Below are positions 1-50,362 of a DNA stretch of 50,362 nucleotides, piece after piece. Source of the stretch: an uncultured Candidatus Saccharibacteria bacterium (lineage in GTDB: Bacteria; Patescibacteriota; Minisyncoccia; Minisyncoccales; Staskawiczbacteraceae); contig CAYVRE010000001.1 in assembly GCA_964453095.1 (NCBI GenBank), forward strand, positions 3,440 to 53,801. The letters run 5' to 3'. Position 1 is the stretch's first letter. The number at the start of each line of letters is the position of its first letter. The position numbers were made by a program, and so were the translations under genes. The notes under the pieces are model-generated. The model worked only from the letters and a program-made list of their open reading frames with translations, had not been told where the DNA came from and searched no databases.

Positions 1-171
1 AGAGAAAAATTCAGGGATGATCTTGCCGGGGAAATATTCCTGCCGAAGATCGACCCTGAAGACAATAGATATTTTTTTAATGAAAGAAAAATTCCTTTCA
101 AAATATATTTTCAGGGAAAGAAAAAGCCCAAGGAGCTGATAGCAAAGGTTTTTAAGGCGCAGCCGTCATCT

Positions 172-1422
172 GTGCCGGATTATCTCAAATTTTTGGGCAT
201 GGAAAGCGCTTTTCTTCTGGGATACGGCAAAGAGGGTGAAATAACAAAGAAATATTTAAATGAAAATTTCTCAGGCCTGAAAGTAGAGATAGGGGACGTA
301 AAAGATAACCCGGATTATCTGGCCGAACAGGTAAAATATGATATAGCAGTAAGATCTCCGGGGGTTCCCAAAGAGTCTATAAAAATTCCCTACACTACGG
401 CGACAAATATATTTTTTTCATATATCCGCCAGTTTCCCCAGGTAAAAATAATCGGGATTACCGGCACCAAAGGTAAAAGCACGACGGCCTCTTTGATTTA
501 TCATATTTTGAAGCAAGCCGGAAAAAATGCCGAGCTTTTAGGGAATATCGGCAATCCCATGCTGGAAGCGCTTTTTAAAAAAATAAAGAAGGACACTATT
601 TTTGTTATAGAGCTTTCCAGTTATCAACTGGATGATATCAAATTTTCTCCCAATATTGCCGTGATAACAAGTTTATTCCCGGAACACATGGATTATCATC
701 GCGGCATAAAGAACTATTATGCAGCTAAGAAAAATATCATAAAATATCAGGAGAAAGAAGATATATTAGTCTTCAACCCTAGAAATAGTAAAATGGCTTT
801 GTGGGCAAAATCCGCAAGAGCGAAAACGATTCCTTTTGCAGGCAAAATACCCTTGGATGATTCTGAAATTAATCTGCCGGGCAAGCACAATAGAGAAAAT
901 ATAAAAGCGGCGATAGCAGTTGCGGGGGTGTTGGGCGTCTCGGAAGAAGATATAAAAAAGGCGGTTAAAACCTTTGAGGGGCTGTCGCACCGCCTCGAAT
1001 TTATCGGAGAATATTCCGGCATTAAATTTTATGACGACGCTATCTCCACGACCCCGGAATCAACCATACTTGCGATTAAATCATTGCCCAAAATTGGGAC
1101 TATTTTTCTTGGCGGCCAGGATAGGGGATACTCATTTTCTAAATTAGAGAAAACCATTAAAAAACATAAAATAAAGAACATTGTGCTTTTTCCGGACAGC
1201 GGAAGAAAAATTATCAAAGGAAAAAGGGGGATTAATATTCTGGAAACATCCAGTATGGAAGAGGCGGTTAAATTCGCATATAAACATACCGGTGGGGGAG
1301 AGATATGTCTTTTATCTTGCGCATCCCCCAGTTATTCTTTGTGGAAGAATTTTGAGGAAAAAGGAGACCAATTTAAGTTTTGGGTAAAATATATTTCTGA
1401 AAAACATGAAAAGCCGCTTTAA
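172..1422 (+). CDS. murD: UDP-N-acetylmuramoylalanine--D-glutamate ligase (MurD)
   Basis: 416-aa ORF with Mur-ligase P-loop GITGTKGKSTT. It sits in dcw order murD-ftsW-murG. The frame has no stop from nt 1, so the true start may lie upstream of the window; GTG172 and ATG199 are the in-window candidates. Confidence 0.9.
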   Translation: MPDYLKFLGMESAFLLGYGKEGEITKKYLNENFSGLKVEIGDVKDNPDYLAEQVKYDIAVRSPGVPKESIKIPYTTATNIFFSYIRQFPQVKIIGITGTKGKSTTASLIYHILKQAGKNAELLGNIGNPMLEALFKKIKKDTIFVIELSSYQLDDIKFSPNIAVITSLFPEHMDYHRGIKNYYAAKKNIIKYQEKEDILVFNPRNSKMALWAKSARAKTIPFAGKIPLDDSEINLPGKHNRENIKAAIAVAGVLGVSEEDIKKAVKTFEGLSHRLEFIGEYSGIKFYDDAISTTPESTILAIKSLPKIGTIFLGGQDRGYSFSKLEKTIKKHKIKNIVLFPDSGRKIIKGKRGINILETSSMEEAVKFAYKHTGGGEICLLSCASPSYSLWKNFEEKGDQFKFWVKYISEKHEKPL

Positions 1423-2533
1423 TTATTTTTTATTTTTTCTGGTAGTTTTCATGCTGGCTTTCAGTTTTTTGTTTTTAGCTTGCCTTTCTTCTTTGTCTTC
1501 CTTGCAGAAATTCGGCAATACTTATTATTATCTGACGCATCAGCTGGTTTTCGGACTCTTGCTCGGCCTTGTTCTCGGTACAATTGCTTATAAAATTCCT
1601 TTGGCATTTCTTAAAAAATGGGCTCCCTTATTTGTTATTATAAATTTGATAGTTTTGCTTTTTGTTTTTTTGCCGATGATGGGGGTAAAATTGTGGGGCG
1701 CCAGCCGGTGGATAAGCATAGGCGGTTTTTCCTTTCAACCGTCAGAATTTTTAAAAATTACCGCCATCCTATACCTGGCCGCCTGGATTTCCTCTAAACT
1801 TTCGGATAATTCGGCCTCGGGCTGGAAATCCGTTGCTGAAAAAGGTTATCATAATCTAATATACGCATTTTTACCTTTCCTGGTTTTTTTAGGAGTTATT
1901 TCGATAATCTTGATTTTACAGCCGGATCTCAGTACGTTGGGAATAATCGGGCTTACTCTGCTGGTGATGTATTTCTCAGTTAAGACGCCTCTCTGGCATA
2001 CGCTTTCAATAGTCGCCGCGGCATTAGGAGGTTTATTGTTTTTAGTGAAATATGAATCCTACCGCCTGGACCGCTGGCTGATATTTTTGCATCCGGAATC
2101 AGATCCTTTGGGCAAGGGATTTCAAATACGCCAATCATTGATTTCATTGGGATCCGGGGGGTTCTTTGGCAAGGGCCTCGGCATGTCTACTCAAAAATTC
2201 GGCTATCTGCCCCAGGCCATGACAGATTCTATTTTTGCAGTGATGGGCGAGGAACTGGGAATACTCGGCTGCGCAATATTGATCGGTTTGTTCATCTTAT
2301 TTTTCTGGCTGGGTATTAATATTGCCAGGAATTCCAACGACAGATTTTCAAAATTAACAGCTGTAGGTATTGTTTTTTGGATAACTTTTCAGGCCTTTAT
2401 AAACATAGCGTCGATTATAGGAATCTTTCCTATCTCCGGAGTTCCATTGCCATTTTTCAGCTACGGCGGTTCGCATTTGGCAATAGAATTAATCGGCGTA
2501 GGGCTATTGTTTAATATTTCAAAAAATTCTTAA
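1406..2533 (+). CDS. ftsW: SEDS-family peptidoglycan polymerase/lipid II flippase FtsW/RodA
   Basis: 375-aa polytopic membrane ORF with SEDS-like motifs (FQPSEFLKI, PLPFFSYGGS). It overlaps murD by 17 nt and lies between murD and murG. Confidence 0.9.
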   Translation: MKSRFNYFLFFLVVFMLAFSFLFLACLSSLSSLQKFGNTYYYLTHQLVFGLLLGLVLGTIAYKIPLAFLKKWAPLFVIINLIVLLFVFLPMMGVKLWGASRWISIGGFSFQPSEFLKITAILYLAAWISSKLSDNSASGWKSVAEKGYHNLIYAFLPFLVFLGVISIILILQPDLSTLGIIGLTLLVMYFSVKTPLWHTLSIVAAALGGLLFLVKYESYRLDRWLIFLHPESDPLGKGFQIRQSLISLGSGGFFGKGLGMSTQKFGYLPQAMTDSIFAVMGEELGILGCAILIGLFILFFWLGINIARNSNDRFSKLTAVGIVFWITFQAFINIASIIGIFPISGVPLPFFSYGGSHLAIELIGVGLLFNISKNS

Positions 2534-2542
2534 TATATAACT

Positions 2543-3658
2543 ATGAAAATATTATTTACCGGCGGGGGGACGGGCGGACATGTTTTCCCCATAGTCGCTA
2601 TCGTAAGGGAAATAAGGAGGATTTATACTAAAAAGGATTTGGAGCTTTATTATCTCGGCCCCAAGGATGAATACGGGTTGATTTTGCTGTCCCAGGAAGA
2701 TTTTATCATAAAAACAATTATCTCAGGAAAAATCAGGAGGTATTTTTCGTGGCAGAATATTATAGACATTGTGTTTAAGATTCCTTTCGGATTTGTACAG
2801 AGTTTTTTTATGCTTATTAAAATCAGGCCCGATTTAGTTTTCAGCAAAGGCGGTTCCGGCTCTGTCTCTGTGACATATTCAGCCAGATTTTTAAGAATAC
2901 CTGTGTTTCTGCACGAATCAGATGTGGCGCCGGGGCTTTCCAACCAGATTACTTCCAAGTGGGCTAAAAAGATTTTTGTATCTTTTCCTAAAACAGAATA
3001 TTTCGACCCAGGAAAAACAACCTTAACCGGCAATCCCATAAGAAACGAACTTCTTGATGGAGAGGTTAAAATTGCAGAAGAGTTTTTCGGCCTAACTCTT
3101 TCAAAGCCCGTTTTTTTATTCTTGGGCGGATCTCAGGGCGCCGAGGCCATTAACGATTTCGTTTTGCGAATACTCAATGATTTATTAAAGGATTACGAAA
3201 TAATTCACGTGGCCGGCAGAGAAAATATCAAAGAGATAGAAGGGGAGGCGCAGGTAGTAATGGATAAAGATTTGAGAAAATATTATCATCCCGTCGGATT
3301 TTTGGATGAAGAAAAAATTAAGCAGGCCTACAAGGCATCCGATTTTATAATCTCCCGAGCAGGCTCTGGCTCTATCTTTGAAATTGCCGCCTGTGGCAAG
3401 CCCAGCATTCTAATTCCTTTGTCGTCTGCGGCAAGCAATCATCAGGCAAAAAATGCCTATGCCTATGCCGCCACTGGGGCCGGTTTGGTAATCGAGCAGG
3501 ATAATTTAACTCCCAATTTCTTTTTAGAAAAGATTCGGCTGTTATTTCTTCTCCCGGAAAAATTAGAAGAAATGAAGCAAGCAGCTTTAGGATTTGCAAA
3601 ACCAATGGCGGCCAGGGCGATCGCCAGAGAAATTTTGGAATTTTTAATGCTTAACTAA
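2543..3658 (+). CDS. murG: Undecaprenyl-PP-MurNAc-pentapeptide GlcNAc transferase (MurG)
   Basis: N-terminal GGGTGGHVFP motif, 371 aa, dcw context. Confidence 0.9.
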   Translation: MKILFTGGGTGGHVFPIVAIVREIRRIYTKKDLELYYLGPKDEYGLILLSQEDFIIKTIISGKIRRYFSWQNIIDIVFKIPFGFVQSFFMLIKIRPDLVFSKGGSGSVSVTYSARFLRIPVFLHESDVAPGLSNQITSKWAKKIFVSFPKTEYFDPGKTTLTGNPIRNELLDGEVKIAEEFFGLTLSKPVFLFLGGSQGAEAINDFVLRILNDLLKDYEIIHVAGRENIKEIEGEAQVVMDKDLRKYYHPVGFLDEEKIKQAYKASDFIISRAGSGSIFEIAACGKPSILIPLSSAASNHQAKNAYAYAATGAGLVIEQDNLTPNFFLEKIRLLFLLPEKLEEMKQAALGFAKPMAARAIAREILEFLMLN

Positions 3659-3661
3659 TTT

Positions 3662-5167
3662 ATGATAAAAAAACAAAACTCAAAGAGTCTGCCGAAAAAA
3701 ATAAGGGCGAGGTTTGCTCCGTCGCCGACAGGCCCCTTGCATGTCGGCGGCGCTCGAACCGCTTTATTCAATTACCTTTTTGCAAAAAAGAACAAAGGCC
3801 AGTTTATTTTACGCATTGAGGACACCGACGTAGAAAGGTCGGAACAGAAACGGGTGCAGGAGATTATAGATGAGTTGAAGTGGCTGGGGATAGCTTGGGA
3901 TGAAGGCCCGGATATCGGCGGAGGGTTTGGACCGTATAAACAATCGCAGAGATTGGATATCTATAAAGGATATCTAAAAAAGCTTTTAGACCAGAACAAA
4001 GCATATTATTGTTTTTGCACGGAAGAAGAGCTGGAAAACGGACGCCAGGAGCAGATGGCTAGGGGAGTGGCTCCTAGATATAGCGGCAAATGCGCCAATC
4101 TGCCGAGCGAGGTTGTCAAAAAAAACCTGGCAGAAGGCAAGCCGTCGGTAATAAGATTCAGGGTTGAGAATAAAAAAGTTAAATTTGACGACCTTATCCG
4201 CGGAAGCGTGGAGTTTGACGCAGGACTTCTGGGAGACGTGGTGATTGCCAAAAACTTTAATACCCCTCTATATCATTTTGCGGTTGTGGTTGATGATTAT
4301 GAAATGCAGATAAGCCATGTTATCAGGGGCGAGGAGCACTTATCTAACACTCCAAGGCAGATTCTTCTGCAAAAGGCCTTGGGGTTTGATACGCCGGTCT
4401 ATGCCCACTTGCCCTTGATGCTAAACCCGGACCGGAGCAAGCTTTCTAAGCGCCACGGGGATGTGGCTTTGGCAGATTATCATAAGCAGGGTTATCTGCC
4501 GGACGCCTTGGTTAATTTTATGGTTCTTCTCGGCTGGAACCCGGGAACGGAGAAAGAGATATTTTCTCTTTCTCAGCTGGTTAAAGAGTTTTCCATAGAA
4601 AAAGTGCAAAAAGCCGGAGCTATTTTTAACACGCAGAGGCTAGATTTCTTAAACGGCCTATATATCCGCGAAAAACCGATAGAAAAGCTAACGGAACTTT
4701 GCAGTCCATACCTTAAAGAGGCGGGACTTCTGGTGATAGGCCAGGTATCGCAGAATAAACTGCAAAAAATTGTTGAAGTTTCAAGAACCAGAATGAAAAG
4801 AGTTCCAGAAATTATTGAGTTCTCAGAATATTTTTTCAGAGATATTTTAAATTACGATAAAGATTTGCTCAAATGGCAGAAGATGGGGGAGCGGGAGGTA
4901 GAAGAGTCGCTTTCTGAATCAAAAAAGATATTGACCGGAGTTAAAAAATGGAGCCTGAAAAATTTAGAAAAAGAATTATTCTCCGCTATTGAAAAATTTA
5001 ATTCAGAGAAAGGATACCCGGAAAAAAACAAGGGCTACTTGCTCTGGCCGCTAAGAGTGGCCTTATCCGGCAAGGAGGCATCAGCCAGCCCATTTGAAAT
5101 AGCTGACATCTTGGGCAAGGAAGAAACCTTGCGGAGGATAGAGCAGGCGATAAAAGCGCTCGCCTAG
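3662..5167 (+). CDS. gltX: Glutamyl-tRNA synthetase
   Basis: Class I aaRS signatures: RFAPSPTGPLHVGGARTALFNY (HIGH region) and KLSKR (KMSKS). Confidence 0.95.
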   Translation: MIKKQNSKSLPKKIRARFAPSPTGPLHVGGARTALFNYLFAKKNKGQFILRIEDTDVERSEQKRVQEIIDELKWLGIAWDEGPDIGGGFGPYKQSQRLDIYKGYLKKLLDQNKAYYCFCTEEELENGRQEQMARGVAPRYSGKCANLPSEVVKKNLAEGKPSVIRFRVENKKVKFDDLIRGSVEFDAGLLGDVVIAKNFNTPLYHFAVVVDDYEMQISHVIRGEEHLSNTPRQILLQKALGFDTPVYAHLPLMLNPDRSKLSKRHGDVALADYHKQGYLPDALVNFMVLLGWNPGTEKEIFSLSQLVKEFSIEKVQKAGAIFNTQRLDFLNGLYIREKPIEKLTELCSPYLKEAGLLVIGQVSQNKLQKIVEVSRTRMKRVPEIIEFSEYFFRDILNYDKDLLKWQKMGEREVEESLSESKKILTGVKKWSLKNLEKELFSAIEKFNSEKGYPEKNKGYLLWPLRVALSGKEASASPFEIADILGKEETLRRIEQAIKALA

Positions 5168-5170
5168 TTC

Positions 5171-5182
5171 TATTGTGCGACA
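5171..5182 (-). repeat. Copy A of 12-mer TGTCGCACAATA (reads TATTGTGCGACA on +)
   Basis: Exact 12-mer located 3 nt after the gltX stop and 33 nt before the ATG at 5215. The same word recurs at 8534, 43641 and 44201, with an 11/12 match at 7910. Confidence 0.8.
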
Positions 5183-5214
5183 CTTTGCCGGAATAAAATA
5201 AATAAGATTATCAT

Positions 5215-5598
5215 ATGAAAAAAAGATTGGTTGTATATATTGTAATAGTTTTTGTTATATTGGCTGCGATTTTTTTGAGCCGGCAACCGGCTGTCAGTGA
5301 GTTGGGGGAAGCCTTGTTTTTACCGGTAGCTAATATGGCCCAAGACTACCTTAAAAAGGGTTCCAATTGGGTTAACGATACTGTCTACTCTAAGATAGGT
5401 GGGGAAGTGGAGAAGAGGGGAGATATGATTCAGGAAGGAATCAATGCGGAAAAAGAAAAAGTTTCTCAGACAATCGGAGAAAAAATAAAAGAATATTTTT
5501 CCGGAGTGGTGGACAGCGTATTTAATCCCGGAAAAGTTCAGCAGGCGCAGCAATGCCCGCAAGTTTGCCCAACAGCCGAGCCTCAGGCCCAGCCCTGA
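5215..5598 (+). CDS. Hypothetical membrane-anchored protein
   Basis: 127-aa ORF with an N-terminal TM helix (VVYIVIVFVILAAIFL) and a Q/P-rich tail. No family recognised. Confidence 0.5.
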   Translation: MKKRLVVYIVIVFVILAAIFLSRQPAVSELGEALFLPVANMAQDYLKKGSNWVNDTVYSKIGGEVEKRGDMIQEGINAEKEKVSQTIGEKIKEYFSGVVDSVFNPGKVQQAQQCPQVCPTAEPQAQP

Positions 5599-5610
5599 CC
5601 CTTTAAGGGG

Positions 5611-5640
5611 TTGACAGGGCCTTAGGGGATGGCTTATTAT
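5611..5640 (+). promoter_or_regulatory. Candidate sigma70-type promoter for the xer gene
   Basis: TTGACA (5611-5616), 18-nt spacer, TATTAT (5635-5640), about 60 nt upstream of ATG 5702. Confidence 0.4.
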
Positions 5641-5701
5641 AGATATAGTATATGTCGTAAAATGTTAGTAAAGAGACTTCTTTAATACAATAAGCCAATA
5701 C

Positions 5702-7901
5702 ATGGAACAATCAAACACGCCGTTGATAAAACACATAAATGACTTTTTAGATTATTGCGACGTAGAAAAAGGATTGCGCAATAATACTCAGAAGAATTAC
5801 CAGGAATATTTAAACAAATTCTTTGGGTGGTTAAAATATAAGAATTTAGAGGGCCTGCTCCCCCACCAATTGACCCCAGAGCAGATTTGGGAGTATAGAT
5901 TATACCTCTCTCGCTATCAAAACCCCAAAACAGGCAAATCCCTTAAAAAGACCACCCAGAACTACTATTTGATCGCTTTAAGGGCGTTTTTAGCCTATTT
6001 TATAGCCAAAGACATAGTTTCACTGCCACCAGGCAAAGTAACCCTTCCTAAGCCCGATAAAAGCGTTAAAACCGTCAAATTCCTTAATATAGAGCAGGTT
6101 GAGAAGCTTTTGATAGCTGCCGAGCCAAAAGACGATATTAGGCTAAGGGATAGGGCTATTTTAGAGACCTTATTCTCAACCGGGCTTAGAATCGCAGAGT
6201 TAGTAGCACTTAATACCGAACAGTTCGCGAATATAAAAAACAAGAAAGATTTTGAGCTAGGAGTTATCGGAAAAGGAGGCAATCCTAGAACAGTCTATTT
6301 CTCAGAAAGGGCTTTAGAATGGATTAAAAAATATTTAGCAACTAGAAAAGACAAAGAAAAGCCTTTATTTTTGAATGCCGGTGGCAGAAAAGATGCTGAC
6401 AGGCGCCTTACTGCGCGCTCTATTGAAAGGATCGTTAAAAAGTATGCTATATTAGCTGGTATCCCTATTTTTACAACTCCTCACACGTTAAGACATTGCC
6501 TCCATCCTTCAACCCGTATTGCCTCTACGGAGAAAATATTATCCGCCCGAGAATTATTTTTCGCAACTTCCCCGTCGCTCATTTCACTAGACCTGCAAAA
6601 GCTTAAAATAAAAAAATCTGTTGTAACTAGTAAAAGTTATCACATCGCCTCGCTTTGCTCGATTTGGGCTGACGGTTATAACTTGGTTTGTTCACCACTT
6701 CATAGAGTTTTTACACTTGGACCAGAAGGAGTAACAGAAATTAAGGTTAAGGAATTAAAACTTGGAGACTACATAATGGGGGTAAAAGAAATTGATTTTG
6801 TCGGGAAAAACTATTTAAACCCTCGCCTGTGGCGTTTGATTGGTTATGTACTAGGAGACGGTACTGTGAGCGAAAGACGAAGAGCAGTGATATTACACGA
6901 TAAAGATATAAACTTTCTAAAATTTTACCAGAATCTAGCTAGAGAATTATTGTGTCTTAACCCAAAGATAGAAAAAGTAAAAAATATAAATTCGTACAAA
7001 TTGACTATATACGATCAAGAACTAGTAAAGTTTTTCCAAGAAATTAAAATTAAGGAGAGGGCTAATATTGCCAGGATTCCATCCAGGCTTTTAGGGGCTA
7101 CTAAAGAAGAGGTGTCCCAATTTATAGCCGGATTTTATGACGCCGAAGGAAATAGCGGGACAATTAGATTTTTTTCCTCGAGCGTTGAGTTATTAAAGGA
7201 CATGCAAATTTGTCTTTTACGTTTTGGCATAGATTCGCATATAAATAAAAGAACGCGAACCGTAATGCTTCCTCAAAAAAGAGAGTTTACTCATGATTTT
7301 TTTACTCTTCATATTCTACACCAGCCAGATCAAAAGCGGTTTATAAAAGAAATACCCACCCTAAAAACCAAAAAATTAATAATTAGCAATGATTACATAG
7401 GAGACAAGATTCCAGTCAATAAAATTCTCTACAAAATAAGAAAAGAATATAATTTGGATTGATTCGTTGAGACAATTCGGAATTAATGACTTGTACAGAT
7501 ATACACGTAATGATATGATTCCTGTAAAAAACACTGTGAATAAAATTATTTTGCAACTAAAGAAAAAAGGATACAATTCATATTTATTGGGTATCCTCAA
7601 AAATATAGCCAATAACGACGAGGCCAAATGGTTAAGAGTAAAAGAAAAAAAACAACTACCTTTTGGAAGATACTCCACTTTTGATTTTGGTGCTACCCAT
7701 CACAACCTTATAACGGATGGTATTGTAAGCCATAATTCCTACGCTACCGACCTTCTTACTCAGGGCGTTGATTTGCGTTCAATCCAAGAATTTCTAGGGC
7801 ATAGAAGCATAATGACCACCCAGATATATACCCACGTAACAAACAAGCGCTTGCGTGATATACACCGTCAGTTCCATAGTGGAAAAGATTTAAAGGAGTA
7901 A
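5702..7901 (+). CDS. Tyrosine recombinase, XerC/XerD family, intein-containing, with reading frame broken once (ORFs 5702-7462 and 7467-7901)
   Basis: N-extein carries the SAM-like N-domain, TGLRIAEL (box I Arg) and HTLRH. C-extein reads [34 protein letters not shown] (catalytic Tyr). The two ORFs are in different frames, and both frames are open only in 7440-7462. Confidence 0.8.
6497..7736 (+). mobile_element. Intein (Hint splicing blocks plus double-motif LAGLIDADG homing endonuclease) in the Xer active site
   Basis: Starts with Cys (TGC 6497) directly after HTLRH. Block A is CLHPSTRI and a block B-like SPLH is present. LAGLIDADG motifs are [11 protein letters not shown] and [10 protein letters not shown]. 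It ends ...ITDGIVSHN (7736), followed by +1 Ser. Length is 1240 nt, i.e. 413 codons plus 1 nt. Confidence 0.8.
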
Positions 7902-7908
7902 TCTAAAC

Positions 7909-7937
7909 TTGTCGCACAATTAAATGTTTGGTATAAT
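7909..7937 (+). promoter_or_regulatory. Candidate promoter for the free-standing LAGLIDADG gene; contains 12-mer copy B (7910-7921, TGTCGCACAATT)
   Basis: TTGTCG (7909-7914), 17-nt spacer, extended -10 TGgTATAAT (7929-7937), 25 nt before ATG 7962. Confidence 0.45.
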
Positions 7938-7961
7938 AAAATATATTATCAAAAAATATTT

Positions 7962-8459
7962 ATGGCAATAAAAAAAGATATTAATATAGCAGCTTTGGTA
8001 AACAACGACGGATGCTTTGATCTGCAGTTCCGCAAAGATACCAGGCACGAAAGAACCAATTCCCCCACTTATTACAGATGGAAGGTTCAGTTTGTGGTGA
8101 CCGGCCCCAAGGCCAATGCCAAGATGCTGGAAAAGATAAAGGATGAAATGGGCTGTGGCGAGGTTTGCATCACAAAAGACCAGGCAAGGTTTTCGGTGCA
8201 GAAGATTGATGATATCTCCGGAACAGTCGTGCCCTTTTTCCGGAAAAATACGCTGGCTGAAAAAAAGAAGAAGGATTTTGAGCTCTGGGCCAAAAGCGTT
8301 GAGATAATTCAAAGAAATAAAGGAAAATATTTAACTGCTTGGAAAAAAAACGACCTGTGTTCTCTTATAGAAATCCAAAAGTCATCTGCTAAATATAAGA
8401 ACAGGCCGAGGCAGCCCAAGTGGCTGGAAATGGCGCAAGCTCTGTCAAAGACATCTTAA
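7962..8459 (+). CDS. Free-standing single-motif LAGLIDADG homing endonuclease
   Basis: 165 aa. N-terminal IAALVNNDGCF matches the LAGLIDADG helix. The downstream pattern (FSVQKIDDISGTVVPFFRKNTLAEKKKKDFELWAKSVEII) is typical of intron-type LAGLIDADG_1 enzymes. Confidence 0.6.
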   Translation: MAIKKDINIAALVNNDGCFDLQFRKDTRHERTNSPTYYRWKVQFVVTGPKANAKMLEKIKDEMGCGEVCITKDQARFSVQKIDDISGTVVPFFRKNTLAEKKKKDFELWAKSVEIIQRNKGKYLTAWKKNDLCSLIEIQKSSAKYKNRPRQPKWLEMAQALSKTS

Positions 8460-8475
8460 GATATATATAAAAAAA

Positions 8476-8498
8476 GACAGCAAAAATGCTGTTTTTTG
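8476..8498 (+). terminator. Rho-independent terminator after the LAGLIDADG gene
   Basis: Stem GACAGCA / TGCTGTT (terminal G-U wobble) with loop AAAA, followed by a T-run that starts inside the 3' arm. Confidence 0.6.
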
Positions 8499-8533
8499 AT
8501 ACTCTCCCCCCACCCTGTTGTGTCGCCTATTTT

Positions 8534-8545
8534 TGTCGCACAATA
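8534..8545 (+). repeat. Copy C of 12-mer TGTCGCACAATA
   Basis: Exact 12-mer lying 2 nt beyond the uppS stop (8548-8550). Read in the uppS direction, it has the same orientation as copy A has relative to gltX. Confidence 0.8.
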
Positions 8546-8547
8546 AA

Positions 8548-9231
8548 CTACTGGCCGAAGCGGCGGTGGCGCCGGTCATATTCCTCTAATGCCTCGGCCA
8601 AGTCCTGTTCCGTAAAGTCAGGCCAAAGTTTTGGTGAAAAATATAGTTCTGAATAAGCTGCCTGCCAGAGCACGAAGTTAGACATCCTCATTTCTCCGCC
8701 TGCCCTTATTATTAAATCTGGAACAGGAAGTCCTGTAGTAGATAAATAGCTTTCAAACAGTTTTTCATCTATTTTGTCTGTGGGTATTTTATCATCAACT
8801 ATTTTTTTTATAGCTTGAAGAATATCCCATTTTCCGCCATAGCTGATGGCCATGTTGAGAAAAAGGTTTGTATTATTTTCTGTTGATTTTTCCACCTTTT
8901 TTACGGCTTCTTGCAACGGCTTTGGCAATCGCTCCCTCTGCCCTATCACTTTTACCTTAATTCCATCTTTGTTGTACTTTTCTAAATTATCGAGAAGACA
9001 CTTTTCTAATAGATTCATTAAATAATTGACCTCTTCCGGAGTTCGATTCCAGTTTTCAGTTGAAAAGCCAAAAGCGGTAAGCACTTTGACTCCCCTCTTT
9101 TTGCACCACTCGGAAAAATCTAAAAGATTTTCATAACCTTTTTTATGGCCATTGAGGCTTGTCAGGCCTTTTTGTTTCGCCCAGCGGCGGTTGCCGTCGG
9201 GGAATAAAACTATGTGTTGCGGTATATTCAT
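8548..9231 (-). CDS. uppS: Undecaprenyl pyrophosphate synthase
   Basis: 227 aa with the hallmark FPDGNRRWA motif and cis-prenyltransferase fold motifs (IRAGGEMRMSNF). Confidence 0.95.
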   Translation of the reverse strand: MNIPQHIVLFPDGNRRWAKQKGLTSLNGHKKGYENLLDFSEWCKKRGVKVLTAFGFSTENWNRTPEEVNYLMNLLEKCLLDNLEKYNKDGIKVKVIGQRERLPKPLQEAVKKVEKSTENNTNLFLNMAISYGGKWDILQAIKKIVDDKIPTDKIDEKLFESYLSTTGLPVPDLIIRAGGEMRMSNFVLWQAAYSELYFSPKLWPDFTEQDLAEALEEYDRRHRRFGQ

Positions 9232-9401
9232 TGGGCTGCTTGTGTATTAATTTGAATCGGTTCTTTAGCTTGGTATTTGGCCGTTATATACCCCAGGGCG
9301 AAAGAAAGTAATAATAAAAGCGCTACGATTATAAATAGTATTATATCATAAAAATTTCTATCGGAGAAATTTTTGACAAAGTGTTTTATTTCTGATAACA
9401 T
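9228..9401 (-). CDS. Small single-pass membrane protein (57 aa), not in the ORF track
   Basis: Hand translation gives MLSEIKHFVKNFSDRNFYDIILFIIVALLLLLSFALGYITAKYQAKEPIQINTQAAQ. Its TGA overlaps the uppS ATG (ATGA), which suggests translational coupling. Confidence 0.45.
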   Translation of the reverse strand: MLSEIKHFVKNFSDRNFYDIILFIIVALLLLLSFALGYITAKYQAKEPIQINTQAAQ

Positions 9402-9430
9402 ATATCTATTATATTAAACAAGATAAAAAC

Positions 9431-9703
9431 ATGTCTAAGACCAAACAAGGCGGTTCATCCAGATTAGGGAGAGATTCAGCCGGCCAGAGATTAGGTGTTA
9501 AGGTTTCCGACGGCCAGAAGATTAAGATCGGCATGATAATTATAAGACAAAGGGGAACCAAATATCTTACCGGTAAAAACGTAAAAATGGGTTCTGACAA
9601 CACTCTTTACTCCATGAAAGACGGCGTGGTCAAATTCTCCTCTAAAACAAAAAGGATTTTTAACGGCACCCGTAGATTGGCAAAAGTTGTCTCGGTTATT
9701 TAA
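9431..9703 (+). CDS. rpmA: 50S ribosomal protein L27
   Basis: 90 aa. GGSSRLGRDSAGQRLGVK...IIIRQRGTKY matches the L27 signature. Confidence 0.95.
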   Translation: MSKTKQGGSSRLGRDSAGQRLGVKVSDGQKIKIGMIIIRQRGTKYLTGKNVKMGSDNTLYSMKDGVVKFSSKTKRIFNGTRRLAKVVSVI

Positions 9704-11348
9704 CCTCGGGTTTAATCGCCACTCTAATAAACTCTTTAAACAAGGGGTGTGGTTTTAACGGCCTTGATTTGAACTCCGGATGGAATTGGGATGCCACAAA
9801 AAATGGGTGGTTTTTTATCTCAATTATTTCAACCAAATTGGATTTGGGATTTATACCGGCCACAACCAGGCCCTTTTCTTCAAGCAGTTGGCGGTAGTTA
9901 TTGTCTACTTCGTATCTGTGGCGATGCCTTTCCGAGATTACATACGGCCCTTTGTTCTGCCCTGCCCAATCTTTATAGGCCCTATGGCTGATGGTGTTTG
10001 GCTGAACTTGGCAATCATATGCACCAAGGCGCATGGTCCCGCCATAATGTTTTTCCTGCAATAGATTTTTTTGTTCTTCCATTACGTCAATCACCGGATT
10101 CTTGGCTTTTTTATCAAACTCCCTGGAGGTGGCGTCCTTTATGCCCGCCACATTTCTGGCAAACTCAATCACCGACAATTGAAGGCCGAGGCACAATCCT
10201 AAAAATGGGATTTTGTTTTTTCTGCAATATTCTATGGCTTTAATTTTTCCTTCCACTCCCCTGCTTCCGAATCCGCCCGGTACAATTATCCCGGCGTATT
10301 TTTTGAGTTCCTTTAATGCCGCCGGGTTCTTTTCAAATTCTTCAGCCGAGAGCCAGCTGATTTTTGCTTTTCTGTTTTGAGAGAAAGCAGCATGTTTAAT
10401 GGCTTCTATAACAGATATATATGAATCCATTAAGGTAAAACTGCCTGTTTCAAAGTATTTTCCGACAATCCCTATATTAACAACCTCGGGAGAGTTTCTT
10501 ATTAGTTTTACCAGTTTATTCCAATCATCTAAGTTGCTCGGCTTGGTTTTCATGCCGAATTTTTTCATAATCCTGTCGCCCATCCTCTCTTTTTCAAAAT
10601 TAACCGGCACTTCGTAAATAGATTTTACATCCGGCGCAGAAATTATATCATCCTTTTCTACGTTACAGAATGTTGCCACCTTTCTTTTCCTCGGCTCATC
10701 CAGCGCTATAACAGACCTGGCCAGAATCATATCCGGCTGTATGCCGGCTGAGTTTAATGTTCTGACCGCGTATTGCGTGGGTTTTGTTTTCATTTCTCCT
10801 ATCATCTTAGGCACCGGGAAATAACTGACTAAAATAAAAAGCACGTCTTTTGGATGTGCAAGCTTCATCATTCTGGCGGCTTCCAAAAACAGCATGTTCT
10901 GGTATTCTCCCACAGTACCTCCGATTTCAATTAAAACAAATTCTGCTTTGACTTTTTTCCCGGCTTTTTCAATTCTGGATATAACTTCATTGGGAATATC
11001 GGGCACAACTTCAACGCACTTGCCGCCGTACTCCAGGTTTCTTTCCCGGTTTATCACCGACTGATAAACCCGTCCGGTGGTCATATAGTTTCCGTCGTAG
11101 ATATTTTCGTCCAGAAATCTTTCGTAGTTTCCCACATCTTGGTCGCATTCTGTGCCGTCATCGGTCACAAAAACTTCCCCGTGCTCGACAGGATTCATTG
11201 TCCCGGCATCAACGTTTATATACGGGTCAATCTTTATAGCAGTTGCCTTATAGCCCTTGCTTTTTAAGATTCTGCCTATTGAAGCAGTGGCTATACCTTT
11301 ACCGATGCCGGACATTACTCCGCCTGCAACGAAAATGTATTTTGTCAT
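9696..11348 (-). CDS. pyrG: CTP synthase
   Basis: 550 aa. N-terminal [15 protein letters not shown] and the GATase nucleophile GLCLGLQ. Its 3' end overlaps rpmA convergently by 8 nt. Confidence 0.95.
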
Positions 11349-11812
11349 TCTTCTTCTTTTATCTCCTTTTTTTCTCCGCTAATTATCATTTTTATTTCAG
11401 ATTCCAAATTATGGTCAAAAACTATATTAACCGCAAACTCTCCGATTTCTTTGATCGGGTCCTCTAATTTAATCTGGGACTTTTTTACTTCAAAGCCCAT
11501 TTCCTTAAGTTTTTCAACAATTTTCTGGCTGTTGATTGACTCGAAGAGCTGACCCTCGTCTCCTACCTTGACAGAGATATTTATCTCTAATCCGTCCAGG
11601 TTTGATGCTAATTCCTGGGCTTTTTTCAAATCTTCCTCGGCTTGCTTCTCGATCACTTCTTTTTGGTCTGCCAGCCATTTCAAGGCCTGTTTAGTTGCGG
11701 CTCTGGCTGATTTTTGCGGAAGCAAAAAATTCCTGGCATAGCCGTCTTTTACTTCTTTTACCTCGTATTTTTTTCCAAGGCCTTCAACATCCTGGAGAAG
11801 AATTACTTTCAT
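11345..11812 (-). CDS. rplI: 50S ribosomal protein L9
   Basis: [33 protein letters not shown]-domain. 4-nt overlap with pyrG. Confidence 0.9.
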
Positions 11813-11855
11813 GTTCGAAATAGTTATTTATTATTAAATTGTATAATTTTTTATT

Positions 11856-13058
11856 CTACTTCAAACCCTTAATTACTTCAAGGGCTTTGTTCAGCTGGCG
11901 GTCATTTTCCTTTAGAGAATCTTCTTCCGTCAAACTTACCTTTATATCAGGATTTAACCCTGCCTCTGATATGGATATCCCTTTAGGAGTAAGCCACTTG
12001 GCAATGGTTATTTTTAAGAACGACCCTCCTCTTAAATCCACTATCTGCTGTACCGACCCTTTTCCAAAAGATTTATCCCCGATCAGCTTTATTTTTCTGT
12101 TGTCCCTTAAAGCGCCTGCTAAAATTTCCGAAGTAGAGGCTGAACCCTCATTTATCAAAACTACCATAGGATAATCAACAAAACTGCCGGTGCCTTGTGT
12201 TTTATAAACTTGCTGCTCTTTGTTTCCGCCGAAATCTTCAATAGTTACGATTTGATTTCTGCTTAAAAACCAACCAGCTATCTCTTGAGCCATTTCAAGA
12301 TATCCTCCGGGATTGTCCCTTAAATCCAGTATTATCTTTTCTGCCGGGCTGTCTATTATTTCCACAGCCGCCTTGGAAAAGTCAGATGAAATTAAATCTC
12401 CGAACTGATAAAGATGGATATATGCGATATTCTCGTCCATCAGCTCCCACTTCATCGACGGAATGTTTATGGTGCCACGTATTATCTTTATATCTTTTGA
12501 TTTAGTCCAGGCGTCTCTGAAGATTGTCAGTGTAACTTCTGTTCCTTTAGCTCCCCTGATCAAGCTCACCGCTTCTTCAGTGCTCATATTCAAAGCATCT
12601 TTACCATCTATTTTTACAATAACATCGCCCGGTTTTAATCCGGCTCTTTGTCCGGGGGTTCCTTCCAAGGGAGCTATTACGGTAAGCTGGTCTTTTTTGA
12701 TGCCGATTTCAACGCCGATTCCCTCAAAAGACCCGGAGAGATCTTGCTCAAACCTTCTGGCCTGTTCGGGGTCAAAAAAAGCAGTATAGGGGTCGTCCAG
12801 GGTTTCGGCCATTCCTTCAATCGCCCCGTAGATTATTTTCTGATTGTCTATTTTATCGGGGCTGATAAAAGTTTCTTGCAGCTTGTTATATGCGTCCCAG
12901 AATAAAGAGAAATCAATAGTCCCGGGCTGAGGGACATGATAGGCAATCTTATCCACGCCAACCCAGATGCCCAGCCCAAAAACAGCAATAAAACAAACAA
13001 TCAACGATGCGTAATAAAGTATCTTTTTTATTTTGTTATTTATCATATTATTTATCAT
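11856..13058 (-). CDS. Carboxyl-terminal processing protease (S41 family, PDZ-containing)
   Basis: N-terminal TM, PDZ motif GLKPGDVIVKIDG, catalytic region NEGSASTSEILAGAL and SFGKGSVQ. Confidence 0.85.
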   Translation of the reverse strand: MINNMINNKIKKILYYASLIVCFIAVFGLGIWVGVDKIAYHVPQPGTIDFSLFWDAYNKLQETFISPDKIDNQKIIYGAIEGMAETLDDPYTAFFDPEQARRFEQDLSGSFEGIGVEIGIKKDQLTVIAPLEGTPGQRAGLKPGDVIVKIDGKDALNMSTEEAVSLIRGAKGTEVTLTIFRDAWTKSKDIKIIRGTINIPSMKWELMDENIAYIHLYQFGDLISSDFSKAAVEIIDSPAEKIILDLRDNPGGYLEMAQEIAGWFLSRNQIVTIEDFGGNKEQQVYKTQGTGSFVDYPMVVLINEGSASTSEILAGALRDNRKIKLIGDKSFGKGSVQQIVDLRGGSFLKITIAKWLTPKGISISEAGLNPDIKVSLTEEDSLKENDRQLNKALEVIKGLK

Positions 13059-13165
13059 ATTGTATATTTATACCAAAAAACAAATTGTAAATCAATGTTG
13101 ACAGAGGAGTTCTTTATGTGCAAGATTATCTAACAGACCTTTGAAATCCTTTTAGGAGAAAAATC

Positions 13166-13987
13166 ATGAGCATGGGCAATGGCGCTATATTCCTGGATTT
13201 GGACGGCTGCCTTTTTTCAGAAGACGGCGGCATTGATGAAATGTACTATGAAAGTTTTGGCTGGCTGTCGAGGTATATAAGGGAGGCGAATGTCGGAAGA
13301 CATCCGCAGATCAGGTTTTGTTCCGGCAGGAACATTCCCTTTGTGGAAGCAACCTCTCTGTTTATAGGGCGGCCGCTTTCATCTTTGATGGTGATCGAGA
13401 ATGGAATTGCTTTGTACGACCCGAATACAAAATGCGCTCCGATATACACGCCCGGCGTTACTGAAGAAATGAGAGCTTTATTTGCCGTAATTCTCAGAAA
13501 GAAAGTTCCCAAAATATTGAAAAGATATCCGGGTTTATGCTGCTTGCCGGGAAACCTGATGGCCATTACTCTCAACCAAAAGTTTGACAGCGTTGTGGAC
13601 ATAGAATCCATAAGAGATAATTTGGCAAGGCACGAGCTAAAAAACTTAGTGTTAGAAAGACGGGTGAGAATCATATGTTCTCAGCAAACAGTCAGCATTG
13701 TGCCTCCCCATGTCAATAAGGGAACTGCTGTTGAGTTTTTAGCGGAAAAAGAAGAGATAGACCTCGGGGCTTCCCTGGGTATCGGAGATTCCAAAGCAGA
13801 CATACCATTTCTGGAAAAAATGAGATTTGTAGGATGTCCGGCTAATGCCGACAAGGCCTGCAAAGATTATATTAACAGCAAAAGCGGCAGCAAAAAAGCT
13901 TCTCACTTTTCTTACGCGGCTGCAGTCGTGGACATTATCTGCGAGTTCGCCGGCATTAAACCGCCTGATTTCTTGAGTAAGTTTTAG
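13166..13987 (+). CDS. HAD-superfamily (IIB-like) phosphatase
   Basis: Motif I FLDLDGCLF (DxDx) and motif IV GIGDSKADIPF. SD AGGAG lies 7 nt upstream. GC is higher than in the core genes. Confidence 0.65.
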   Translation: MSMGNGAIFLDLDGCLFSEDGGIDEMYYESFGWLSRYIREANVGRHPQIRFCSGRNIPFVEATSLFIGRPLSSLMVIENGIALYDPNTKCAPIYTPGVTEEMRALFAVILRKKVPKILKRYPGLCCLPGNLMAITLNQKFDSVVDIESIRDNLARHELKNLVLERRVRIICSQQTVSIVPPHVNKGTAVEFLAEKEEIDLGASLGIGDSKADIPFLEKMRFVGCPANADKACKDYINSKSGSKKASHFSYAAAVVDIICEFAGIKPPDFLSKF

Positions 13988-13990
13988 CAA

Positions 13991-14019
13991 GGGTAAAGCA
14001 ACCAGCTTCGCCCTTTTTT
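13991..14019 (+). terminator. Rho-independent terminator after the HAD gene
   Basis: Stem GGGTAAAGC / GCTTCGCCC (one G-U, one mismatch) followed by TTTTTT. A second hairpin plus T-run follows at 14033-14106. Confidence 0.55.
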
Positions 14020-14377
14020 GTTGTAAAAAAACAAGGGCAAGCCGAGGCTGCTATTACTCTGTTCAGAATTCTCTGACGAGTTTTAGCAACGTGGCTGCCC
14101 TTTTTGCGTGTGTCGCAGGTCTTGCCTGGGACGTATGCCTGTAATAGGCATTGAGTGGAGAAAAAACACATGATTTTTCCACCCGAAACGATCAGTCGGT
14201 TGTTACACCCTCTGTTCGGGCGGCATCTGCCTCCGGATCATTTTTTGTTGCACCTCCTTGTTTGAGGTTTACAATTGCGGGTTCAAGCTGATGTTCCAAA
14301 AAAGAGTTGACTATCGCCGCATGCGTGAAAGCTTTTGCTCTGGTAACGCCCTTCACGCACATTTTTGGCAGGTGCCG

Positions 14378-14572
14378 TCAACAAGGGCACCCAGACAACT
14401 TCGCCTGGCACCGCCGTATTCTCTGCTTTGCAACAGTGGTCGGCTTGTTACCAGAGCTGGCTGTAATCTCAAATGCGGCTATGCTCCGCCTGATTTTTCC
14501 TGTTGATTGAAGCAGGATTATCAGGCACAAAGCCAGGAGCGCAATAAGCCCGATAGCGGATATCGTGTACAT
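14378..14572 (-). CDS. Small membrane protein (64 aa from the SD-proximal ATG)
   Basis: GGAGG lies 5 nt before ATG 14572. The product begins MYTISAIGLIALLALCLIILLQ (TM helix) and has a basic tail. It has its own near-consensus promoter. No family recognised. Confidence 0.4.
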   Translation of the reverse strand: MYTISAIGLIALLALCLIILLQSTGKIRRSIAAFEITASSGNKPTTVAKQRIRRCQAKLSGCPC

Positions 14573-14614
14573 ATTTTCCTCCATGATGTAATGTGCTGAA
14601 TCTACGTTATTCTC

Positions 14615-14642
14615 AGTATATACGTATATATGAAACTGTCAA
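14615..14642 (-). promoter_or_regulatory. Near-consensus promoter for the 64-aa ORF
   Basis: On the minus strand, TTGACA (14637-14642), 16-nt spacer, TATACT (14615-14620). It starts 8 nt after the tRNA-Ala 3' end. Confidence 0.5.
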
Positions 14643-14649
14643 CATGTTC

Positions 14650-14723
14650 TGGTGGACCCACCGGGAATCGAACCCGGCCCTGATCCATGCCATGGATCCG
14701 TAATGCCGATTTACTATGGGCCC
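14650..14723 (-). tRNA. tRNA-Ala (anticodon GGC), CCA encoded
   Basis: Hand fold: GGGCCCA-TA-GTAA-ATCGGCA-TTAC-G-GATCC-ATGGCAT-GGATC-AGGG-CCGGG-TTCGATT-CCCGG-TGGGTCC-A-CCA. It has G3:U70 and A73. Confidence 0.9.
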
Positions 14724-14733
14724 CAGTATATAT

Positions 14734-14761
14734 ATCTTACTGCTTTTCAGAAAATTTTCAA
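14734..14761 (-). promoter_or_regulatory. Candidate promoter for tRNA-Ala
   Basis: On the minus strand, TTGAAA (14756-14761), 16-nt spacer, TAAGAT (14734-14739), 10 nt before the mature 5' end. Confidence 0.45.
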
Positions 14762-14792
14762 TACAAAAGCTCAACGGGTCTATGTTGAGCTT
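14761..14792 (-). terminator. Rho-independent terminator of the 39-aa ORF cassette
   Basis: On the minus strand, a perfect 9-bp stem AAGCTCAAC / GTTGAGCTT with an 8-nt loop, then TTTTGTATT. Confidence 0.6.
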
Positions 14793-14821
14793 TGCGGCGA
14801 AGGGAGAGCCGGCTATCGGCG

Positions 14822-14941
14822 CTAAAACCTTGGCAGAAACAAACTGCCAAACAACGCCAGCCAGAAGAGCAGGCCTCCCCAAGCGAGGATGGCCAACGCT
14901 CTTTTGGTTGCACTGAATACAACCACTTTAACTCTTGCCAT
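14822..14941 (-). CDS. 39-aa hydrophobic peptide (type I toxin-like small ORF), not in the ORF track
   Basis: GGAGGT (14948-14953) lies 6 nt before the ATG. The product is MARVKVVVFSATKRALAILAWGGLLFWLALFGSLFLPRF. It is flanked by its own promoter and terminator. Confidence 0.45.
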   Translation of the reverse strand: MARVKVVVFSATKRALAILAWGGLLFWLALFGSLFLPRF

Positions 14942-15021
14942 AACGCTACCTCCGATTTTTAGGTGCTATGGCACGAAAGTACCTCGTGCCCGGGTCGTTG
15001 AAACTATTCAACAATAAAAGT

Positions 15022-15050
15022 ATTATAGCACGTGAAGAGACCAATGTCAA
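15022..15050 (-). promoter_or_regulatory. Perfect consensus sigma70 promoter
   Basis: On the minus strand, TTGACA (15045-15050), exactly 17 nt, TATAAT (15022-15027). The -35 embeds the TGA stop of the DUF763 gene. The leader contains hairpins at 14997-15012 and 14970-14990. Confidence 0.6.
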
Positions 15051-16147
15051 TGATTGATGAACCCTCTAAGTTTTTCAATAGTTTGGTCATAAGTGGGTCT
15101 ATCCACAGGGTATGGCGTAGCATCTTTGCCTCCGTGGGCAAAGGAATAGCGCGCAGGGTCCTCGTAGGAAGGCTTGGCGCCGTATATCACCTCTGCCACC
15201 AGAGCCAGTGCCCTTATTGTTTTTGGACCCACCCCCTCTGTCGCCAGCAGTTTTTCATAATTGCCGGGTTTCTGGTCGCATACGCGCCAGAGGATCTTTT
15301 CTAAGTATTTGCTTTTGGAAAAGTCCTCTGTCACCACCGGATGCCAGCGGAACTCTTTGTTCTCCAGGTTTAACAAAGTCAGCTGCTGTTTTCCTTTTGC
15401 TAATTGTATTGCCTGAGACAGGGGCGTGTAGTATTTCCTCAGTAAAGTTATATCTTTCATCAGAGTATTAAAACTTTGAGAAACCAATTCAGTGCTCAAT
15501 CCCCTATTCCCCCGGCTTTTATCGGCAGTCATATTTAAGACACGCTCAACTTTCAAATCGCTAGTGATGCCGGAGTGCGGTTCCTGTATTAAATCCTTGA
15601 TATCCTGCGAATACCAGTGATATCTGCGGGCTGATTGCGCCTGCGCATTCATTCCCTGTTGGACAACTGTCCAGGCTCCGCTTTTGGTAAAGAAAAAACT
15701 GTGGTGATAAATCTGGAAATCATCTTGTATCAGCGAGCTGTCAACTTTGGCAGCCATTTTAGAATTATACACCAAAGCATAGGCGGTTTTCTCAGGCAAA
15801 GCCATTCTCTCGGCCCAGGATAAAATCTCATCGGGCGTTTTACGGGAAGTTTTTCCTTTGCCTCCGCAGATGAAAATGCCCAGGTCTCTTTCAGAGCCTC
15901 GGATAGCTTCCTTCAGCGCTGCGGTGAGAATGGTTGTCAAACCCGAGGCATTCCAATCAAAAGCCAGAACGGTTCCCAATGATTGGAACCAGACAGGGTC
16001 GGAAATCCTTTTTACAAACTCGTCAGCCCCCTCTTCCTCCACAATGGCATAAATCATTCTTTTGGATAATAGAACCATTCTATCAAAAAGCCACTTGGGG
16101 CATTTCCCGTAATCCAATGTAAATGTAGCAATGCCTTTGTTAATCAT
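15047..16147 (-). CDS. DUF763-family protein (helix-hairpin-helix at the C-terminus), function unknown
   Basis: 366 aa. N-terminal ...CPKWLFDRMVLLSKRMIYAIVEEEGADEFVKRISDPVWFQSLGTVLAFDWNASGLTT resembles DUF763 as I recall it. HhH-like GVGPKTIRALALVAEVIYG is present. Confidence 0.5.
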   Translation of the reverse strand: MINKGIATFTLDYGKCPKWLFDRMVLLSKRMIYAIVEEEGADEFVKRISDPVWFQSLGTVLAFDWNASGLTTILTAALKEAIRGSERDLGIFICGGKGKTSRKTPDEILSWAERMALPEKTAYALVYNSKMAAKVDSSLIQDDFQIYHHSFFFTKSGAWTVVQQGMNAQAQSARRYHWYSQDIKDLIQEPHSGITSDLKVERVLNMTADKSRGNRGLSTELVSQSFNTLMKDITLLRKYYTPLSQAIQLAKGKQQLTLLNLENKEFRWHPVVTEDFSKSKYLEKILWRVCDQKPGNYEKLLATEGVGPKTIRALALVAEVIYGAKPSYEDPARYSFAHGGKDATPYPVDRPTYDQTIEKLRGFINH

Positions 16148-16185
16148 ATTTTTATTACTGACAGTATATCATATCATTTTTACAA

Positions 16186-16216
16186 ACAAAAAGCCTTCAA
16201 CCAATGGGCGAAGGCC
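16186..16216 (-). terminator. Rho-independent terminator after the histidine phosphatase gene
   Basis: On the minus strand, GCCTTC-(11 nt)-GAAGGC followed by TTTTTG. Confidence 0.55.
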
Positions 16217-16218
16217 TG

Positions 16219-16905
16219 CTATCTTATTTCTTTGTCTTGGTAGTCAAAGAATATTCTGTGTAATGTTTTTCCTCTGAAAGTCACCTCGAGCTCAACGACG
16301 CACTCGATGCCGATATCATAGATGGAAACCACTATGATTTCACCGTGGCCCAATGGCTCGTCTCTTTGGTAGTTCAGTTTGAACAGCGACTCTACGACAT
16401 GGTAAATGGTTTCGTAGTGCGAAACATGTATCAGGCACAAAGGCAGATTGGGGCTGATAAACAGGCGCCTGACGAGCTTGGAAAAATATCCCAAAAAACG
16501 CTTGCGCACTTCCGACCTGGGCTCAATTACCTCGCCGTCTTCGTATCTGGGGTCTGTGCCGTAGGCAACAGACAAAGCCCTCATCCCGCCGTTATTCACG
16601 TGCTCGTAGAAAATCGCTTTTGCCCGCATTCGATCTTTAACCATTGCCGCCTGGATATTCGGCTCTATTCTGGTTTTCTCTTTATGCCCCAGTGCTTTTG
16701 CAATAACAGCAGCAGACCCCTGAGCCCTTGCCATCGGAGAGGCAATTATCATCACGTTTTGGTGATTTTCCACAAAGGGCCTTATCAGTTCAGCGCTGGC
16801 CTCAATAGTTTTTATTCCCTCTTCGGTCAAATCAGGGAAAACATCGGTGTAGTCGGTCTGGCCGTGGCGAAGGAAGATCACCAGGCCCAAAAAGCGTCTC
16901 GCCAT
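16219..16905 (-). CDS. Histidine phosphatase superfamily (phosphoglycerate mutase-like) protein
   Basis: N-terminal VIFLRHGQTDYT (RHG catalytic motif) and a later HVSHYETI. SD AAGGAG is upstream. Confidence 0.75.
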   Translation of the reverse strand: MARRFLGLVIFLRHGQTDYTDVFPDLTEEGIKTIEASAELIRPFVENHQNVMIIASPMARAQGSAAVIAKALGHKEKTRIEPNIQAAMVKDRMRAKAIFYEHVNNGGMRALSVAYGTDPRYEDGEVIEPRSEVRKRFLGYFSKLVRRLFISPNLPLCLIHVSHYETIYHVVESLFKLNYQRDEPLGHGEIIVVSIYDIGIECVVELEVTFRGKTLHRIFFDYQDKEIR

Positions 16906-16950
16906 GGCAATCTCCTTTCAAAAAAGATAGTTTTATGTGCTAAAAACCTG

Positions 16951-17023
16951 TGCCCTCGTCGAGACTCGAACTCGAAACCAATTCCTTAAAAGGGAACTGC
17001 TCTACCAATTGAGCTACGAGGGC
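16951..17023 (-). tRNA. tRNA-Lys (anticodon UUU), CCA not encoded
   Basis: Hand fold: GCCCTCG-TA-GCTC-AATTGGTA-GAGC-A-GTTCC-CTTTTAA-GGAAT-TGGTT-TCGAG-TTCGAGT-CTCGA-CGAGGGC-A. Confidence 0.9.
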
Positions 17024-17032
17024 GTGGAGGGA

Positions 17033-18130
17033 TTAAATCCCCTCTTCGCGTAATTTTTCAAGTAATTCTTTTTGCTTTCTTGATAATTTCTTGGGTGTTT
17101 TTATCTTCAGTTCAACATACATATTTCCTTTTCCGTATCCTCCGAAATGCGGAATGCCTTTTCCGGAAACCCTGAAAACCTTTCCTGACTCCGTGCCTGC
17201 CGGTATATCCAGCAGGATCTTTGTTTTTTCCAATGTTTCTATTTCAATTTCATCTCCTAAAACTGCCTGGGGAAAACCTATCTGGGCTTCTGCAAAGAGA
17301 TCGTCTCCCCTTCTTTCAAATACAGGATGTTTTTTAACCAGGATTCTGACATAAAGATTTCCTGCTTTGCCCTGCTTTTTTCCGGCCTCGCCTTTCCCTT
17401 CTATTTTTATCACCTGGTTGGTATCCACACCGGCCGGAATGCGTATTTCAATTGTTTCCTGGCCTTTTGTTCTGCCTTCGCCTTTGCAGACATTACATGG
17501 CTTTTCCGGAATTGTTCCCTCTCCTTTGCACTCAGGACAAGTGGAGATTGTTGTATAAGAACCCAGAAATGTTTTTTTTACCTGTTGCACCTGTCCTGTG
17601 CCTCTGCAGGAAAAACACTCTTTTAATTTAGTTCCCGGCTCAGCTCCGTTGCCTTGGCATCGGTGGCAGAAAATCTGTTTTGACAAAGTGATCTTTTCAA
17701 CTAATTCCTTTAAAGTTTTTTCAAGAGGTATTTCTATGTCAACTTGTATGTCCTTACCTTTTCTGGAATCTTTTCTGGATGTTCTGCGTCCGCCTCCGAA
17801 TATATCTCCAAATATCTCGCTCAAATCCCCCATGTCAAATTCAAAATCCTGTCCGGACCCAGAGGGTGCCCCCCTGTTTGACCAGGCCCAGTTAAAATCA
17901 AATCCCTGGTTGCCTCCCGGCGTACCCTGATCAAAAACCCTGCCAAACTGGTCGTATTGGCTGCGCTTCTGTTGGTCTGAAAGCACCTGGTAGGCTTCAT
18001 TTATCTCCTTAAACTTCTTTTCATCTCCGCCCTTATCAGGGTGGTGCTTATGGGCCAGCTTATGAAAGGCCTTTTTTATTTCCTCTTGCGTAGCGCCGCG
18101 CGATACGCCAAGGACTTCGTAATAGTCCAT
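17033..18130 (-). CDS. dnaJ: Chaperone DnaJ
   Basis: J-domain HPDK, G/F region, and four CxxCxGxG zinc-finger repeats. 1-nt TAATG overlap with dnaK. Confidence 0.95.
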
Positions 18131-20013
18131 TATTGTTTTTCTTTGTAATTTCCTTCTTCAGTGTTATGATCTTCGTCTTTTGGCTTGTCCTGCGTTTCTC
18201 CGGTTGGCGGATTGCTTTTATACATTTCCGCGCCGACTCTTTGTATTGAAGAAGATAGGTCCTGCGTTTTATTCTTAATTTCCTCCATATTATCACTTTC
18301 TTTAGCTTTCTTCAATATTTCTATTTTATCTTCTATTTCTTTTTTGTCCTCGGGCTTTATCTTGTCTCCTGCATCTTTAATAGTTTTTTCGCAGGTGTAA
18401 ATTAAAGTGTCTGCCAGATTTTTGGTTTCAATGGCTTCCTGCTTTTTTTTGTCTTCAGAGGCATGGGCTTCGGCATCTTTTTTCATTCTTTCGATTTCTT
18501 CCTTGGAAATACCGGAAGACGCCTCAATCCTTATCGACTGGGATTTGTTAGTTGCTTTGTCTTTGGCTGAGACATTCAATATGCCATTGGCATCGATATC
18601 AAAAGATACTTCAACCTGGGGAAGGCCTCTGGGAGCCGGCGGAATGCCGTCCAGGATAAACCTGCCCAGCGTCTTATTATCCGCTGCCATTGGCCTTTCA
18701 CCCTGCAAAACGTGTATTTCAACAGATGTCTGGCTGTCAGCCGCCGTAGAAAATACCTGCGTCTTGGCAGTCGGCACGGTTGTATTTTTAGAAATCAAAA
18801 CCGTGCTAACTCCGCCCAATGTTTCAATGCCCAGCGAAAGAGGCGTTACATCCAGCAGCAATACATCTCTCACTTCTCCCTGCATTATTCCGCCCTGCAC
18901 TGCAGCTCCGATGGCAACAACCTCGTCGGGATTTACTTCTTTATTAGGCTCTTTGCCGAAATACTTTTTAACCTCTTCCTGCATCCTCGGCATTCTGGTT
19001 TGTCCTCCGACTAAAACAACTTCATTTATGTCTTTCGGCTCCAATCCGGCTTCTTTCATTGTTTTCTTTATCAAATCGATTGATCTGTCGATATAGTCTT
19101 GGACCATGTTTTCAAATTCAGCCCTTTTCAGCTTATACAGCAAGTGTTTCGGCCCTGAAGCATCGGAGGTAATAAAGGGAAGGTTGATTTCCGTTTCCAA
19201 GCTTGAAGACAGCTCAATTTTGGCTTTTTCAGCTGCTTCCTTTATCCTCTGCAAAGCCAGGTTGTCTTTCTGCAAATCAACTCCGTTGTCTTTTTTAAAT
19301 TCTTTGACTATCCAATCCATAACTCTCTGGTCAAAATCATCTCCTCCCAGATGCGTGTCTCCGCCGGTAGCTTTTACTTCAACTGTGTCAGCGCCGACAT
19401 CTAAGATGGAAATATCAAAGGTTCCTCCGCCGAAGTCATAAACCACAATCTTTTCATCTTTCTTTTTGTTCAATCCGTAAGCCAAAGCAGCGGCTGTCGG
19501 CTCATTGATAACTCTTTTTACATTGAAACCGGCTATTTCACCTGCAATCTTAGTGGCTTTTCTCTGCGAATCGTCAAAATATGCCGGGCAGGTAATAATT
19601 GCATCTGTGATGGTTTCCCCTAATTTAGCTTCTGCGTCAGCTTTCAGTTTCTGTAAAATCATAGCTGATATCTCAGCCGGGTTAAGCCACTTATCCCCCA
19701 TTTTAACCTCCACTCCGCCGTCAGCTGATTCTTTCATGGAATAAGGCATGAGCTTTTTATCTCTTTGCACTTCAGGGTCGTTGAACTTTCTGCCGATCAA
19801 GCGCTTTACGGAAAAAATAGTGTTCTCGGGGTTGGTAACCGCCTGCCTCTTGGCTAAAACACCGACAACTCTTTCATTGCCCTTTGACATAGCCACGATG
19901 GACGGAGTTGTCCTGGCTCCTTCTTTGTTTTCAACAATCTTGGCCTCTCCGCTTTCTACCACGGCCATGGCCGAGAATGTTGTTCCTAAATCTATTCCTA
20001 ATATCTTACTCAT
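18130..20013 (-). CDS. dnaK: Chaperone DnaK (Hsp70)
   Basis: 627 aa with Hsp70 signatures [15 protein letters not shown] and [10 protein letters not shown]. Confidence 0.97.
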
Positions 20014-20034
20014 ATTTTTATATATTTAAATTAT

Positions 20035-20496
20035 TTATTTTGATATTTTCACTTTTGCGGGACGGAGAAGTTTTCCGTGCATTGTGTATCCTGTTTGGAC
20101 CACCTCTACGACAATCCCGGACTCTTCAGCCTGCCAGTCCTCACCCTCGCCGGAAGCATCGCGAGCGGAGACTTCTTCTACAACTTCCATATAGTTCGGG
20201 TCAAACTTTTCATAAAGTGTTTTCATTTGCTCAATCCCCTCTTTTGCCAGCAGATCGCAGAACTGTTTTTTTATTTGCGATATTCCTTCGTCGGCAATAT
20301 GTTTTTCCGCCAGGTCAAAGTTGTCTAAAATAGGGAGGATTTTCAGGATTAGCTCCTCGTTGGCGTATTTTACCATCTGTCCGATTTTCTCCATTTCCTC
20401 TTTTTTGTAGTTTAAAAAATCAGCCCGCTCTCTTTTCCAGCCGTTTAAATACTCCTCGCATTTGGCTTTTAATTCCTCAATTTCGTCCATATTCAT
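20035..20496 (-). CDS. grpE: Nucleotide exchange factor GrpE
   Basis: 153 aa. Coiled-coil N-terminus (WKRERADFLNYKKE) and position upstream of dnaK-dnaJ. Confidence 0.85.
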   Translation of the reverse strand: MNMDEIEELKAKCEEYLNGWKRERADFLNYKKEEMEKIGQMVKYANEELILKILPILDNFDLAEKHIADEGISQIKKQFCDLLAKEGIEQMKTLYEKFDPNYMEVVEEVSARDASGEGEDWQAEESGIVVEVVQTGYTMHGKLLRPAKVKISK

Positions 20497-20598
20497 ATCC
20501 GTATTATAGCAGAAAAAATCAAAAAATCAAGGGGTCTGCAGTGAAATAAAAAAAGACCGGGATTTCTCCAGGTCCTGCGCCGCCTATGAGGAGGCGCA

Positions 20599-20901
20599 TT
20601 AGCAAGACTGTTTTTGCATGCTCATGCGAGCTAGTATTTTCCCTCTGAGTTCAGAGTATTCTTCTTCAGACCGCCTTACGCGCCCTGATCGGCTGATCAG
20701 ATCGAAGTCTTGGTCCTGCATCTTCCTTGCCAAGGCGATAATATCATCAAGTATTTTCACATCGGTCGCGGTTAGCACGCGATTCTGCATAATCCTGCTG
20801 GTAATCTGCGCTCTGATGCGCAGAAGAGAAAACTGATCATCAATATGGACGGCCAGCTCATTCAACAGCTCTTTGTCGCTCATATCGGACGGCTCTTTCA
20901 T
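20599..20901 (-). CDS. Hypothetical protein (100 aa), orphan
   Basis: AGGAGG lies 6 nt before the ATG. Predicted all-helical, GC-rich relative to core, with hairpins and a T-run downstream (20540-20598). Confidence 0.5.
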   Translation of the reverse strand: MKEPSDMSDKELLNELAVHIDDQFSLLRIRAQITSRIMQNRVLTATDVKILDDIIALARKMQDQDFDLISRSGRVRRSEEEYSELRGKILARMSMQKQSC

Positions 20902-20916
20902 GGCACACCTCCTGTG

Positions 20917-21183
20917 TTAAGTAAGCCTAAAACAGTTCGACGGGATGGGTTCACCCACTATTATTCTTTCGCGCAGCTCATCGACATCGGACCAATTGAA
21001 GCCGAGCTCAGGGTGCGAGGCAAAACGGCCGGCGGATTTTATGGCTTCTCCGGCGCCCGCATCGTTGTAGAAAAAGATGTACGCTTCCCCGCCCTTTATC
21101 AGGCAGCGGATGTTTATATCCTTTGTCTCGCTGAGAAGAGCTAATCCCCTCGCCATCATTAATTCTCCGATGTCTTTTTTCAT
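20917..21183 (-). CDS. Hypothetical protein (88 aa from the SD-proximal ATG), orphan
   Basis: AAGGAAAGGA lies upstream of ATG 21183 (MKKDIGEL...). The gene is 15 nt upstream of the 100-aa ORF and directly downstream of the tRNA-like gene. Confidence 0.45.
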   Translation of the reverse strand: MKKDIGELMMARGLALLSETKDINIRCLIKGGEAYIFFYNDAGAGEAIKSAGRFASHPELGFNWSDVDELRERIIVGEPIPSNCFRLT

Positions 21184-21235
21184 AGGACAATCCTTTCCTT
21201 TTGAAAACAAAAAATACAATTTTCAACGAGCGGAG

Positions 21236-21312
21236 TGGAGCCGATAGGATTCGAACCTACATATTCCACCCTGCTTTCGCAGGGGTGCTGTCCTATATCA
21301 GCTTACGGCCCC
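21236..21312 (-). ncRNA. tRNA-Ala-like RNA lacking an anticodon loop
   Basis: Hand fold: GGGGCCG-TAA-GCTG-ATATAGGA-CAGC-A-CCCCTGC-GAAA-GCAGGGTGG-AATAT-GTAGG-TTCGAAT-CCTAT-CGGCTCC-A. It has a 7-bp acceptor stem with G3:U70 and A73, plus canonical D and T arms. The anticodon arm is replaced by a 6-7 bp helix closed by a GAAA tetraloop. Confidence 0.7.
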
Positions 21313-21327
21313 AATAAACTAATATCT

Positions 21328-21356
21328 ATAATATTACTTTTAATAAAGTTTTGCAA
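21328..21356 (-). promoter_or_regulatory. Promoter for the tRNA-like gene
   Basis: On the minus strand, TTGCAA (21351-21356), 17 nt, TATTAT (21328-21333), 15 nt before the RNA 5' end. Confidence 0.5.
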
Positions 21357-21366
21357 CCCTTGGCTT

Positions 21367-21879
21367 TTACCTTATCCCGGTGTCGCAGCTGATTATAACT
21401 TCGGTGTATTTGTTTTTTTCCACTTTTATGGCGCCCTGCCTGGAACAATGAGAAAATATGCCGGCTGTGTCTGCCGAGCTAATTGCGTATTCTCCGGGCT
21501 CCAACTCTACACTGAATTTTCCGTCGTCTCCTGAACTGAATTGCCGGAAGATTTGCGTTCCGTCAGGTGAAGTTGCAACAAGGTCTGTTTTATATGGCCT
21601 GTCATCGCAGCCTTCTTCCGGCGGGTCTTTCATCACGGGGCACATCGGGCCCAACATAGCTATGCCCTTTATACCCGACAGCTCTACGGCCGGACAATCA
21701 GAAAATTCGCAGTTCGGTCCGGTGCGTCCGACATACGAACCGTCAGAACAAAGCTTAGCTTCCATAGTACAAGCAGTTATTTCCTGCTCTTGGTTATAAT
21801 ACAAAAAATAACCGGCCAGTGCGGAGATAATGACAAGCGCGGGAATAATTAAAATTAAATAGGTTTTCATATACTTCAT
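21367..21879 (-). CDS. Membrane-anchored secreted hypothetical protein
   Basis: 170 aa. N-terminal TM, Cys motif CTMEAKLCSDGSYVGRTGPNCEFSDCP, then a beta-rich domain (GKFSVELEPGEY). Confidence 0.6.
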   Translation of the reverse strand: MKYMKTYLILIIPALVIISALAGYFLYYNQEQEITACTMEAKLCSDGSYVGRTGPNCEFSDCPAVELSGIKGIAMLGPMCPVMKDPPEEGCDDRPYKTDLVATSPDGTQIFRQFSSGDDGKFSVELEPGEYAISSADTAGIFSHCSRQGAIKVEKNKYTEVIISCDTGIR

Positions 21880-21884
21880 TTTAT

Positions 21885-21908
21885 CAAAAAAGCCGCCTGT
21901 TGGCGACT
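21885..21908 (-). terminator. Hairpin plus T-run after the FKBP gene (possibly a partial terminator)
   Basis: On the minus strand, GTCGCC-AACA-GGCGGC-TTTTTT. The next ATG (21879) lies only about 6 nt beyond the T-run. Confidence 0.4.
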
Positions 21909-21926
21909 TCTTTGTTTTTTATTATT

Positions 21927-22409
21927 CTATTTGCCCTGCACTTTAATGCTAAGCATATCTATCTCAAAGATAAGAGTTGCGTTAGAAGGGATTATAGGAG
22001 GCCGGCCCTGCTCGCCATAGCCTAATTCCGGCGGAATTGTAAGTCTTCTCTTTTCCCCCACCTTCATTCCCAGAAGCCCGATTTCCCATCCCTGTATAAC
22101 CATATTCTGTCCCAAGGTGTATGGAAACGGCTGATTTCTATCGATCGAAGAATCGAATTTTGCGCCATCGGTTAAGGTTCCGACATAATCCACCACTATG
22201 TCATCGCCGGCTTTAGCGCCCTCGCCTGTCCCCTCTTTTAATATTTCAATTTTCATACCTTGTATTTCGTAAGAATTATTTTCTTCTGCAGGAATTGTGC
22301 TTTCCTGCTGGCTTGCACTATCATCTCCCCTTTGCAGAAAAAAATATACTCCTATGATTGCCGCTATTAATATTATTACTGCGATAATTATTAAAATCGT
22401 TTTGCTCAT
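21927..22409 (-). CDS. FKBP-type peptidyl-prolyl cis-trans isomerase, membrane-anchored
   Basis: N-terminal TM. FKBP domain VDYVGTLTDGAKFDSS...VIQGWEIGLLGMKVGEKRRLTIPPELGYG. Confidence 0.9.
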   Translation of the reverse strand: MSKTILIIIAVIILIAAIIGVYFFLQRGDDSASQQESTIPAEENNSYEIQGMKIEILKEGTGEGAKAGDDIVVDYVGTLTDGAKFDSSIDRNQPFPYTLGQNMVIQGWEIGLLGMKVGEKRRLTIPPELGYGEQGRPPIIPSNATLIFEIDMLSIKVQGK

Positions 22410-22478
22410 ATTTTTTGAATTTGCTTAATAATTTTTGGAATATATTTGAATATATCACAAGAATAAAAAATTGCAAAA

Positions 22479-25406
22479 TCATTTCTGCGCATAATCGCAG
22501 ATATCTTTGAAATCGCAGTACTGACATTGCCATCCGGGCGTCGGATCAAACTGGCTGTTTCTTATCTTTTCAATCTCATCTGTTATCTTGGCTTTTTGCG
22601 CAGCAATGTCTTTTTCCGAGCCCAAGAATGAAGCCAGCTTGCCATCCTCTAAATAGTAGTAAGCCAGCTGCTTGGGTTTCAAGTGCAGAACCTCCTCGGC
22701 TGCTATCTGATAAATCAGAAGCTGTTCTTTGGCTTCAAAATCCAGCTTATCTTTTGACCGGCCTGTCTTGTAATCGATAATAACAACTCCATCTTTTCCC
22801 TCATCAATTCTATCTATTACGCCGTATAATGTATGCTCCCCTATTTTCAGATTAAAGGGCATTTCCAGAGCCACCTGGTTATTGACCTTCAATATCCTGG
22901 GCGGTTCTTTTTCAAATTTCTTGTAAAACTCCTTTATTATCTCTTTGCCCAGCTTGTAATAATCGTCTTTTTGATTCTGATCGGCATACCATTCATCGAT
23001 CCAATTCTTTTCGTATAATTTTTCCAGCTGAACAAAACCTTTGTCTCTTTTATTAGTTTTTTTAATTGGCTTCTCGCCGAACAGATTTTCTTGCTCAGGT
23101 TTTTTATCTTCGTTCATAAGCTTTAGAAAGTCATGCAAGGTATTGTGCATTGTCTTTCCAAAAGAAAAAACAGCTTTGCCCCTAGTCGACACCTTCAGAA
23201 TAAATCCAAACTTATATTGCAACGGGCATTTCTCAAAAGCAGCTAATTGTGAATAGGAAAAATGTTCGGGCAGATATTGCGGTTCTATTTTCTTTTTTAA
23301 TCTTTCAGCCGGCTTCAGCTTTTCAGCCAGCAGTCCGTTTTTTTCGCTTAGCGCTCCCCCATCTTCCGCGCGATAGTTCATTTCCGACAAGAATCTGGAT
23401 AGCTTTTTATTTCTCTGGCCGCCGTAGTCGTCAGCTGAGGTGAAATACAGCTCTTTTTTGGCTCTGGTCATTGCCACATAGCAAAGCCGCCTTTCCTCCT
23501 GTAAATGTATATCTCCCTTGGGCTTTATATCCTTTATCAAAGCATCGGGCAGCTCTATGGGATCCTTTCTTTCAATAGTCGGAAATCTTTTGTCAACCAT
23601 ATTGGCTATAAAAACATATTTGAATTCCAGGCCCTTGGCGCCGTGTATTGTCATAACCTTTATCATGTCAGGCCCCTGTTCCGGATCAAACTCCAGCTTG
23701 CCCTCTTCCCCGGATTCCAATTCCAAGTTCATCTCTTCCATAAAGTTTTTCAGGGCCGGCTCGACAGCCGCTTCCTCAAAGGTTTTGACTTTTTTGTAAA
23801 ACTGATTCAGCTGGTCTATCTTCTCTGTTTCATTTTTGTTTATCAAATGTTTCAGGTATCCGGAATCTTCCAGAAAGGCCACTAAAATCTCCGCGACGCT
23901 TTTTTCCCTGGCCTGCTGGCTGTGTTTTTTTATCAGACTCAATACAAAGGCGACTCTTTCCCGGGTTTTATCAGAAAGCCCTGGAATTATCGGCAACTCA
24001 TTTAGCGCGTCGAAAAGAGATTTTGTTCTTCTGCGGCTGTATTGGGTAATGGCCGCGATGTCTGTGTCCGGAATCTCCAAGAAAGGAAGATTCAATATCC
24101 TGTAAACCGCTGTGCCTTCGTGGTAATTGTCCAAAAGCTTGAAATACGAGATTGCATCCAGAATCACCGGCTTGGAGTAGAGCCCTCTTGAAGCCAGAAA
24201 TTGATAAGGCAGATTAGCCCTTTCCAGCGCCTTGATAAAAGGAATAGCCGAATCATTGGCCCTGACTAAAATCGCAAAATCATTGTAGCTTGCATCGTTG
24301 TCGCGCTTCAATATCTCCAAAATCTTTTTCAGGGTCTGGCCGACTTCCTGGTCTAATGTTCTGGCATGCATGTGCTCTATAATCCCCTTATCCTTGCCGG
24401 CTGAGATAAGCTTCTTATCTATTTTGCTTACGAATTCCAAACGGTCAGGGTCATTTTGTTTTATAAACTCATACGACTGGTCCAGGATATTCTGGCCCGA
24501 TCTGTAGTTTTTTATCAAAGACACCGGCTTGGCTTTGGGAAAATCATTCGAAAACTGCACGATATTGGAGAAAGAAGCTCCCCTCCAGCGGTAAATGGCC
24601 TGGTCATCGTCAGCGCAGACAGCCAGATTGTTTCCAGGCGCTGCCAGTATTTTAATCAGCTCGTACTGCGACCAGTTGGTATCCTGAAATTCATCAACTA
24701 AAATGTATTTGAACTTTTTCCTATACTTTTCTAAAATCAAAGGCCTCTTTTTGAACAGCTTCAGGCAGTAATTTATCAAATCGCCGAAATCCAAACAGCT
24801 GTTTTCCAGCAAAATCTGCTGATAAGCGTGGTAGGCATTGGCAACTTCCATAATCCTTTCTGTTTCAGCATCTTCCGGCCCGTCATCCCTGGTTTTTAAA
24901 CCGTCGGCGTATTCCAAATAATTCTCGGGGTAAACCTCCTGGTCTTTGCAGTGCGAGAAATGTGAAATCAATGCCTGAATAAATTTGGTCGGATTGCCCA
25001 GTGCTTTGTAATATTTCAAATTAAACCTATTGAGATTCTGGCGGGCCAGAAGCCAGCCAGACGTCTGGTCTAAAATCTTAAAATCATTAGGTAACCCGAT
25101 ATCCAGCGCATTGTCCCGCAAGACCCTTTCGCAAAAAGAATGAAAGGTTGAAATCCATAAATCCATGTATCCGTATTCCAACAACCTATCTACCCTTTCC
25201 TCCATTTCCGAAGCTGCCTTTTCAGTAAAGGTAACGGCCAAAATTTCTTCCGGCAGAGCAAGCTTTTTTTCAATCAGATTAACTATCCTCTGGGTAATTA
25301 CTGTTGTCTTGCCGGTTCCGGCGCCCGCCACAATTAAAAGCGGCCCCTTATTATGAAGCACCGCCTCCTTTTGCTCATCGTTTAATTTTGATAAATTCAG
25401 CGCCAT
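22479..25406 (-). CDS. UvrD/PcrA-family helicase fused to a PD-(D/E)XK Cas4/AddB-type Fe-S nuclease
   Basis: 975 aa. Walker A AGAGTGKTT and VDEFQDT. The C-terminus has GVIDRID...IIDYKTG plus Cys ligands CPLQY ... CQYCDFKDIC. Confidence 0.85.
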   Translation of the reverse strand: MALNLSKLNDEQKEAVLHNKGPLLIVAGAGTGKTTVITQRIVNLIEKKLALPEEILAVTFTEKAASEMEERVDRLLEYGYMDLWISTFHSFCERVLRDNALDIGLPNDFKILDQTSGWLLARQNLNRFNLKYYKALGNPTKFIQALISHFSHCKDQEVYPENYLEYADGLKTRDDGPEDAETERIMEVANAYHAYQQILLENSCLDFGDLINYCLKLFKKRPLILEKYRKKFKYILVDEFQDTNWSQYELIKILAAPGNNLAVCADDDQAIYRWRGASFSNIVQFSNDFPKAKPVSLIKNYRSGQNILDQSYEFIKQNDPDRLEFVSKIDKKLISAGKDKGIIEHMHARTLDQEVGQTLKKILEILKRDNDASYNDFAILVRANDSAIPFIKALERANLPYQFLASRGLYSKPVILDAISYFKLLDNYHEGTAVYRILNLPFLEIPDTDIAAITQYSRRRTKSLFDALNELPIIPGLSDKTRERVAFVLSLIKKHSQQAREKSVAEILVAFLEDSGYLKHLINKNETEKIDQLNQFYKKVKTFEEAAVEPALKNFMEEMNLELESGEEGKLEFDPEQGPDMIKVMTIHGAKGLEFKYVFIANMVDKRFPTIERKDPIELPDALIKDIKPKGDIHLQEERRLCYVAMTRAKKELYFTSADDYGGQRNKKLSRFLSEMNYRAEDGGALSEKNGLLAEKLKPAERLKKKIEPQYLPEHFSYSQLAAFEKCPLQYKFGFILKVSTRGKAVFSFGKTMHNTLHDFLKLMNEDKKPEQENLFGEKPIKKTNKRDKGFVQLEKLYEKNWIDEWYADQNQKDDYYKLGKEIIKEFYKKFEKEPPRILKVNNQVALEMPFNLKIGEHTLYGVIDRIDEGKDGVVIIDYKTGRSKDKLDFEAKEQLLIYQIAAEEVLHLKPKQLAYYYLEDGKLASFLGSEKDIAAQKAKITDEIEKIRNSQFDPTPGWQCQYCDFKDICDYAQK

Positions 25407-25437
25407 ATTGATATATCTTATCAGAAATTAAAACAAC

Positions 25438-25458
25438 AAAAAAGAGCGGCGCCCGCCC
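25438..25458 (-). terminator. Rho-independent terminator after the 408-aa surface protein gene
   Basis: On the minus strand, GGGCGG-GCG-CCGCTC (one G-U) followed by TTTTTTG. Confidence 0.5.
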
Positions 25459-25474
25459 TTTTTTGTATAAAATA

Positions 25475-26701
25475 TTAAATGCGTGATTTGAGCCAATAAG
25501 CAAACTTGTATGCCCGGCCTGAAAAGTATAGCCACGACATAAGAACGATCAGCAATATGGGCAGAAAGAATGATTCGGTCAGGAAGTTGTTAGTTAGGCC
25601 TGTTGATATGTTGGTTGCTCCGTAAACCAAGGAATTATTGACAAAGACCGCGGCGCTGCTTGTCTGAGATCCGGCTTCGGTGCTGGTTATCGTGGCGCTA
25701 TTGGTCAAAACAGATGTTCCATAAGGAAGATTATTATAATTGGCCACCTGTGCCTGATAAGATAGCACTGCTACATTGCCGGCTGAAACTGTTCCGATGT
25801 TAATTCCGAACACAGGGTCTCCGCTGTAATTAAGGGTGGTATTCAACATCAAGTTATCCTTGTAGATAAGATTGGCCGGCAGTATATCGCGAATATATAC
25901 ATTATGGATATCCTGATTGCCGTTAGCTTGCAAAGTTATGGCAAAAGTCAGCATATCCAATGGCTTGGCATTAACTGAGGTTGACCAGTTTAAGTTGCCG
26001 GATGTAAGGTTTATAACCTTCTTGGTGACTGTGAGAACTCCGCTTCCAGAGCCGGAGTTGGAAGTATAGAAAGTCATATCCTGGCCATAAACAGTATTAC
26101 TGACCAGCTGCGCAACTACCCTGAAGTGATAAGTTGTATTGGCTGACAGATTTGCTATATTCTGGCTAAAAGATCCGCCCGAGTTTTGATTCTGATGAGT
26201 TGTTTCACTGCCATAACTGGTGGTTGTCCCATACTGGAACCAAACATAATTAGTCCCGGTTATATACGGCACTGCCAGATAGCCATTTAAGGTTGCCTGA
26301 TAATTTGAGATATTGGTGGCTGAGTTAGTCTGTACGCTGGCGCCCCCTACTCCTATTTGATTATAGTTTACATAGACAACCATGCTGTCTGAACTGGACA
26401 AGCTGGTGTTATCTGTCACAGTAAGCGAGCAATCGTATGAATTCTGGCTGCTGGAACCAGAGGGCGCGGTATAGGTCGGCTGGGCAATGTTATAGCTGGA
26501 CAAGGTTCCTCCGCTGCAATTCCAGTAATAGGTTAAGGCGCCTCCGTCAGCGTCGTAACCCGAGCCCTGCAAAACGATAGTCTGACCTGAATTCACATAC
26601 AAATCAGGCCCTGCATTGGCGGTAGGCGCCTGAGCCGCTGAGACAATTGTTCCTGAAAACAACAGTATAATAGAAAGGGCTAGAAATATGATTTTTTTCA
26701 T
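25475..26701 (-). CDS. Secreted surface protein: signal peptide, PKD-like domain, Fn3-like and DUF11-like repeats, C-terminal TM tail
   Basis: 408 aa. The signal peptide ends VSAAQA. PKD-like ANAGPDLYVNSGQTIVLQGSGYDADGGALTYYW. The C-terminal ~285 aa are paralogous to the 37177-39153 product. The tail reads ...YGATNISTGLTNN-TM-basic. Confidence 0.75.
   Translation of the reverse strand: MKKIIFLALSIILLFSGTIVSAAQAPTANAGPDLYVNSGQTIVLQGSGYDADGGALTYYWNCSGGTLSSYNIAQPTYTAPSGSSSQNSYDCSLTVTDNTSLSSSDSMVVYVNYNQIGVGGASVQTNSATNISNYQATLNGYLAVPYITGTNYVWFQYGTTTSYGSETTHQNQNSGGSFSQNIANLSANTTYHFRVVAQLVSNTVYGQDMTFYTSNSGSGSGVLTVTKKVINLTSGNLNWSTSVNAKPLDMLTFAITLQANGNQDIHNVYIRDILPANLIYKDNLMLNTTLNYSGDPVFGINIGTVSAGNVAVLSYQAQVANYNNLPYGTSVLTNSATITSTEAGSQTSSAAVFVNNSLVYGATNISTGLTNNFLTESFFLPILLIVLMSWLYFSGRAYKFAYWLKSRI
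25478..26335 (-). repeat. Paralogous block shared with 37180-38157
   Basis: Protein-level similarity runs from VQTNSATNIS onward. By eye, short nucleotide stretches are about 85% identical (for example around 26190-26250 vs 38010-38070). Confidence 0.7.
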
Positions 26702-26773
26702 GTTTTTATATATTATTTATTAATATTCACCCTTCACACTACTCGCTCCCCTTTTAATGTCAAGCCATCCAAC

Positions 26774-26801
26774 TAAAAACCGCCGGTCAATACGGCGGTT
26801 T
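26774..26801 (-). terminator. Rho-independent terminator after the trx-FTR gene
   Basis: On the minus strand, a perfect 9-bp stem AAACCGCCG / CGGCGGTTT with a 7-nt loop; the T-run continues as TTTTT. Confidence 0.65.
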
Positions 26802-26804
26802 CTG

Positions 26805-27386
26805 CTATTTCACAAATAGATTGCACAAACAATGTCCGTCTTTCTCGATCTCTTCTTTATGAAAGGCGCAAGGGCATATCTTTTTGGTATCTTCTTCCCC
26901 GTTTCCTGAAACCCTTCTGCAGGGACAATACTTTTTGCCATACTTTTTCTCGTTTAATAGAAGGCCGTTAATAACTCTTTCAACTGTTTTTTTATCAGGA
27001 TTCAGGCGGAATCCGTTTGATTTTGCATAATTATCGTATCTTTCCATCATACCGTTGATATCCGGCCCGGCTGATACCTTTTCTATCCATTCCTTGATTG
27101 AAGCTTCCGAAGCTAAGCCGACAAATCCTGAAATCGGCTGGCTGTTTTTAAACAGCACCACGGTCGGAATCTTTTCAACGCCGAATTTCCCCGCGGTTTT
27201 CGGCGCGCTATCTAGGTCAGCTTTCATTAAGACAATCTTTTCTTTCAAATCCTCCGCCACCTTTTCTAAGATAGGCCCTAAAACAGAACAGGGTTCGCAC
27301 CAGGTGGCAAAAAAATCAACAAGCACCAGTTTTTCTGTGCTTGCAACTTCTTTATCGAAATTTTCGTCAGTTAATATTATCGCCAT
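26805..27386 (-). CDS. Thioredoxin fused to a ferredoxin-thioredoxin-reductase catalytic-subunit-like domain
   Basis: The N-terminal half has the Trx fold with WCEPC. The C-terminal half has CPCR-x14-CPC-x12-CLC (KKYCPCRRVSGNGEEDTKKICPCAFHKEEIEKDGHCLCNLF), which resembles the FTRc CPC...CPC...CHC cluster motif. Confidence 0.7.
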   Translation of the reverse strand: MAIILTDENFDKEVASTEKLVLVDFFATWCEPCSVLGPILEKVAEDLKEKIVLMKADLDSAPKTAGKFGVEKIPTVVLFKNSQPISGFVGLASEASIKEWIEKVSAGPDINGMMERYDNYAKSNGFRLNPDKKTVERVINGLLLNEKKYGKKYCPCRRVSGNGEEDTKKICPCAFHKEEIEKDGHCLCNLFVK

Positions 27387-27401
27387 TTTTACACTAGTTT
27401 G

Positions 27402-27472
27402 CTGCGGGACTAGGATTCGAACCTAGATTAATTGGACCAAAACCAATCGTCCTACCATTAGACGATCCCGCA
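27402..27472 (-). tRNA. tRNA-Gln (anticodon UUG), CCA not encoded
   Basis: Hand fold: TGCGGGA-TC-GTCT-AATGGTA-GGAC-G-ATTGG-TTTTGGT-CCAAT-TAAT-CTAGG-TTCGAAT-CCTAG-TCCCGCA-G. U1:A72 and G73 match bacterial tRNA-Gln. Confidence 0.9.
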
Positions 27473-28153
27473 ATATTTATGTATCCCACTAATCCATCCC
27501 TCAATTTTTCTTTGTAAAGTTGAGCTGCTTTTCACACCGACTCTTAATAATCCGTAATAATTTTCTCCAACGTTTTTCCTTTTTGTGTTTATTTTGTTTT
27601 TCTTGAAATAAATATGTGTAAAATTATTTTTAGAAAAACCCGTGCAATTAGACCAATAATTTACAACTTGGCTCAATCTATTTTTACAATTTTCGTGGAT
27701 ATAAATTTCAAAGTAAATTTTTTCTCTTTTTTCGTGAACTATATCAAACAACCATTTCAGAAAAATTTTGATCATTCTCGGGTCTGAATTAGAAAACTTA
27801 ACGCCAATTCCAGGTCGACTTTCTTTTTCTTTGCTTCCTTCACCCCAATATAGCGCTGTTCCGATTAACCAAAGGTCTCTTTCTATTATCGTCCCAATTT
27901 CACCTTCCGCCTCTTCTTTTATTCTCTCCGTTAGCAAAATGCGGTTTTTGTGACGCGCTACCCACCCTCTCTTCATCCCAGCTATTTTTTTATCGGTTAA
28001 TCTTTGTTTTTGCTCCTTAGCTAATTTAACATCTTTTAGCCATAAAGACAAACTTGATTTAGCAACCGGAATTTGTTCTAAAATTTCTCTATAAGACAGC
28101 CCTTGTTTTCTCAATTCTATTGCTTTATTTTTTTCCTCAATTTTTGATATCAT
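27458..28153 (-). CDS. HTH plus LAGLIDADG-like (homing-endonuclease-like) protein
   Basis: 231 aa. N-terminal HTH (LRKQGLSYREILEQIPVAKSSLSLWLKD) and a LAGLIDADG-like helix LIGTALYWGEGSK. The last 5 codons and the stop lie inside the tRNA-Gln 5' acceptor/D arm. Confidence 0.45.
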   Translation of the reverse strand: MISKIEEKNKAIELRKQGLSYREILEQIPVAKSSLSLWLKDVKLAKEQKQRLTDKKIAGMKRGWVARHKNRILLTERIKEEAEGEIGTIIERDLWLIGTALYWGEGSKEKESRPGIGVKFSNSDPRMIKIFLKWLFDIVHEKREKIYFEIYIHENCKNRLSQVVNYWSNCTGFSKNNFTHIYFKKNKINTKRKNVGENYYGLLRVGVKSSSTLQRKIEGWISGIHKYCGIV

Positions 28154-28155
28154 TT

Positions 28156-28196
28156 GAACTACGATTATATATTACTTAATTATACTATCGTAGTTC
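28156..28196. repeat. Perfect 10-bp inverted repeat GAACTACGAT / ATCGTAGTTC (21-nt spacer)
   Basis: Arms at 28156-28165 and 28187-28196, starting 3 nt upstream of the HE-like gene ATG (minus strand). Confidence 0.7.
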
Positions 28197-28228
28197 TAAT
28201 ATTACAACAGACACTTTGTATATTTATA

Positions 28229-29206
28229 TCATTTTTCCGCAGTTTTTTCAATTGTCTGGCCGTTGTCATCCAGATAGAAGATTTTTTTTTCAAATTCAAG
28301 CTGCTTAGTATTTTTGCTAATTTTGACTATCACTCCCATCCCCTGCCTGACGTCTTCATTAAAATGCTGGTCAAAGATAAAGTTGCCCAAGGAATAGTAT
28401 ATTCTTTTATCTTTGTATTCCTCCATAGGCTGTATCACGTGCGGATGCGAGCCGATTATTAAATCAGCACCTGCGTCAATAAACTGACGCGCTAAGTCCT
28501 TTATATTTTTGCTTGGATTCTTTACATATTCGGCGCCCCAGTGGCAAAAAACTATCACAACATCTGCCAGGTTCTGTTTTTTAATCTCCTCAACGGCTGA
28601 TTTTTGTTCTGCCGCAATATCACTGCCGGCAAATTCGTTATAACCCACAAAGGCAATTTTTACTCCGTCTATCTCTTTTACTATGCTTCTTCCGCCTCCC
28701 GGAGCGCCGAAATAGCTTACATTTGCCGCATCCAGATATTTTTCAGTGGAAGCCAAACCTTTGCTGCCGAAGTTCAATATATGGTTATTGCCTAAGCCAA
28801 CCAGCCGGATGTTCTGATTGAAAAGAGTCTTGGCCAGACTCGGGTCAAAAGTAAAAAAGTAGTTGTTAGCGCTTCCGGCCTTGGTGCCTGAGCTTATTGA
28901 TTTTTCATCTGTAATCGGTCCTTCCAGATTAATTATTGCCAGATCATTATCCAAAAGTAGGCTTGATATCTTTTCAAAGATAAAATTGTTGCCTCCCCCT
29001 TTTTCAGCATAATACCTTATACCGCGGTCGAACATCAAATCACCGACAAACAAAATCTGGACAAAACTCTTTTCTTTTTTAGGCGGATATGAATATTCGG
29101 ATTCCGAGGTTCTGTCGAATAAAAATAGAAAACAAATAGCCGCTGTTATAGCAGCGGCTATCGAGATTGCGGTGATAATAACTATTCTATTTCGTCTGCT
29201 GCCCAT
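28229..29206 (-). CDS. CapA/PGA-cap family metallophosphatase (poly-gamma-glutamate-type capsule protein homolog)
   Basis: N-terminal TM. Motifs ILFVGDLMFDRG, GNNHILNFG, FCHWGAEY, GSHPHVIQP. Confidence 0.75.
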   Translation of the reverse strand: MGSRRNRIVIITAISIAAAITAAICFLFLFDRTSESEYSYPPKKEKSFVQILFVGDLMFDRGIRYYAEKGGGNNFIFEKISSLLLDNDLAIINLEGPITDEKSISSGTKAGSANNYFFTFDPSLAKTLFNQNIRLVGLGNNHILNFGSKGLASTEKYLDAANVSYFGAPGGGRSIVKEIDGVKIAFVGYNEFAGSDIAAEQKSAVEEIKKQNLADVVIVFCHWGAEYVKNPSKNIKDLARQFIDAGADLIIGSHPHVIQPMEEYKDKRIYYSLGNFIFDQHFNEDVRQGMGVIVKISKNTKQLEFEKKIFYLDDNGQTIEKTAEK

Positions 29207-30156
29207 AATAGGTCCTGTCCGTCTCTGGCGCCATAAAGAATATACCTGTTGTCGCTGCTCAGCGAGGGGAAGCCGTATATCTTATCATGCGGCGTGCCGG
29301 CTTGGCCGTTCAAGACAACAAAGCTTTTTCCGTCTTTACCCACCACTATATACATAAAACTCTTGCTGTCGGCGCTGTATTTCGGCATAGTTATGGTTCC
29401 GTTGTACCTTGTCCCCTCCTCTCCATTTTCCAAAGTAAATGATTCCTTTTTAACCGGATCTGTGTAAAGGAAAATTACTCTTTGCCCGTCCGGGCTTACT
29501 TCAACCCAATATGGCTTGTAGTTGTATGGGCTTTCCATCTCCTCGTCATTAACAAAGCAGGATATCTTATTGCCGACTTTCGTCTGCGCGCAATAGATTG
29601 CGTTGCTCCCCATGTCGCTGAATCCGACAATAGTAACCTTGCTCGCATCGTAACCTTCCGGGATAGTGGCTATTTTCACATTTTCTAAGCTTAACACCAG
29701 AGGCTCTTCTTCTATTATATTATTCTCAACAACTGGGCCTGCCGGAATTTGTGTTGAAAATGAAAAAATACTGAACAAGCCATTTAATAAATCTGTTTGT
29801 GTTGCCACATAATATCCTGCCCCGCCGAGAACAGCTGATAGAAGGATTAGGAATATAAGAAACTTTAATAGAGGATGTCCGGCCTTTCTCTCCCTGGGCA
29901 TACTGCTTTGCGGGCTGACTTTAACTTCCTGGGGTTTATACTGCGGCTTTGGCTGGGCTTGAGGCTGTTGCTGAACCTGAGGCTGCTGTGGAGGGGTATA
30001 GGGCTTCGAGGACATGTCCGGAGTAATGGTTATGAATGCCGAATTGATCTCTGTCTCAGACCAGCCGTTTTTAAGCAACAAGCTTTTAGTCTGCTCATCT
30101 GACTGTCCGGCCTGCTTAGCTTTTTTTATATAATCCACTATTTGTTGATCTGCCAT
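29182..30156 (-). CDS. Membrane protein with P/Q-rich linker and PD40/TolB-like beta-propeller repeats
   Basis: 324 aa. Small N-terminal helical domain, PQQPQVQQQPQAQPKPQ linker, TM, then repeats such as VSPDGQRVIFLY and LSSDNRYILYGA. 25-nt overlap with capA. Confidence 0.6.
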   Translation of the reverse strand: MADQQIVDYIKKAKQAGQSDEQTKSLLLKNGWSETEINSAFITITPDMSSKPYTPPQQPQVQQQPQAQPKPQYKPQEVKVSPQSSMPRERKAGHPLLKFLIFLILLSAVLGGAGYYVATQTDLLNGLFSIFSFSTQIPAGPVVENNIIEEEPLVLSLENVKIATIPEGYDASKVTIVGFSDMGSNAIYCAQTKVGNKISCFVNDEEMESPYNYKPYWVEVSPDGQRVIFLYTDPVKKESFTLENGEEGTRYNGTITMPKYSADSKSFMYIVVGKDGKSFVVLNGQAGTPHDKIYGFPSLSSDNRYILYGARDGQDLLWAADEIE

Positions 30157-30227
30157 AATATATATATATTATTACTTGTATTTTTCTATTATAGCACAAT
30201 GTCAAGACCGCAACCCTGTGGATAAAA

Positions 30228-31334
30228 TTATGACTCCTGATACGTAATGTTGACCACCGCCAGTTCCAGTGGCAGCTGGCTTACGGCCGAGTATTTCATT
30301 TTGTTTTCCGCTTCTATAAAAAGCTCGAGGATATTTTGGATATCTTTCTGCGCCAAACTGGCTGTTTGCGCTTTCATCCTGTCCAATTCCGGCAAAGATA
30401 ATCCTGAATTCTGCAAATTAAGAAAAGCTGGATTTATCTTTAAAAGCAATGATTGGCGCAGATAAAAAACAAGGGTTTTGGCGAATTCCTGCAAATCAAC
30501 GCCGTTGTCTGCCATCGTATTCAATGATACAATTGCCTCTTTAGTGTTTTTCAAAAGCAGGAAGTCCACAAACTGGGCTATCTGACCCACCTCGACAATC
30601 CCCAGCAGGTTTTTGATATCCTCAGTTTTAATTTCTCCTTTGCTGCCCGAAAAACTCATGCATTGGTCCAGAAGAGATTCAGCATCGCGGAAAGACCCTC
30701 TGGAATTAATGGCGATAAGCGAAAGGGCTGATTGGTCGAACTTTACATTTTCTTTTTTGGAAATGAACTCAAGCTTTTTAATAATCTCGGGAATCTGCAG
30801 GCGCCTGAAATCAAACCTCTGGCATCGGGAAACTATGGTGGCGATCATTTTATGCGCCTCGGTGGTTGCCAGCAGAAACACTGCGTGAGCCGGCGGCTCT
30901 TCCAGAGTTTTTAATAAAGCATTAGCTGCTGATTTGCTAAGCTGGTGGCATTCATCGATAATGAATATTTTGTATCTGGCTTTTACCGGAGAAAACTTTA
31001 TTCCTTCAATTAATTCCCGTATGTCATCAACTCCGGTGTGGGAGGCGGCATCAACTTCAACTAAATCCATTGACTTGCCGGCTGTAATTTCCAAACAGGA
31101 AGAGCACTTGTTGCAGGGCTCAAATCCATCCGGATTTTCGCAGTTGACGGCTTTGGCAAAAATCCTGGCAATAGTTGTTTTACCAGAACCGCGCGGTCCG
31201 GAAAATAAATAAGCATGAGAAATGCTATTTCCTTTTATTGAGTTGGTTAATGTCTGTACCACATGCTCCTGCCCGACAATCTCGCCGAAGCTCTGCGGCC
31301 GGTATTTACGATACAATACTAAATTATTGCTCAT
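30228..31334 (-). CDS. dnaX: DNA polymerase III subunit gamma/tau (short form)
   Basis: Walker A GPRGSGKTT, FIIDECHQLS, zinc module CNKCSSC, sensor SRCQRF. Confidence 0.9.
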   Translation of the reverse strand: MSNNLVLYRKYRPQSFGEIVGQEHVVQTLTNSIKGNSISHAYLFSGPRGSGKTTIARIFAKAVNCENPDGFEPCNKCSSCLEITAGKSMDLVEVDAASHTGVDDIRELIEGIKFSPVKARYKIFIIDECHQLSKSAANALLKTLEEPPAHAVFLLATTEAHKMIATIVSRCQRFDFRRLQIPEIIKKLEFISKKENVKFDQSALSLIAINSRGSFRDAESLLDQCMSFSGSKGEIKTEDIKNLLGIVEVGQIAQFVDFLLLKNTKEAIVSLNTMADNGVDLQEFAKTLVFYLRQSLLLKINPAFLNLQNSGLSLPELDRMKAQTASLAQKDIQNILELFIEAENKMKYSAVSQLPLELAVVNITYQES

Positions 31335-31336
31335 AT

Positions 31337-31933
31337 CTACTTTTTAAATACTATAAACTTGTAGCCCAGAAAATTCCATAAGAAAGCGGCTGCAGCAGCC
31401 ATGATAATGCTTAATTCCGTCCATACATCAACCGGCATCTGGAACTGCGGGCCCATTATCTTTACGAAATAATAAAAGGCGATTAAATCCAGCCCCAGTC
31501 CGACCAGGGTGACGATAAAAAACTGAGCCATCTCTTTTATACCTTCTTTTTCATGTTTTTCAAATGCCCAGTGCTTGTTCCCCCAGAATTTTACCAGAGT
31601 AGCGATTAAAAAAGAAATTGTTTTAGATACCAGCGGACTGATTATTATAACCAAAGAAAAAAGCCAGGCGGAAAGCTGAAATATCTTTATATCCACCACT
31701 GCGGCCAGGGCGCCGATTAAAAGGTGCTTGGCCGCCTGATATACAAACAGAAACTTCTTTCCGATTAAAAAAGCCAGCCAAAGGCAAAGCAATGAAAACA
31801 GCGGAAAGATGTAATATAAAAGAAAACTGTAAAAGCCGGTTATTTCAATTCCGTAGCCCTTAAGGAAATCTGCGGCGATCCAGGCCACTACCCGGCCGCA
31901 GATTAAAGCGAAAATAACATCAATAATTTTCAT
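31337..31933 (-). CDS. GtrA-family membrane protein
   Basis: 198 aa, polytopic. The C-terminal part matches the GtrA pattern (FWGNKHWAFEK ... NFLGYKFIVFKK). Confidence 0.6.
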   Translation of the reverse strand: MKIIDVIFALICGRVVAWIAADFLKGYGIEITGFYSFLLYYIFPLFSLLCLWLAFLIGKKFLFVYQAAKHLLIGALAAVVDIKIFQLSAWLFSLVIIISPLVSKTISFLIATLVKFWGNKHWAFEKHEKEGIKEMAQFFIVTLVGLGLDLIAFYYFVKIMGPQFQMPVDVWTELSIIMAAAAAFLWNFLGYKFIVFKK

Positions 31934-31995
31934 AATTATTTTAAGTTAGCACGAATTTACTTTTTTTGAAAGTTGAGTTAAAATGATTAAACATT

Positions 31996-32622
31996 ATGAA
32001 AGGCTTTTTAGGGGGCTTAGAATATTTCTTAGAAAAAATCGACTCATACAGAGACGAACTCTTATTCCTTTTTATTAAACCGTATTGGCCACGTAAAATT
32101 ACGCCTAACCATATAAGCTATCTGCGGGTGGTTATAGGCATATTGTTGTTTGTCCTTTTATTCTTTTTTAATATAGAAAACAAGCTTTTAATAATTTCCC
32201 TGTTCTGCGTAGGCGCTCTGACAGATCTATTTGACGGCTCTGTTGCCCGAGGATTAAATAAGGTAACCGAGTTCGGAGCCATGCTTGATTCCACTGCTGA
32301 CAGGATACTGATAATCCCCATCGCTGTTTATAGCCTGTTCGGAGCGCATAAATGGCTGCTGCTGGCATTGCTATTAACGGAAATACTCAATGCGATTTCT
32401 TCAATATATTACAAGTCAAAACAGATCTATCTTGAATCAAATATCTTCGGAAAGACAAAAATGGTTTTGATATCAATTGTCTTTGTCGTGATTCTGATCG
32501 CCTGGCCAAAGGCCCCTATCCTGCTCTTCATCTACGGCCTCTGGCTCACCATACCGATTTCTTTTTTAAGTATTTTTTCTAGAATAATGGAATTAAAAAA
32601 TAAAAGCCACATTAAACAATGA
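31996..32622 (+). CDS. CDP-alcohol phosphatidyltransferase family protein
   Basis: Signature DGSVARGLNKVTEFGAMLDSTADR (D-G-x2-A-R-x8-G-x3-D-x3-D), polytopic. Confidence 0.85.
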   Translation: MKGFLGGLEYFLEKIDSYRDELLFLFIKPYWPRKITPNHISYLRVVIGILLFVLLFFFNIENKLLIISLFCVGALTDLFDGSVARGLNKVTEFGAMLDSTADRILIIPIAVYSLFGAHKWLLLALLLTEILNAISSIYYKSKQIYLESNIFGKTKMVLISIVFVVILIAWPKAPILLFIYGLWLTIPISFLSIFSRIMELKNKSHIKQ

Positions 32623-34022
32623 AACACGATATAAGAATTTACAATACGCTTTCCGGCAGGAAAGATTTATTCAAACCCATAAAAGGCAAAAGGGTTAATC
32701 TTTTCGTTTGCGGACCGACTGTTTACGATTATTCTCATTTGGGCCATGCCAGAAACTATATTGTTTTTGACGCTTTTGTAAAATATCTGAAGAAAGCCGG
32801 ATTCAATGTTTTTTATCTGCAAAACATTACTGACCTGGACGATAAGATAATAGCCAGGGCCAGGGAAAAACAAGTTCCGCCGAAAGATTTAGCCGCAGCT
32901 TTCGAAAAGGAATATCTTAAGGATATGAAAAGCATCGGCATAAACAGTGTTGCTAAATATGCCAGGGCAACCAGCTATATCAAAGAGATAATCAGCCAGA
33001 TAAAAAGGCTGCAAGACAAACAATATGCCTACGAAATAGAGGGCGACGGAGTTTATTATAACATCAGTAAATTTAAAAACTACGGCAAGCTGGCCGGCAG
33101 AACCGCTTTGCAGGCCGAAGATTCTGTTTCCAGAATTGATTACAGCAAGGATAAAAAAAACAGAGGAGACTTCTGTCTATGGAAATTTTCCGAGGAAAAG
33201 CCCTATTGGCCGTCTCCTTTTGGCAAAGGCAGGCCGGGCTGGCATATAGAAGATACTGCTATCACAGAAAAGTTTTTCGGACCGCAATACGATATTCACG
33301 GCGCAGCCAGAGATCTCATATTCCCCCACCATGAAGCTGAGATAAGCCAGATGGAAGCCATTTCAGAAAAAAAACCGATGGCAAAATACTGGATGCATGT
33401 TGGATTCTTAACGGTTAACGGACAAAAAATGTCCAAGTCGTTAGGCAATTTTATAATCATAAACGACTTTTTAAGAAGATACCCCGCTAATTATTTGAGA
33501 TTTTTTGTGCTCAAAAACCTCTGGAGGTCTCCGATTGATTATTCTGAATCAGTTATGGTAGAGGTAAAAGCAGCTGTAGAAAAGATTGAAGAGTTTTTAA
33601 GAAAACTGAAGGCCATAAAACCAAGCCAATCTTCAAAAAGAATAGGCGGAGAGATAAAAAAAATAAAAACAGATTTTTACAAAAAACTGGGCGACGACTT
33701 CAATACTCCGCAAGCCTTTGCGGTGTTATTTGATTTTATTAAAAAAACCAACCAGCTTTTGGAAGAAAACTCTGTCTCTCAAAAGGATGCTCTAGAAATA
33801 TATAGCTTCTTTGCGGAAATAAACGATATCTTCGGAATTATCGATTTAAAAAGAACCGCAAAAACAACCATCCCTGCCAGCGTTAAAAGGTTGATAAAAA
33901 ACAGAGAAGATTTCCGCAAGAAACAAGAATGGCAGAAAGCCGATGAGGCCCGCAAGGAAATAGAAAAACAGGGATACACAGTAGAAGATACCAAAGACGG
34001 CCCTGCGATTAAAAAAATATAA
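32619..34022 (+). CDS. cysS: Cysteinyl-tRNA synthetase
   Basis: HLGHARNY (HIGH) and KMSKSLGN (KMSKS), 467 aa. Confidence 0.95.
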   Translation: MKHDIRIYNTLSGRKDLFKPIKGKRVNLFVCGPTVYDYSHLGHARNYIVFDAFVKYLKKAGFNVFYLQNITDLDDKIIARAREKQVPPKDLAAAFEKEYLKDMKSIGINSVAKYARATSYIKEIISQIKRLQDKQYAYEIEGDGVYYNISKFKNYGKLAGRTALQAEDSVSRIDYSKDKKNRGDFCLWKFSEEKPYWPSPFGKGRPGWHIEDTAITEKFFGPQYDIHGAARDLIFPHHEAEISQMEAISEKKPMAKYWMHVGFLTVNGQKMSKSLGNFIIINDFLRRYPANYLRFFVLKNLWRSPIDYSESVMVEVKAAVEKIEEFLRKLKAIKPSQSSKRIGGEIKKIKTDFYKKLGDDFNTPQAFAVLFDFIKKTNQLLEENSVSQKDALEIYSFFAEINDIFGIIDLKRTAKTTIPASVKRLIKNREDFRKKQEWQKADEARKEIEKQGYTVEDTKDGPAIKKI

Positions 34023-34033
34023 AAGCAATATAA

Positions 34034-34067
34034 AAGGCCAGCAGTAAAAACTCTGTTGGCCTTTTTG
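34034..34067 (+). terminator. Rho-independent terminator after cysS
   Basis: 10-bp stem AGGCCAGCAG / CTGTTGGCCT (one G-U, valid only in plus sense) followed by TTTTT. Confidence 0.65.
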
Positions 34068-34091
34068 AAAGCCGGAATTCTGGTTCTATGC

Positions 34092-34307
34092 TCAGGCATA
34101 GACATCCAGGACGAAAGCGGCCTCCCTGGCTGACTCTTGGGCAAACTCTTCGTCGCCCTTTATGTGAAGAGCTTCTGCTCTACACATACGATTATTTACG
34201 ACAGCCTCTGCTCCATTCTTTTTGACTTCGGCAACAAGATTGTGAAGACGGGCCGAAGACATGTGAACATGGGCATTAGCAACCGACGCAACAATCGAAC
34301 TAATCAT
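34092..34307 (-). CDS. Hypothetical small protein (71 aa), orphan
   Basis: AAGGAG lies 7 nt before the ATG. The ORF is GC-rich relative to its neighbours. No family recognised. Confidence 0.45.
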   Translation of the reverse strand: MISSIVASVANAHVHMSSARLHNLVAEVKKNGAEAVVNNRMCRAEALHIKGDEEFAQESAREAAFVLDVYA

Positions 34308-34410
34308 GGCTTTACTCCTTTTCCTTGAAAGCCAACATCCTTTTTCAGAGCGAAAACCATTCTCACCCTATATTTTGAGTATATCACATATATTTAATGA
34401 TGTCAAGACC

Positions 34411-34439
34411 TTGCCCCGCTCTTTCAGTTTTGGTAGACT
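34411..34439 (+). promoter_or_regulatory. Candidate promoter for dnaB
   Basis: TTGCCC, 17 nt, extended -10 TGgTAGACT, 12 nt before ATG 34452. Confidence 0.3.
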
Positions 34440-34451
34440 TAAAAATCAAAC

Positions 34452-35813
34452 ATGGCGAAAGAATTACCTGACAAATTGCCTCCGCAAAACACTGAAGCAG
34501 AACAATGCCTGCTCGGGTGTTTAATGCTGGACAAAGATGCTATTGTAAAAATAGTTGATTCCATAAAATCAGAGGATTTTTACAAAGGAGCTCACCAGGA
34601 TATTTACCAGGCAATGGCCGAAATATATGAGAGGTCAGAGCCGATAGATATACTTTCTGTTTCAGCCCGGCTGAAAGAAAAAAACAGACTGGAAGGCGTC
34701 GGAGGTTCAGCATATTTGACCTCTTTGATAAATACAGTGCCGACTGCCACCCACGTTTCCAATTACGCAAAAATTGTCAGACAGAAAAAGATATTAAGAG
34801 ACTTGATTTCCGCCTCGGAAGAAATCGGCTTGTCGGCTTTTGATGAATCGGAGGAGGTTGATGTTCTACTGGATAAGGCGGAAAAAACAGTTTTTAGCAT
34901 CGGACAAAGATCTTTAACTCAGGCCTTCCTGCCTATAAAAGAAATACTTTCAGATACATTTGAAAGGCTGGATGAGCTTTCAAAATATGCCGGCAAGATG
35001 CGCGGAGTTCCGACCGGTTTTACCGATTTAGATAAAATTCTGGGCGGTTTGCAGAAATCAGACTTAGTTATTCTGGCCGCCCGGCCTTCAATGGGCAAGA
35101 CGTCTCTGGCCCTGGATATCGCCAGAAATGTCGCGGTTCTTGAAAACAAGCCGGTGGGGCTTTTCAGCTTAGAAATGTCAAAAGACCAGCTGGCCGACCG
35201 TTTGCTCGCATCTATGGCAAACATTAATTTATGGAATCTGAGAAATGGCAGGCTTACATCAGACGACTATTCAAGGATACAGCACGCTATGGGTAGCTTG
35301 TCGGAAGCGCCCCTGTATATTGATGATGCCGGCTCTGTAAATATTTTGCAGATGAGAGCTATGGCAAGGCGGCTCCAGGCTAACAAGGGATTATCATTGA
35401 TTGTTATAGACTATTTACAATTAATGGAACCGATGAATAAATTCCAGTCATCTGTCCAGCAGACAACAGAAAACTCCAGAGCCTTAAAAATGCTGGCCAA
35501 GGAATTAAACGTGCCGGTATTGGTGCTTTCTCAACTTTCCCGCGCGGTTGAAGCCCGTGTGCCTCAAATTCCGAGATTAGCCGACTTGCGCGAATCCGGA
35601 GCCATAGAGCAGGATGCCGATGTGGTTATGTTTATCTACAGGGAAGACAAATACAATGAAAACTCATTAAGCAAAAACATTGCAAAGATATTAATTGAAA
35701 AGCACAGAAACGGTCCGACCGGGGGCCTTGATCTATACTTCGATGAACACAGGGTAAGTTTCAGAAACTTAGACAAAGGAGAGTATTCTTCTGAGGCCGG
35801 CGAAGCAGGATAA
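34452..35813 (+). CDS. dnaB: Replicative DNA helicase DnaB
   Basis: 453 aa. Walker A ARPSMGKTS, IDYLQLM, LSQLSR. The sequence is contiguous with no intein. Confidence 0.95.
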   Translation: MAKELPDKLPPQNTEAEQCLLGCLMLDKDAIVKIVDSIKSEDFYKGAHQDIYQAMAEIYERSEPIDILSVSARLKEKNRLEGVGGSAYLTSLINTVPTATHVSNYAKIVRQKKILRDLISASEEIGLSAFDESEEVDVLLDKAEKTVFSIGQRSLTQAFLPIKEILSDTFERLDELSKYAGKMRGVPTGFTDLDKILGGLQKSDLVILAARPSMGKTSLALDIARNVAVLENKPVGLFSLEMSKDQLADRLLASMANINLWNLRNGRLTSDDYSRIQHAMGSLSEAPLYIDDAGSVNILQMRAMARRLQANKGLSLIVIDYLQLMEPMNKFQSSVQQTTENSRALKMLAKELNVPVLVLSQLSRAVEARVPQIPRLADLRESGAIEQDADVVMFIYREDKYNENSLSKNIAKILIEKHRNGPTGGLDLYFDEHRVSFRNLDKGEYSSEAGEAG

Positions 35814-35816
35814 AAC

Positions 35817-36416
35817 ATGGATTCTATACAAAAACTAATAGATATTTTTAGAAGATTTCCAACGGTTGGCCCGAGAACAGCCAGTCGTTTTGTTTATTAT
35901 TTGCTTAAACTTCCCAAAGAAAAAACAGACGATCTTATTACCGCAATCCAGGAATTAAGGGACAGAATAAAATTGTGCCAATTATGCTTCAATCCTTTTG
36001 AGGGAGAACAGAGCATATGCCCGATCTGCCAGAATCCATTAAGAAACAAAGGGCTGCTTTGCATCGTGGAAAAAGAAAGCGACCTGCTGTCAATTGAAAA
36101 TACAAAAAAATACAACGGCTTATACTTTATTCTGGGAGGAACCGTTGCGATGCTAAAAAAAGATGACCTTAATAATTTGAGAATTGCAGAGTTAAAAAAA
36201 AGAATTAAGGAGAACAGCTTTTCAGAGATAATAATTGCCCTCAACCCGACGCCGGAAGGAAAAGCAACCTCTGCTTTAATTGAACAAACTATAAAAGAAA
36301 TTATTCTATCTCCCGCCTTCAAGGTCACCCATCTTGCTAAAGGCATTCCTGTCGGCGGAGAACTTGAATACGCCGACGAAGAAACGCTGGAATCCGCCTT
36401 TGAAGGCCGCAAGTAA
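35817..36416 (+). CDS. recR: Recombination protein RecR
   Basis: HhH N-terminus, Cys4 finger CQLCFNPFEGEQSICPIC, Toprim LCIVEKESD. Confidence 0.9.
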   Translation: MDSIQKLIDIFRRFPTVGPRTASRFVYYLLKLPKEKTDDLITAIQELRDRIKLCQLCFNPFEGEQSICPICQNPLRNKGLLCIVEKESDLLSIENTKKYNGLYFILGGTVAMLKKDDLNNLRIAELKKRIKENSFSEIIIALNPTPEGKATSALIEQTIKEIILSPAFKVTHLAKGIPVGGELEYADEETLESAFEGRK

Positions 36417-36720
36417 AAAAAGAGCGCCGTATCGTTCTGGTCGCTCACTTGGATTTTCATCCAGGGGAGATACGATACGGCGCTTGTAGAAAGCGTCAGA
36501 GGGAGACAAAAGTCCAGCCTAGGTTTCACAAGTTTTGCGAGGACCCTCGGCGCATTTTGCCGTCACCTCTGACGCCATATATTAAAAACTGACAGGGAAT
36601 GTGATTTGCCAAATTGAGATTTGGGCATACCGGTTCTCCGAAGGTTCGTGTGACGCAACGGCCGACACACACTCCCTGCCAGTTCGGCTGCAAGGAACTT
36701 ATAAAATGATAGTGGCATAT
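36417..36720. ncRNA. Candidate structured non-coding RNA, class unknown, strand unresolved (minus slightly favoured)
   Basis: About 300 nt with no credible ORF and about 48-50% GC in hand-counted lines. Three long stems: 13-bp perfect (36423-36435 / 36472-36484), 10-bp perfect (36493-36502 / 36566-36575) and 11-bp with one position (36593-36603 / 36668-36678). In minus sense the first hairpin is followed by C plus TTTTTTT. Confidence 0.45.
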
Positions 36721-36753
36721 AATAAAAACCCTGTCAAGTTATGACAGAGTTTT
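36720..36753 (-). terminator. Rho-independent terminator after the metallopeptidase-like gene
   Basis: On the minus strand, AAAACTCTGTCA-TAACT-TGACAGGGTTTT (one G-U, minus sense only) followed by TATTAT. Confidence 0.6.
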
Positions 36754-37133
36754 TATATTTTTCTTTCGGCTTGGCGGACTTGGTGCTCATCCATGCCGAA
36801 GTGATGAGCTATTTCATGCCAGACAGTATTTGCAACTGCCTTTTTAATATCTTCTGAACCAAAGAAAGCTTTTTCAATGGGATTTTTAAATATAGTTATT
36901 TTGTCAGGCAAAACCAGGCCGTAGGATTCCCTTTTTGTTAAAGGGACTCCTTCGTACAAACCGAAAAGCAGCCCTCCTTTCATATGAAGTTTTCCCGTCT
37001 GGTAAGGAGTAGGCTCGTCTTCTATAACTATTTCCACATTCTTCAACTTCTGCAGAAACTTTTCCGGAATGGCCTCTATTCCCTCTTTTACTAATTGTTC
37101 GAACTCTTCGTGGGTCATAGATATATAGTACAT
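36753..37133 (-). CDS. Zincin-like metallopeptidase family protein (DUF1025-like)
   Basis: 126 aa. HExxH motif in WHEIAHHFGMDE. An alternative start exists at MTHEEF. Confidence 0.65.
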   Translation of the reverse strand: MYYISMTHEEFEQLVKEGIEAIPEKFLQKLKNVEIVIEDEPTPYQTGKLHMKGGLLFGLYEGVPLTKRESYGLVLPDKITIFKNPIEKAFFGSEDIKKAVANTVWHEIAHHFGMDEHQVRQAERKI

Positions 37134-37135
37134 GC

Positions 37136-37162
37136 AAAAAGGCGCTTTAACAACGCCTTTTT
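37136..37162 (-). terminator. Hairpin plus T-run after the 658-aa surface protein gene
   Basis: On the minus strand, AAAAGGCG-(9 nt)-CGCCTTTT then TG. It ends 3 nt before the first ATG of the next gene. Confidence 0.45.
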
Positions 37163-37176
37163 ACTTTAATCACCTT

Positions 37177-39153
37177 TTATGAGTGTTCTGCTTGTTTAAT
37201 CTGGCTGATTCTTGCGTTGAGCGCTTTCTGCACCCTGTACTCTCTGCTGTTTCTTTTGCGACTGCCAACCCATTTTTCCACCCCGACAAACATTCCTGAC
37301 CTGAACATCCAAATGCCTGCTAAGGCAACCATTAAGGGCAGAACGAACGAATCAACAAATAAGTTGTCGGTTAAGCCGGTGGCAACAGTGCTGGCGCCGT
37401 AAACAGCTGATCTGGTGACAGATACCGATGCATTGCTTACGGGATTATTACCGAATCCGGAGCTGGAAACAGTAACGCTGTTGTTTAAGGTAGTTGTTCC
37501 GTAGCTAAAATTCTGCAAAGAAGCAACCTGTGCCTGATAAGTAATAGTTACTGTCTGGCCGGCGTAAATTGTATTTAAATTGATTCCGGAAGTAATGTCC
37601 CCTGAATAGTTGTAATTGTTAGTATTGCAGTTGCCGTAGTTGCTGTTATTTGATGTACAGGCAACAACCAACTGATTTTTGTAGATAAGGTTAGCAGGGA
37701 ATGAATCTCTGACAAAAACATTATTTACGTCCTGGCTGCCGGTTGTCTGGATAGTAATCATAAACATCAGCATATCAGAAGGATTGGCATAGGCAGTATT
37801 TGACCAGCTTGAGTTTCCGGAAGTAAGGTTCCTGACCGTCTTATTAATTGTCAGCAAGTTACCGCCAGTACCGCCGGCTGTAAATGTCATGTCCTGACCG
37901 TAGACTGTAGTGCCATTGCATAACAGAGCTGCGGCCCTGAAATGGTATGTGTTGTTTGAGCTGTTGTACAAATTTACGTTCTGGCTGAAATTACCCGTGT
38001 AGTTCTGTGACTGATGAGTTGTTTCGCTGCCATAGCTGGTGCTTGATCCGTACTGGAACCAGACATAATTGCTGCAATTAGTACTATTGTAATTATTTAA
38101 ATAACCGTTCAAGGTTACTTGATTATTAGATATATTTGTTGCTGAAGTTGTTTGTACAGTAACGTTTTGCTGAATACACGCATTGTTCTGGCATCCATTC
38201 TGACAGTATTGGATCAAGTCCTGTTGAGTTCCGCAGGAGTCAAACCAGTAAAGATTATTGCCCGAGCATTGCTGGTATGAGTGGTAGGTGCAGCTGGATC
38301 CGCATGACCCGTTACTGCAGGTCTGAAGGCTTGTACAGGTATTCTTCAATTGAGGATCGTCTACATAGGAACAGCTTGAACTAGATGTGCCGGGATTGGC
38401 ACAAGTATATGTTCTGTAGTTCTGATAAACGTTGTTGTTCTGGCAGAAGGGAGAACCGGTGAATCCGTTGGCTCCGCACTCGGAGTTGAAACTGCAGGTG
38501 ATATTAACACACTGCGCATTCTGGCAGATCTGGTTTGAAGCACATTGCTGGAATATATCCTCTTTAGCTCCGCAGGAGTTATACCAATAAACAGCACTGC
38601 CTGAGCATTGCTTGGTAGTATGGGTGGTGCAGGTTGGAGCTATTAAGGTTGCGGTAACTGTAAAGCTGACATCGTTATAGTCAGAGTCTCCACCGCCGGT
38701 TATATCTTCAAAACCTACGGTCCAAGAGTTGGCTCCGTTTGAGACAACATTGGCATGGATAATTCCATCCGGGTTCCTTGATGCAGGACCTGTATGAAAT
38801 GTTAATCCGGAGGGGTTGGTTAAATAAAACTCCAATTCTGCCCCGCTGTTAAACTGGCCCAGATTTAATTGAGTGCCGGTTGGAATGCTTTTTCTATAAC
38901 CCCAGGTAATTTTTGACGGTGACCAAAGACCGACCGCATTATTATACGAAGTAGTATCGCATGCCGGACCTCCTTCCTGCAGCATTGTCAATGTTACATT
39001 GCTGGTTTGGGTTAACACGATTGTCTGGCCGTTAGGAGTAATCCTTGGGCCATCGCAAGCTTGCGCCTCGGTAGGCTGTATCGCTGTATACGCCAAAACT
39101 AAGGCCATCAATAGAAAAACGCCCGTAAATACAACTTTGTTGGTTGTTTTCAT
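37177..39153 (-). CDS. Large secreted surface protein: DUF4114-like N-domain, Cys-rich repeats, Fn3-like and DUF11-like domains, C-terminal TM tail
   Basis: 658 aa. Signal peptide, GFEDITGGGDSDYNDVSFTV (DUF4114-like), and two ~42-aa Cys repeats (C..QCSG...YW.-.SCG). The C-terminal part is paralogous to the 25475-26701 product. The tail reads ...YGASTVATGLTDN-TM-basic. Confidence 0.75.
   Translation of the reverse strand: MKTTNKVVFTGVFLLMALVLAYTAIQPTEAQACDGPRITPNGQTIVLTQTSNVTLTMLQEGGPACDTTSYNNAVGLWSPSKITWGYRKSIPTGTQLNLGQFNSGAELEFYLTNPSGLTFHTGPASRNPDGIIHANVVSNGANSWTVGFEDITGGGDSDYNDVSFTVTATLIAPTCTTHTTKQCSGSAVYWYNSCGAKEDIFQQCASNQICQNAQCVNITCSFNSECGANGFTGSPFCQNNNVYQNYRTYTCANPGTSSSSCSYVDDPQLKNTCTSLQTCSNGSCGSSCTYHSYQQCSGNNLYWFDSCGTQQDLIQYCQNGCQNNACIQQNVTVQTTSATNISNNQVTLNGYLNNYNSTNCSNYVWFQYGSSTSYGSETTHQSQNYTGNFSQNVNLYNSSNNTYHFRAAALLCNGTTVYGQDMTFTAGGTGGNLLTINKTVRNLTSGNSSWSNTAYANPSDMLMFMITIQTTGSQDVNNVFVRDSFPANLIYKNQLVVACTSNNSNYGNCNTNNYNYSGDITSGINLNTIYAGQTVTITYQAQVASLQNFSYGTTTLNNSVTVSSSGFGNNPVSNASVSVTRSAVYGASTVATGLTDNLFVDSFVLPLMVALAGIWMFRSGMFVGVEKWVGSRKRNSREYRVQKALNARISQIKQAEHS
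37180..38157 (-). repeat. Paralogous block shared with 25478-26335
   Basis: See the 25478-26335 entry. Homology starts at VQTTSATNIS. Confidence 0.7.
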
Positions 39154-39222
39154 ATTTTTTAGTATATATTAAGTATTTTTAACTATGCTGTACCCTATCA
39201 TATTCCATAGTTATTGTCAATA

Positions 39223-39918
39223 CTAGTCAGCCAGTTCCGCTTGGACTGCAATCCTCTGATAATTTTTGCCCGGCGGCCAGCAGCTGATAAGTGTCAATGT
39301 ATTCTTACCGGAAAAGGAAGCGTCAGTAGGAACATCCGCGCCCTTCTTAATTATTGTTGTCTGCCTGACAATATATTTATACTGCTTATTGTTAAGGTCT
39401 ATCAAAATTTCGTCGCCGGGGCCTAATTGGCTTAATTTGGTAAAGACCCAGTCGTGCTTTATATTCGGCCAGCCCGGAGGCGCCGAATGGCCTAAAATAA
39501 CGATCTGGCCGACTTGGCCGGGATATACTGATCCGGGATAATATACCACTCCCATATCAAGGTCTTTCTTAAGCAGGGTATTTTCTGTGCTGCTTGAAAA
39601 TATTATCGGAACGGAAATAGATATCTTGGGAATTTCCAATGTATTTTGCTTATCAGTATAGCTGGTCTTGACTTCTTTTAAGGTTTCTCCAGACCCAGAG
39701 GGTACCCCCCGGCTGTGGTTAGGATAAAAATATGCACCCATGGATGAGGCTTCTATGCCAGGATAAGGATTAAAAAAATCATCAACTATTCCGTAAACCG
39801 CCCTGTAATTAAAAATCCAGGAAACATCGCTCCAGTTCATAACTAAAAAGGCGGCTACATATATCAATGCGACAAGCTTGGCCGTTTTTATAAACTGTTC
39901 TTTGTTTAATTTGTTCAT
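39223..39918 (-). CDS. Sortase-family transpeptidase
   Basis: N-terminal TM. Catalytic triad contexts ILGHSAPPGW (His), TLISCWPPG (Cys), QRIAVQAE (Arg). Confidence 0.8.
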   Translation of the reverse strand: MNKLNKEQFIKTAKLVALIYVAAFLVMNWSDVSWIFNYRAVYGIVDDFFNPYPGIEASSMGAYFYPNHSRGVPSGSGETLKEVKTSYTDKQNTLEIPKISISVPIIFSSSTENTLLKKDLDMGVVYYPGSVYPGQVGQIVILGHSAPPGWPNIKHDWVFTKLSQLGPGDEILIDLNNKQYKYIVRQTTIIKKGADVPTDASFSGKNTLTLISCWPPGKNYQRIAVQAELAD

Positions 39919-39920
39919 AT

Positions 39921-40838
39921 CTAAATTATTATCTGGTGAGGAACAATTAAAATCATCGCTTCCCTATTTAACAGCGCGGCAAAAGACAACAGAACGATGA
40001 TAAGGGATGACCTTAAAACAAGCTGCTTTTTAACGGGGATGCTGAAAAATATTGCAAGCATCAAAGCGCCGATTGTTATTAATAAAAATCCGTAAACAAT
40101 GGATTGCAAGAGTTCGCCATAGTTATACAAAGTGAAGGTGTTTTGCGGTTTCTCCACGGATGCGGATGATTCCACCGATTGCGACAGCACTTGCTCTCCG
40201 TCTTCCGGGACAAGTATTTCATTTTCCGGCGCAATGGCTGCTTCTGTTTCTTTTTCATCCTCCACGCTATTTATCGGAGCCGGAGCGCTGTTTTTAGGAG
40301 CGCCGAAAAGCTGGACAACCACTACGGTATTGTTCTGTCCGAATCCGTTCAAAACAGCCGTGCCGATTTCCTTATAGTTTGAATTTAACAAGTTTGCCTT
40401 ATGCGACGGAGAATCCAGCCAGGCTTCGTAAACCTCTTTTGAATCAAAAAATCCGATTGCCAAATTTTCCCCGGCATATTTATAGTTATACCCTATGGTC
40501 CTTAACCAATACCAGGGTGAAATACCCTGCGGGCTGATATGAGAAAAATATTGTTTCTGCACCATATCCTCAGCTTTTAGCCGGGCTGCCTGATCCAGTT
40601 GGTTATTCTCCGTTAATATCTGCAATCCTGAATCCCGCCTTGCCTGGTTAACAAAATCTACCAGCGCTGTTTTTGTTATATCCGCGAAAAATATATTGGG
40701 CGGGAAATTTACGAAGAGGGCAACTGCAAGTATTTTTAATACAAGCAAGCCGACGGCGCAGTACAATAAAAGCCTGCTCTGCAGAAACTCCGGCGCAGAG
40801 TTTTTATCTATTTTAATATTGCCTAATGAATAGTCCAT
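39921..40838 (-). CDS. CAP/SCP/PR1-like domain membrane protein
   Basis: CAP domain (QARRDSGLQ...AARLKAEDMVQKQYFSH...YAGENLA...WLDSPSHKANLL), flanked by TM helices. 2-nt gap to the sortase gene. Confidence 0.75.
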   Translation of the reverse strand: MDYSLGNIKIDKNSAPEFLQSRLLLYCAVGLLVLKILAVALFVNFPPNIFFADITKTALVDFVNQARRDSGLQILTENNQLDQAARLKAEDMVQKQYFSHISPQGISPWYWLRTIGYNYKYAGENLAIGFFDSKEVYEAWLDSPSHKANLLNSNYKEIGTAVLNGFGQNNTVVVVQLFGAPKNSAPAPINSVEDEKETEAAIAPENEILVPEDGEQVLSQSVESSASVEKPQNTFTLYNYGELLQSIVYGFLLITIGALMLAIFFSIPVKKQLVLRSSLIIVLLSFAALLNREAMILIVPHQIII

Positions 40839-40864
40839 AGTTCTATATGTCTGATTACTTATTG

Positions 40865-40893
40865 TTTATACACCAATATTATCGTTTTGTCAA
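40865..40893 (-). promoter_or_regulatory. Near-consensus promoter of the CAP-sortase-surface protein operon
   Basis: On the minus strand, TTGACA (40888-40893), 17 nt, TATAAA (40865-40870). Confidence 0.55.
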
Positions 40894-40920
40894 GAAAAAA
40901 GCCCCGCTAAGACGAGGCTC
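40894..40920 (-). terminator. Rho-independent terminator after ftsQ
   Basis: On the minus strand, AGCCTCG-TCTTAG-CGGGGCT (one G-U, minus sense only) followed by TTTTTT. Confidence 0.65.
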
Positions 40921-40926
40921 AAAAAA

Positions 40927-41778
40927 TTACTTATAATACGCTCTGTCTTTAAATCTTAGATCTATATACTGCAAATTCTTTCTTGCTTCCGGAGCAATCT
41001 CCCCTTTCAATAATAGGTTTAACTTAGCGACCTGCAAGCCGATATTAAAGCCCTGATCTGTGTTAAAGTAAATCTTCCAATTTTCGCTGGTATTGATATT
41101 CAGCTGAATGGGGCTGGTGATAAGCGCTTCTTCTATGTCTATTTCGAAATTTTCTTTCAAACTTTTTTCTATTTCATAAATCGACCCCATTATGTTGCGA
41201 GCGATAACCTCTTCACCGGTAAAAACCTGATTTTCCGCCATCAGCTGCTGCACAACAACCATATCCGGAGCCGGCGCGCTGAGGGGTTCGAAAATTACGC
41301 CGTTGCCGTCTATCAGAAAACACTTTTTCTGATTTTCTACTGTCGGCTGGTCCATAAAAGGACAGAAAACCGCGGCCGGCTTTCTCTCTGTTATCCCTAA
41401 AATTAAAGTGTCAGGAAGTTTTTTGTCTATCTTTATGCTTTCTATAATCGGTAATTTATCTAAAATCTGTTTATTCAGCCTGTCTGCATTAATAAAAAAA
41501 ATGCTTTTAGACGTAAGAGACCAGCCGCCTATACTCAAAAATCTCTTACTGATACTGTCTAAAACAATATCTTCAATAACCTGCTCCTGTGTTTTATCAT
41601 TGCCGGAGATTATAACATTCCCGACTTGAAACTCCGGATAAAAAACCAAGAGATATAAAATGGAAAAGGCGATAATAAGAAACAAAAGAGCCAACCAAAA
41701 AATAGGACTTTTAAAAATTGACCTTCCGGGCTTTCTGCCGTAGATCTTGTTTTTTATGTGTTTTTTCCTGTAAGACAT
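40927..41778 (-). CDS. ftsQ: Cell division protein FtsQ/DivIB
   Basis: 283 aa. N-terminal TM then a POTRA-like FQVGNVIISGNDKTQEQVIEDIV. Confidence 0.75.
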   Translation of the reverse strand: MSYRKKHIKNKIYGRKPGRSIFKSPIFWLALLFLIIAFSILYLLVFYPEFQVGNVIISGNDKTQEQVIEDIVLDSISKRFLSIGGWSLTSKSIFFINADRLNKQILDKLPIIESIKIDKKLPDTLILGITERKPAAVFCPFMDQPTVENQKKCFLIDGNGVIFEPLSAPAPDMVVVQQLMAENQVFTGEEVIARNIMGSIYEIEKSLKENFEIDIEEALITSPIQLNINTSENWKIYFNTDQGFNIGLQVAKLNLLLKGEIAPEARKNLQYIDLRFKDRAYYK

Positions 41779-41786
41779 AAATATAT

Positions 41787-42839
41787 CTACAGATTTCTTT
41801 TCCTTTTTCTTATTCTTTCTATTATATAGTTAAACCAGTATCTTTGGGAGAGTACGTAGTCTTGAGTTTTGACATATTCTTTTCTGTATCCGCCAAAGCC
41901 CATTTTGAATAAAGAGAGTCCGGCCCAAGGGTGCCTGGATTTTTGAGCATCAGATTCAGTAATAACATCCGGAGCTATGCCCCATAAATTATACGCGTTG
42001 CAGCCCCTGCTCTTAGCTTCTTTAATCGCCTCCCATTGCAAGAGATAAGAAACGGGTATTTTATTGTATTTTGAAAGCGATCCTGAGTGGTGGTAGAAGC
42101 ACATCTCCTGCCAAATTACAAAGATGGCGGCTGAAACAACTTCTCCTTTGTATTTTCCTAAAAACAGCGCTATTCCCTTATCTTTGGAAAAAGAATCAAA
42201 CTCTGCTTCCAGATATTTCTCGGGAAACATAACAAAATGATGCCTTTTGGCTGTTTGCGCATAAACCGGCCAGAAAAGCTTCAGGTCAGCAATATCATTA
42301 CTTTTTACAATTTCAATATCGGGATTCTTCTCAGCCTGGCGTATTAAGTATCTTGTTGTCTTGCGCATTCCGGCCAGCAGATCTTCTTCTGACGGTGTGA
42401 TATCAATCTCCCATGTGATTTCCGGGTGGATATGTATGGGGGCGCTTCTGAAGCCAAGTTCTTTAAATACCCCTTCGCAACCAGTTCCGGCAGGCCAAAC
42501 AGAAGATATTCTGATAAAACCGGCCTTTTCCTCTGAAGCAATATTTTTAAGCTCAACCAAAAGCAATTCCAGAATTTCTTTCTTGTCTATTATCTGCAGA
42601 CCCTCGGATATAACAGGCCCGTGCGGTATGAATAAAAAGGTTCCCCTTCTGGCGCTTACTTTCAAAACCAAAATCACCGCAACCAGCGAACCGCTGCCAT
42701 AAACCCCGAAACGCCACATTTTATCCCCCATTGCCTGATTGAACTCCCCCCAATTCCAGGAATGCAAAAATGTCTTCTCTGCGCAAGTATTGAGAAAACC
42801 CTCCCACTCTTCCTTGTTTGTTATCTCTCTTAGTTCCAT
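41787..42839 (-). CDS. FemAB-family aminoacyl-tRNA-dependent peptidoglycan peptidyltransferase (paralog 1)
   Basis: 350 aa. N-terminal ...FLHSWNWGEFNQAMG pattern and a GNAT-like duplicated fold, typical of FemA/FemB/FemX. Confidence 0.75.
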   Translation of the reverse strand: MELREITNKEEWEGFLNTCAEKTFLHSWNWGEFNQAMGDKMWRFGVYGSGSLVAVILVLKVSARRGTFLFIPHGPVISEGLQIIDKKEILELLLVELKNIASEEKAGFIRISSVWPAGTGCEGVFKELGFRSAPIHIHPEITWEIDITPSEEDLLAGMRKTTRYLIRQAEKNPDIEIVKSNDIADLKLFWPVYAQTAKRHHFVMFPEKYLEAEFDSFSKDKGIALFLGKYKGEVVSAAIFVIWQEMCFYHHSGSLSKYNKIPVSYLLQWEAIKEAKSRGCNAYNLWGIAPDVITESDAQKSRHPWAGLSLFKMGFGGYRKEYVKTQDYVLSQRYWFNYIIERIRKRKRNL

Positions 42840-44101
42840 TTGTTGCTTTTTAAAAAGTCTACTATCCGCTCTACATCTTTTTCCAAAATATTTATATGCG
42901 TCGGCAAATTAAAGGTTTGCTTAGAAAGCCTTTCGGCATTGGGGCAGCTGCCCGTCTCATAATGCATTTCTTCAAGTTTTGTATCAAAGGGAGCAATCGG
43001 AGTCGTGTACCAGTCGCCAATCAAAATGTTTTGCTTGTGCCAGGCATCGTAGATTATCTGGTGAGCTTTGGGGTGTTTTACAGTAAAACGCAAAAAAGCA
43101 TTTTTTCTATCCTGAAACTTTTGAGGCAGTTCAAATTCTGTGTCTTTTAGTTCGTTATAATAGACATCGGCAATCTTTTGCCTGTGCTGATTAAACTTAT
43201 TTAATTTCTTAAACTGGTTGAAGGACATCATTGCCAATGCATTAGGCAATGCTTTTGGAAAATAATCGGGCTTCTCCCCTTTCTTTTCCTGCCAGCTGAC
43301 TGCTTTCGATAAGATGTGCAGCCATTGCGATAAAACCAGAAACACTTTCCCCAAGTCAAAAAGATTATACACCGGAAGAATAATATAGTTTAATAACAGC
43401 GGATGCAAAATTTGCTGAAAAATCCAAAACATTGACGGCTGTCTGAATTCTTTTTGCAAGGCTTCAAGTTTTTTGCCGATGACTTCGTCGTTGGTAACAG
43501 CCATGCCTCCATAAACACCCGAGATTATTTTATCCCTGGAAAAACTGAAAAATGCCGCTTTGCCGAATGTGCCGACTTTTTGGCCCTTGAACTCAGCCCC
43601 TAATGCATGAGCGCAGTCTTCAATTAATGTTAATCCGTATTGTCGCACAATAGCCATGATTTCATCCATATCGGCCGGCTGCCCGAAAGTATGCTGAACC
43701 ATCAAAACCCTTGTCTTGGGCCCGATTTTGGGCTTTAAACCGGGCATATCCACGTTGAATGAGTCCTTGTCGCAATCTGCATAAACCGGCTCTAAACCGG
43801 CCCACAACACAGGATTTATAGCCGCATTGCAAGTAAATGCCTGGAGCACAACTTCACTTCCCTTATCTAAGCCCAATGCTTTCAAAATCGCAAAAAGAGA
43901 ACTTCTTCCGCTATTAAAAGACACTGCGTATTTTACGCCCAGATATTTTTTGAATTGTTCTTCCAGCTCCTTCGCCGCCCCTCCCCTTTTCCAGAGCCAC
44001 GGCCGGATAATCAAATTCAAAGCCAGATGCAAATCATCTTTTTCAACATTAGGCGACAGAGATATTGATATTGGTTTGAAATAGCTCATAAAATTAATCA
44101 A
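42830..44101 (-). CDS. DegT/DnrJ/EryC1-family PLP-dependent aminotransferase
   Basis: 423 aa. PLP-lysine context FSFSRDKIISG. Overlaps both neighbours. Contains 12-mer copy D. Confidence 0.75.
   Translation of the reverse strand: MINFMSYFKPISISLSPNVEKDDLHLALNLIIRPWLWKRGGAAKELEEQFKKYLGVKYAVSFNSGRSSLFAILKALGLDKGSEVVLQAFTCNAAINPVLWAGLEPVYADCDKDSFNVDMPGLKPKIGPKTRVLMVQHTFGQPADMDEIMAIVRQYGLTLIEDCAHALGAEFKGQKVGTFGKAAFFSFSRDKIISGVYGGMAVTNDEVIGKKLEALQKEFRQPSMFWIFQQILHPLLLNYIILPVYNLFDLGKVFLVLSQWLHILSKAVSWQEKKGEKPDYFPKALPNALAMMSFNQFKKLNKFNQHRQKIADVYYNELKDTEFELPQKFQDRKNAFLRFTVKHPKAHQIIYDAWHKQNILIGDWYTTPIAPFDTKLEEMHYETGSCPNAERLSKQTFNLPTHINILEKDVERIVDFLKSNKWN
43641..43652 (+). repeat. Copy D of 12-mer TGTCGCACAATA (inside the DegT CDS)
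   Basis: Exact 12-mer. Here it is flanked so as to give ATTGT-CGC-ACAAT with 5-nt inverted arms. Confidence 0.8.
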
Positions 44102-45704
44102 TCAGCAGTTTCAATAAACGTCCGGGTACCCGGCCTTCCAGCAAAACTGCATCGCCGGATTTGCAAGAAAGCGTAAGTATTGAATAAATATCGTCTGCTC
44201 TGTCGCACAATACAATACTTTCCGGTTTTTTGCCGGCCTCGACAACACCTTTTTGTATGTCGTTAAAATTATCTTTGCTGGTGATTATAGCTATATCACA
44301 GACCTCTCCGATTCTTCTACCTATCTTTTCATGCAAACGGCCGGATTCTTTGCCCAGTTCGATCAGACAAGGCATCACAATAACTTTTTTGCCCGGAAAG
44401 ATATTAAGATAATCCAAATCAGCCAGAACACCGTCGGGGTTGGCAGAATAAGAAGAATCAATAACACTGATGCCGTGATTTCCTTTTTTTAAGGCCATAC
44501 TGGCTTGATCTTGTTTTATATCTTTACAGGCCTCAGCAATCTCTTCAAAACTCATCCCCAACTCCCTGGCAACCAAAATCGCAGCTAAAATATTCTGTAT
44601 ATTCTGGCCACCCAAAACATTCACTCTAAAATGAACTGCATTTTTATCTTTATCAAGAGCCAAAAAGGAAACAAATTCTTTATGTATTGATACATCTTCT
44701 GTCCAGACATCAGAATCCACTCTATCCCCCTTTGCGCTGTAAATTATTTTTCTGGCGCCTGGTTGCAGATTGGCTTTGCGGTATAAATCCAGGCAGTATT
44801 TATTGTCTCCATTTAATACTAAAAGTCCGGATTTAGGCAGGGCTTCGCTCAGCTCTCTCCCCCCTTCGGCGGAAAGCAGATTATCCATCGAACCGAATAA
44901 GGCCAGGTGCTGCTGATTTACGCCGGTTACAACGCCGATTTTCGGCTTAACGATGTCACACAGCAATTTGACCTCCCCCTTTCTGTAAGCGCCCATTTCA
45001 ACTATAAATACCTGGTGTTCCGGTTTCAAATGATTAATAACTGTCTGCGCCACTCCTATTTCGGTATTGATGTTGCCGCTGGTTTTCAGAACATTATATC
45101 TCCGCGAAAGTATAGTATAAAGGAATTCTTTGGTGGAACTTTTTCCATAAGAACCGGTGATGCCGACAACAATCAGTTCTTTCTGCATCTCTATTTTTTT
45201 ACGGGCTTTCATGTATATCAATCTTTTCCACAAGTTAGTGGGCACCTGCACAAGCTCCATAATCAAAAAGGTTAAAAACGGCAGGATAATTTCCATAACA
45301 GCGATGAAAATTAAAAAATACCGGTTGAAAACAAACAGAGAGAAAAATAAAGATGCAAAACCCAGAGATAATAAAAATACGGACTTTTTAGTTAACTTAG
45401 GAAACCGCCATTTTTTCCTTATCAACAAGGAAATAGAATAGATGCCGAATAAATAAAAGGCGGCGGCAACTGCCGAGCCCCACAAAGAATAATCTAAAAA
45501 TTCCGGAGGAAACAGAAGTATAATTAGTATTAAAAACAATGTTTTCGGGAAGAAAACATTTCTGGACCTTATCGGATCGCCCTTTATTCTGCTAATCCGG
45601 TATTCTTTAAGCTGCCAGAAATAGAAGCAATAAAATATCCGCTGGGAAATATGAACCAGCCAAAGCAATATTAAGATATAGAATAGAAAATAAATAAAAT
45701 CCAT
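44094..45704 (-). CDS. murF: MurF-like Mur ligase with an N-terminal polytopic membrane domain
   Basis: 536 aa. Residues ~1-145 form about five hydrophobic helices. Then come the Mur-ligase P-loop GITGSYGKSSTKE and the central and C-terminal domains (DSSYSANPDG). Confidence 0.75.
   Translation of the reverse strand: MDFIYFLFYILILLWLVHISQRIFYCFYFWQLKEYRISRIKGDPIRSRNVFFPKTLFLILIILLFPPEFLDYSLWGSAVAAAFYLFGIYSISLLIRKKWRFPKLTKKSVFLLSLGFASLFFSLFVFNRYFLIFIAVMEIILPFLTFLIMELVQVPTNLWKRLIYMKARKKIEMQKELIVVGITGSYGKSSTKEFLYTILSRRYNVLKTSGNINTEIGVAQTVINHLKPEHQVFIVEMGAYRKGEVKLLCDIVKPKIGVVTGVNQQHLALFGSMDNLLSAEGGRELSEALPKSGLLVLNGDNKYCLDLYRKANLQPGARKIIYSAKGDRVDSDVWTEDVSIHKEFVSFLALDKDKNAVHFRVNVLGGQNIQNILAAILVARELGMSFEEIAEACKDIKQDQASMALKKGNHGISVIDSSYSANPDGVLADLDYLNIFPGKKVIVMPCLIELGKESGRLHEKIGRRIGEVCDIAIITSKDNFNDIQKGVVEAGKKPESIVLCDRADDIYSILTLSCKSGDAVLLEGRVPGRLLKLLID
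44201..44212 (+). repeat. Copy E of 12-mer TGTCGCACAATA (inside the murF-like 3' end, ~100 nt upstream of the DegT start)
   Basis: Exact 12-mer. Confidence 0.8.
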
Positions 45705-45705
45705 T

Positions 45706-46689
45706 TTAAATAATTCTTCTGATAAATTTGATTATTCTATATGCGTTATACCAAAAGCCCTGAAAAACCATATCTAGGCCGGCAGGATATTCAACTTCCC
45801 TTCCGCCGAAACCTTTTTTGAAGGAAGTCAGATCGGGCCATTTCTTTTCATCAATTCCCCAGAAATCGCACTCTTGCATCCCCATCTTTTTCGCTTCGGA
45901 AATAATATTCCACCTCAAAAGATTAGAACCCTTAACGTGCCTGTACTCATAATCTGAGCCGGAATGCAGAGTAAAAGCCTTCTTGTTAAAAAACACGACG
46001 ATAGTGGCATTGATTATCCTATCCTTATATCTGGCCAAGAACAATTCGGTTTTAACAAACTCTCCGTCAATTTTCAGTATGTTTTTATAATACTCTTCCG
46101 CGTGGCCGCTGAATTCCTGCCTTTCTTTTGTTCCCTTAAGCAGCCTATAAAAGTCGGGGGAATAATCTTTTTGTTTTTCAATAACAACCCCGTCTCTCCG
46201 GGCAATGCTTATATTCCGCCTGGACCCGCTGCTGAGGTTTTTAAATAGCTCTTCTTCTGTTTTTGTTAAATCTAAAATCAAAGTTTTTTGTGGCTGAATC
46301 CTTCTAAAAGGACGACAGATCCTTGCTTCAATCATTTTATCCAATGGGACAAGGGGCTCTATTCTTAAAAAAACGCTATTCTCTTCGGACGCTAATTCCT
46401 GAATCCCATCAATTAAAATCTTCAAACAGGCCTTCTGCCGGCTTAAATCCAGGTTATTTTTGAAAATTGGGCCATAGGGAATGTATAAATAATTTTTGAA
46501 GAGCAGCCCCTCTTTTATAACCTGGGCCTGGACAAGAATGTCACTACCCTCATATACCTTCAATCTAAAAACCTTTTTTGAAGATTTTTCCTGAAGCTCT
46601 CCCCATTCAAAAGATTGCAAAAAACTGCCGCTGTTCTCAATTAGGAAACTATTCCATTCATTTTTATCGTTAGAAAATTTTAGCTCCAT
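45706..46689 (-). CDS. FemAB-family peptidoglycan peptidyltransferase (paralog 2)
   Basis: 327 aa. N-terminal ...FLQSFEWGELQEKS pattern. Confidence 0.75.
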   Translation of the reverse strand: MELKFSNDKNEWNSFLIENSGSFLQSFEWGELQEKSSKKVFRLKVYEGSDILVQAQVIKEGLLFKNYLYIPYGPIFKNNLDLSRQKACLKILIDGIQELASEENSVFLRIEPLVPLDKMIEARICRPFRRIQPQKTLILDLTKTEEELFKNLSSGSRRNISIARRDGVVIEKQKDYSPDFYRLLKGTKERQEFSGHAEEYYKNILKIDGEFVKTELFLARYKDRIINATIVVFFNKKAFTLHSGSDYEYRHVKGSNLLRWNIISEAKKMGMQECDFWGIDEKKWPDLTSFKKGFGGREVEYPAGLDMVFQGFWYNAYRIIKFIRRII

Positions 46690-46694
46690 GCTGA

Positions 46695-47447
46695 TTAAAC
46701 GTTTTCTAAAACTTTTACTGCCAACACCTCGGCTTGCTTCCTGTTCAAATCATGGCCGGCTTCCGGGATGACGACCAGCTTTGACTTTTTTATCTGCCTG
46801 TTTATGAAACGGCCATCTTCGATAGAGGTAAACTCGTCCTTGTCCCCCCAGATGATCGTTGTCGGAACTTTAACAAATGGCAGATGGAAAGAAAGGTCTT
46901 CAGCTATAATATTTAGATAGGTTTCTCTCATGACGCCCTTAACGTAGACATAGTCGCTCTTTTTTATTATAAACTTGTATACCGCCTTCCTCAGAAAATT
47001 ATAATAAGGCAGAAAATTAAACAGCTTCACAACTTTTGATATCTTGGCAAACATCCCTTTCTTGGCTGTTTTTTTTCTTACGCAGGCGGCAGATACCAAA
47101 AACAATCCCTTAATTTCCTGACTATGCTTTACCGCCAGCTTTGATGCTAAAGCTCCTCCGAAGGAGTGGCCGAGCAGATAAAATCCGCTTCTGAACTCAG
47201 AATAGTTTTTAATAAACTCTTCAATCCAGGCAACATACTTATTGGTATTCCACGGCCCCGGAAGAGGGTCTGATGTGCCAAATCCCGGCAAGTCAGGAAC
47301 CATGACCTTAAATCCTTTCTGCGAAATTATTTCTGCAACCTCCTGCCACCTCTCTGAATTAGACCCCCAGCCATGCAAAATCAAAAAGGGCTTGCCCTCG
47401 CCAAAAACCTGGCAATTTGTTTTTATCCCGTTAATTGTAATTTCCAT
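46695..47447 (-). CDS. Alpha/beta-fold hydrolase
   Basis: HGWGS oxyanion region and nucleophile elbow GHSFGG. 250 aa. Confidence 0.8.
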   Translation of the reverse strand: MEITINGIKTNCQVFGEGKPFLILHGWGSNSERWQEVAEIISQKGFKVMVPDLPGFGTSDPLPGPWNTNKYVAWIEEFIKNYSEFRSGFYLLGHSFGGALASKLAVKHSQEIKGLFLVSAACVRKKTAKKGMFAKISKVVKLFNFLPYYNFLRKAVYKFIIKKSDYVYVKGVMRETYLNIIAEDLSFHLPFVKVPTTIIWGDKDEFTSIEDGRFINRQIKKSKLVVIPEAGHDLNRKQAEVLAVKVLENV

Positions 47448-48684
47448 TTATAACCTTAAATCCGCAATATTTTTGCAATGCCCGGGGCACCCTTATGCTC
47501 CCGTCTTTCTGCTGATAGTTTTCCATAATCATTATCAAAATTCTTCCGACAGCAAAAGCTGTTCCGTTGAGCGTATGCACAAAGTTTAATTTGCCAGACT
47601 TGTCGCGATAGCGCATATTAAGGCGCCTGGCCTGAAAATCAGTACAGTTAGAAGTTGAATGCGTCTCTCTATATTTGTTTTCCGAGGGCAACCAGGCCTC
47701 AATATCATACTTTGCAGCTGCCGGCCTGCCTAAATCTCCGGTGCATATGCTTATAACCTGATAAGGCAATTCCAATGCTTTCATCAGTTTTTCCTCAATA
47801 GATAAAAGCAGCTGATGCTCTTTTTTAGAATCCTCGGGATTGCAGAATATTACCATCTCCAGTTTATCAAACTGATGCACCCTTAAAATCCCCTTGGTAT
47901 CTTTGCCATAAGAACCGGCTTCCCTGCGGAAACAAGTAGAAAAGGCAACATATCTTAAAGGCAAATCCTTTTCATTTAATACTTCATCGGCATGCATGGC
48001 TATTAAGGGCTGCTCTGATGTACCGGCTAAATACATTTTGTCTTCCGGAAGATAATAGGCCTCTTTCTCGTCTGTGGCCTCAAAGTATCCTGTTCCCCTG
48101 GCCATCTGATCTTTCAACATCACCGGCGGAATAACAGGAATAAATCCCTCTTTTTTTACAGTATCCATGACCAAATTAATCAAAGCGAACTCAAGCAGGG
48201 GCAGCTCTCTTTTCAGATAACCAAACCTGGCGCCAGCCACCTTGCCGGCCCTTTCTGTATCAATTAAGTCCAGCTCCCGGCCTAATTGCATATAGTCCTT
48301 TGTCGGGAAATTAAACTTGGCCGGCTTGCCAACCTGCCTTAAAACAACGTTTTCAGAATCATCCTTCCCTACCGGCACATCGTCAAAAGGAATATTGGGA
48401 AGCATAATCAATAAGCTGTTTAACTCGGCTTCTGTTTTCTTTAATTCTGGCTCCAGCTCCTTAAATTTGTCTTTCAATTCTCTTGCCTTAGCCACAGCCG
48501 ATTCATTATGCCCGGCCCTGCTTATCTTATTCTGTTCCGCTTTCAGGCCTTCCAACTCAACCAATAATTCCCTTCTCTCGCGGTCCAATAGAAGAACCTT
48601 GTCTATATCAACTTTGGCCTGCTTGTTCTGGCAGGCTTCTTTAACCTTCTGCGGATTTTCCCTGATAAAGTTAATGTCTAACAT
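47431..48684 (-). CDS. serS: Seryl-tRNA synthetase
   Basis: 417 aa. N-terminal coiled-coil arm and a class II core (FRREAGSYGKDTKGILRVHQF, NGTAFAVGR). Confidence 0.95.
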   Translation of the reverse strand: MLDINFIRENPQKVKEACQNKQAKVDIDKVLLLDRERRELLVELEGLKAEQNKISRAGHNESAVAKARELKDKFKELEPELKKTEAELNSLLIMLPNIPFDDVPVGKDDSENVVLRQVGKPAKFNFPTKDYMQLGRELDLIDTERAGKVAGARFGYLKRELPLLEFALINLVMDTVKKEGFIPVIPPVMLKDQMARGTGYFEATDEKEAYYLPEDKMYLAGTSEQPLIAMHADEVLNEKDLPLRYVAFSTCFRREAGSYGKDTKGILRVHQFDKLEMVIFCNPEDSKKEHQLLLSIEEKLMKALELPYQVISICTGDLGRPAAAKYDIEAWLPSENKYRETHSTSNCTDFQARRLNMRYRDKSGKLNFVHTLNGTAFAVGRILIMIMENYQQKDGSIRVPRALQKYCGFKVINGNYN

Positions 48685-48688
48685 ATTT

Positions 48689-50152
48689 TTATTGTTTAGG
48701 TTTCATTAATGGAAAGATCTGGCAATCGCGGCCGGGTTTGTCCATCAAAAATGAAAACAATCTTTCCGAAACTCCGAATCCGCAGGTTGGCGGCATTCCG
48801 TGCTCCAATGCCTCAACAAATTCCTTGTCATACATCTGAGCTTCTTCGTCGCCTTTGTCGCGCAGTTTTTGCTGCTCGGCAAACCTTTCCGCCTGGTCAA
48901 TCGGATTATTCAGCTCTGAATATCCATTTCCATTTTCCGAACCGGCCAGAATAACCTGAAACCTCTGCGCCATGTCAGCATTCTTTTCGCTTCTTTTAGC
49001 TAATGGAGAAATTTCGATCGGAGTGTTAATTAAAAATCCCGGACCGCCAATCTTCTTGCGGCAATATTTCCATATGCTATCCATGGCTCTCGCCCTATTA
49101 AATCCCTTTCTATCATAATCAATTTTTAAGTTATCCAATGCTTTTTCCATTTCCGGCAAAGATGCTTCCAAAACATTGACCTTGGTATATTTGCTTATTG
49201 TCGAAGCATAATCATATTTTTCCCATTTCTTTGACAAATCAATATCAAAGCCACGGATTTTAAACTTCAGTGTGCCAAAAGTTTTTTTGGCAACGTATTT
49301 ATACATTTCTTCAACCAATTTCATACCTTGCTCATAATCAGCGTATGCCCAGTAAAACTCCATCTGGGTGTAATCCTGCAAATGCTCTGCATCCATACCT
49401 TCGTTTCTGAACTGCCTGCCAATTTCAAAGGTTTTTTCAAAGCCGGCCGCCATCAATCGCTTCTGCCACAGCTCTCCCATAGAAATGCGCAAATAGACGT
49501 CCATGTCCAAGGCATTATGGTGAGTTACGAAGGGCCGGGCATCAGCTCCGCCGGGGGTAGTTTCTAAAACAGGCGTTTCCACCTCCAAAAATCCTTTTTC
49601 AACCATAAATTCCCTCATCGAATTCCAAAACACGGTTCTTTTTTGAATCATATCCTTAACCTCCGGATGAAAAATTATATCCAAATATCGTTTTCTTAAA
49701 CACTCTTCAACATCACAAATCCCATGCCATTTTTCCGGCAAAGGCAACAATGCCTTAGCCAGCATCTTATAATCCTCGGCTTCAAGCGTCTTTTCGCCTT
49801 TTTGCGTGGTAAAAAGGACGCCCTTTATCTCCACAAAATCAGCAATGTCAAAAACATCAAGAAAAAACTGATATCCCTTCTCCCCCGCTTTGTCTTCTTT
49901 AATTAGCACCTGAACCTTTCCGGATCCATCATTAACATCTAAAAAAGTGGCCCCTCCATGGCCTCTCTGGGCCATTATCCTGCCGGCCAAAACAATTGTC
50001 TTCTTTGCTTTAGATAATTTTGAAAAATTATCCAGTGCTTCGGCTATAGTGTGAGTTCTTTTTGTTTGCGCCGGATAAGCCAAAAACCCGCTATGTTCCA
50101 GCTTTCTTAGTTTTTCCAGACGTATTTTTCTAAGTTCTTCAATTGTGGGCAT
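48689..50152 (-). CDS. lysS: Lysyl-tRNA synthetase, class II
   Basis: 487 aa. OB-fold N-domain and class II motifs (FRNEGMDAEHLQDYTQMEFY, GFGVSERL). Confidence 0.95.
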   Translation of the reverse strand: MPTIEELRKIRLEKLRKLEHSGFLAYPAQTKRTHTIAEALDNFSKLSKAKKTIVLAGRIMAQRGHGGATFLDVNDGSGKVQVLIKEDKAGEKGYQFFLDVFDIADFVEIKGVLFTTQKGEKTLEAEDYKMLAKALLPLPEKWHGICDVEECLRKRYLDIIFHPEVKDMIQKRTVFWNSMREFMVEKGFLEVETPVLETTPGGADARPFVTHHNALDMDVYLRISMGELWQKRLMAAGFEKTFEIGRQFRNEGMDAEHLQDYTQMEFYWAYADYEQGMKLVEEMYKYVAKKTFGTLKFKIRGFDIDLSKKWEKYDYASTISKYTKVNVLEASLPEMEKALDNLKIDYDRKGFNRARAMDSIWKYCRKKIGGPGFLINTPIEISPLAKRSEKNADMAQRFQVILAGSENGNGYSELNNPIDQAERFAEQQKLRDKGDEEAQMYDKEFVEALEHGMPPTCGFGVSERLFSFLMDKPGRDCQIFPLMKPKQ

Positions 50153-50210
50153 ATTATTAGATTTTGATATTTTGTTTATTATCTTATCTTATCGCATTTA
50201 AGCAAAAGCG

Positions 50211-50250
50211 TCAAAACAAAAAGCGTTCTTGAAATCCATTCAAGAACGCT
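50211..50250 (-). terminator. Rho-independent terminator after the PEP-CTERM gene
   Basis: On the minus strand, a perfect 12-bp stem AGCGTTCTTGAA / TTCAAGAACGCT with a 5-nt loop, followed by TTTTGTTTTG. Confidence 0.7.
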
Positions 50251-50278
50251 GATATCGCGTGTTGTCCCTCATCGGGAC

Positions 50279-50362
50279 CTATTGGCGCTTCCTGCGCCAG
50301 AGCCATCCGGCGATAGCCAGAAGGCCTGTGCCGAGCAACCCTAAGGTTGACGGCTCGGGAAC
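50279..50362 (-). CDS. 3' end of a gene encoding a PEP-CTERM sorting-signal protein (partial, continues beyond the window)
   Basis: Hand translation of the minus strand gives VPEPSTLGLLGTGLLAIAGWLWRRKRQ* (PEP motif, TM, Arg-rich tail). 39/60 G+C in line 50281-50340. Confidence 0.6.
   Translation of the reverse strand, partial: VPEPSTLGLLGTGLLAIAGWLWRRKRQ

What the first reader, a model, noticed from the sequence alone, without database searches (positions are those of the whole stretch)
5702..7901. Intein with a LAGLIDADG endonuclease inserted in the active site of a Xer-type tyrosine recombinase, plus a 1-nt frame break
The recombinase sequence runs ...TPHTLRH | C LHPSTRI ... ITDGIVSHN | SYATDLL...[15 protein letters not shown]. 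The insert starts with Cys and ends with His-Asn followed by Ser, which is the canonical intein splice-junction chemistry. It also has block A/B-like motifs and two LAGLIDADG helices. It splits the conserved HxLRH box from the H/W-Y catalytic end, and inteins typically sit at such highly conserved catalytic sites. The insert is 1240 nt (413 codons plus 1). The two ORFs share an open overlap only at 7440-7462. Removing one A from the A4 run at 7441-7444 gives a continuous ...[17 protein letters not shown]... sequence. So this is either an assembly or homopolymer error, or a recently inactivated intein, which would inactivate the only Xer gene in this window. I cannot say from memory whether Xer recombinases are a catalogued intein host.
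Basis: partly seen in the sequence, partly recalled or inferred. Interest (0 to 1): 0.7.

Follow-up and report, generated by a model that had tools for sequence, protein, structure and literature searches.

The report
Frame-broken intein inside a Xer recombinase
A self-splicing, self-copying protein element (an intein with a homing endonuclease) sits in the active site of this bacterium's chromosome-resolving Xer recombinase, and a small lesion, most likely a 14-base deletion, has broken its reading frame, which would disable the gene if the lesion is real.

Summary
A 1240-nt insert (6497-7736) interrupts a Xer-type tyrosine recombinase gene (5702-7901) between HTLRH and SYATDLL. It starts with Cys and ends with His-Asn followed by Ser. 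It matches Pfam Intein_splicing and LAGLIDADG_3 above threshold, and its model (pLDDT 92) resembles solved endonuclease-containing inteins.

Removing it in silico gives a 960-nt gene that aligns without gaps to intein-free xer genes of syntenic Ca. Staskawiczbacteria-like relatives (up to 92% aa identity).

The same intein at the same site occurs in over 50 species-level genomes of CPR bacteria and DPANN-type archaea. Every complete copy is one intact ORF, so the frame break here is unique.

The break lies exactly where this intein is 5 residues shorter than its nearest relatives. Both reading frames match those relatives across an AAGAA overlap. One 14-nt deletion therefore explains the shortfall and the frame shift better than an extra A.

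No other gene in the window looks broken, and no other lesion is present. This points to a very recent inactivation, or less likely an assembly error.

It is a standard kind of intein in a host protein for which I found no published description.

The parts
5702..6496 (+). N-extein. It holds the SAM-like N-terminal domain and the first part of the catalytic domain of a Xer-type tyrosine recombinase (R163 at 6188, K191 at 6272, H261 at 6482, R264 at 6491, H265 at 6494).
   Evidence: Pfam Phage_int_SAM_1 and Phage_integrase on the spliced product. Aligns to E. coli XerD 1A0P, E 8.7e-37. Invariant residues in A1. Coordinates.
6497..6800 (+). N-terminal splicing region of the intein. Block A is Cys1 (CLHPSTRI, 6497-6520) and block B is S-P-L-H ([10 protein letters not shown], 6683-6712).
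   Evidence: Cys1, Thr6 and His69 are invariant in A2. Pfam Intein_splicing spans residues 16-413. The model shows a beta-rich Hint fold.
6809..7366 (+). Double-motif LAGLIDADG homing endonuclease domain. Motif 1 is [14 protein letters not shown] (6830-6871) and motif 2 is [16 protein letters not shown] (7112-7159). Both acidic residues are retained.
   Evidence: Pfam LAGLIDADG_3, 67.5 bits in 2 stretches. G120/D121 and D215/A216/E217/G218 are conserved. Foldseek matches I-DmoI and the endonuclease domains of PI-PfuI and TliVMA.
7440..7459 (+). Frame break. Frame 2 and frame 0 are both open only here. The inferred scar of a 14-nt deletion lies on the AAGAA overlap at 7443-7447.
   Evidence: frames; the P306-R334 segment is 29 aa here against 31-38 in 54 relatives; codon-level match of both frames to L001, L002 and L081.
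7440..7736 (+). C-terminal part of the intein, read in frame 0. It comprises a helical linker/DNA-binding-like region, block F ([17 protein letters not shown], 7671-7721) and block G (IVSHN, 7722-7736).
   Evidence: W378, D396, F397, H412 and N413 are invariant or nearly so and are retained. Model strands 376-412 complete the Hint fold.
7737..7901 (+). C-extein. It starts with the +1 Ser (TCC, 7737-7739), carries His-III (H700, 7800) and the catalytic Tyr (Y709, 7827), and ends at the stop codon 7899-7901.
   Evidence: It aligns without gaps to the 3' end of intein-free xer in L080.
7460..7462 (+). Premature TGA that ends ORF1. The product would be N-extein, Hint-N and endonuclease, lacking blocks F/G and the catalytic Tyr.

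Best explanation
The locus is a xer gene for a single Xer-type tyrosine recombinase in a Ca. Staskawiczbacteria-like CPR bacterium. A canonical class-1 intein carrying a double-motif LAGLIDADG homing endonuclease has invaded it.

The intein sits one residue after the His-x-x-Arg active-site motif (HTLRH|SYATD). The N-extein therefore carries Arg-I, Lys, His-II and Arg-II, and the C-extein carries His-III and the Tyr nucleophile.

The intact form would work as follows (inferred from established intein chemistry):
- Cys1 makes the thioester.
- Ser+1 attacks it.
- Asn413 cyclises, and the exteins are ligated into an active 319-aa Xer.
- The endonuclease cuts intein-free xer alleles at the conserved TPHTLRH/SYATD coding site, and repair copies the intein in (homing).

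The element belongs to a widespread Xer-intein family of CPR bacteria and DPANN-type archaea. It was probably acquired horizontally and recently in this lineage, because all of its closest extein relatives lack it.

In this genome the intein ORF is broken in the variable linker between the endonuclease and block F. The most likely cause is one 14-nt deletion between AAGAA microhomologies. If so, the locus now encodes a truncated precursor that cannot splice and lacks the catalytic Tyr, which makes it a very recent xer pseudogene.
For: Shown:
- Profile hits above threshold.
- A confident model (pLDDT 92.3, pTM 0.90) matches the TliVMA intein 7QSS (E 3e-25, TM 0.71), PI-PfuI, PI-TkoII and PI-SceI. 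A sequence profile hits PI-PfuI over its full length.
- Cys1, block B His and His-Asn are invariant across homologues, and the +1 residue is Ser or Cys.
- The same insertion site occurs in about 57 species-representative genomes, and the roughly 52 complete copies are all single ORFs.
- The 120 best extein hits are all intein-free proteins of 314-351 aa, up to 92% identical.
- L080 and L082-L085 are syntenic (murG-gltX-small ORF-xer-LAGLIDADG_1-uppS-L27-pyrG).
- The spliced 960-nt extein aligns without gaps to L080 xer at 86.7% nt identity.

Evidence that the lesion is a deletion:
- The P306-R334 segment is 29 aa here, against 35 in the nearest relatives and 31-38 in all 54.
- Frame-2 ATA AGA AAA GAA and frame-0 AAG AAT ATA ATT TGG each match relatives that carry three extra codons between them.

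Evidence against systematic homopolymer error:
- 500 runs of 5 nt or more lie inside intact long ORFs.
- The window is 91% coding.
- No other split gene is apparent.

Evidence that the break is recent:
- Every invariant intein residue is retained.
- The C-extein differs from L080 mostly at synonymous sites.
Against: - No reads and no second copy of this particular intein exist in the searched collections. The best intein identity is 51%, so the break cannot be verified independently.
- An older in-frame 15-nt deletion plus a 1-nt insertion or sequencing error in the A4 run fits the sequence equally well, at the cost of two events.
- The complete lack of further decay is also what an artefact would look like.
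- No co-conversion tract marks a recent homing event.
- The donor lineage is unsampled.
- Splicing and endonuclease activity are inferred, not tested.
Confidence: 0.6

Rival explanations
1. The frame break is a sequencing or assembly artefact. In the cell the gene is one intact ORF of about 732 aa (or about 737 aa), and it splices normally into a functional Xer.
For: - The break lies in low-complexity A-rich sequence that includes an A4 run.
- Every conserved intein and extein residue downstream is intact.
- All of the roughly 52 complete relatives are intact ORFs.
Against: - About 500 longer homopolymers within genes show no frame errors, and no other ORF in 50 kb looks split.
- A one-base error does not explain why the same spot is also 5 residues shorter than in the nearest relatives.
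Confidence: 0.3
2. The two ORFs are expressed separately or recoded. Either a +1 ribosomal frameshift in 7440-7459 rejoins them, or translation restarts at TTG 7467 or ATG 7515 after the TGA at 7460-7462. In the second case the two pieces associate like a split intein and trans-splice to give active Xer.
For: - The break lies after the endonuclease domain and before block F. This is roughly where natural split inteins are divided (own knowledge, not tested here).
- The ORF1 stop and the ORF2 TTG are 4 nt apart.
- Genes in this window generally lack Shine-Dalgarno motifs, so the absence of one before ORF2 is not informative.
Against: - None of 54 relatives has this arrangement, so it is not a conserved device.
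- No recognisable slippery or stimulatory frameshift motif was seen by eye.
- The C-fragment would be far longer than known split-intein C-halves.
- There is no evidence of translation.
Confidence: 0.06
3. The insert is not an intein but some other insertion in xer, such as an IS element, a group II intron ORF, a domain fusion or a bacterial intein-like domain.
For: None beyond the fact that the insert is not a multiple of three.
Against: - Hint and LAGLIDADG profile and fold matches.
- Canonical Cys1, His-Asn and Ser+1 conserved across the family.
- Codon-precise boundaries against intein-free alleles.
- No Rfam intron hit in the window.
Confidence: 0.01

Closest known systems
Endonuclease-containing class-1 inteins with solved structures: TliVMA/PhoVMA (7QSS, 7QST), PI-PfuI (1DQ3), PI-TkoII (2CW7), PI-SceI (1VDE)
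   Same: - A Hint splicing fold split by a double-motif LAGLIDADG endonuclease, plus an extra helical region.
- Cys1, block B His and a C-terminal His-Asn with a nucleophile at +1.
- Insertion in a conserved active-site motif of a DNA/nucleotide-handling enzyme.
- Foldseek E 3e-25 to 1e-16 and TM up to 0.71.
   Different: - Sequence identity is only 10-19%.
- The host protein is a tyrosine site-specific recombinase rather than a V-ATPase, ribonucleotide reductase or polymerase.
- This copy is frame-broken.
Unpublished 'XerD/intein/homing endonuclease' proteins in CPR and DPANN metagenome bins (P0001-P0074; loci L001-L057, L081)
   Same: - The same insertion point (H-x-x-R-H|C...H-N|S).
- The same domain order.
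- 31-52% intein identity.
   Different: - All complete relatives are single intact ORFs with inteins of 415-430 aa. This one has 413 codons plus 1 nt and is split.
- Their exteins are at most 58% identical to this one. The true extein relatives (72-92%) lack the intein.
RecA/RadA 'recombinase inteins'
   Same: An intein interrupts a recombination enzyme, so protein splicing gates a DNA-recombination activity (titles and abstracts listed: PMC5238726, PMC11409957, PMC11377839).
   Different: The host fold and chemistry are unrelated: a P-loop strand-exchange ATPase against a type-IB-topoisomerase-like tyrosine recombinase. The insertion site differs. No conditional splicing has been shown here.
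Naturally split inteins / 'fractured genes' (Dassa et al. 2009, PMC2677866)
   Same: Two adjacent ORFs carry the N- and C-halves of an intein and its host protein.
   Different: Here the split is a frameshift within one gene. It is unique to this genome, and the endonuclease is still fused to the N-half. No independent expression signals are evident.

Membership tests
Intein (class 1, Hint domain) | N-terminal nucleophile (Cys/Ser) as the first intein residue, directly after the N-extein | tested here: met
   Cys at 6497-6499 follows HTLRH. It is invariant in 20 of 20 aligned homologues.
Intein (class 1, Hint domain) | Block B T/S-x-x-H motif | tested here: met
   S-P-L-H lies within [10 protein letters not shown] (6683-6712). 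The His is invariant, and relatives have S or T at -3.
Intein (class 1, Hint domain) | C-terminal His-Asn followed by a Ser/Thr/Cys +1 extein residue | tested here: met
   SHN|S at 7728-7739. His-Asn is invariant, and +1 is Ser in 19 of the 20 aligned homologues and Cys in 1.
Intein (class 1, Hint domain) | Hint fold / profile match | tested here: met
   - PF14890 scores 45.6 bits against a cut-off of 35.8.
- The AF2 model has pLDDT 92.3.
- Foldseek hits 7QSS at E 3e-25 and TM 0.71.
- The NCBIfam intein_Cterm mini-model was below cut-off (11.9 against 15.6).
Intein (class 1, Hint domain) | Precise, in-frame insertion relative to an intein-free allele of the host gene | tested here: not met
   The insertion is precise: the spliced gene aligns without gaps to the L080 xer, 960 nt against 960 nt. 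It is not in frame, because the insert is 1240 nt (3 x 413 + 1). This copy is therefore a disrupted member, or the sequence is wrong.
Intein (class 1, Hint domain) | Autocatalytic protein splicing | not testable with these tools
   Needs expression of a repaired precursor.
LAGLIDADG homing endonuclease (double-motif, intein-type, PF14528) | Two LAGLIDADG helices, each ending in a catalytic acidic residue | tested here: met
   LIGYVLGDG (D121) and IAGFYDAEG (E217). PF14528 scores 67.5 bits in 2 stretches. I-DmoI-like fold.
LAGLIDADG homing endonuclease (double-motif, intein-type, PF14528) | Site-specific cleavage of the intein-free allele | not testable with these tools
   The candidate target is the L080/L082 sequence around ...CACACG(A/C)TCCG(T/C)CAT|(AGC/TCT)TACGC(C/T)ACC....
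Xer-type tyrosine recombinase | Catalytic R-K-H-R-H/W-Y set and two-domain architecture | tested here: met
   - R163, K191, H261, R264, H700 and Y709 are invariant in A1.
- Phage_integrase scores 130.9 bits, with SAM-like domains.
- Match to XerD 1A0P at E 8.7e-37.
Xer-type tyrosine recombinase | Assignment to XerC, XerD or XerA by NCBIfam equivalog cut-offs | tested here: not met
   XerD 227.7 against 329.6, XerC 218.7 against 335.15, XerA_Arch 196.8 against 220. It is Xer-like by similarity but cannot be assigned to one subfamily.
Xer-type tyrosine recombinase | Acts at a chromosomal dif site in dimer resolution | not tested
   No dif search was attempted, and only 50 kb of the genome is available.
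Split intein / programmed recoding | Arrangement conserved in relatives, with independent expression or recoding signals | tested here: not met
   None of the roughly 52 complete relatives is split. No start-site signal can be judged, because the genome lacks Shine-Dalgarno motifs.

The most novel reading that the evidence does not exclude
The frame break is real but not lethal. Translation terminates at TGA 7460-7462 and restarts a few bases downstream (TTG 7467 or ATG 7515). This yields an N-piece (N-extein, Hint-N and endonuclease) and a C-piece (Hint-C and C-extein) that associate and trans-splice. That would be a newly born split intein caught at its origin, in the active site of a chromosome-resolving recombinase.
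Probability: 0.05. Interest if true: 0.7.

Novelty: new member of a known kind. Interest (0 to 1): 0.4.

Why it matters
This is a textbook-type intein, so the mechanism is not new. Three points give it some value.

1. **A new host protein.** Tyrosine site-specific recombinases of the Xer type do not appear among intein hosts in the survey and reviews I could search. Yet the same allele turns out to be widespread in the ultra-small CPR bacteria and in DPANN-type archaea. In these organisms, protein splicing would gate chromosome-dimer resolution.

2. **Signs of horizontal spread.** In the archaeal XerA-type hosts the intein is more similar to this one than the exteins are. This points to horizontal, possibly cross-domain, spread between organisms that share habitats.

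3. **A possible failure of the usual safeguard.** An intein normally survives because any mutation in it kills the host gene. If the break is genuine, this genome shows an intein lesion that has taken the host gene down with it. The intein-free relatives give a ready-made homing-site substrate for testing the endonuclease.

Tried and rejected
1. **Exact-product look-up of ORF1.** Not on record.

2. **Single-protein scan of GTDB genomes for close relatives of the intein.** Nothing found. The alignment-based scan worked.

3. **Two metagenome scans.** One used a gapped DNA pattern across the break and one used the intein protein. Neither found a close copy, so the frameshift could not be cross-checked.

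4. **Co-conversion test.** Substitutions private to the window are spread evenly along the extein and are not clustered at the junction, so there is no signal of a recent homing tract. The TCC/AGC Ser-codon difference is private to L080 and is not a mark of homing.

5. **N-terminal truncation of the closest intein-bearing hit (P0001/L081).** I suspected a second frameshifted example. It is a scaffold gap of Ns.

6. **Search for other split genes in the window, as a sign of homopolymer-error-prone assembly.** None found. Only 10 ORFs were profile-checked.

7. **Shine-Dalgarno check before ORF2.** Uninformative, because most genes here lack such motifs.

8. **Neighbouring genes on a 'Nanoarchaeota' contig (L013).** Not diagnostic of domain.

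9. **Literature.** Seven searches plus reading Novikova et al. 2016 found no description of a natural Xer or tyrosine-recombinase intein. That paper's supplementary host lists are not held.

10. **UGA-as-sense recoding.** Rejected, because frame 2 hits TAA eight codons later (read).
Full report
**1. Observation**

- ORF1 (5702-7462, 586 aa) is in frame 2. The downstream reading that ends at 7901 is in frame 0 and is open from 7440.
- Frame 0 is closed upstream by TAA at 7437-7439. Frame 2 is closed by TGA at 7460-7462. The frames can therefore only be joined within about 20 nt.
- The insert between ...TPHTLRH and SYATDLL... is 6497-7736, which is 1240 nt, or 413 codons plus one base.

**2. What it is**

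The insert, repaired by removing one base, matches two Pfam families above their curated cut-offs.
- Intein_splicing: 45.6 bits against a cut-off of 35.8.
- LAGLIDADG_3: 67.5 bits, two stretches.

The in-silico spliced product matches Phage_integrase (130.9 bits) plus the SAM-like N-terminal domains. It also matches NCBIfam XerD, XerC and XerA models at E 1e-58 to 1e-67. All of these are below the equivalog cut-offs, so it is Xer-like but cannot be assigned to one subfamily. Its best solved relative is E. coli XerD 1A0P (E 8.7e-37).

Structural and profile evidence for the intein is consistent.
- A profile of the intein family hits PI-PfuI (1DQ3) over its full length, and the V-ATPase inteins.
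- An AlphaFold2 model built with that alignment is confident (pLDDT 92.3, pTM 0.90).
- Its weakest stretch (residues 321-330, pLDDT 63) lies a few residues downstream of the frame break, which is at about residue 315-316.
- Foldseek ranks the TliVMA intein 7QSS first (E 3e-25, TM 0.71). PI-PfuI, PhoVMA, PI-TkoII and PI-SceI follow, and I-DmoI matches the endonuclease domain.

All diagnostic residues are present:
- Cys1.
- Block B, S-P-L-H.
- Both LAGLIDADG motifs with their acidic residues (GYVLGDG and AGFYDAEG).
- Block F, D-F.
- Block G, S-H-N, followed by the +1 Ser.

The intein splits the Xer active site. R163, K191, H261 and R264 lie in the N-extein. His-III (H700) and the Tyr nucleophile (Y709) lie in the C-extein.

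**3. Relatives with the intein**

A protein search with the intein alone returned 74 strong hits.
- Nearly all are single proteins of about 690-723 aa combining Phage_integrase, Intein_splicing and LAGLIDADG_3.
- They come from Patescibacteria/CPR bins (Woesebacteria, Liptonbacteria, Brennerbacteria and others). A few come from bins labelled Nanoarchaeota or Thermoprotei.
- JGI's pipeline already calls some of them 'site-specific recombinase XerD/intein/homing endonuclease'.
- In 20 aligned homologues the junction is H-x-x-R-H|C ... H-N|S, with Cys at +1 in one case.

A scan of one genome per GTDB species found the same allele in about 57 genomes.
- These span many CPR lineages and DPANN-labelled archaea.
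- Every complete copy (about 52) is one uninterrupted ORF, with an intein of 415-430 aa.
- The nearest intein is only 50-52% identical to this one.

**4. Relatives without the intein**

A search with the spliced extein gave the opposite picture.
- The best 120 hits are all intein-free proteins of 314-351 aa, 72-92% identical. Several come from Ca. Staskawiczbacteria.
- Five of their contigs (L080, L082-L085) share the window's gene order: murG-gltX-small ORF-xer-LAGLIDADG_1-uppS-L27-pyrG.
- The window's spliced extein DNA (960 nt) aligns to the 960-nt xer of L080 without a single gap, at 86.7% identity.
- The insertion is therefore codon-precise, between CAT (His265) and the Ser codon.

Intein-bearing relatives have exteins at most 58% identical to this one. 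Within the window's own clade the intein is so far unique to this genome. I infer recent horizontal acquisition by homing from an unsampled donor.

A test for a co-conversion tract at the junction was negative. The intein is more AT-rich (28-38% GC) than its flanks (38-44%).

**5. The frame break**

Three observations bear on whether it is an error or a mutation.

(a) There is no sign of a systematic homopolymer problem.
- The window is 91% coding.
- Its roughly 45 long ORFs show no other split.
- The ten suspicious or neighbouring ORFs I profile-checked are either complete families or have no hit.
- Gene lengths match those of L080.
- 500 homopolymers of 5 nt or more lie inside intact ORFs.

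(b) The break coincides with a unique length deficit.
- Between the invariant intein residues P306 and R334 the repaired window sequence has 29 residues. The 54 relatives have 31-38, and the three nearest (L001, L002, L081) have 35.
- Five of the missing residues lie immediately at the break.

(c) At codon level both frames look ancestral.
- Frame-2 ATA AGA AAA GAA (I R K E) matches L002 ATT AGA AAA GAT.
- Frame-0 AAG AAT ATA ATT TGG (K N I I W) matches L001 AAG AAA ATT ATT TGG.
- Relatives have three extra codons between these blocks.
- In the window the two blocks overlap on AAGAA at 7443-7447.

A single 14-nt deletion (3 x 4 + 2) between AAGAA microhomologies reproduces the present sequence exactly. 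It explains both the shortfall and the +1 frame. The alternative needs two events at the same place: an old in-frame 15-nt deletion, then an extra A or a read error.

I therefore favour a genuine deletion (about 0.6) over an artefact (about 0.3). It must be very recent, for two reasons.
- No other lesion exists, and all invariant residues remain.
- The C-extein differs from L080 mostly synonymously, with 4 amino-acid changes in 55 codons at about 80% nt identity.

No second copy of this intein exists in the searched collections, so this cannot be settled here.

**6. Consequence and mechanism**

If the break is real, ORF1 yields N-extein, Hint-N and endonuclease without blocks F/G. It cannot splice, and the catalytic Tyr is not attached, so the only Xer gene in the window is null.

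Rescue by +1 frameshifting, or by re-initiation followed by trans-splicing of the two halves, cannot be excluded. There is no supporting signal, and no relative shares the arrangement. I give this about 0.06.

The splicing chemistry and the homing mechanism are inferred from family membership. They were not tested.

**7. Comparison with what is known, and novelty**

Architecture and chemistry are those of classical endonuclease-containing inteins (PI-PfuI, VMA inteins, PI-SceI). What differs is the host.
- The 2016 survey of prokaryotic inteins lists DnaB, RNR, polymerases, helicases, topoisomerases, RecA/RadA and others among its top hosts. It never mentions integrase or Xer in its main text, and its supplementary lists are not held.
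- Seven literature searches found no paper on a natural intein in a tyrosine recombinase.
- The family is nonetheless abundant in public data and machine-annotated.

I therefore rate it a new member of a known kind. Its interest is moderate and comes mainly from the family-level picture: wide CPR/DPANN distribution and intein/extein decoupling. Spliced exteins of the archaeal-type hosts pass the XerA_Arch cut-off. Their inteins are 38-46% identical to this one, while their exteins are only 26-35% identical. The possible capture of an intein-caused gene death adds to this.

Noticed in passing
window 7962-8459 (+): A free-standing single-motif LAGLIDADG_1 protein (165 aa, PF00961, 48.5 bits) lies directly downstream of xer. 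It sits at the same position in all five intein-free relatives (L080, L082-L085). It is 74-82% identical to them, with no internal indels (only the second residue is missing in three). It looks like a conserved, possibly domesticated, gene rather than a mobile homing endonuclease. It belongs to a different LAGLIDADG family from the intein's endonuclease.
   Followed up: partly
L006, L013-L015, L020, L037, L039 and proteins P0018, P0020, P0024, P0037: The same intein sits at the same site in archaeal XerA-type recombinases. Their spliced exteins pass the NCBIfam XerA_Arch cut-off. Their inteins are 38-46% identical to the window's, but their exteins only 26-35%. In CPR hosts the extein is the more similar part. 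This suggests horizontal, possibly cross-domain, intein spread between CPR and DPANN organisms. The domain of the bins was not confirmed.
   Followed up: partly
window, upstream of about 25 gene starts: Almost no gene has a recognisable Shine-Dalgarno motif. Leaders are simply AT-rich. The only clear AGGAG is before the gene whose start codon is at 11348, on the minus strand.
   Followed up: no
loci L003, L004, L007-L010, L016, L028, L037: Several species-representative MAGs carry this CPR-type Xer-intein but are titled 'uncultured Gammaproteobacteria', 'Nevskiaceae', 'Pseudomonadales' or 'Chloroflexi'. Their Xer exteins resemble the CPR ones (45-55% identity to the window). The record labels may be wrong, or the contigs mis-binned.
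   Followed up: no
window 20599-20901 and 20917-21219 (-): Two adjacent 100-aa ORFs on the same strand and in the same frame are separated by 15 nt. Neither has a Pfam hit. They could be a tandem pair of small genes or one gene with an in-frame stop.
   Followed up: no
window 21236-21312 (-): A third tRNA match scores only 34.3 bits (cut-off 29), against 63-73 bits for the other two. It may be an unusual or degenerate tRNA.
   Followed up: no

What the first reader, a model, noticed from the sequence alone, without database searches (positions are those of the whole stretch)
20599..21356. tRNA-Ala-shaped RNA gene with AlaRS identity elements but no anticodon loop, with its own promoter, leading a two-gene orphan operon
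The 77-nt gene (21236-21312, minus) has several tRNA features. It folds with a 7-bp acceptor stem containing G3:U70 and discriminator A73, the established alanine identity set. It has a 4-bp D-stem with a GG-containing loop, a 5-nt variable region and a canonical GTAGG-TTCGAAT-CCTAT T-arm. The anticodon arm, however, is CCCTGC-GAAA-GCAGGG, a 6-bp helix extendable to 7 bp with one bulge and closed by a GNRA tetraloop. I found no register that yields a 7-nt loop with U33, so it cannot decode. It has a TTGCAA-N17-TATTAT promoter and no encoded CCA. An AT-rich hairpin follows, then two SD-led orphan ORFs (88 and 100 aa) on the same strand, all within a GC-rich islet. AlaRS recognises the acceptor helix alone, so such an RNA could plausibly be alanylated without entering translation. 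That would make it a candidate dedicated aminoacyl donor for the two FemAB-family transferases in this window; Fem enzymes use aminoacyl-tRNAs, and non-proteinogenic tRNA isoacceptors are known in staphylococci. Alternatives are a decoy for tRNA-targeting toxins or nucleases, a processing or stability module for the downstream mRNA, or a decayed tRNA or integration-site remnant.
Basis: partly seen in the sequence, partly recalled or inferred. Interest (0 to 1): 0.8.

Follow-up and report, generated by a model that had tools for sequence, protein, structure and literature searches.

The report
Anticodon-less alanine tRNA look-alike gene
A small group of ultra-small groundwater bacteria keeps a tRNA-alanine copy whose anticodon loop is replaced by a short capped hairpin, so it probably still accepts alanine but cannot read the genetic code; its use is unknown.

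Summary
Window 21236-21312(-) is a 77-nt cloverleaf that passes Rfam's tRNA threshold; ARAGORN does not call it. Its anticodon arm is a 6-7 bp helix closed by GAAA. The sequence is identical in three independent assemblies, so it is not an indel artefact.

It is not a one-off. I found five more copies in related Patescibacteria (Parcubacteria-type) contigs. All keep G1-G4, G3:U70 and A73, a D arm and a T arm. The "anticodon arm" is a stump of 3-8 bp with GAAA, UUU or UCA loops, and every stump pair covaries (99% of cells paired; 11 of 23 pairs changed on both sides).

Each copy has its own sigma-70-type promoter and no encoded CCA. All six are followed by a homologue of the 100-aa ORF. Most lie between an FKBP gene and hrcA/grpE-dnaK.

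The ORFs are not orphans. ORF88 belongs to a large Planctomycetota family. ORF100 has a small Patescibacteria family.

Best reading: a selected, non-decoding tRNA-Ala paralogue, matured like a tRNA and probably alanylated, that works with the ORF100 protein. The Fem-donor idea gains no support from synteny. Decay is refuted. It is a new variant of the known non-decoding tRNA-like RNAs. Function is inferred, not shown.

The parts
21328..21356 (-). sigma-70-type promoter TTGCAA-N17-TATTAT, about 15 nt upstream of G1 of the RNA
   Evidence: 9/12 match. The same TTGCAA/TTGACT-N17-TATTAT/TATCAT arrangement lies at the same distance upstream of the homologues in L117, L123, L131 and L109.
21236..21312 (-). 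77-nt tRNA-Ala-derived RNA gene without an anticodon loop ('stump tRNA-Ala')
   Evidence: Rfam RF00005 34.3 bits. Cloverleaf MFE -33.1 kcal/mol, z -3.84. Identical in 3 other assemblies. Five homologues with covariation.
21267..21285 (-). stump helix CCCCUGC-GAAA-GCAGGG(U)G replacing the anticodon arm; GAAA at 21275-21278
   Evidence: In homologues the helix is 3-8 bp with GAAA, UUU or UCA loops, and all 7 model pairs show changes on both sides.
21184..21235 (-). 3' trailer and leader of ORF88. No CCA follows A73. AT-rich hairpin UUGAAAA-N12-UUUUCAA at about 21201-21226, then SD AGGAAAGGA
   Evidence: Direct reading. The motif CAAAAGGAAAGG before the ATG is conserved in L117, L123 and L127. 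No terminator is called between the RNA and ORF88.
20917..21183 (-). ORF88, member of a conserved small-protein family (motif DINVLALVKGxERYVFLYDD...GRFASNPELSFxWYDAAVLSQKIRQ)
   Evidence: 554 homologues at E<=1e-3. Alignment A2. The family is mainly in Planctomycetota, where 72/80 loci carry an xerC-like gene just downstream. Patescibacteria copies sit behind the RNA in L123, L127 and L131; the L117 copy is truncated and L109 has none.
20599..20901 (-). ORF100, four-helix small protein with conserved C-terminal motif D-x-D-L-x3-S-x-R-x7-Y-x-E-x-R-x3-L-x2-M
   Evidence: Homologues P0274-P0279 and L131. One follows the RNA in 6/6 loci. AlphaFold2 pLDDT 84.8, helical, no PDB match. No Pfam, NCBIfam or PADLOC family.
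20545..20596 (-). two hairpins and a U-run after ORF100, read as the terminator of the module
   Evidence: Direct reading (GCGCC...GGCGGCGC, then GACCUGG-AGAAAU-CCCGGUC-UUUUUUUAUUU). The equivalent hairpin plus U-run follows the ORF100 homologue in L109. The simple scan does not list it, because of one mismatch in the stem.
20503..20530 (-). separate promoter of grpE (TTGATT-N16-TG-TATAAT). It marks the downstream end of the module
   Evidence: 10/12, extended -10. grpE at 20035-20496.

Best explanation
A selectively maintained, non-decoding paralogue of tRNA-Ala.

Proposed steps:
1. It is transcribed from its own promoter as the first element of an RNA-ORF88-ORF100 transcript.
2. It is cut out by the ordinary tRNA-processing enzymes: RNase P at the 5' side, and RNase Z or an equivalent after A73.
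3. It receives CCA from the CCA-adding enzyme.
4. It is charged with alanine by AlaRS, because it keeps the complete acceptor-stem identity set and the D/T elbow.
5. The anticodon arm is only a capped stump, so it cannot pair with a codon and stays outside normal decoding.
6. Its job is therefore one that needs only the upper half of a tRNA: an acceptor end, charged or not. It most likely acts together with the co-transcribed ORF100-family protein, and it lies in a neighbourhood of protein-folding and heat-shock genes.

Shown: the conserved structure, the conserved Ala identity elements, the absence of an anticodon loop, and the conserved linkage to a promoter and to ORF100.

Inferred: processing, CCA addition, alanylation, partnership with ORF100, and the downstream use.
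For: Structure and authenticity: Rfam tRNA hit above threshold, cloverleaf MFE z -3.84, identical sequence in independent assemblies.

Family: six homologues, namely the window, L117, L123 (the same contig region also in L124-L126), L127, L109 and L131.

Covariation: 99.2% of pair cells form standard pairs, against 82% in shuffles and 40-50% when partners are slid. 11 of 23 pairs change on both sides. 0/500 shuffles reach the covariation score. An independent MAFFT/RNAalifold run recovers the acceptor, D and T helices.

Ala identity: pairs 1:72 to 4:69 with G3:U70, and A73, are invariant in 6/6, whereas 5:68 takes three forms (UA, CG, AU). The D loop of five homologues reads as G18 G19 G20 A21, as in E. 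coli tRNA-Ala (numbering is my reading).

Stump: it varies from 3 to 8 bp and in loop sequence, so only its presence as a closed helix is kept.

CCA: it is also absent from the window's genuine tRNA-Lys and tRNA-Gln genes, so the cell must add it.

Linkage: a promoter is conserved upstream. An ORF100 homologue follows in 6/6 loci. No terminator is called between the RNA and the ORFs.

Established knowledge (mine, not tested here): E. coli AlaRS charges minihelices and tmRNA through G3:U70 without using an anticodon.
Against: There are no expression, end-mapping or charging data.

Only six sequences from one clade are available, and the covariation alignment was fitted to the model.

G18 is replaced by A in the window copy. 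There is an extra nucleotide between the acceptor and D stems in 5/6 copies, and its effect on the L-shape is unknown.

Close relatives lack the module entirely: L005, L006 and L008. L010 has only a degenerate cloverleaf with A3:U70 at the syntenic site. The module is therefore dispensable.

The partner proteins have no recognisable fold or family, so nothing points to a specific acceptor of the alanine.
Confidence: 0.6

Rival explanations
1. Cis-acting processing or stability module. The cloverleaf exists only so that RNase P/RNase Z cleavage defines, or a stable 5' structure protects, the 5' end of the ORF88-ORF100 mRNA. This is how mascRNA marks the end of MALAT1 and how tRNAs punctuate polycistronic transcripts. 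The released RNA has no function of its own.
For: The RNA always lies directly upstream of the ORFs, with no terminator called between them. The stump length is free. L010 carries a non-Ala, degenerate cloverleaf with its own promoter before a small ORF at the syntenic place.
Against: RNase P and RNase Z do not need G3:U70, A73 or G1-G4. Yet these are invariant while neighbouring pairs vary. An intact D/T elbow with GG and UUCGAAU is also kept. ORF88-family genes in Planctomycetota have no such leader.
Confidence: 0.17
2. First reader's hypothesis. The RNA is a dedicated alanyl donor for the FemAB-family peptidoglycan transferases, analogous to the non-proteinogenic tRNA-Gly species of staphylococci.
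For: Two FemAB-family genes are in the window. By established knowledge, Weissella FemX accepts Ala-charged acceptor-arm helices, so an anticodon is not needed. An RNA kept out of decoding would not compete with translation.
Against: There is no genomic linkage. The fem genes are 20-25 kb away in a mur/fts cluster next to SerRS. The 10-kb L123 locus holds no fem gene. In all loci with enough flanking sequence the module sits among FKBP, hrcA, grpE and dnaK. Close relatives lack the module.
Confidence: 0.08
3. Decoy or RNA antitoxin. The RNA offers a tRNA acceptor end to enzymes that attack it, such as 3'-CCA-modifying nucleotidyltransferase or pyrophosphokinase toxins, or aminoacyl-tRNA acetyltransferases. 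This would protect real tRNAs, with ORF100 or ORF88 as the partner toxin or regulator.
For: The order promoter-RNA-small protein resembles type III toxin-antitoxin loci. Similar Ala-type stump cloverleaves occur in a phage-like contig (L106) and in viral contigs (L097/L098), where anti-defence decoys are plausible. The module is patchily distributed.
Against: No PADLOC, Pfam or NCBIfam match for either protein. The RNA is a single copy rather than an array. The chromosomal position is stable beside housekeeping chaperone genes in several lineages.
Confidence: 0.08
4. Decayed tRNA-Ala pseudogene, integration-site remnant or assembly artefact.
For: The stump stem CCUGC/GCAGG equals the usual tRNA-Ala(UGC) anticodon stem (my knowledge), so it derives from a tRNA-Ala. 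ARAGORN rejects it.
Against: The sequence is identical in independent assemblies. Six homologues show compensatory changes in all helices and an intact promoter. No integrase or repeat lies nearby.
Confidence: 0.02

Closest known systems
tRNA-like domain of tmRNA (SsrA), including the mRNA-less mitochondrial tmRNAs of jakobids
   Same: GGGG...CUCCA acceptor stem with G3:U70 and A73, a UUCGA T loop and no anticodon. tmRNA is alanylated by AlaRS. The Rfam tmRNA model aligns to both ends of the element.
   Different: The whole RNA is 77 nt. There is no tag reading frame and no pseudoknot (302 model positions are skipped; 20.9 bits against a gathering score of 47). It has a true 4-bp D stem and a closed stump where tmRNA has helix 2 leading to the mRNA part. 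No SmpB link is known here.
Non-proteinogenic tRNA-Gly isoacceptors of Staphylococcus used by FemXAB
   Same: A tRNA paralogue thought to be charged by the normal synthetase but kept out of ribosomal decoding.
   Different: Those keep a normal anticodon loop and escape through weak EF-Tu binding. This RNA has no anticodon loop at all, has alanine identity, and shows no genomic link to fem genes.
mascRNA / MEN-beta tRNA-like RNAs (vertebrates)
   Same: A cloverleaf with intact acceptor, D and T arms and a shortened anticodon arm without an anticodon. It is part of a longer transcript and is released by RNase P and RNase Z.
   Different: Those are eukaryotic, lie at the 3' end of a lncRNA, are not aminoacylated and carry no synthetase identity set. 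This one is bacterial, lies at the 5' end of an mRNA, and its Ala identity set is strictly conserved.
tRNA-Other of Bacillus cereus and the irregular or allo-tRNA-like polycistrons (Mukai et al. 2017, PMC5389517)
   Same: Bacterial tRNA-like small RNAs that are probably charged but not used in translation. The Ala-type stump cloverleaf in L104/L108 lies in such an irregular tRNA polycistron.
   Different: Those retain anticodon loops. None is described with a tetraloop-capped stump, or with this gene context, in the papers I could read.
Bacterial Y RNA (YrlA) tRNA-like module
   Same: A tRNA mimic using D/T elbow contacts, without decoding.
   Different: By my knowledge, in YrlA the 5'/3' ends form the Ro-binding stem and the acceptor-like stem is closed. 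Here the acceptor ends are free and the anticodon side is closed. No rsr or rtcB genes are nearby.

Membership tests
canonical elongator tRNA (Rfam RF00005, tRNA-Ala) | cloverleaf with 7-bp acceptor stem, D arm with GG, T arm with UUCGAAU-type loop | tested here: met
canonical elongator tRNA (Rfam RF00005, tRNA-Ala) | 5-bp anticodon stem closing a 7-nt loop with U33 and an anticodon | tested here: not met
   ARAGORN does not call it. The loop is GAAA on a 6-7 bp helix. Homologues have 3-8 bp stems with 3-4-nt loops.
canonical elongator tRNA (Rfam RF00005, tRNA-Ala) | AlaRS identity set in the sequence (G3:U70, A73, G1-G4) | tested here: met
   Invariant in 6/6 homologues.
canonical elongator tRNA (Rfam RF00005, tRNA-Ala) | actual aminoacylation and a 3' CCA end | not testable with these tools
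   CCA is not encoded. The same holds for the window's tRNA-Lys and tRNA-Gln. Biochemistry is needed.
tmRNA (RF00023) | mRNA-like domain with tag reading frame and pseudoknots between the two acceptor strands | tested here: not met
   Only 63 nt lie between the acceptor strands. 302 model positions are deleted, giving 20.9 bits against a gathering score of 47. ARAGORN finds no tmRNA in the window.
tmRNA (RF00023) | alanine-type acceptor stem and T arm | tested here: met
   alignment.
Fem-dedicated non-proteinogenic tRNA | association with fem genes or cell-wall cross-bridge synthesis | tested here: not met
   The fem genes are 20-25 kb away and absent from the L123 locus. Function itself was not tested.
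tRNA pseudogene or integration remnant | no selection on structure; disrupted helices; adjoining integrase or direct repeat | tested here: not met
   Compensatory changes in all helices. Conserved promoter. No integrase nearby.
mascRNA-like processed tRNA-like element | cloverleaf with truncated anticodon arm embedded in a longer transcript | tested here: inconclusive
   The structure fits and no terminator is called before ORF88. Co-transcription and RNase P/Z cleavage cannot be tested here.
known anti-phage defence or toxin-antitoxin proteins (for ORF88 and ORF100) | match to a PADLOC, Pfam or NCBIfam model | tested here: not met

The most novel reading that the evidence does not exclude
The RNA is an mRNA-independent alanine donor for ribosome-associated quality control. 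It would act either as a tag-less 'mini-tmRNA' or as a dedicated Ala-tailing tRNA. It would work on stalled ribosomes or on obstructed 50S subunits, where no codon has to be read. The ORF100-family four-helix protein would be its adaptor, in the place of SmpB or RqcH. This would explain three things: only the upper half of the tRNA and the Ala identity are conserved, the stump length is free, and the module sits beside FKBP, hrcA, grpE, dnaK and dnaJ.
Probability: 0.08. Interest if true: 0.9.

Novelty: new variant of a known kind. Interest (0 to 1): 0.66.

Why it matters
Non-decoding uses of aminoacyl-tRNA are known: cell-wall cross-bridges, lipid aminoacylation, peptide natural products, trans-translation and Ala-tailing. 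A cellular, cloverleaf-shaped tRNA whose anticodon loop has been cleanly removed by evolution, while the synthetase identity set is kept, has not been described in the literature or in Rfam as far as I could search.

If it is charged, it would be a natural 'upper-half' tRNA. It would be a compact model for AlaRS, EF-Tu and ribosome interactions without decoding. It would also point to an unknown alanine-dependent process in Patescibacteria, organisms with minimal genomes in which every retained RNA gene is informative.

The same pattern search also turned up Ala-type stump cloverleaves in phage-like and other contigs. The phenomenon may therefore be wider than this clade.

Tried and rejected
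- Assembly or indel artefact: rejected. The sequence is identical in L001, L003 and L004.
- Synteny in the closest GrpE relatives (L005-L011): no homologous RNA. I first read this as a lineage-specific insertion upstream of grpE. I revised that after L109, L117 and L123 showed the module at the same FKBP-to-grpE position.
- ORF88 as DUF3467, which lies next to grpE in relatives: rejected. BLASTP E = 4 and no Pfam hit.
- The 170-aa upstream protein as HrcA: rejected. It is a conserved unknown protein, 60% identical to the L123 neighbour.
- A tRNA-like leader before ORF88-family genes in Planctomycetota: none in 80 loci.
- Structure prediction and PDB fold search for ORF88 (pLDDT 65) and ORF100 (pLDDT 85): no match at E<=0.001.
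- PADLOC and NCBIfam scans: nothing.
- Cultured-phage BLAST with the RNA: only T-arm matches to ordinary phage tRNAs.
- Viral scan with the family's 5' half: only ordinary tRNAs, L132 and L133.
- Literature searches for an anticodon-less Ala tRNA-like RNA in bacteria or CPR: nothing relevant.
Full report
**1. What the window is**

The window is a stretch of bacterial chromosome with housekeeping genes. These include murD-type ligases, ftsW, murG, GluRS, uppS, CTP synthase, L9, dnaJ-dnaK-grpE, an FKBP gene, an AddB/UvrD-type helicase, dnaX, CysRS, dnaB, recR, sortase, ftsQ, two FemAB-family genes, SerRS and LysRS.

GrpE's best named relatives are Candidatus Staskawiczbacteria and 'Patescibacteria group'. 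The organism is therefore a Parcubacteria-type member of the Candidate Phyla Radiation. GC content is 41.8%.

**2. The observation**

On the minus strand, 21312 to 21236 reads:

GGGGCCG UAA GCUG AUAUAGGA CAGC A CCCCUGC GAAA GCAGGG(U)G GAAUAU GUAGG UUCGAAU CCUAU CGGCUCC A

- Rfam's tRNA model scores it 34.3 bits against a gathering score of 29.
- The minimum-free-energy fold is exactly this cloverleaf: -33.1 kcal/mol, z = -3.84, and no shuffle of 200 is as stable.
- ARAGORN does not call it, although it finds tRNA-Ala(GGC), tRNA-Lys and tRNA-Gln elsewhere in the window.
- With relaxed thresholds the tmRNA model aligns to the two ends only, skipping 302 model positions (20.9 bits against 47).
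- The stump stem CCUGC/GCAGG is the usual anticodon stem of bacterial tRNA-Ala(UGC) (my knowledge). The gene therefore looks like a tRNA-Ala whose 7-nt loop became GAAA.
- The RNA and its flanks are identical in three independent ENA assemblies from other samples (L001, L003, L004). The missing loop is not an assembly error.
- The promoter TTGCAA-N17-TATTAT is recovered by the scan.
- No CCA is encoded. The window's tRNA-Lys and tRNA-Gln genes also lack CCA, while tRNA-Ala(GGC) has it. The cell must therefore add CCA enzymatically.

**3. Homologues**

The closest GrpE relatives (about 73% identity; L005-L011) have hrcA-like and grpE genes abutting, and no such RNA.

A degenerate DNA pattern was scanned over the metagenome collection. 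The pattern was GGG-N4-TA...GCGAAAGC...GGTTCGANTCC-N7-TCCA. I estimate about 0.03 chance matches. It gave 24 loci. Two of these are true homologues:
- L117, from Hainich groundwater.
- L109, from the same sample as relative L005.

A profile of the ORF100 protein and its L117 and L109 counterparts then found four more proteins. Their contigs gave L123 (Rifle groundwater; the same region recurs in L124-L126) and L127. One ORF88 homologue led to L131.

That makes six RNAs:

| Locus | Length | Stump |
|---|---|---|
| window | 77 nt | 7 bp with bulge, GAAA |
| L117 | 78 nt | 7 bp, GAAA |
| L123 | 76 nt | CCUGCGCA-UUU-UGUGCAGG |
| L127 | 73 nt | GUCGCC-UCA-GGCGAC |
| L109 | 73 nt | CUGGC-GAAA-GCCAG |
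| L131 | 68 nt | CCC-GAAA-GGG |

**4. Covariation**

The counts below come from the model-guided alignment A6.
- 99.2% of pair cells form standard pairs. The figure is 82% in column shuffles and 40-50% when partners are slid by 1-3 columns.
- 11 of 23 pairs change on both sides.
- No shuffle of 500 reaches the observed covariation score.
- G1:C72, G2:C71, G3:U70, G4:C69, C6:G67, G7:C66 and A73 never vary.
- Pair 5:68 takes three forms: U:A, C:G and A:U.
- D-stem pair 13:22 flips between C:G and G:C.
- Three T-stem pairs vary.
- All seven stump pairs covary.

The alignment is fitted to the model, which favours the structure. A plain MAFFT/RNAalifold run still recovers the acceptor, D and T helices with the same compensatory pairs. 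Each stump also folds on its own.

Five of the six D loops read ...GGGA. I interpret this as G18 G19 G20 A21, as in E. coli tRNA-Ala. The window copy has A in place of the first G.

The pattern of conservation has three parts. The synthetase-facing acceptor end and the elbow are fixed. The anticodon side is free in length and sequence. The anticodon side is always closed. This is what selection for an alanine-accepting 'upper half' would produce. It is not what decay would produce.

**5. The module and its context**

A sigma-70-type promoter lies at the same distance upstream in the window, L117, L123, L131 and L109.

Downstream, a conserved leader (CAAAAGGAAAGG...AUG) precedes an ORF88-family gene in the window, L123, L127 and L131. 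In L117 that gene is internally deleted. In L109 it is absent.

An ORF100-family gene follows in all six loci. A hairpin and U-run, then the next gene's promoter, follow where the sequence was read (window; L109). No terminator is called between the RNA and the ORFs.

The module lies directly after the FKBP gene in L109, L117 and L127. In the window and L123 a conserved 170-aa protein sits in between (60% identical between the two). The module precedes hrcA or grpE, with a GDPD gene inserted in L123. L131 has an EamA gene upstream instead.

It is thus a vertically inherited, occasionally lost element of this clade's FKBP-to-dnaK region, not a recent insertion. L010 has a cloverleaf with its own promoter at the syntenic site. 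That cloverleaf has A3:U70, a non-canonical T loop (UCCAAGU) and no GG in the D loop, and a different small ORF follows it. I read it as a decayed or retargeted relative, but this is uncertain.

**6. The two proteins**

ORF100 alone found only itself among 5.8 billion proteins. The three-sequence profile found a small family. AlphaFold2 gives a confident four-helix model (pLDDT 84.8) with no PDB match.

ORF88 has 554 homologues at E<=1e-3, with a strongly conserved core. In reference genomes they are overwhelmingly Planctomycetota. There, 72 of 80 loci carry an xerC/xerD-like recombinase gene immediately downstream. No tRNA-like gene lies upstream in those loci. The ORF88 model is of low confidence (pLDDT 65) and matches nothing.

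Neither protein matches Pfam, NCBIfam or PADLOC. The conserved core of the module is therefore RNA plus ORF100. ORF88 is an optional passenger, probably exchanged horizontally with Planctomycetota. This fits the slightly higher GC of the cassette (46.6%).

**7. Mechanism**

Shown:
- a conserved RNA gene derived from tRNA-Ala;
- no anticodon loop;
- an intact Ala identity set;
- its own promoter;
- obligatory linkage to ORF100.

Inferred from established tRNA biology:
- RNase P and RNase Z release it;
- the CCA-adding enzyme completes it;
- AlaRS charges it. AlaRS reads G3:U70 in the acceptor helix and also charges tmRNA and minihelices.

It cannot be selected on a codon.

What the alanyl-RNA, or its bare acceptor end, is used for is unknown. 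I rank the options as follows:
1. An upper-half tRNA function carried out with ORF100. The target is undefined, and the quality-control variant is kept as the novel case.
2. A pure processing or stability module for the mRNA.
3. The Fem-donor hypothesis.
4. A decoy or antitoxin.

The Fem idea is biochemically reasonable but gains nothing from gene neighbourhood. The fem genes lie in the mur/fts cluster 20-25 kb away, next to SerRS. They are absent from the other loci I could see.

**8. Comparison with known systems, and novelty**

- It works most like the tRNA-like domain of tmRNA. It is not a tmRNA, because it has no coding part and no pseudoknots and it does have a D stem.
- It resembles mascRNA in shape and in being part of a longer transcript. 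Unlike mascRNA, it carries a conserved synthetase identity set.
- It resembles the staphylococcal non-proteinogenic tRNA-Gly and B. cereus tRNA-Other in concept. Unlike them, it lacks an anticodon loop altogether.

Rfam 15 has no family for it beyond the generic tRNA hit. My literature searches found no description. The library is incomplete, so prior description cannot be excluded.

I classify it as a new variant of a known kind: non-decoding tRNA-like RNAs.

**9. Wider class**

The same pattern scans found other cloverleaves with G3:U70 and A73 and a capped stump instead of an anticodon loop.
- A phage-like contig, L106 (65 nt, 4 bp plus GAAA), next to VRR-NUC-like and HNH-like genes by my reading of the ORFs.
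- A high-GC polycistron of irregular tRNAs, L104/L108 (73 nt, 7 bp plus GAAA).
- Viral contigs L097/L098 (82 nt, with a long stem and an 11-nt loop).
- Several elements inside tRNA arrays.

The pattern required GGG, UCCA and GCGAAAGC, so these hits are biased by construction. Their full cloverleaf complementarity is not imposed by the pattern.

**10. Verdict**

The finding is real, clean and apparently undescribed. It has a directly testable biochemical prediction, but its function is still inferred.

Noticed in passing
L005:4990-5440 and L008:5130-5480 (relatives of the window organism): Between a promoter and a terminator just upstream of hrcA-grpE, both relatives carry a ~300-nt GC-rich non-coding stretch. 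It has shared blocks (CCAUGAAUG, AGUCGGGUGCGAGGAUAAG, CCCUCGCACCCGAC) and obvious long-range complementarity. No Rfam family matches. It may be an undescribed structured RNA at the site where the window clade has the tRNA-like module.
   Followed up: partly
L010:5138-5210 (also L011): A 73-nt cloverleaf with its own TTGACA promoter lies at the syntenic site between msrA and hrcA. It has acceptor CGAGACG/CGUCUCG with A3:U70, a 7-nt loop GCCCAUG without U33, T loop UCCAAGU and no GG in the D loop, and a 78-aa ORF follows it. ARAGORN and Rfam at gathering threshold miss it. It may be a decayed or retargeted relative of the family.
   Followed up: partly
L012-L091 (Planctomycetota genomes): The ORF88 protein family (no Pfam model, 554 representatives) lies directly upstream of, and on the same strand as, an xerC/xerD-like tyrosine recombinase in 72 of 80 loci. 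This is a conserved, unannotated partner of Xer recombinases in Planctomycetota.
   Followed up: partly
L092:11440-11508(+) and L095:2265-2333(-) (IMG/VR contigs): These are 69-nt cloverleaves. They have perfect but different 7-bp acceptor stems and T stems (compensatory between the two), a normal D arm and a CUGC-GAAA-GCAG stump. They lie inside long ORFs that share the peptide EPAKAECxGFDS. L092 reaches the Rfam tRNA threshold at 31.5 bits. They are not Ala-type.
   Followed up: partly
L104:865-1104(-) (same in L108): Three adjoining irregular tRNA-like genes in a high-GC contig. The first is an Ala-type stump cloverleaf. The second has a hairpin-containing expanded anticodon region. This resembles the irregular tRNA polycistrons reported by Mukai et al. 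(PMC5389517).
   Followed up: no
L106:3169-3233(-); L097:2258-2339; L098:1001-1082: Ala-type (G3:U70, A73) tRNA-like genes without a normal anticodon loop, in a phage-like contig and in viral contigs. Stump tRNA-Ala mimics may also be carried by phages.
   Followed up: partly
L101, L111, L114, L122 (large metagenome contigs): 87-nt tRNA-Ala-like genes with an intact CCUGC/GCAGG anticodon stem but a ~21-nt loop that contains a UGC-GAAA-GCA hairpin. They look like intron-containing tRNA-Ala genes, possibly archaeal.
   Followed up: no
window 5702-7901(+) and 7962-8459(+): A tyrosine recombinase (XerC/D-like) is interrupted by an intein with a LAGLIDADG endonuclease domain. Its C-terminal catalytic part is called as a separate ORF. 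A free-standing LAGLIDADG endonuclease ORF follows.
   Followed up: no
window 14650-14723(-): ARAGORN calls tRNA-Ala(GGC), with an encoded CCA. It is absent from the Rfam gathering-threshold list. Its D arm (GUAAAUCGGCAUUAC) is unusual. An equivalent gene in relative L008 scores 55.5 bits.
   Followed up: partly
window 45706-48684(-): One of the two FemAB-family genes sits in a run with an alpha/beta hydrolase gene and SerRS, inside the mur cluster. This could hint that these Fem enzymes use Ser-tRNA rather than Ala-tRNA.
   Followed up: no
L093:1662-1823(-): In a phage tRNA array, the spacer between tRNA-Ser and tRNA-Tyr holds a ~115-nt element with a T arm, a UUCG hairpin and a GCGAAAGC hairpin. 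It is not called as a tRNA.
   Followed up: no
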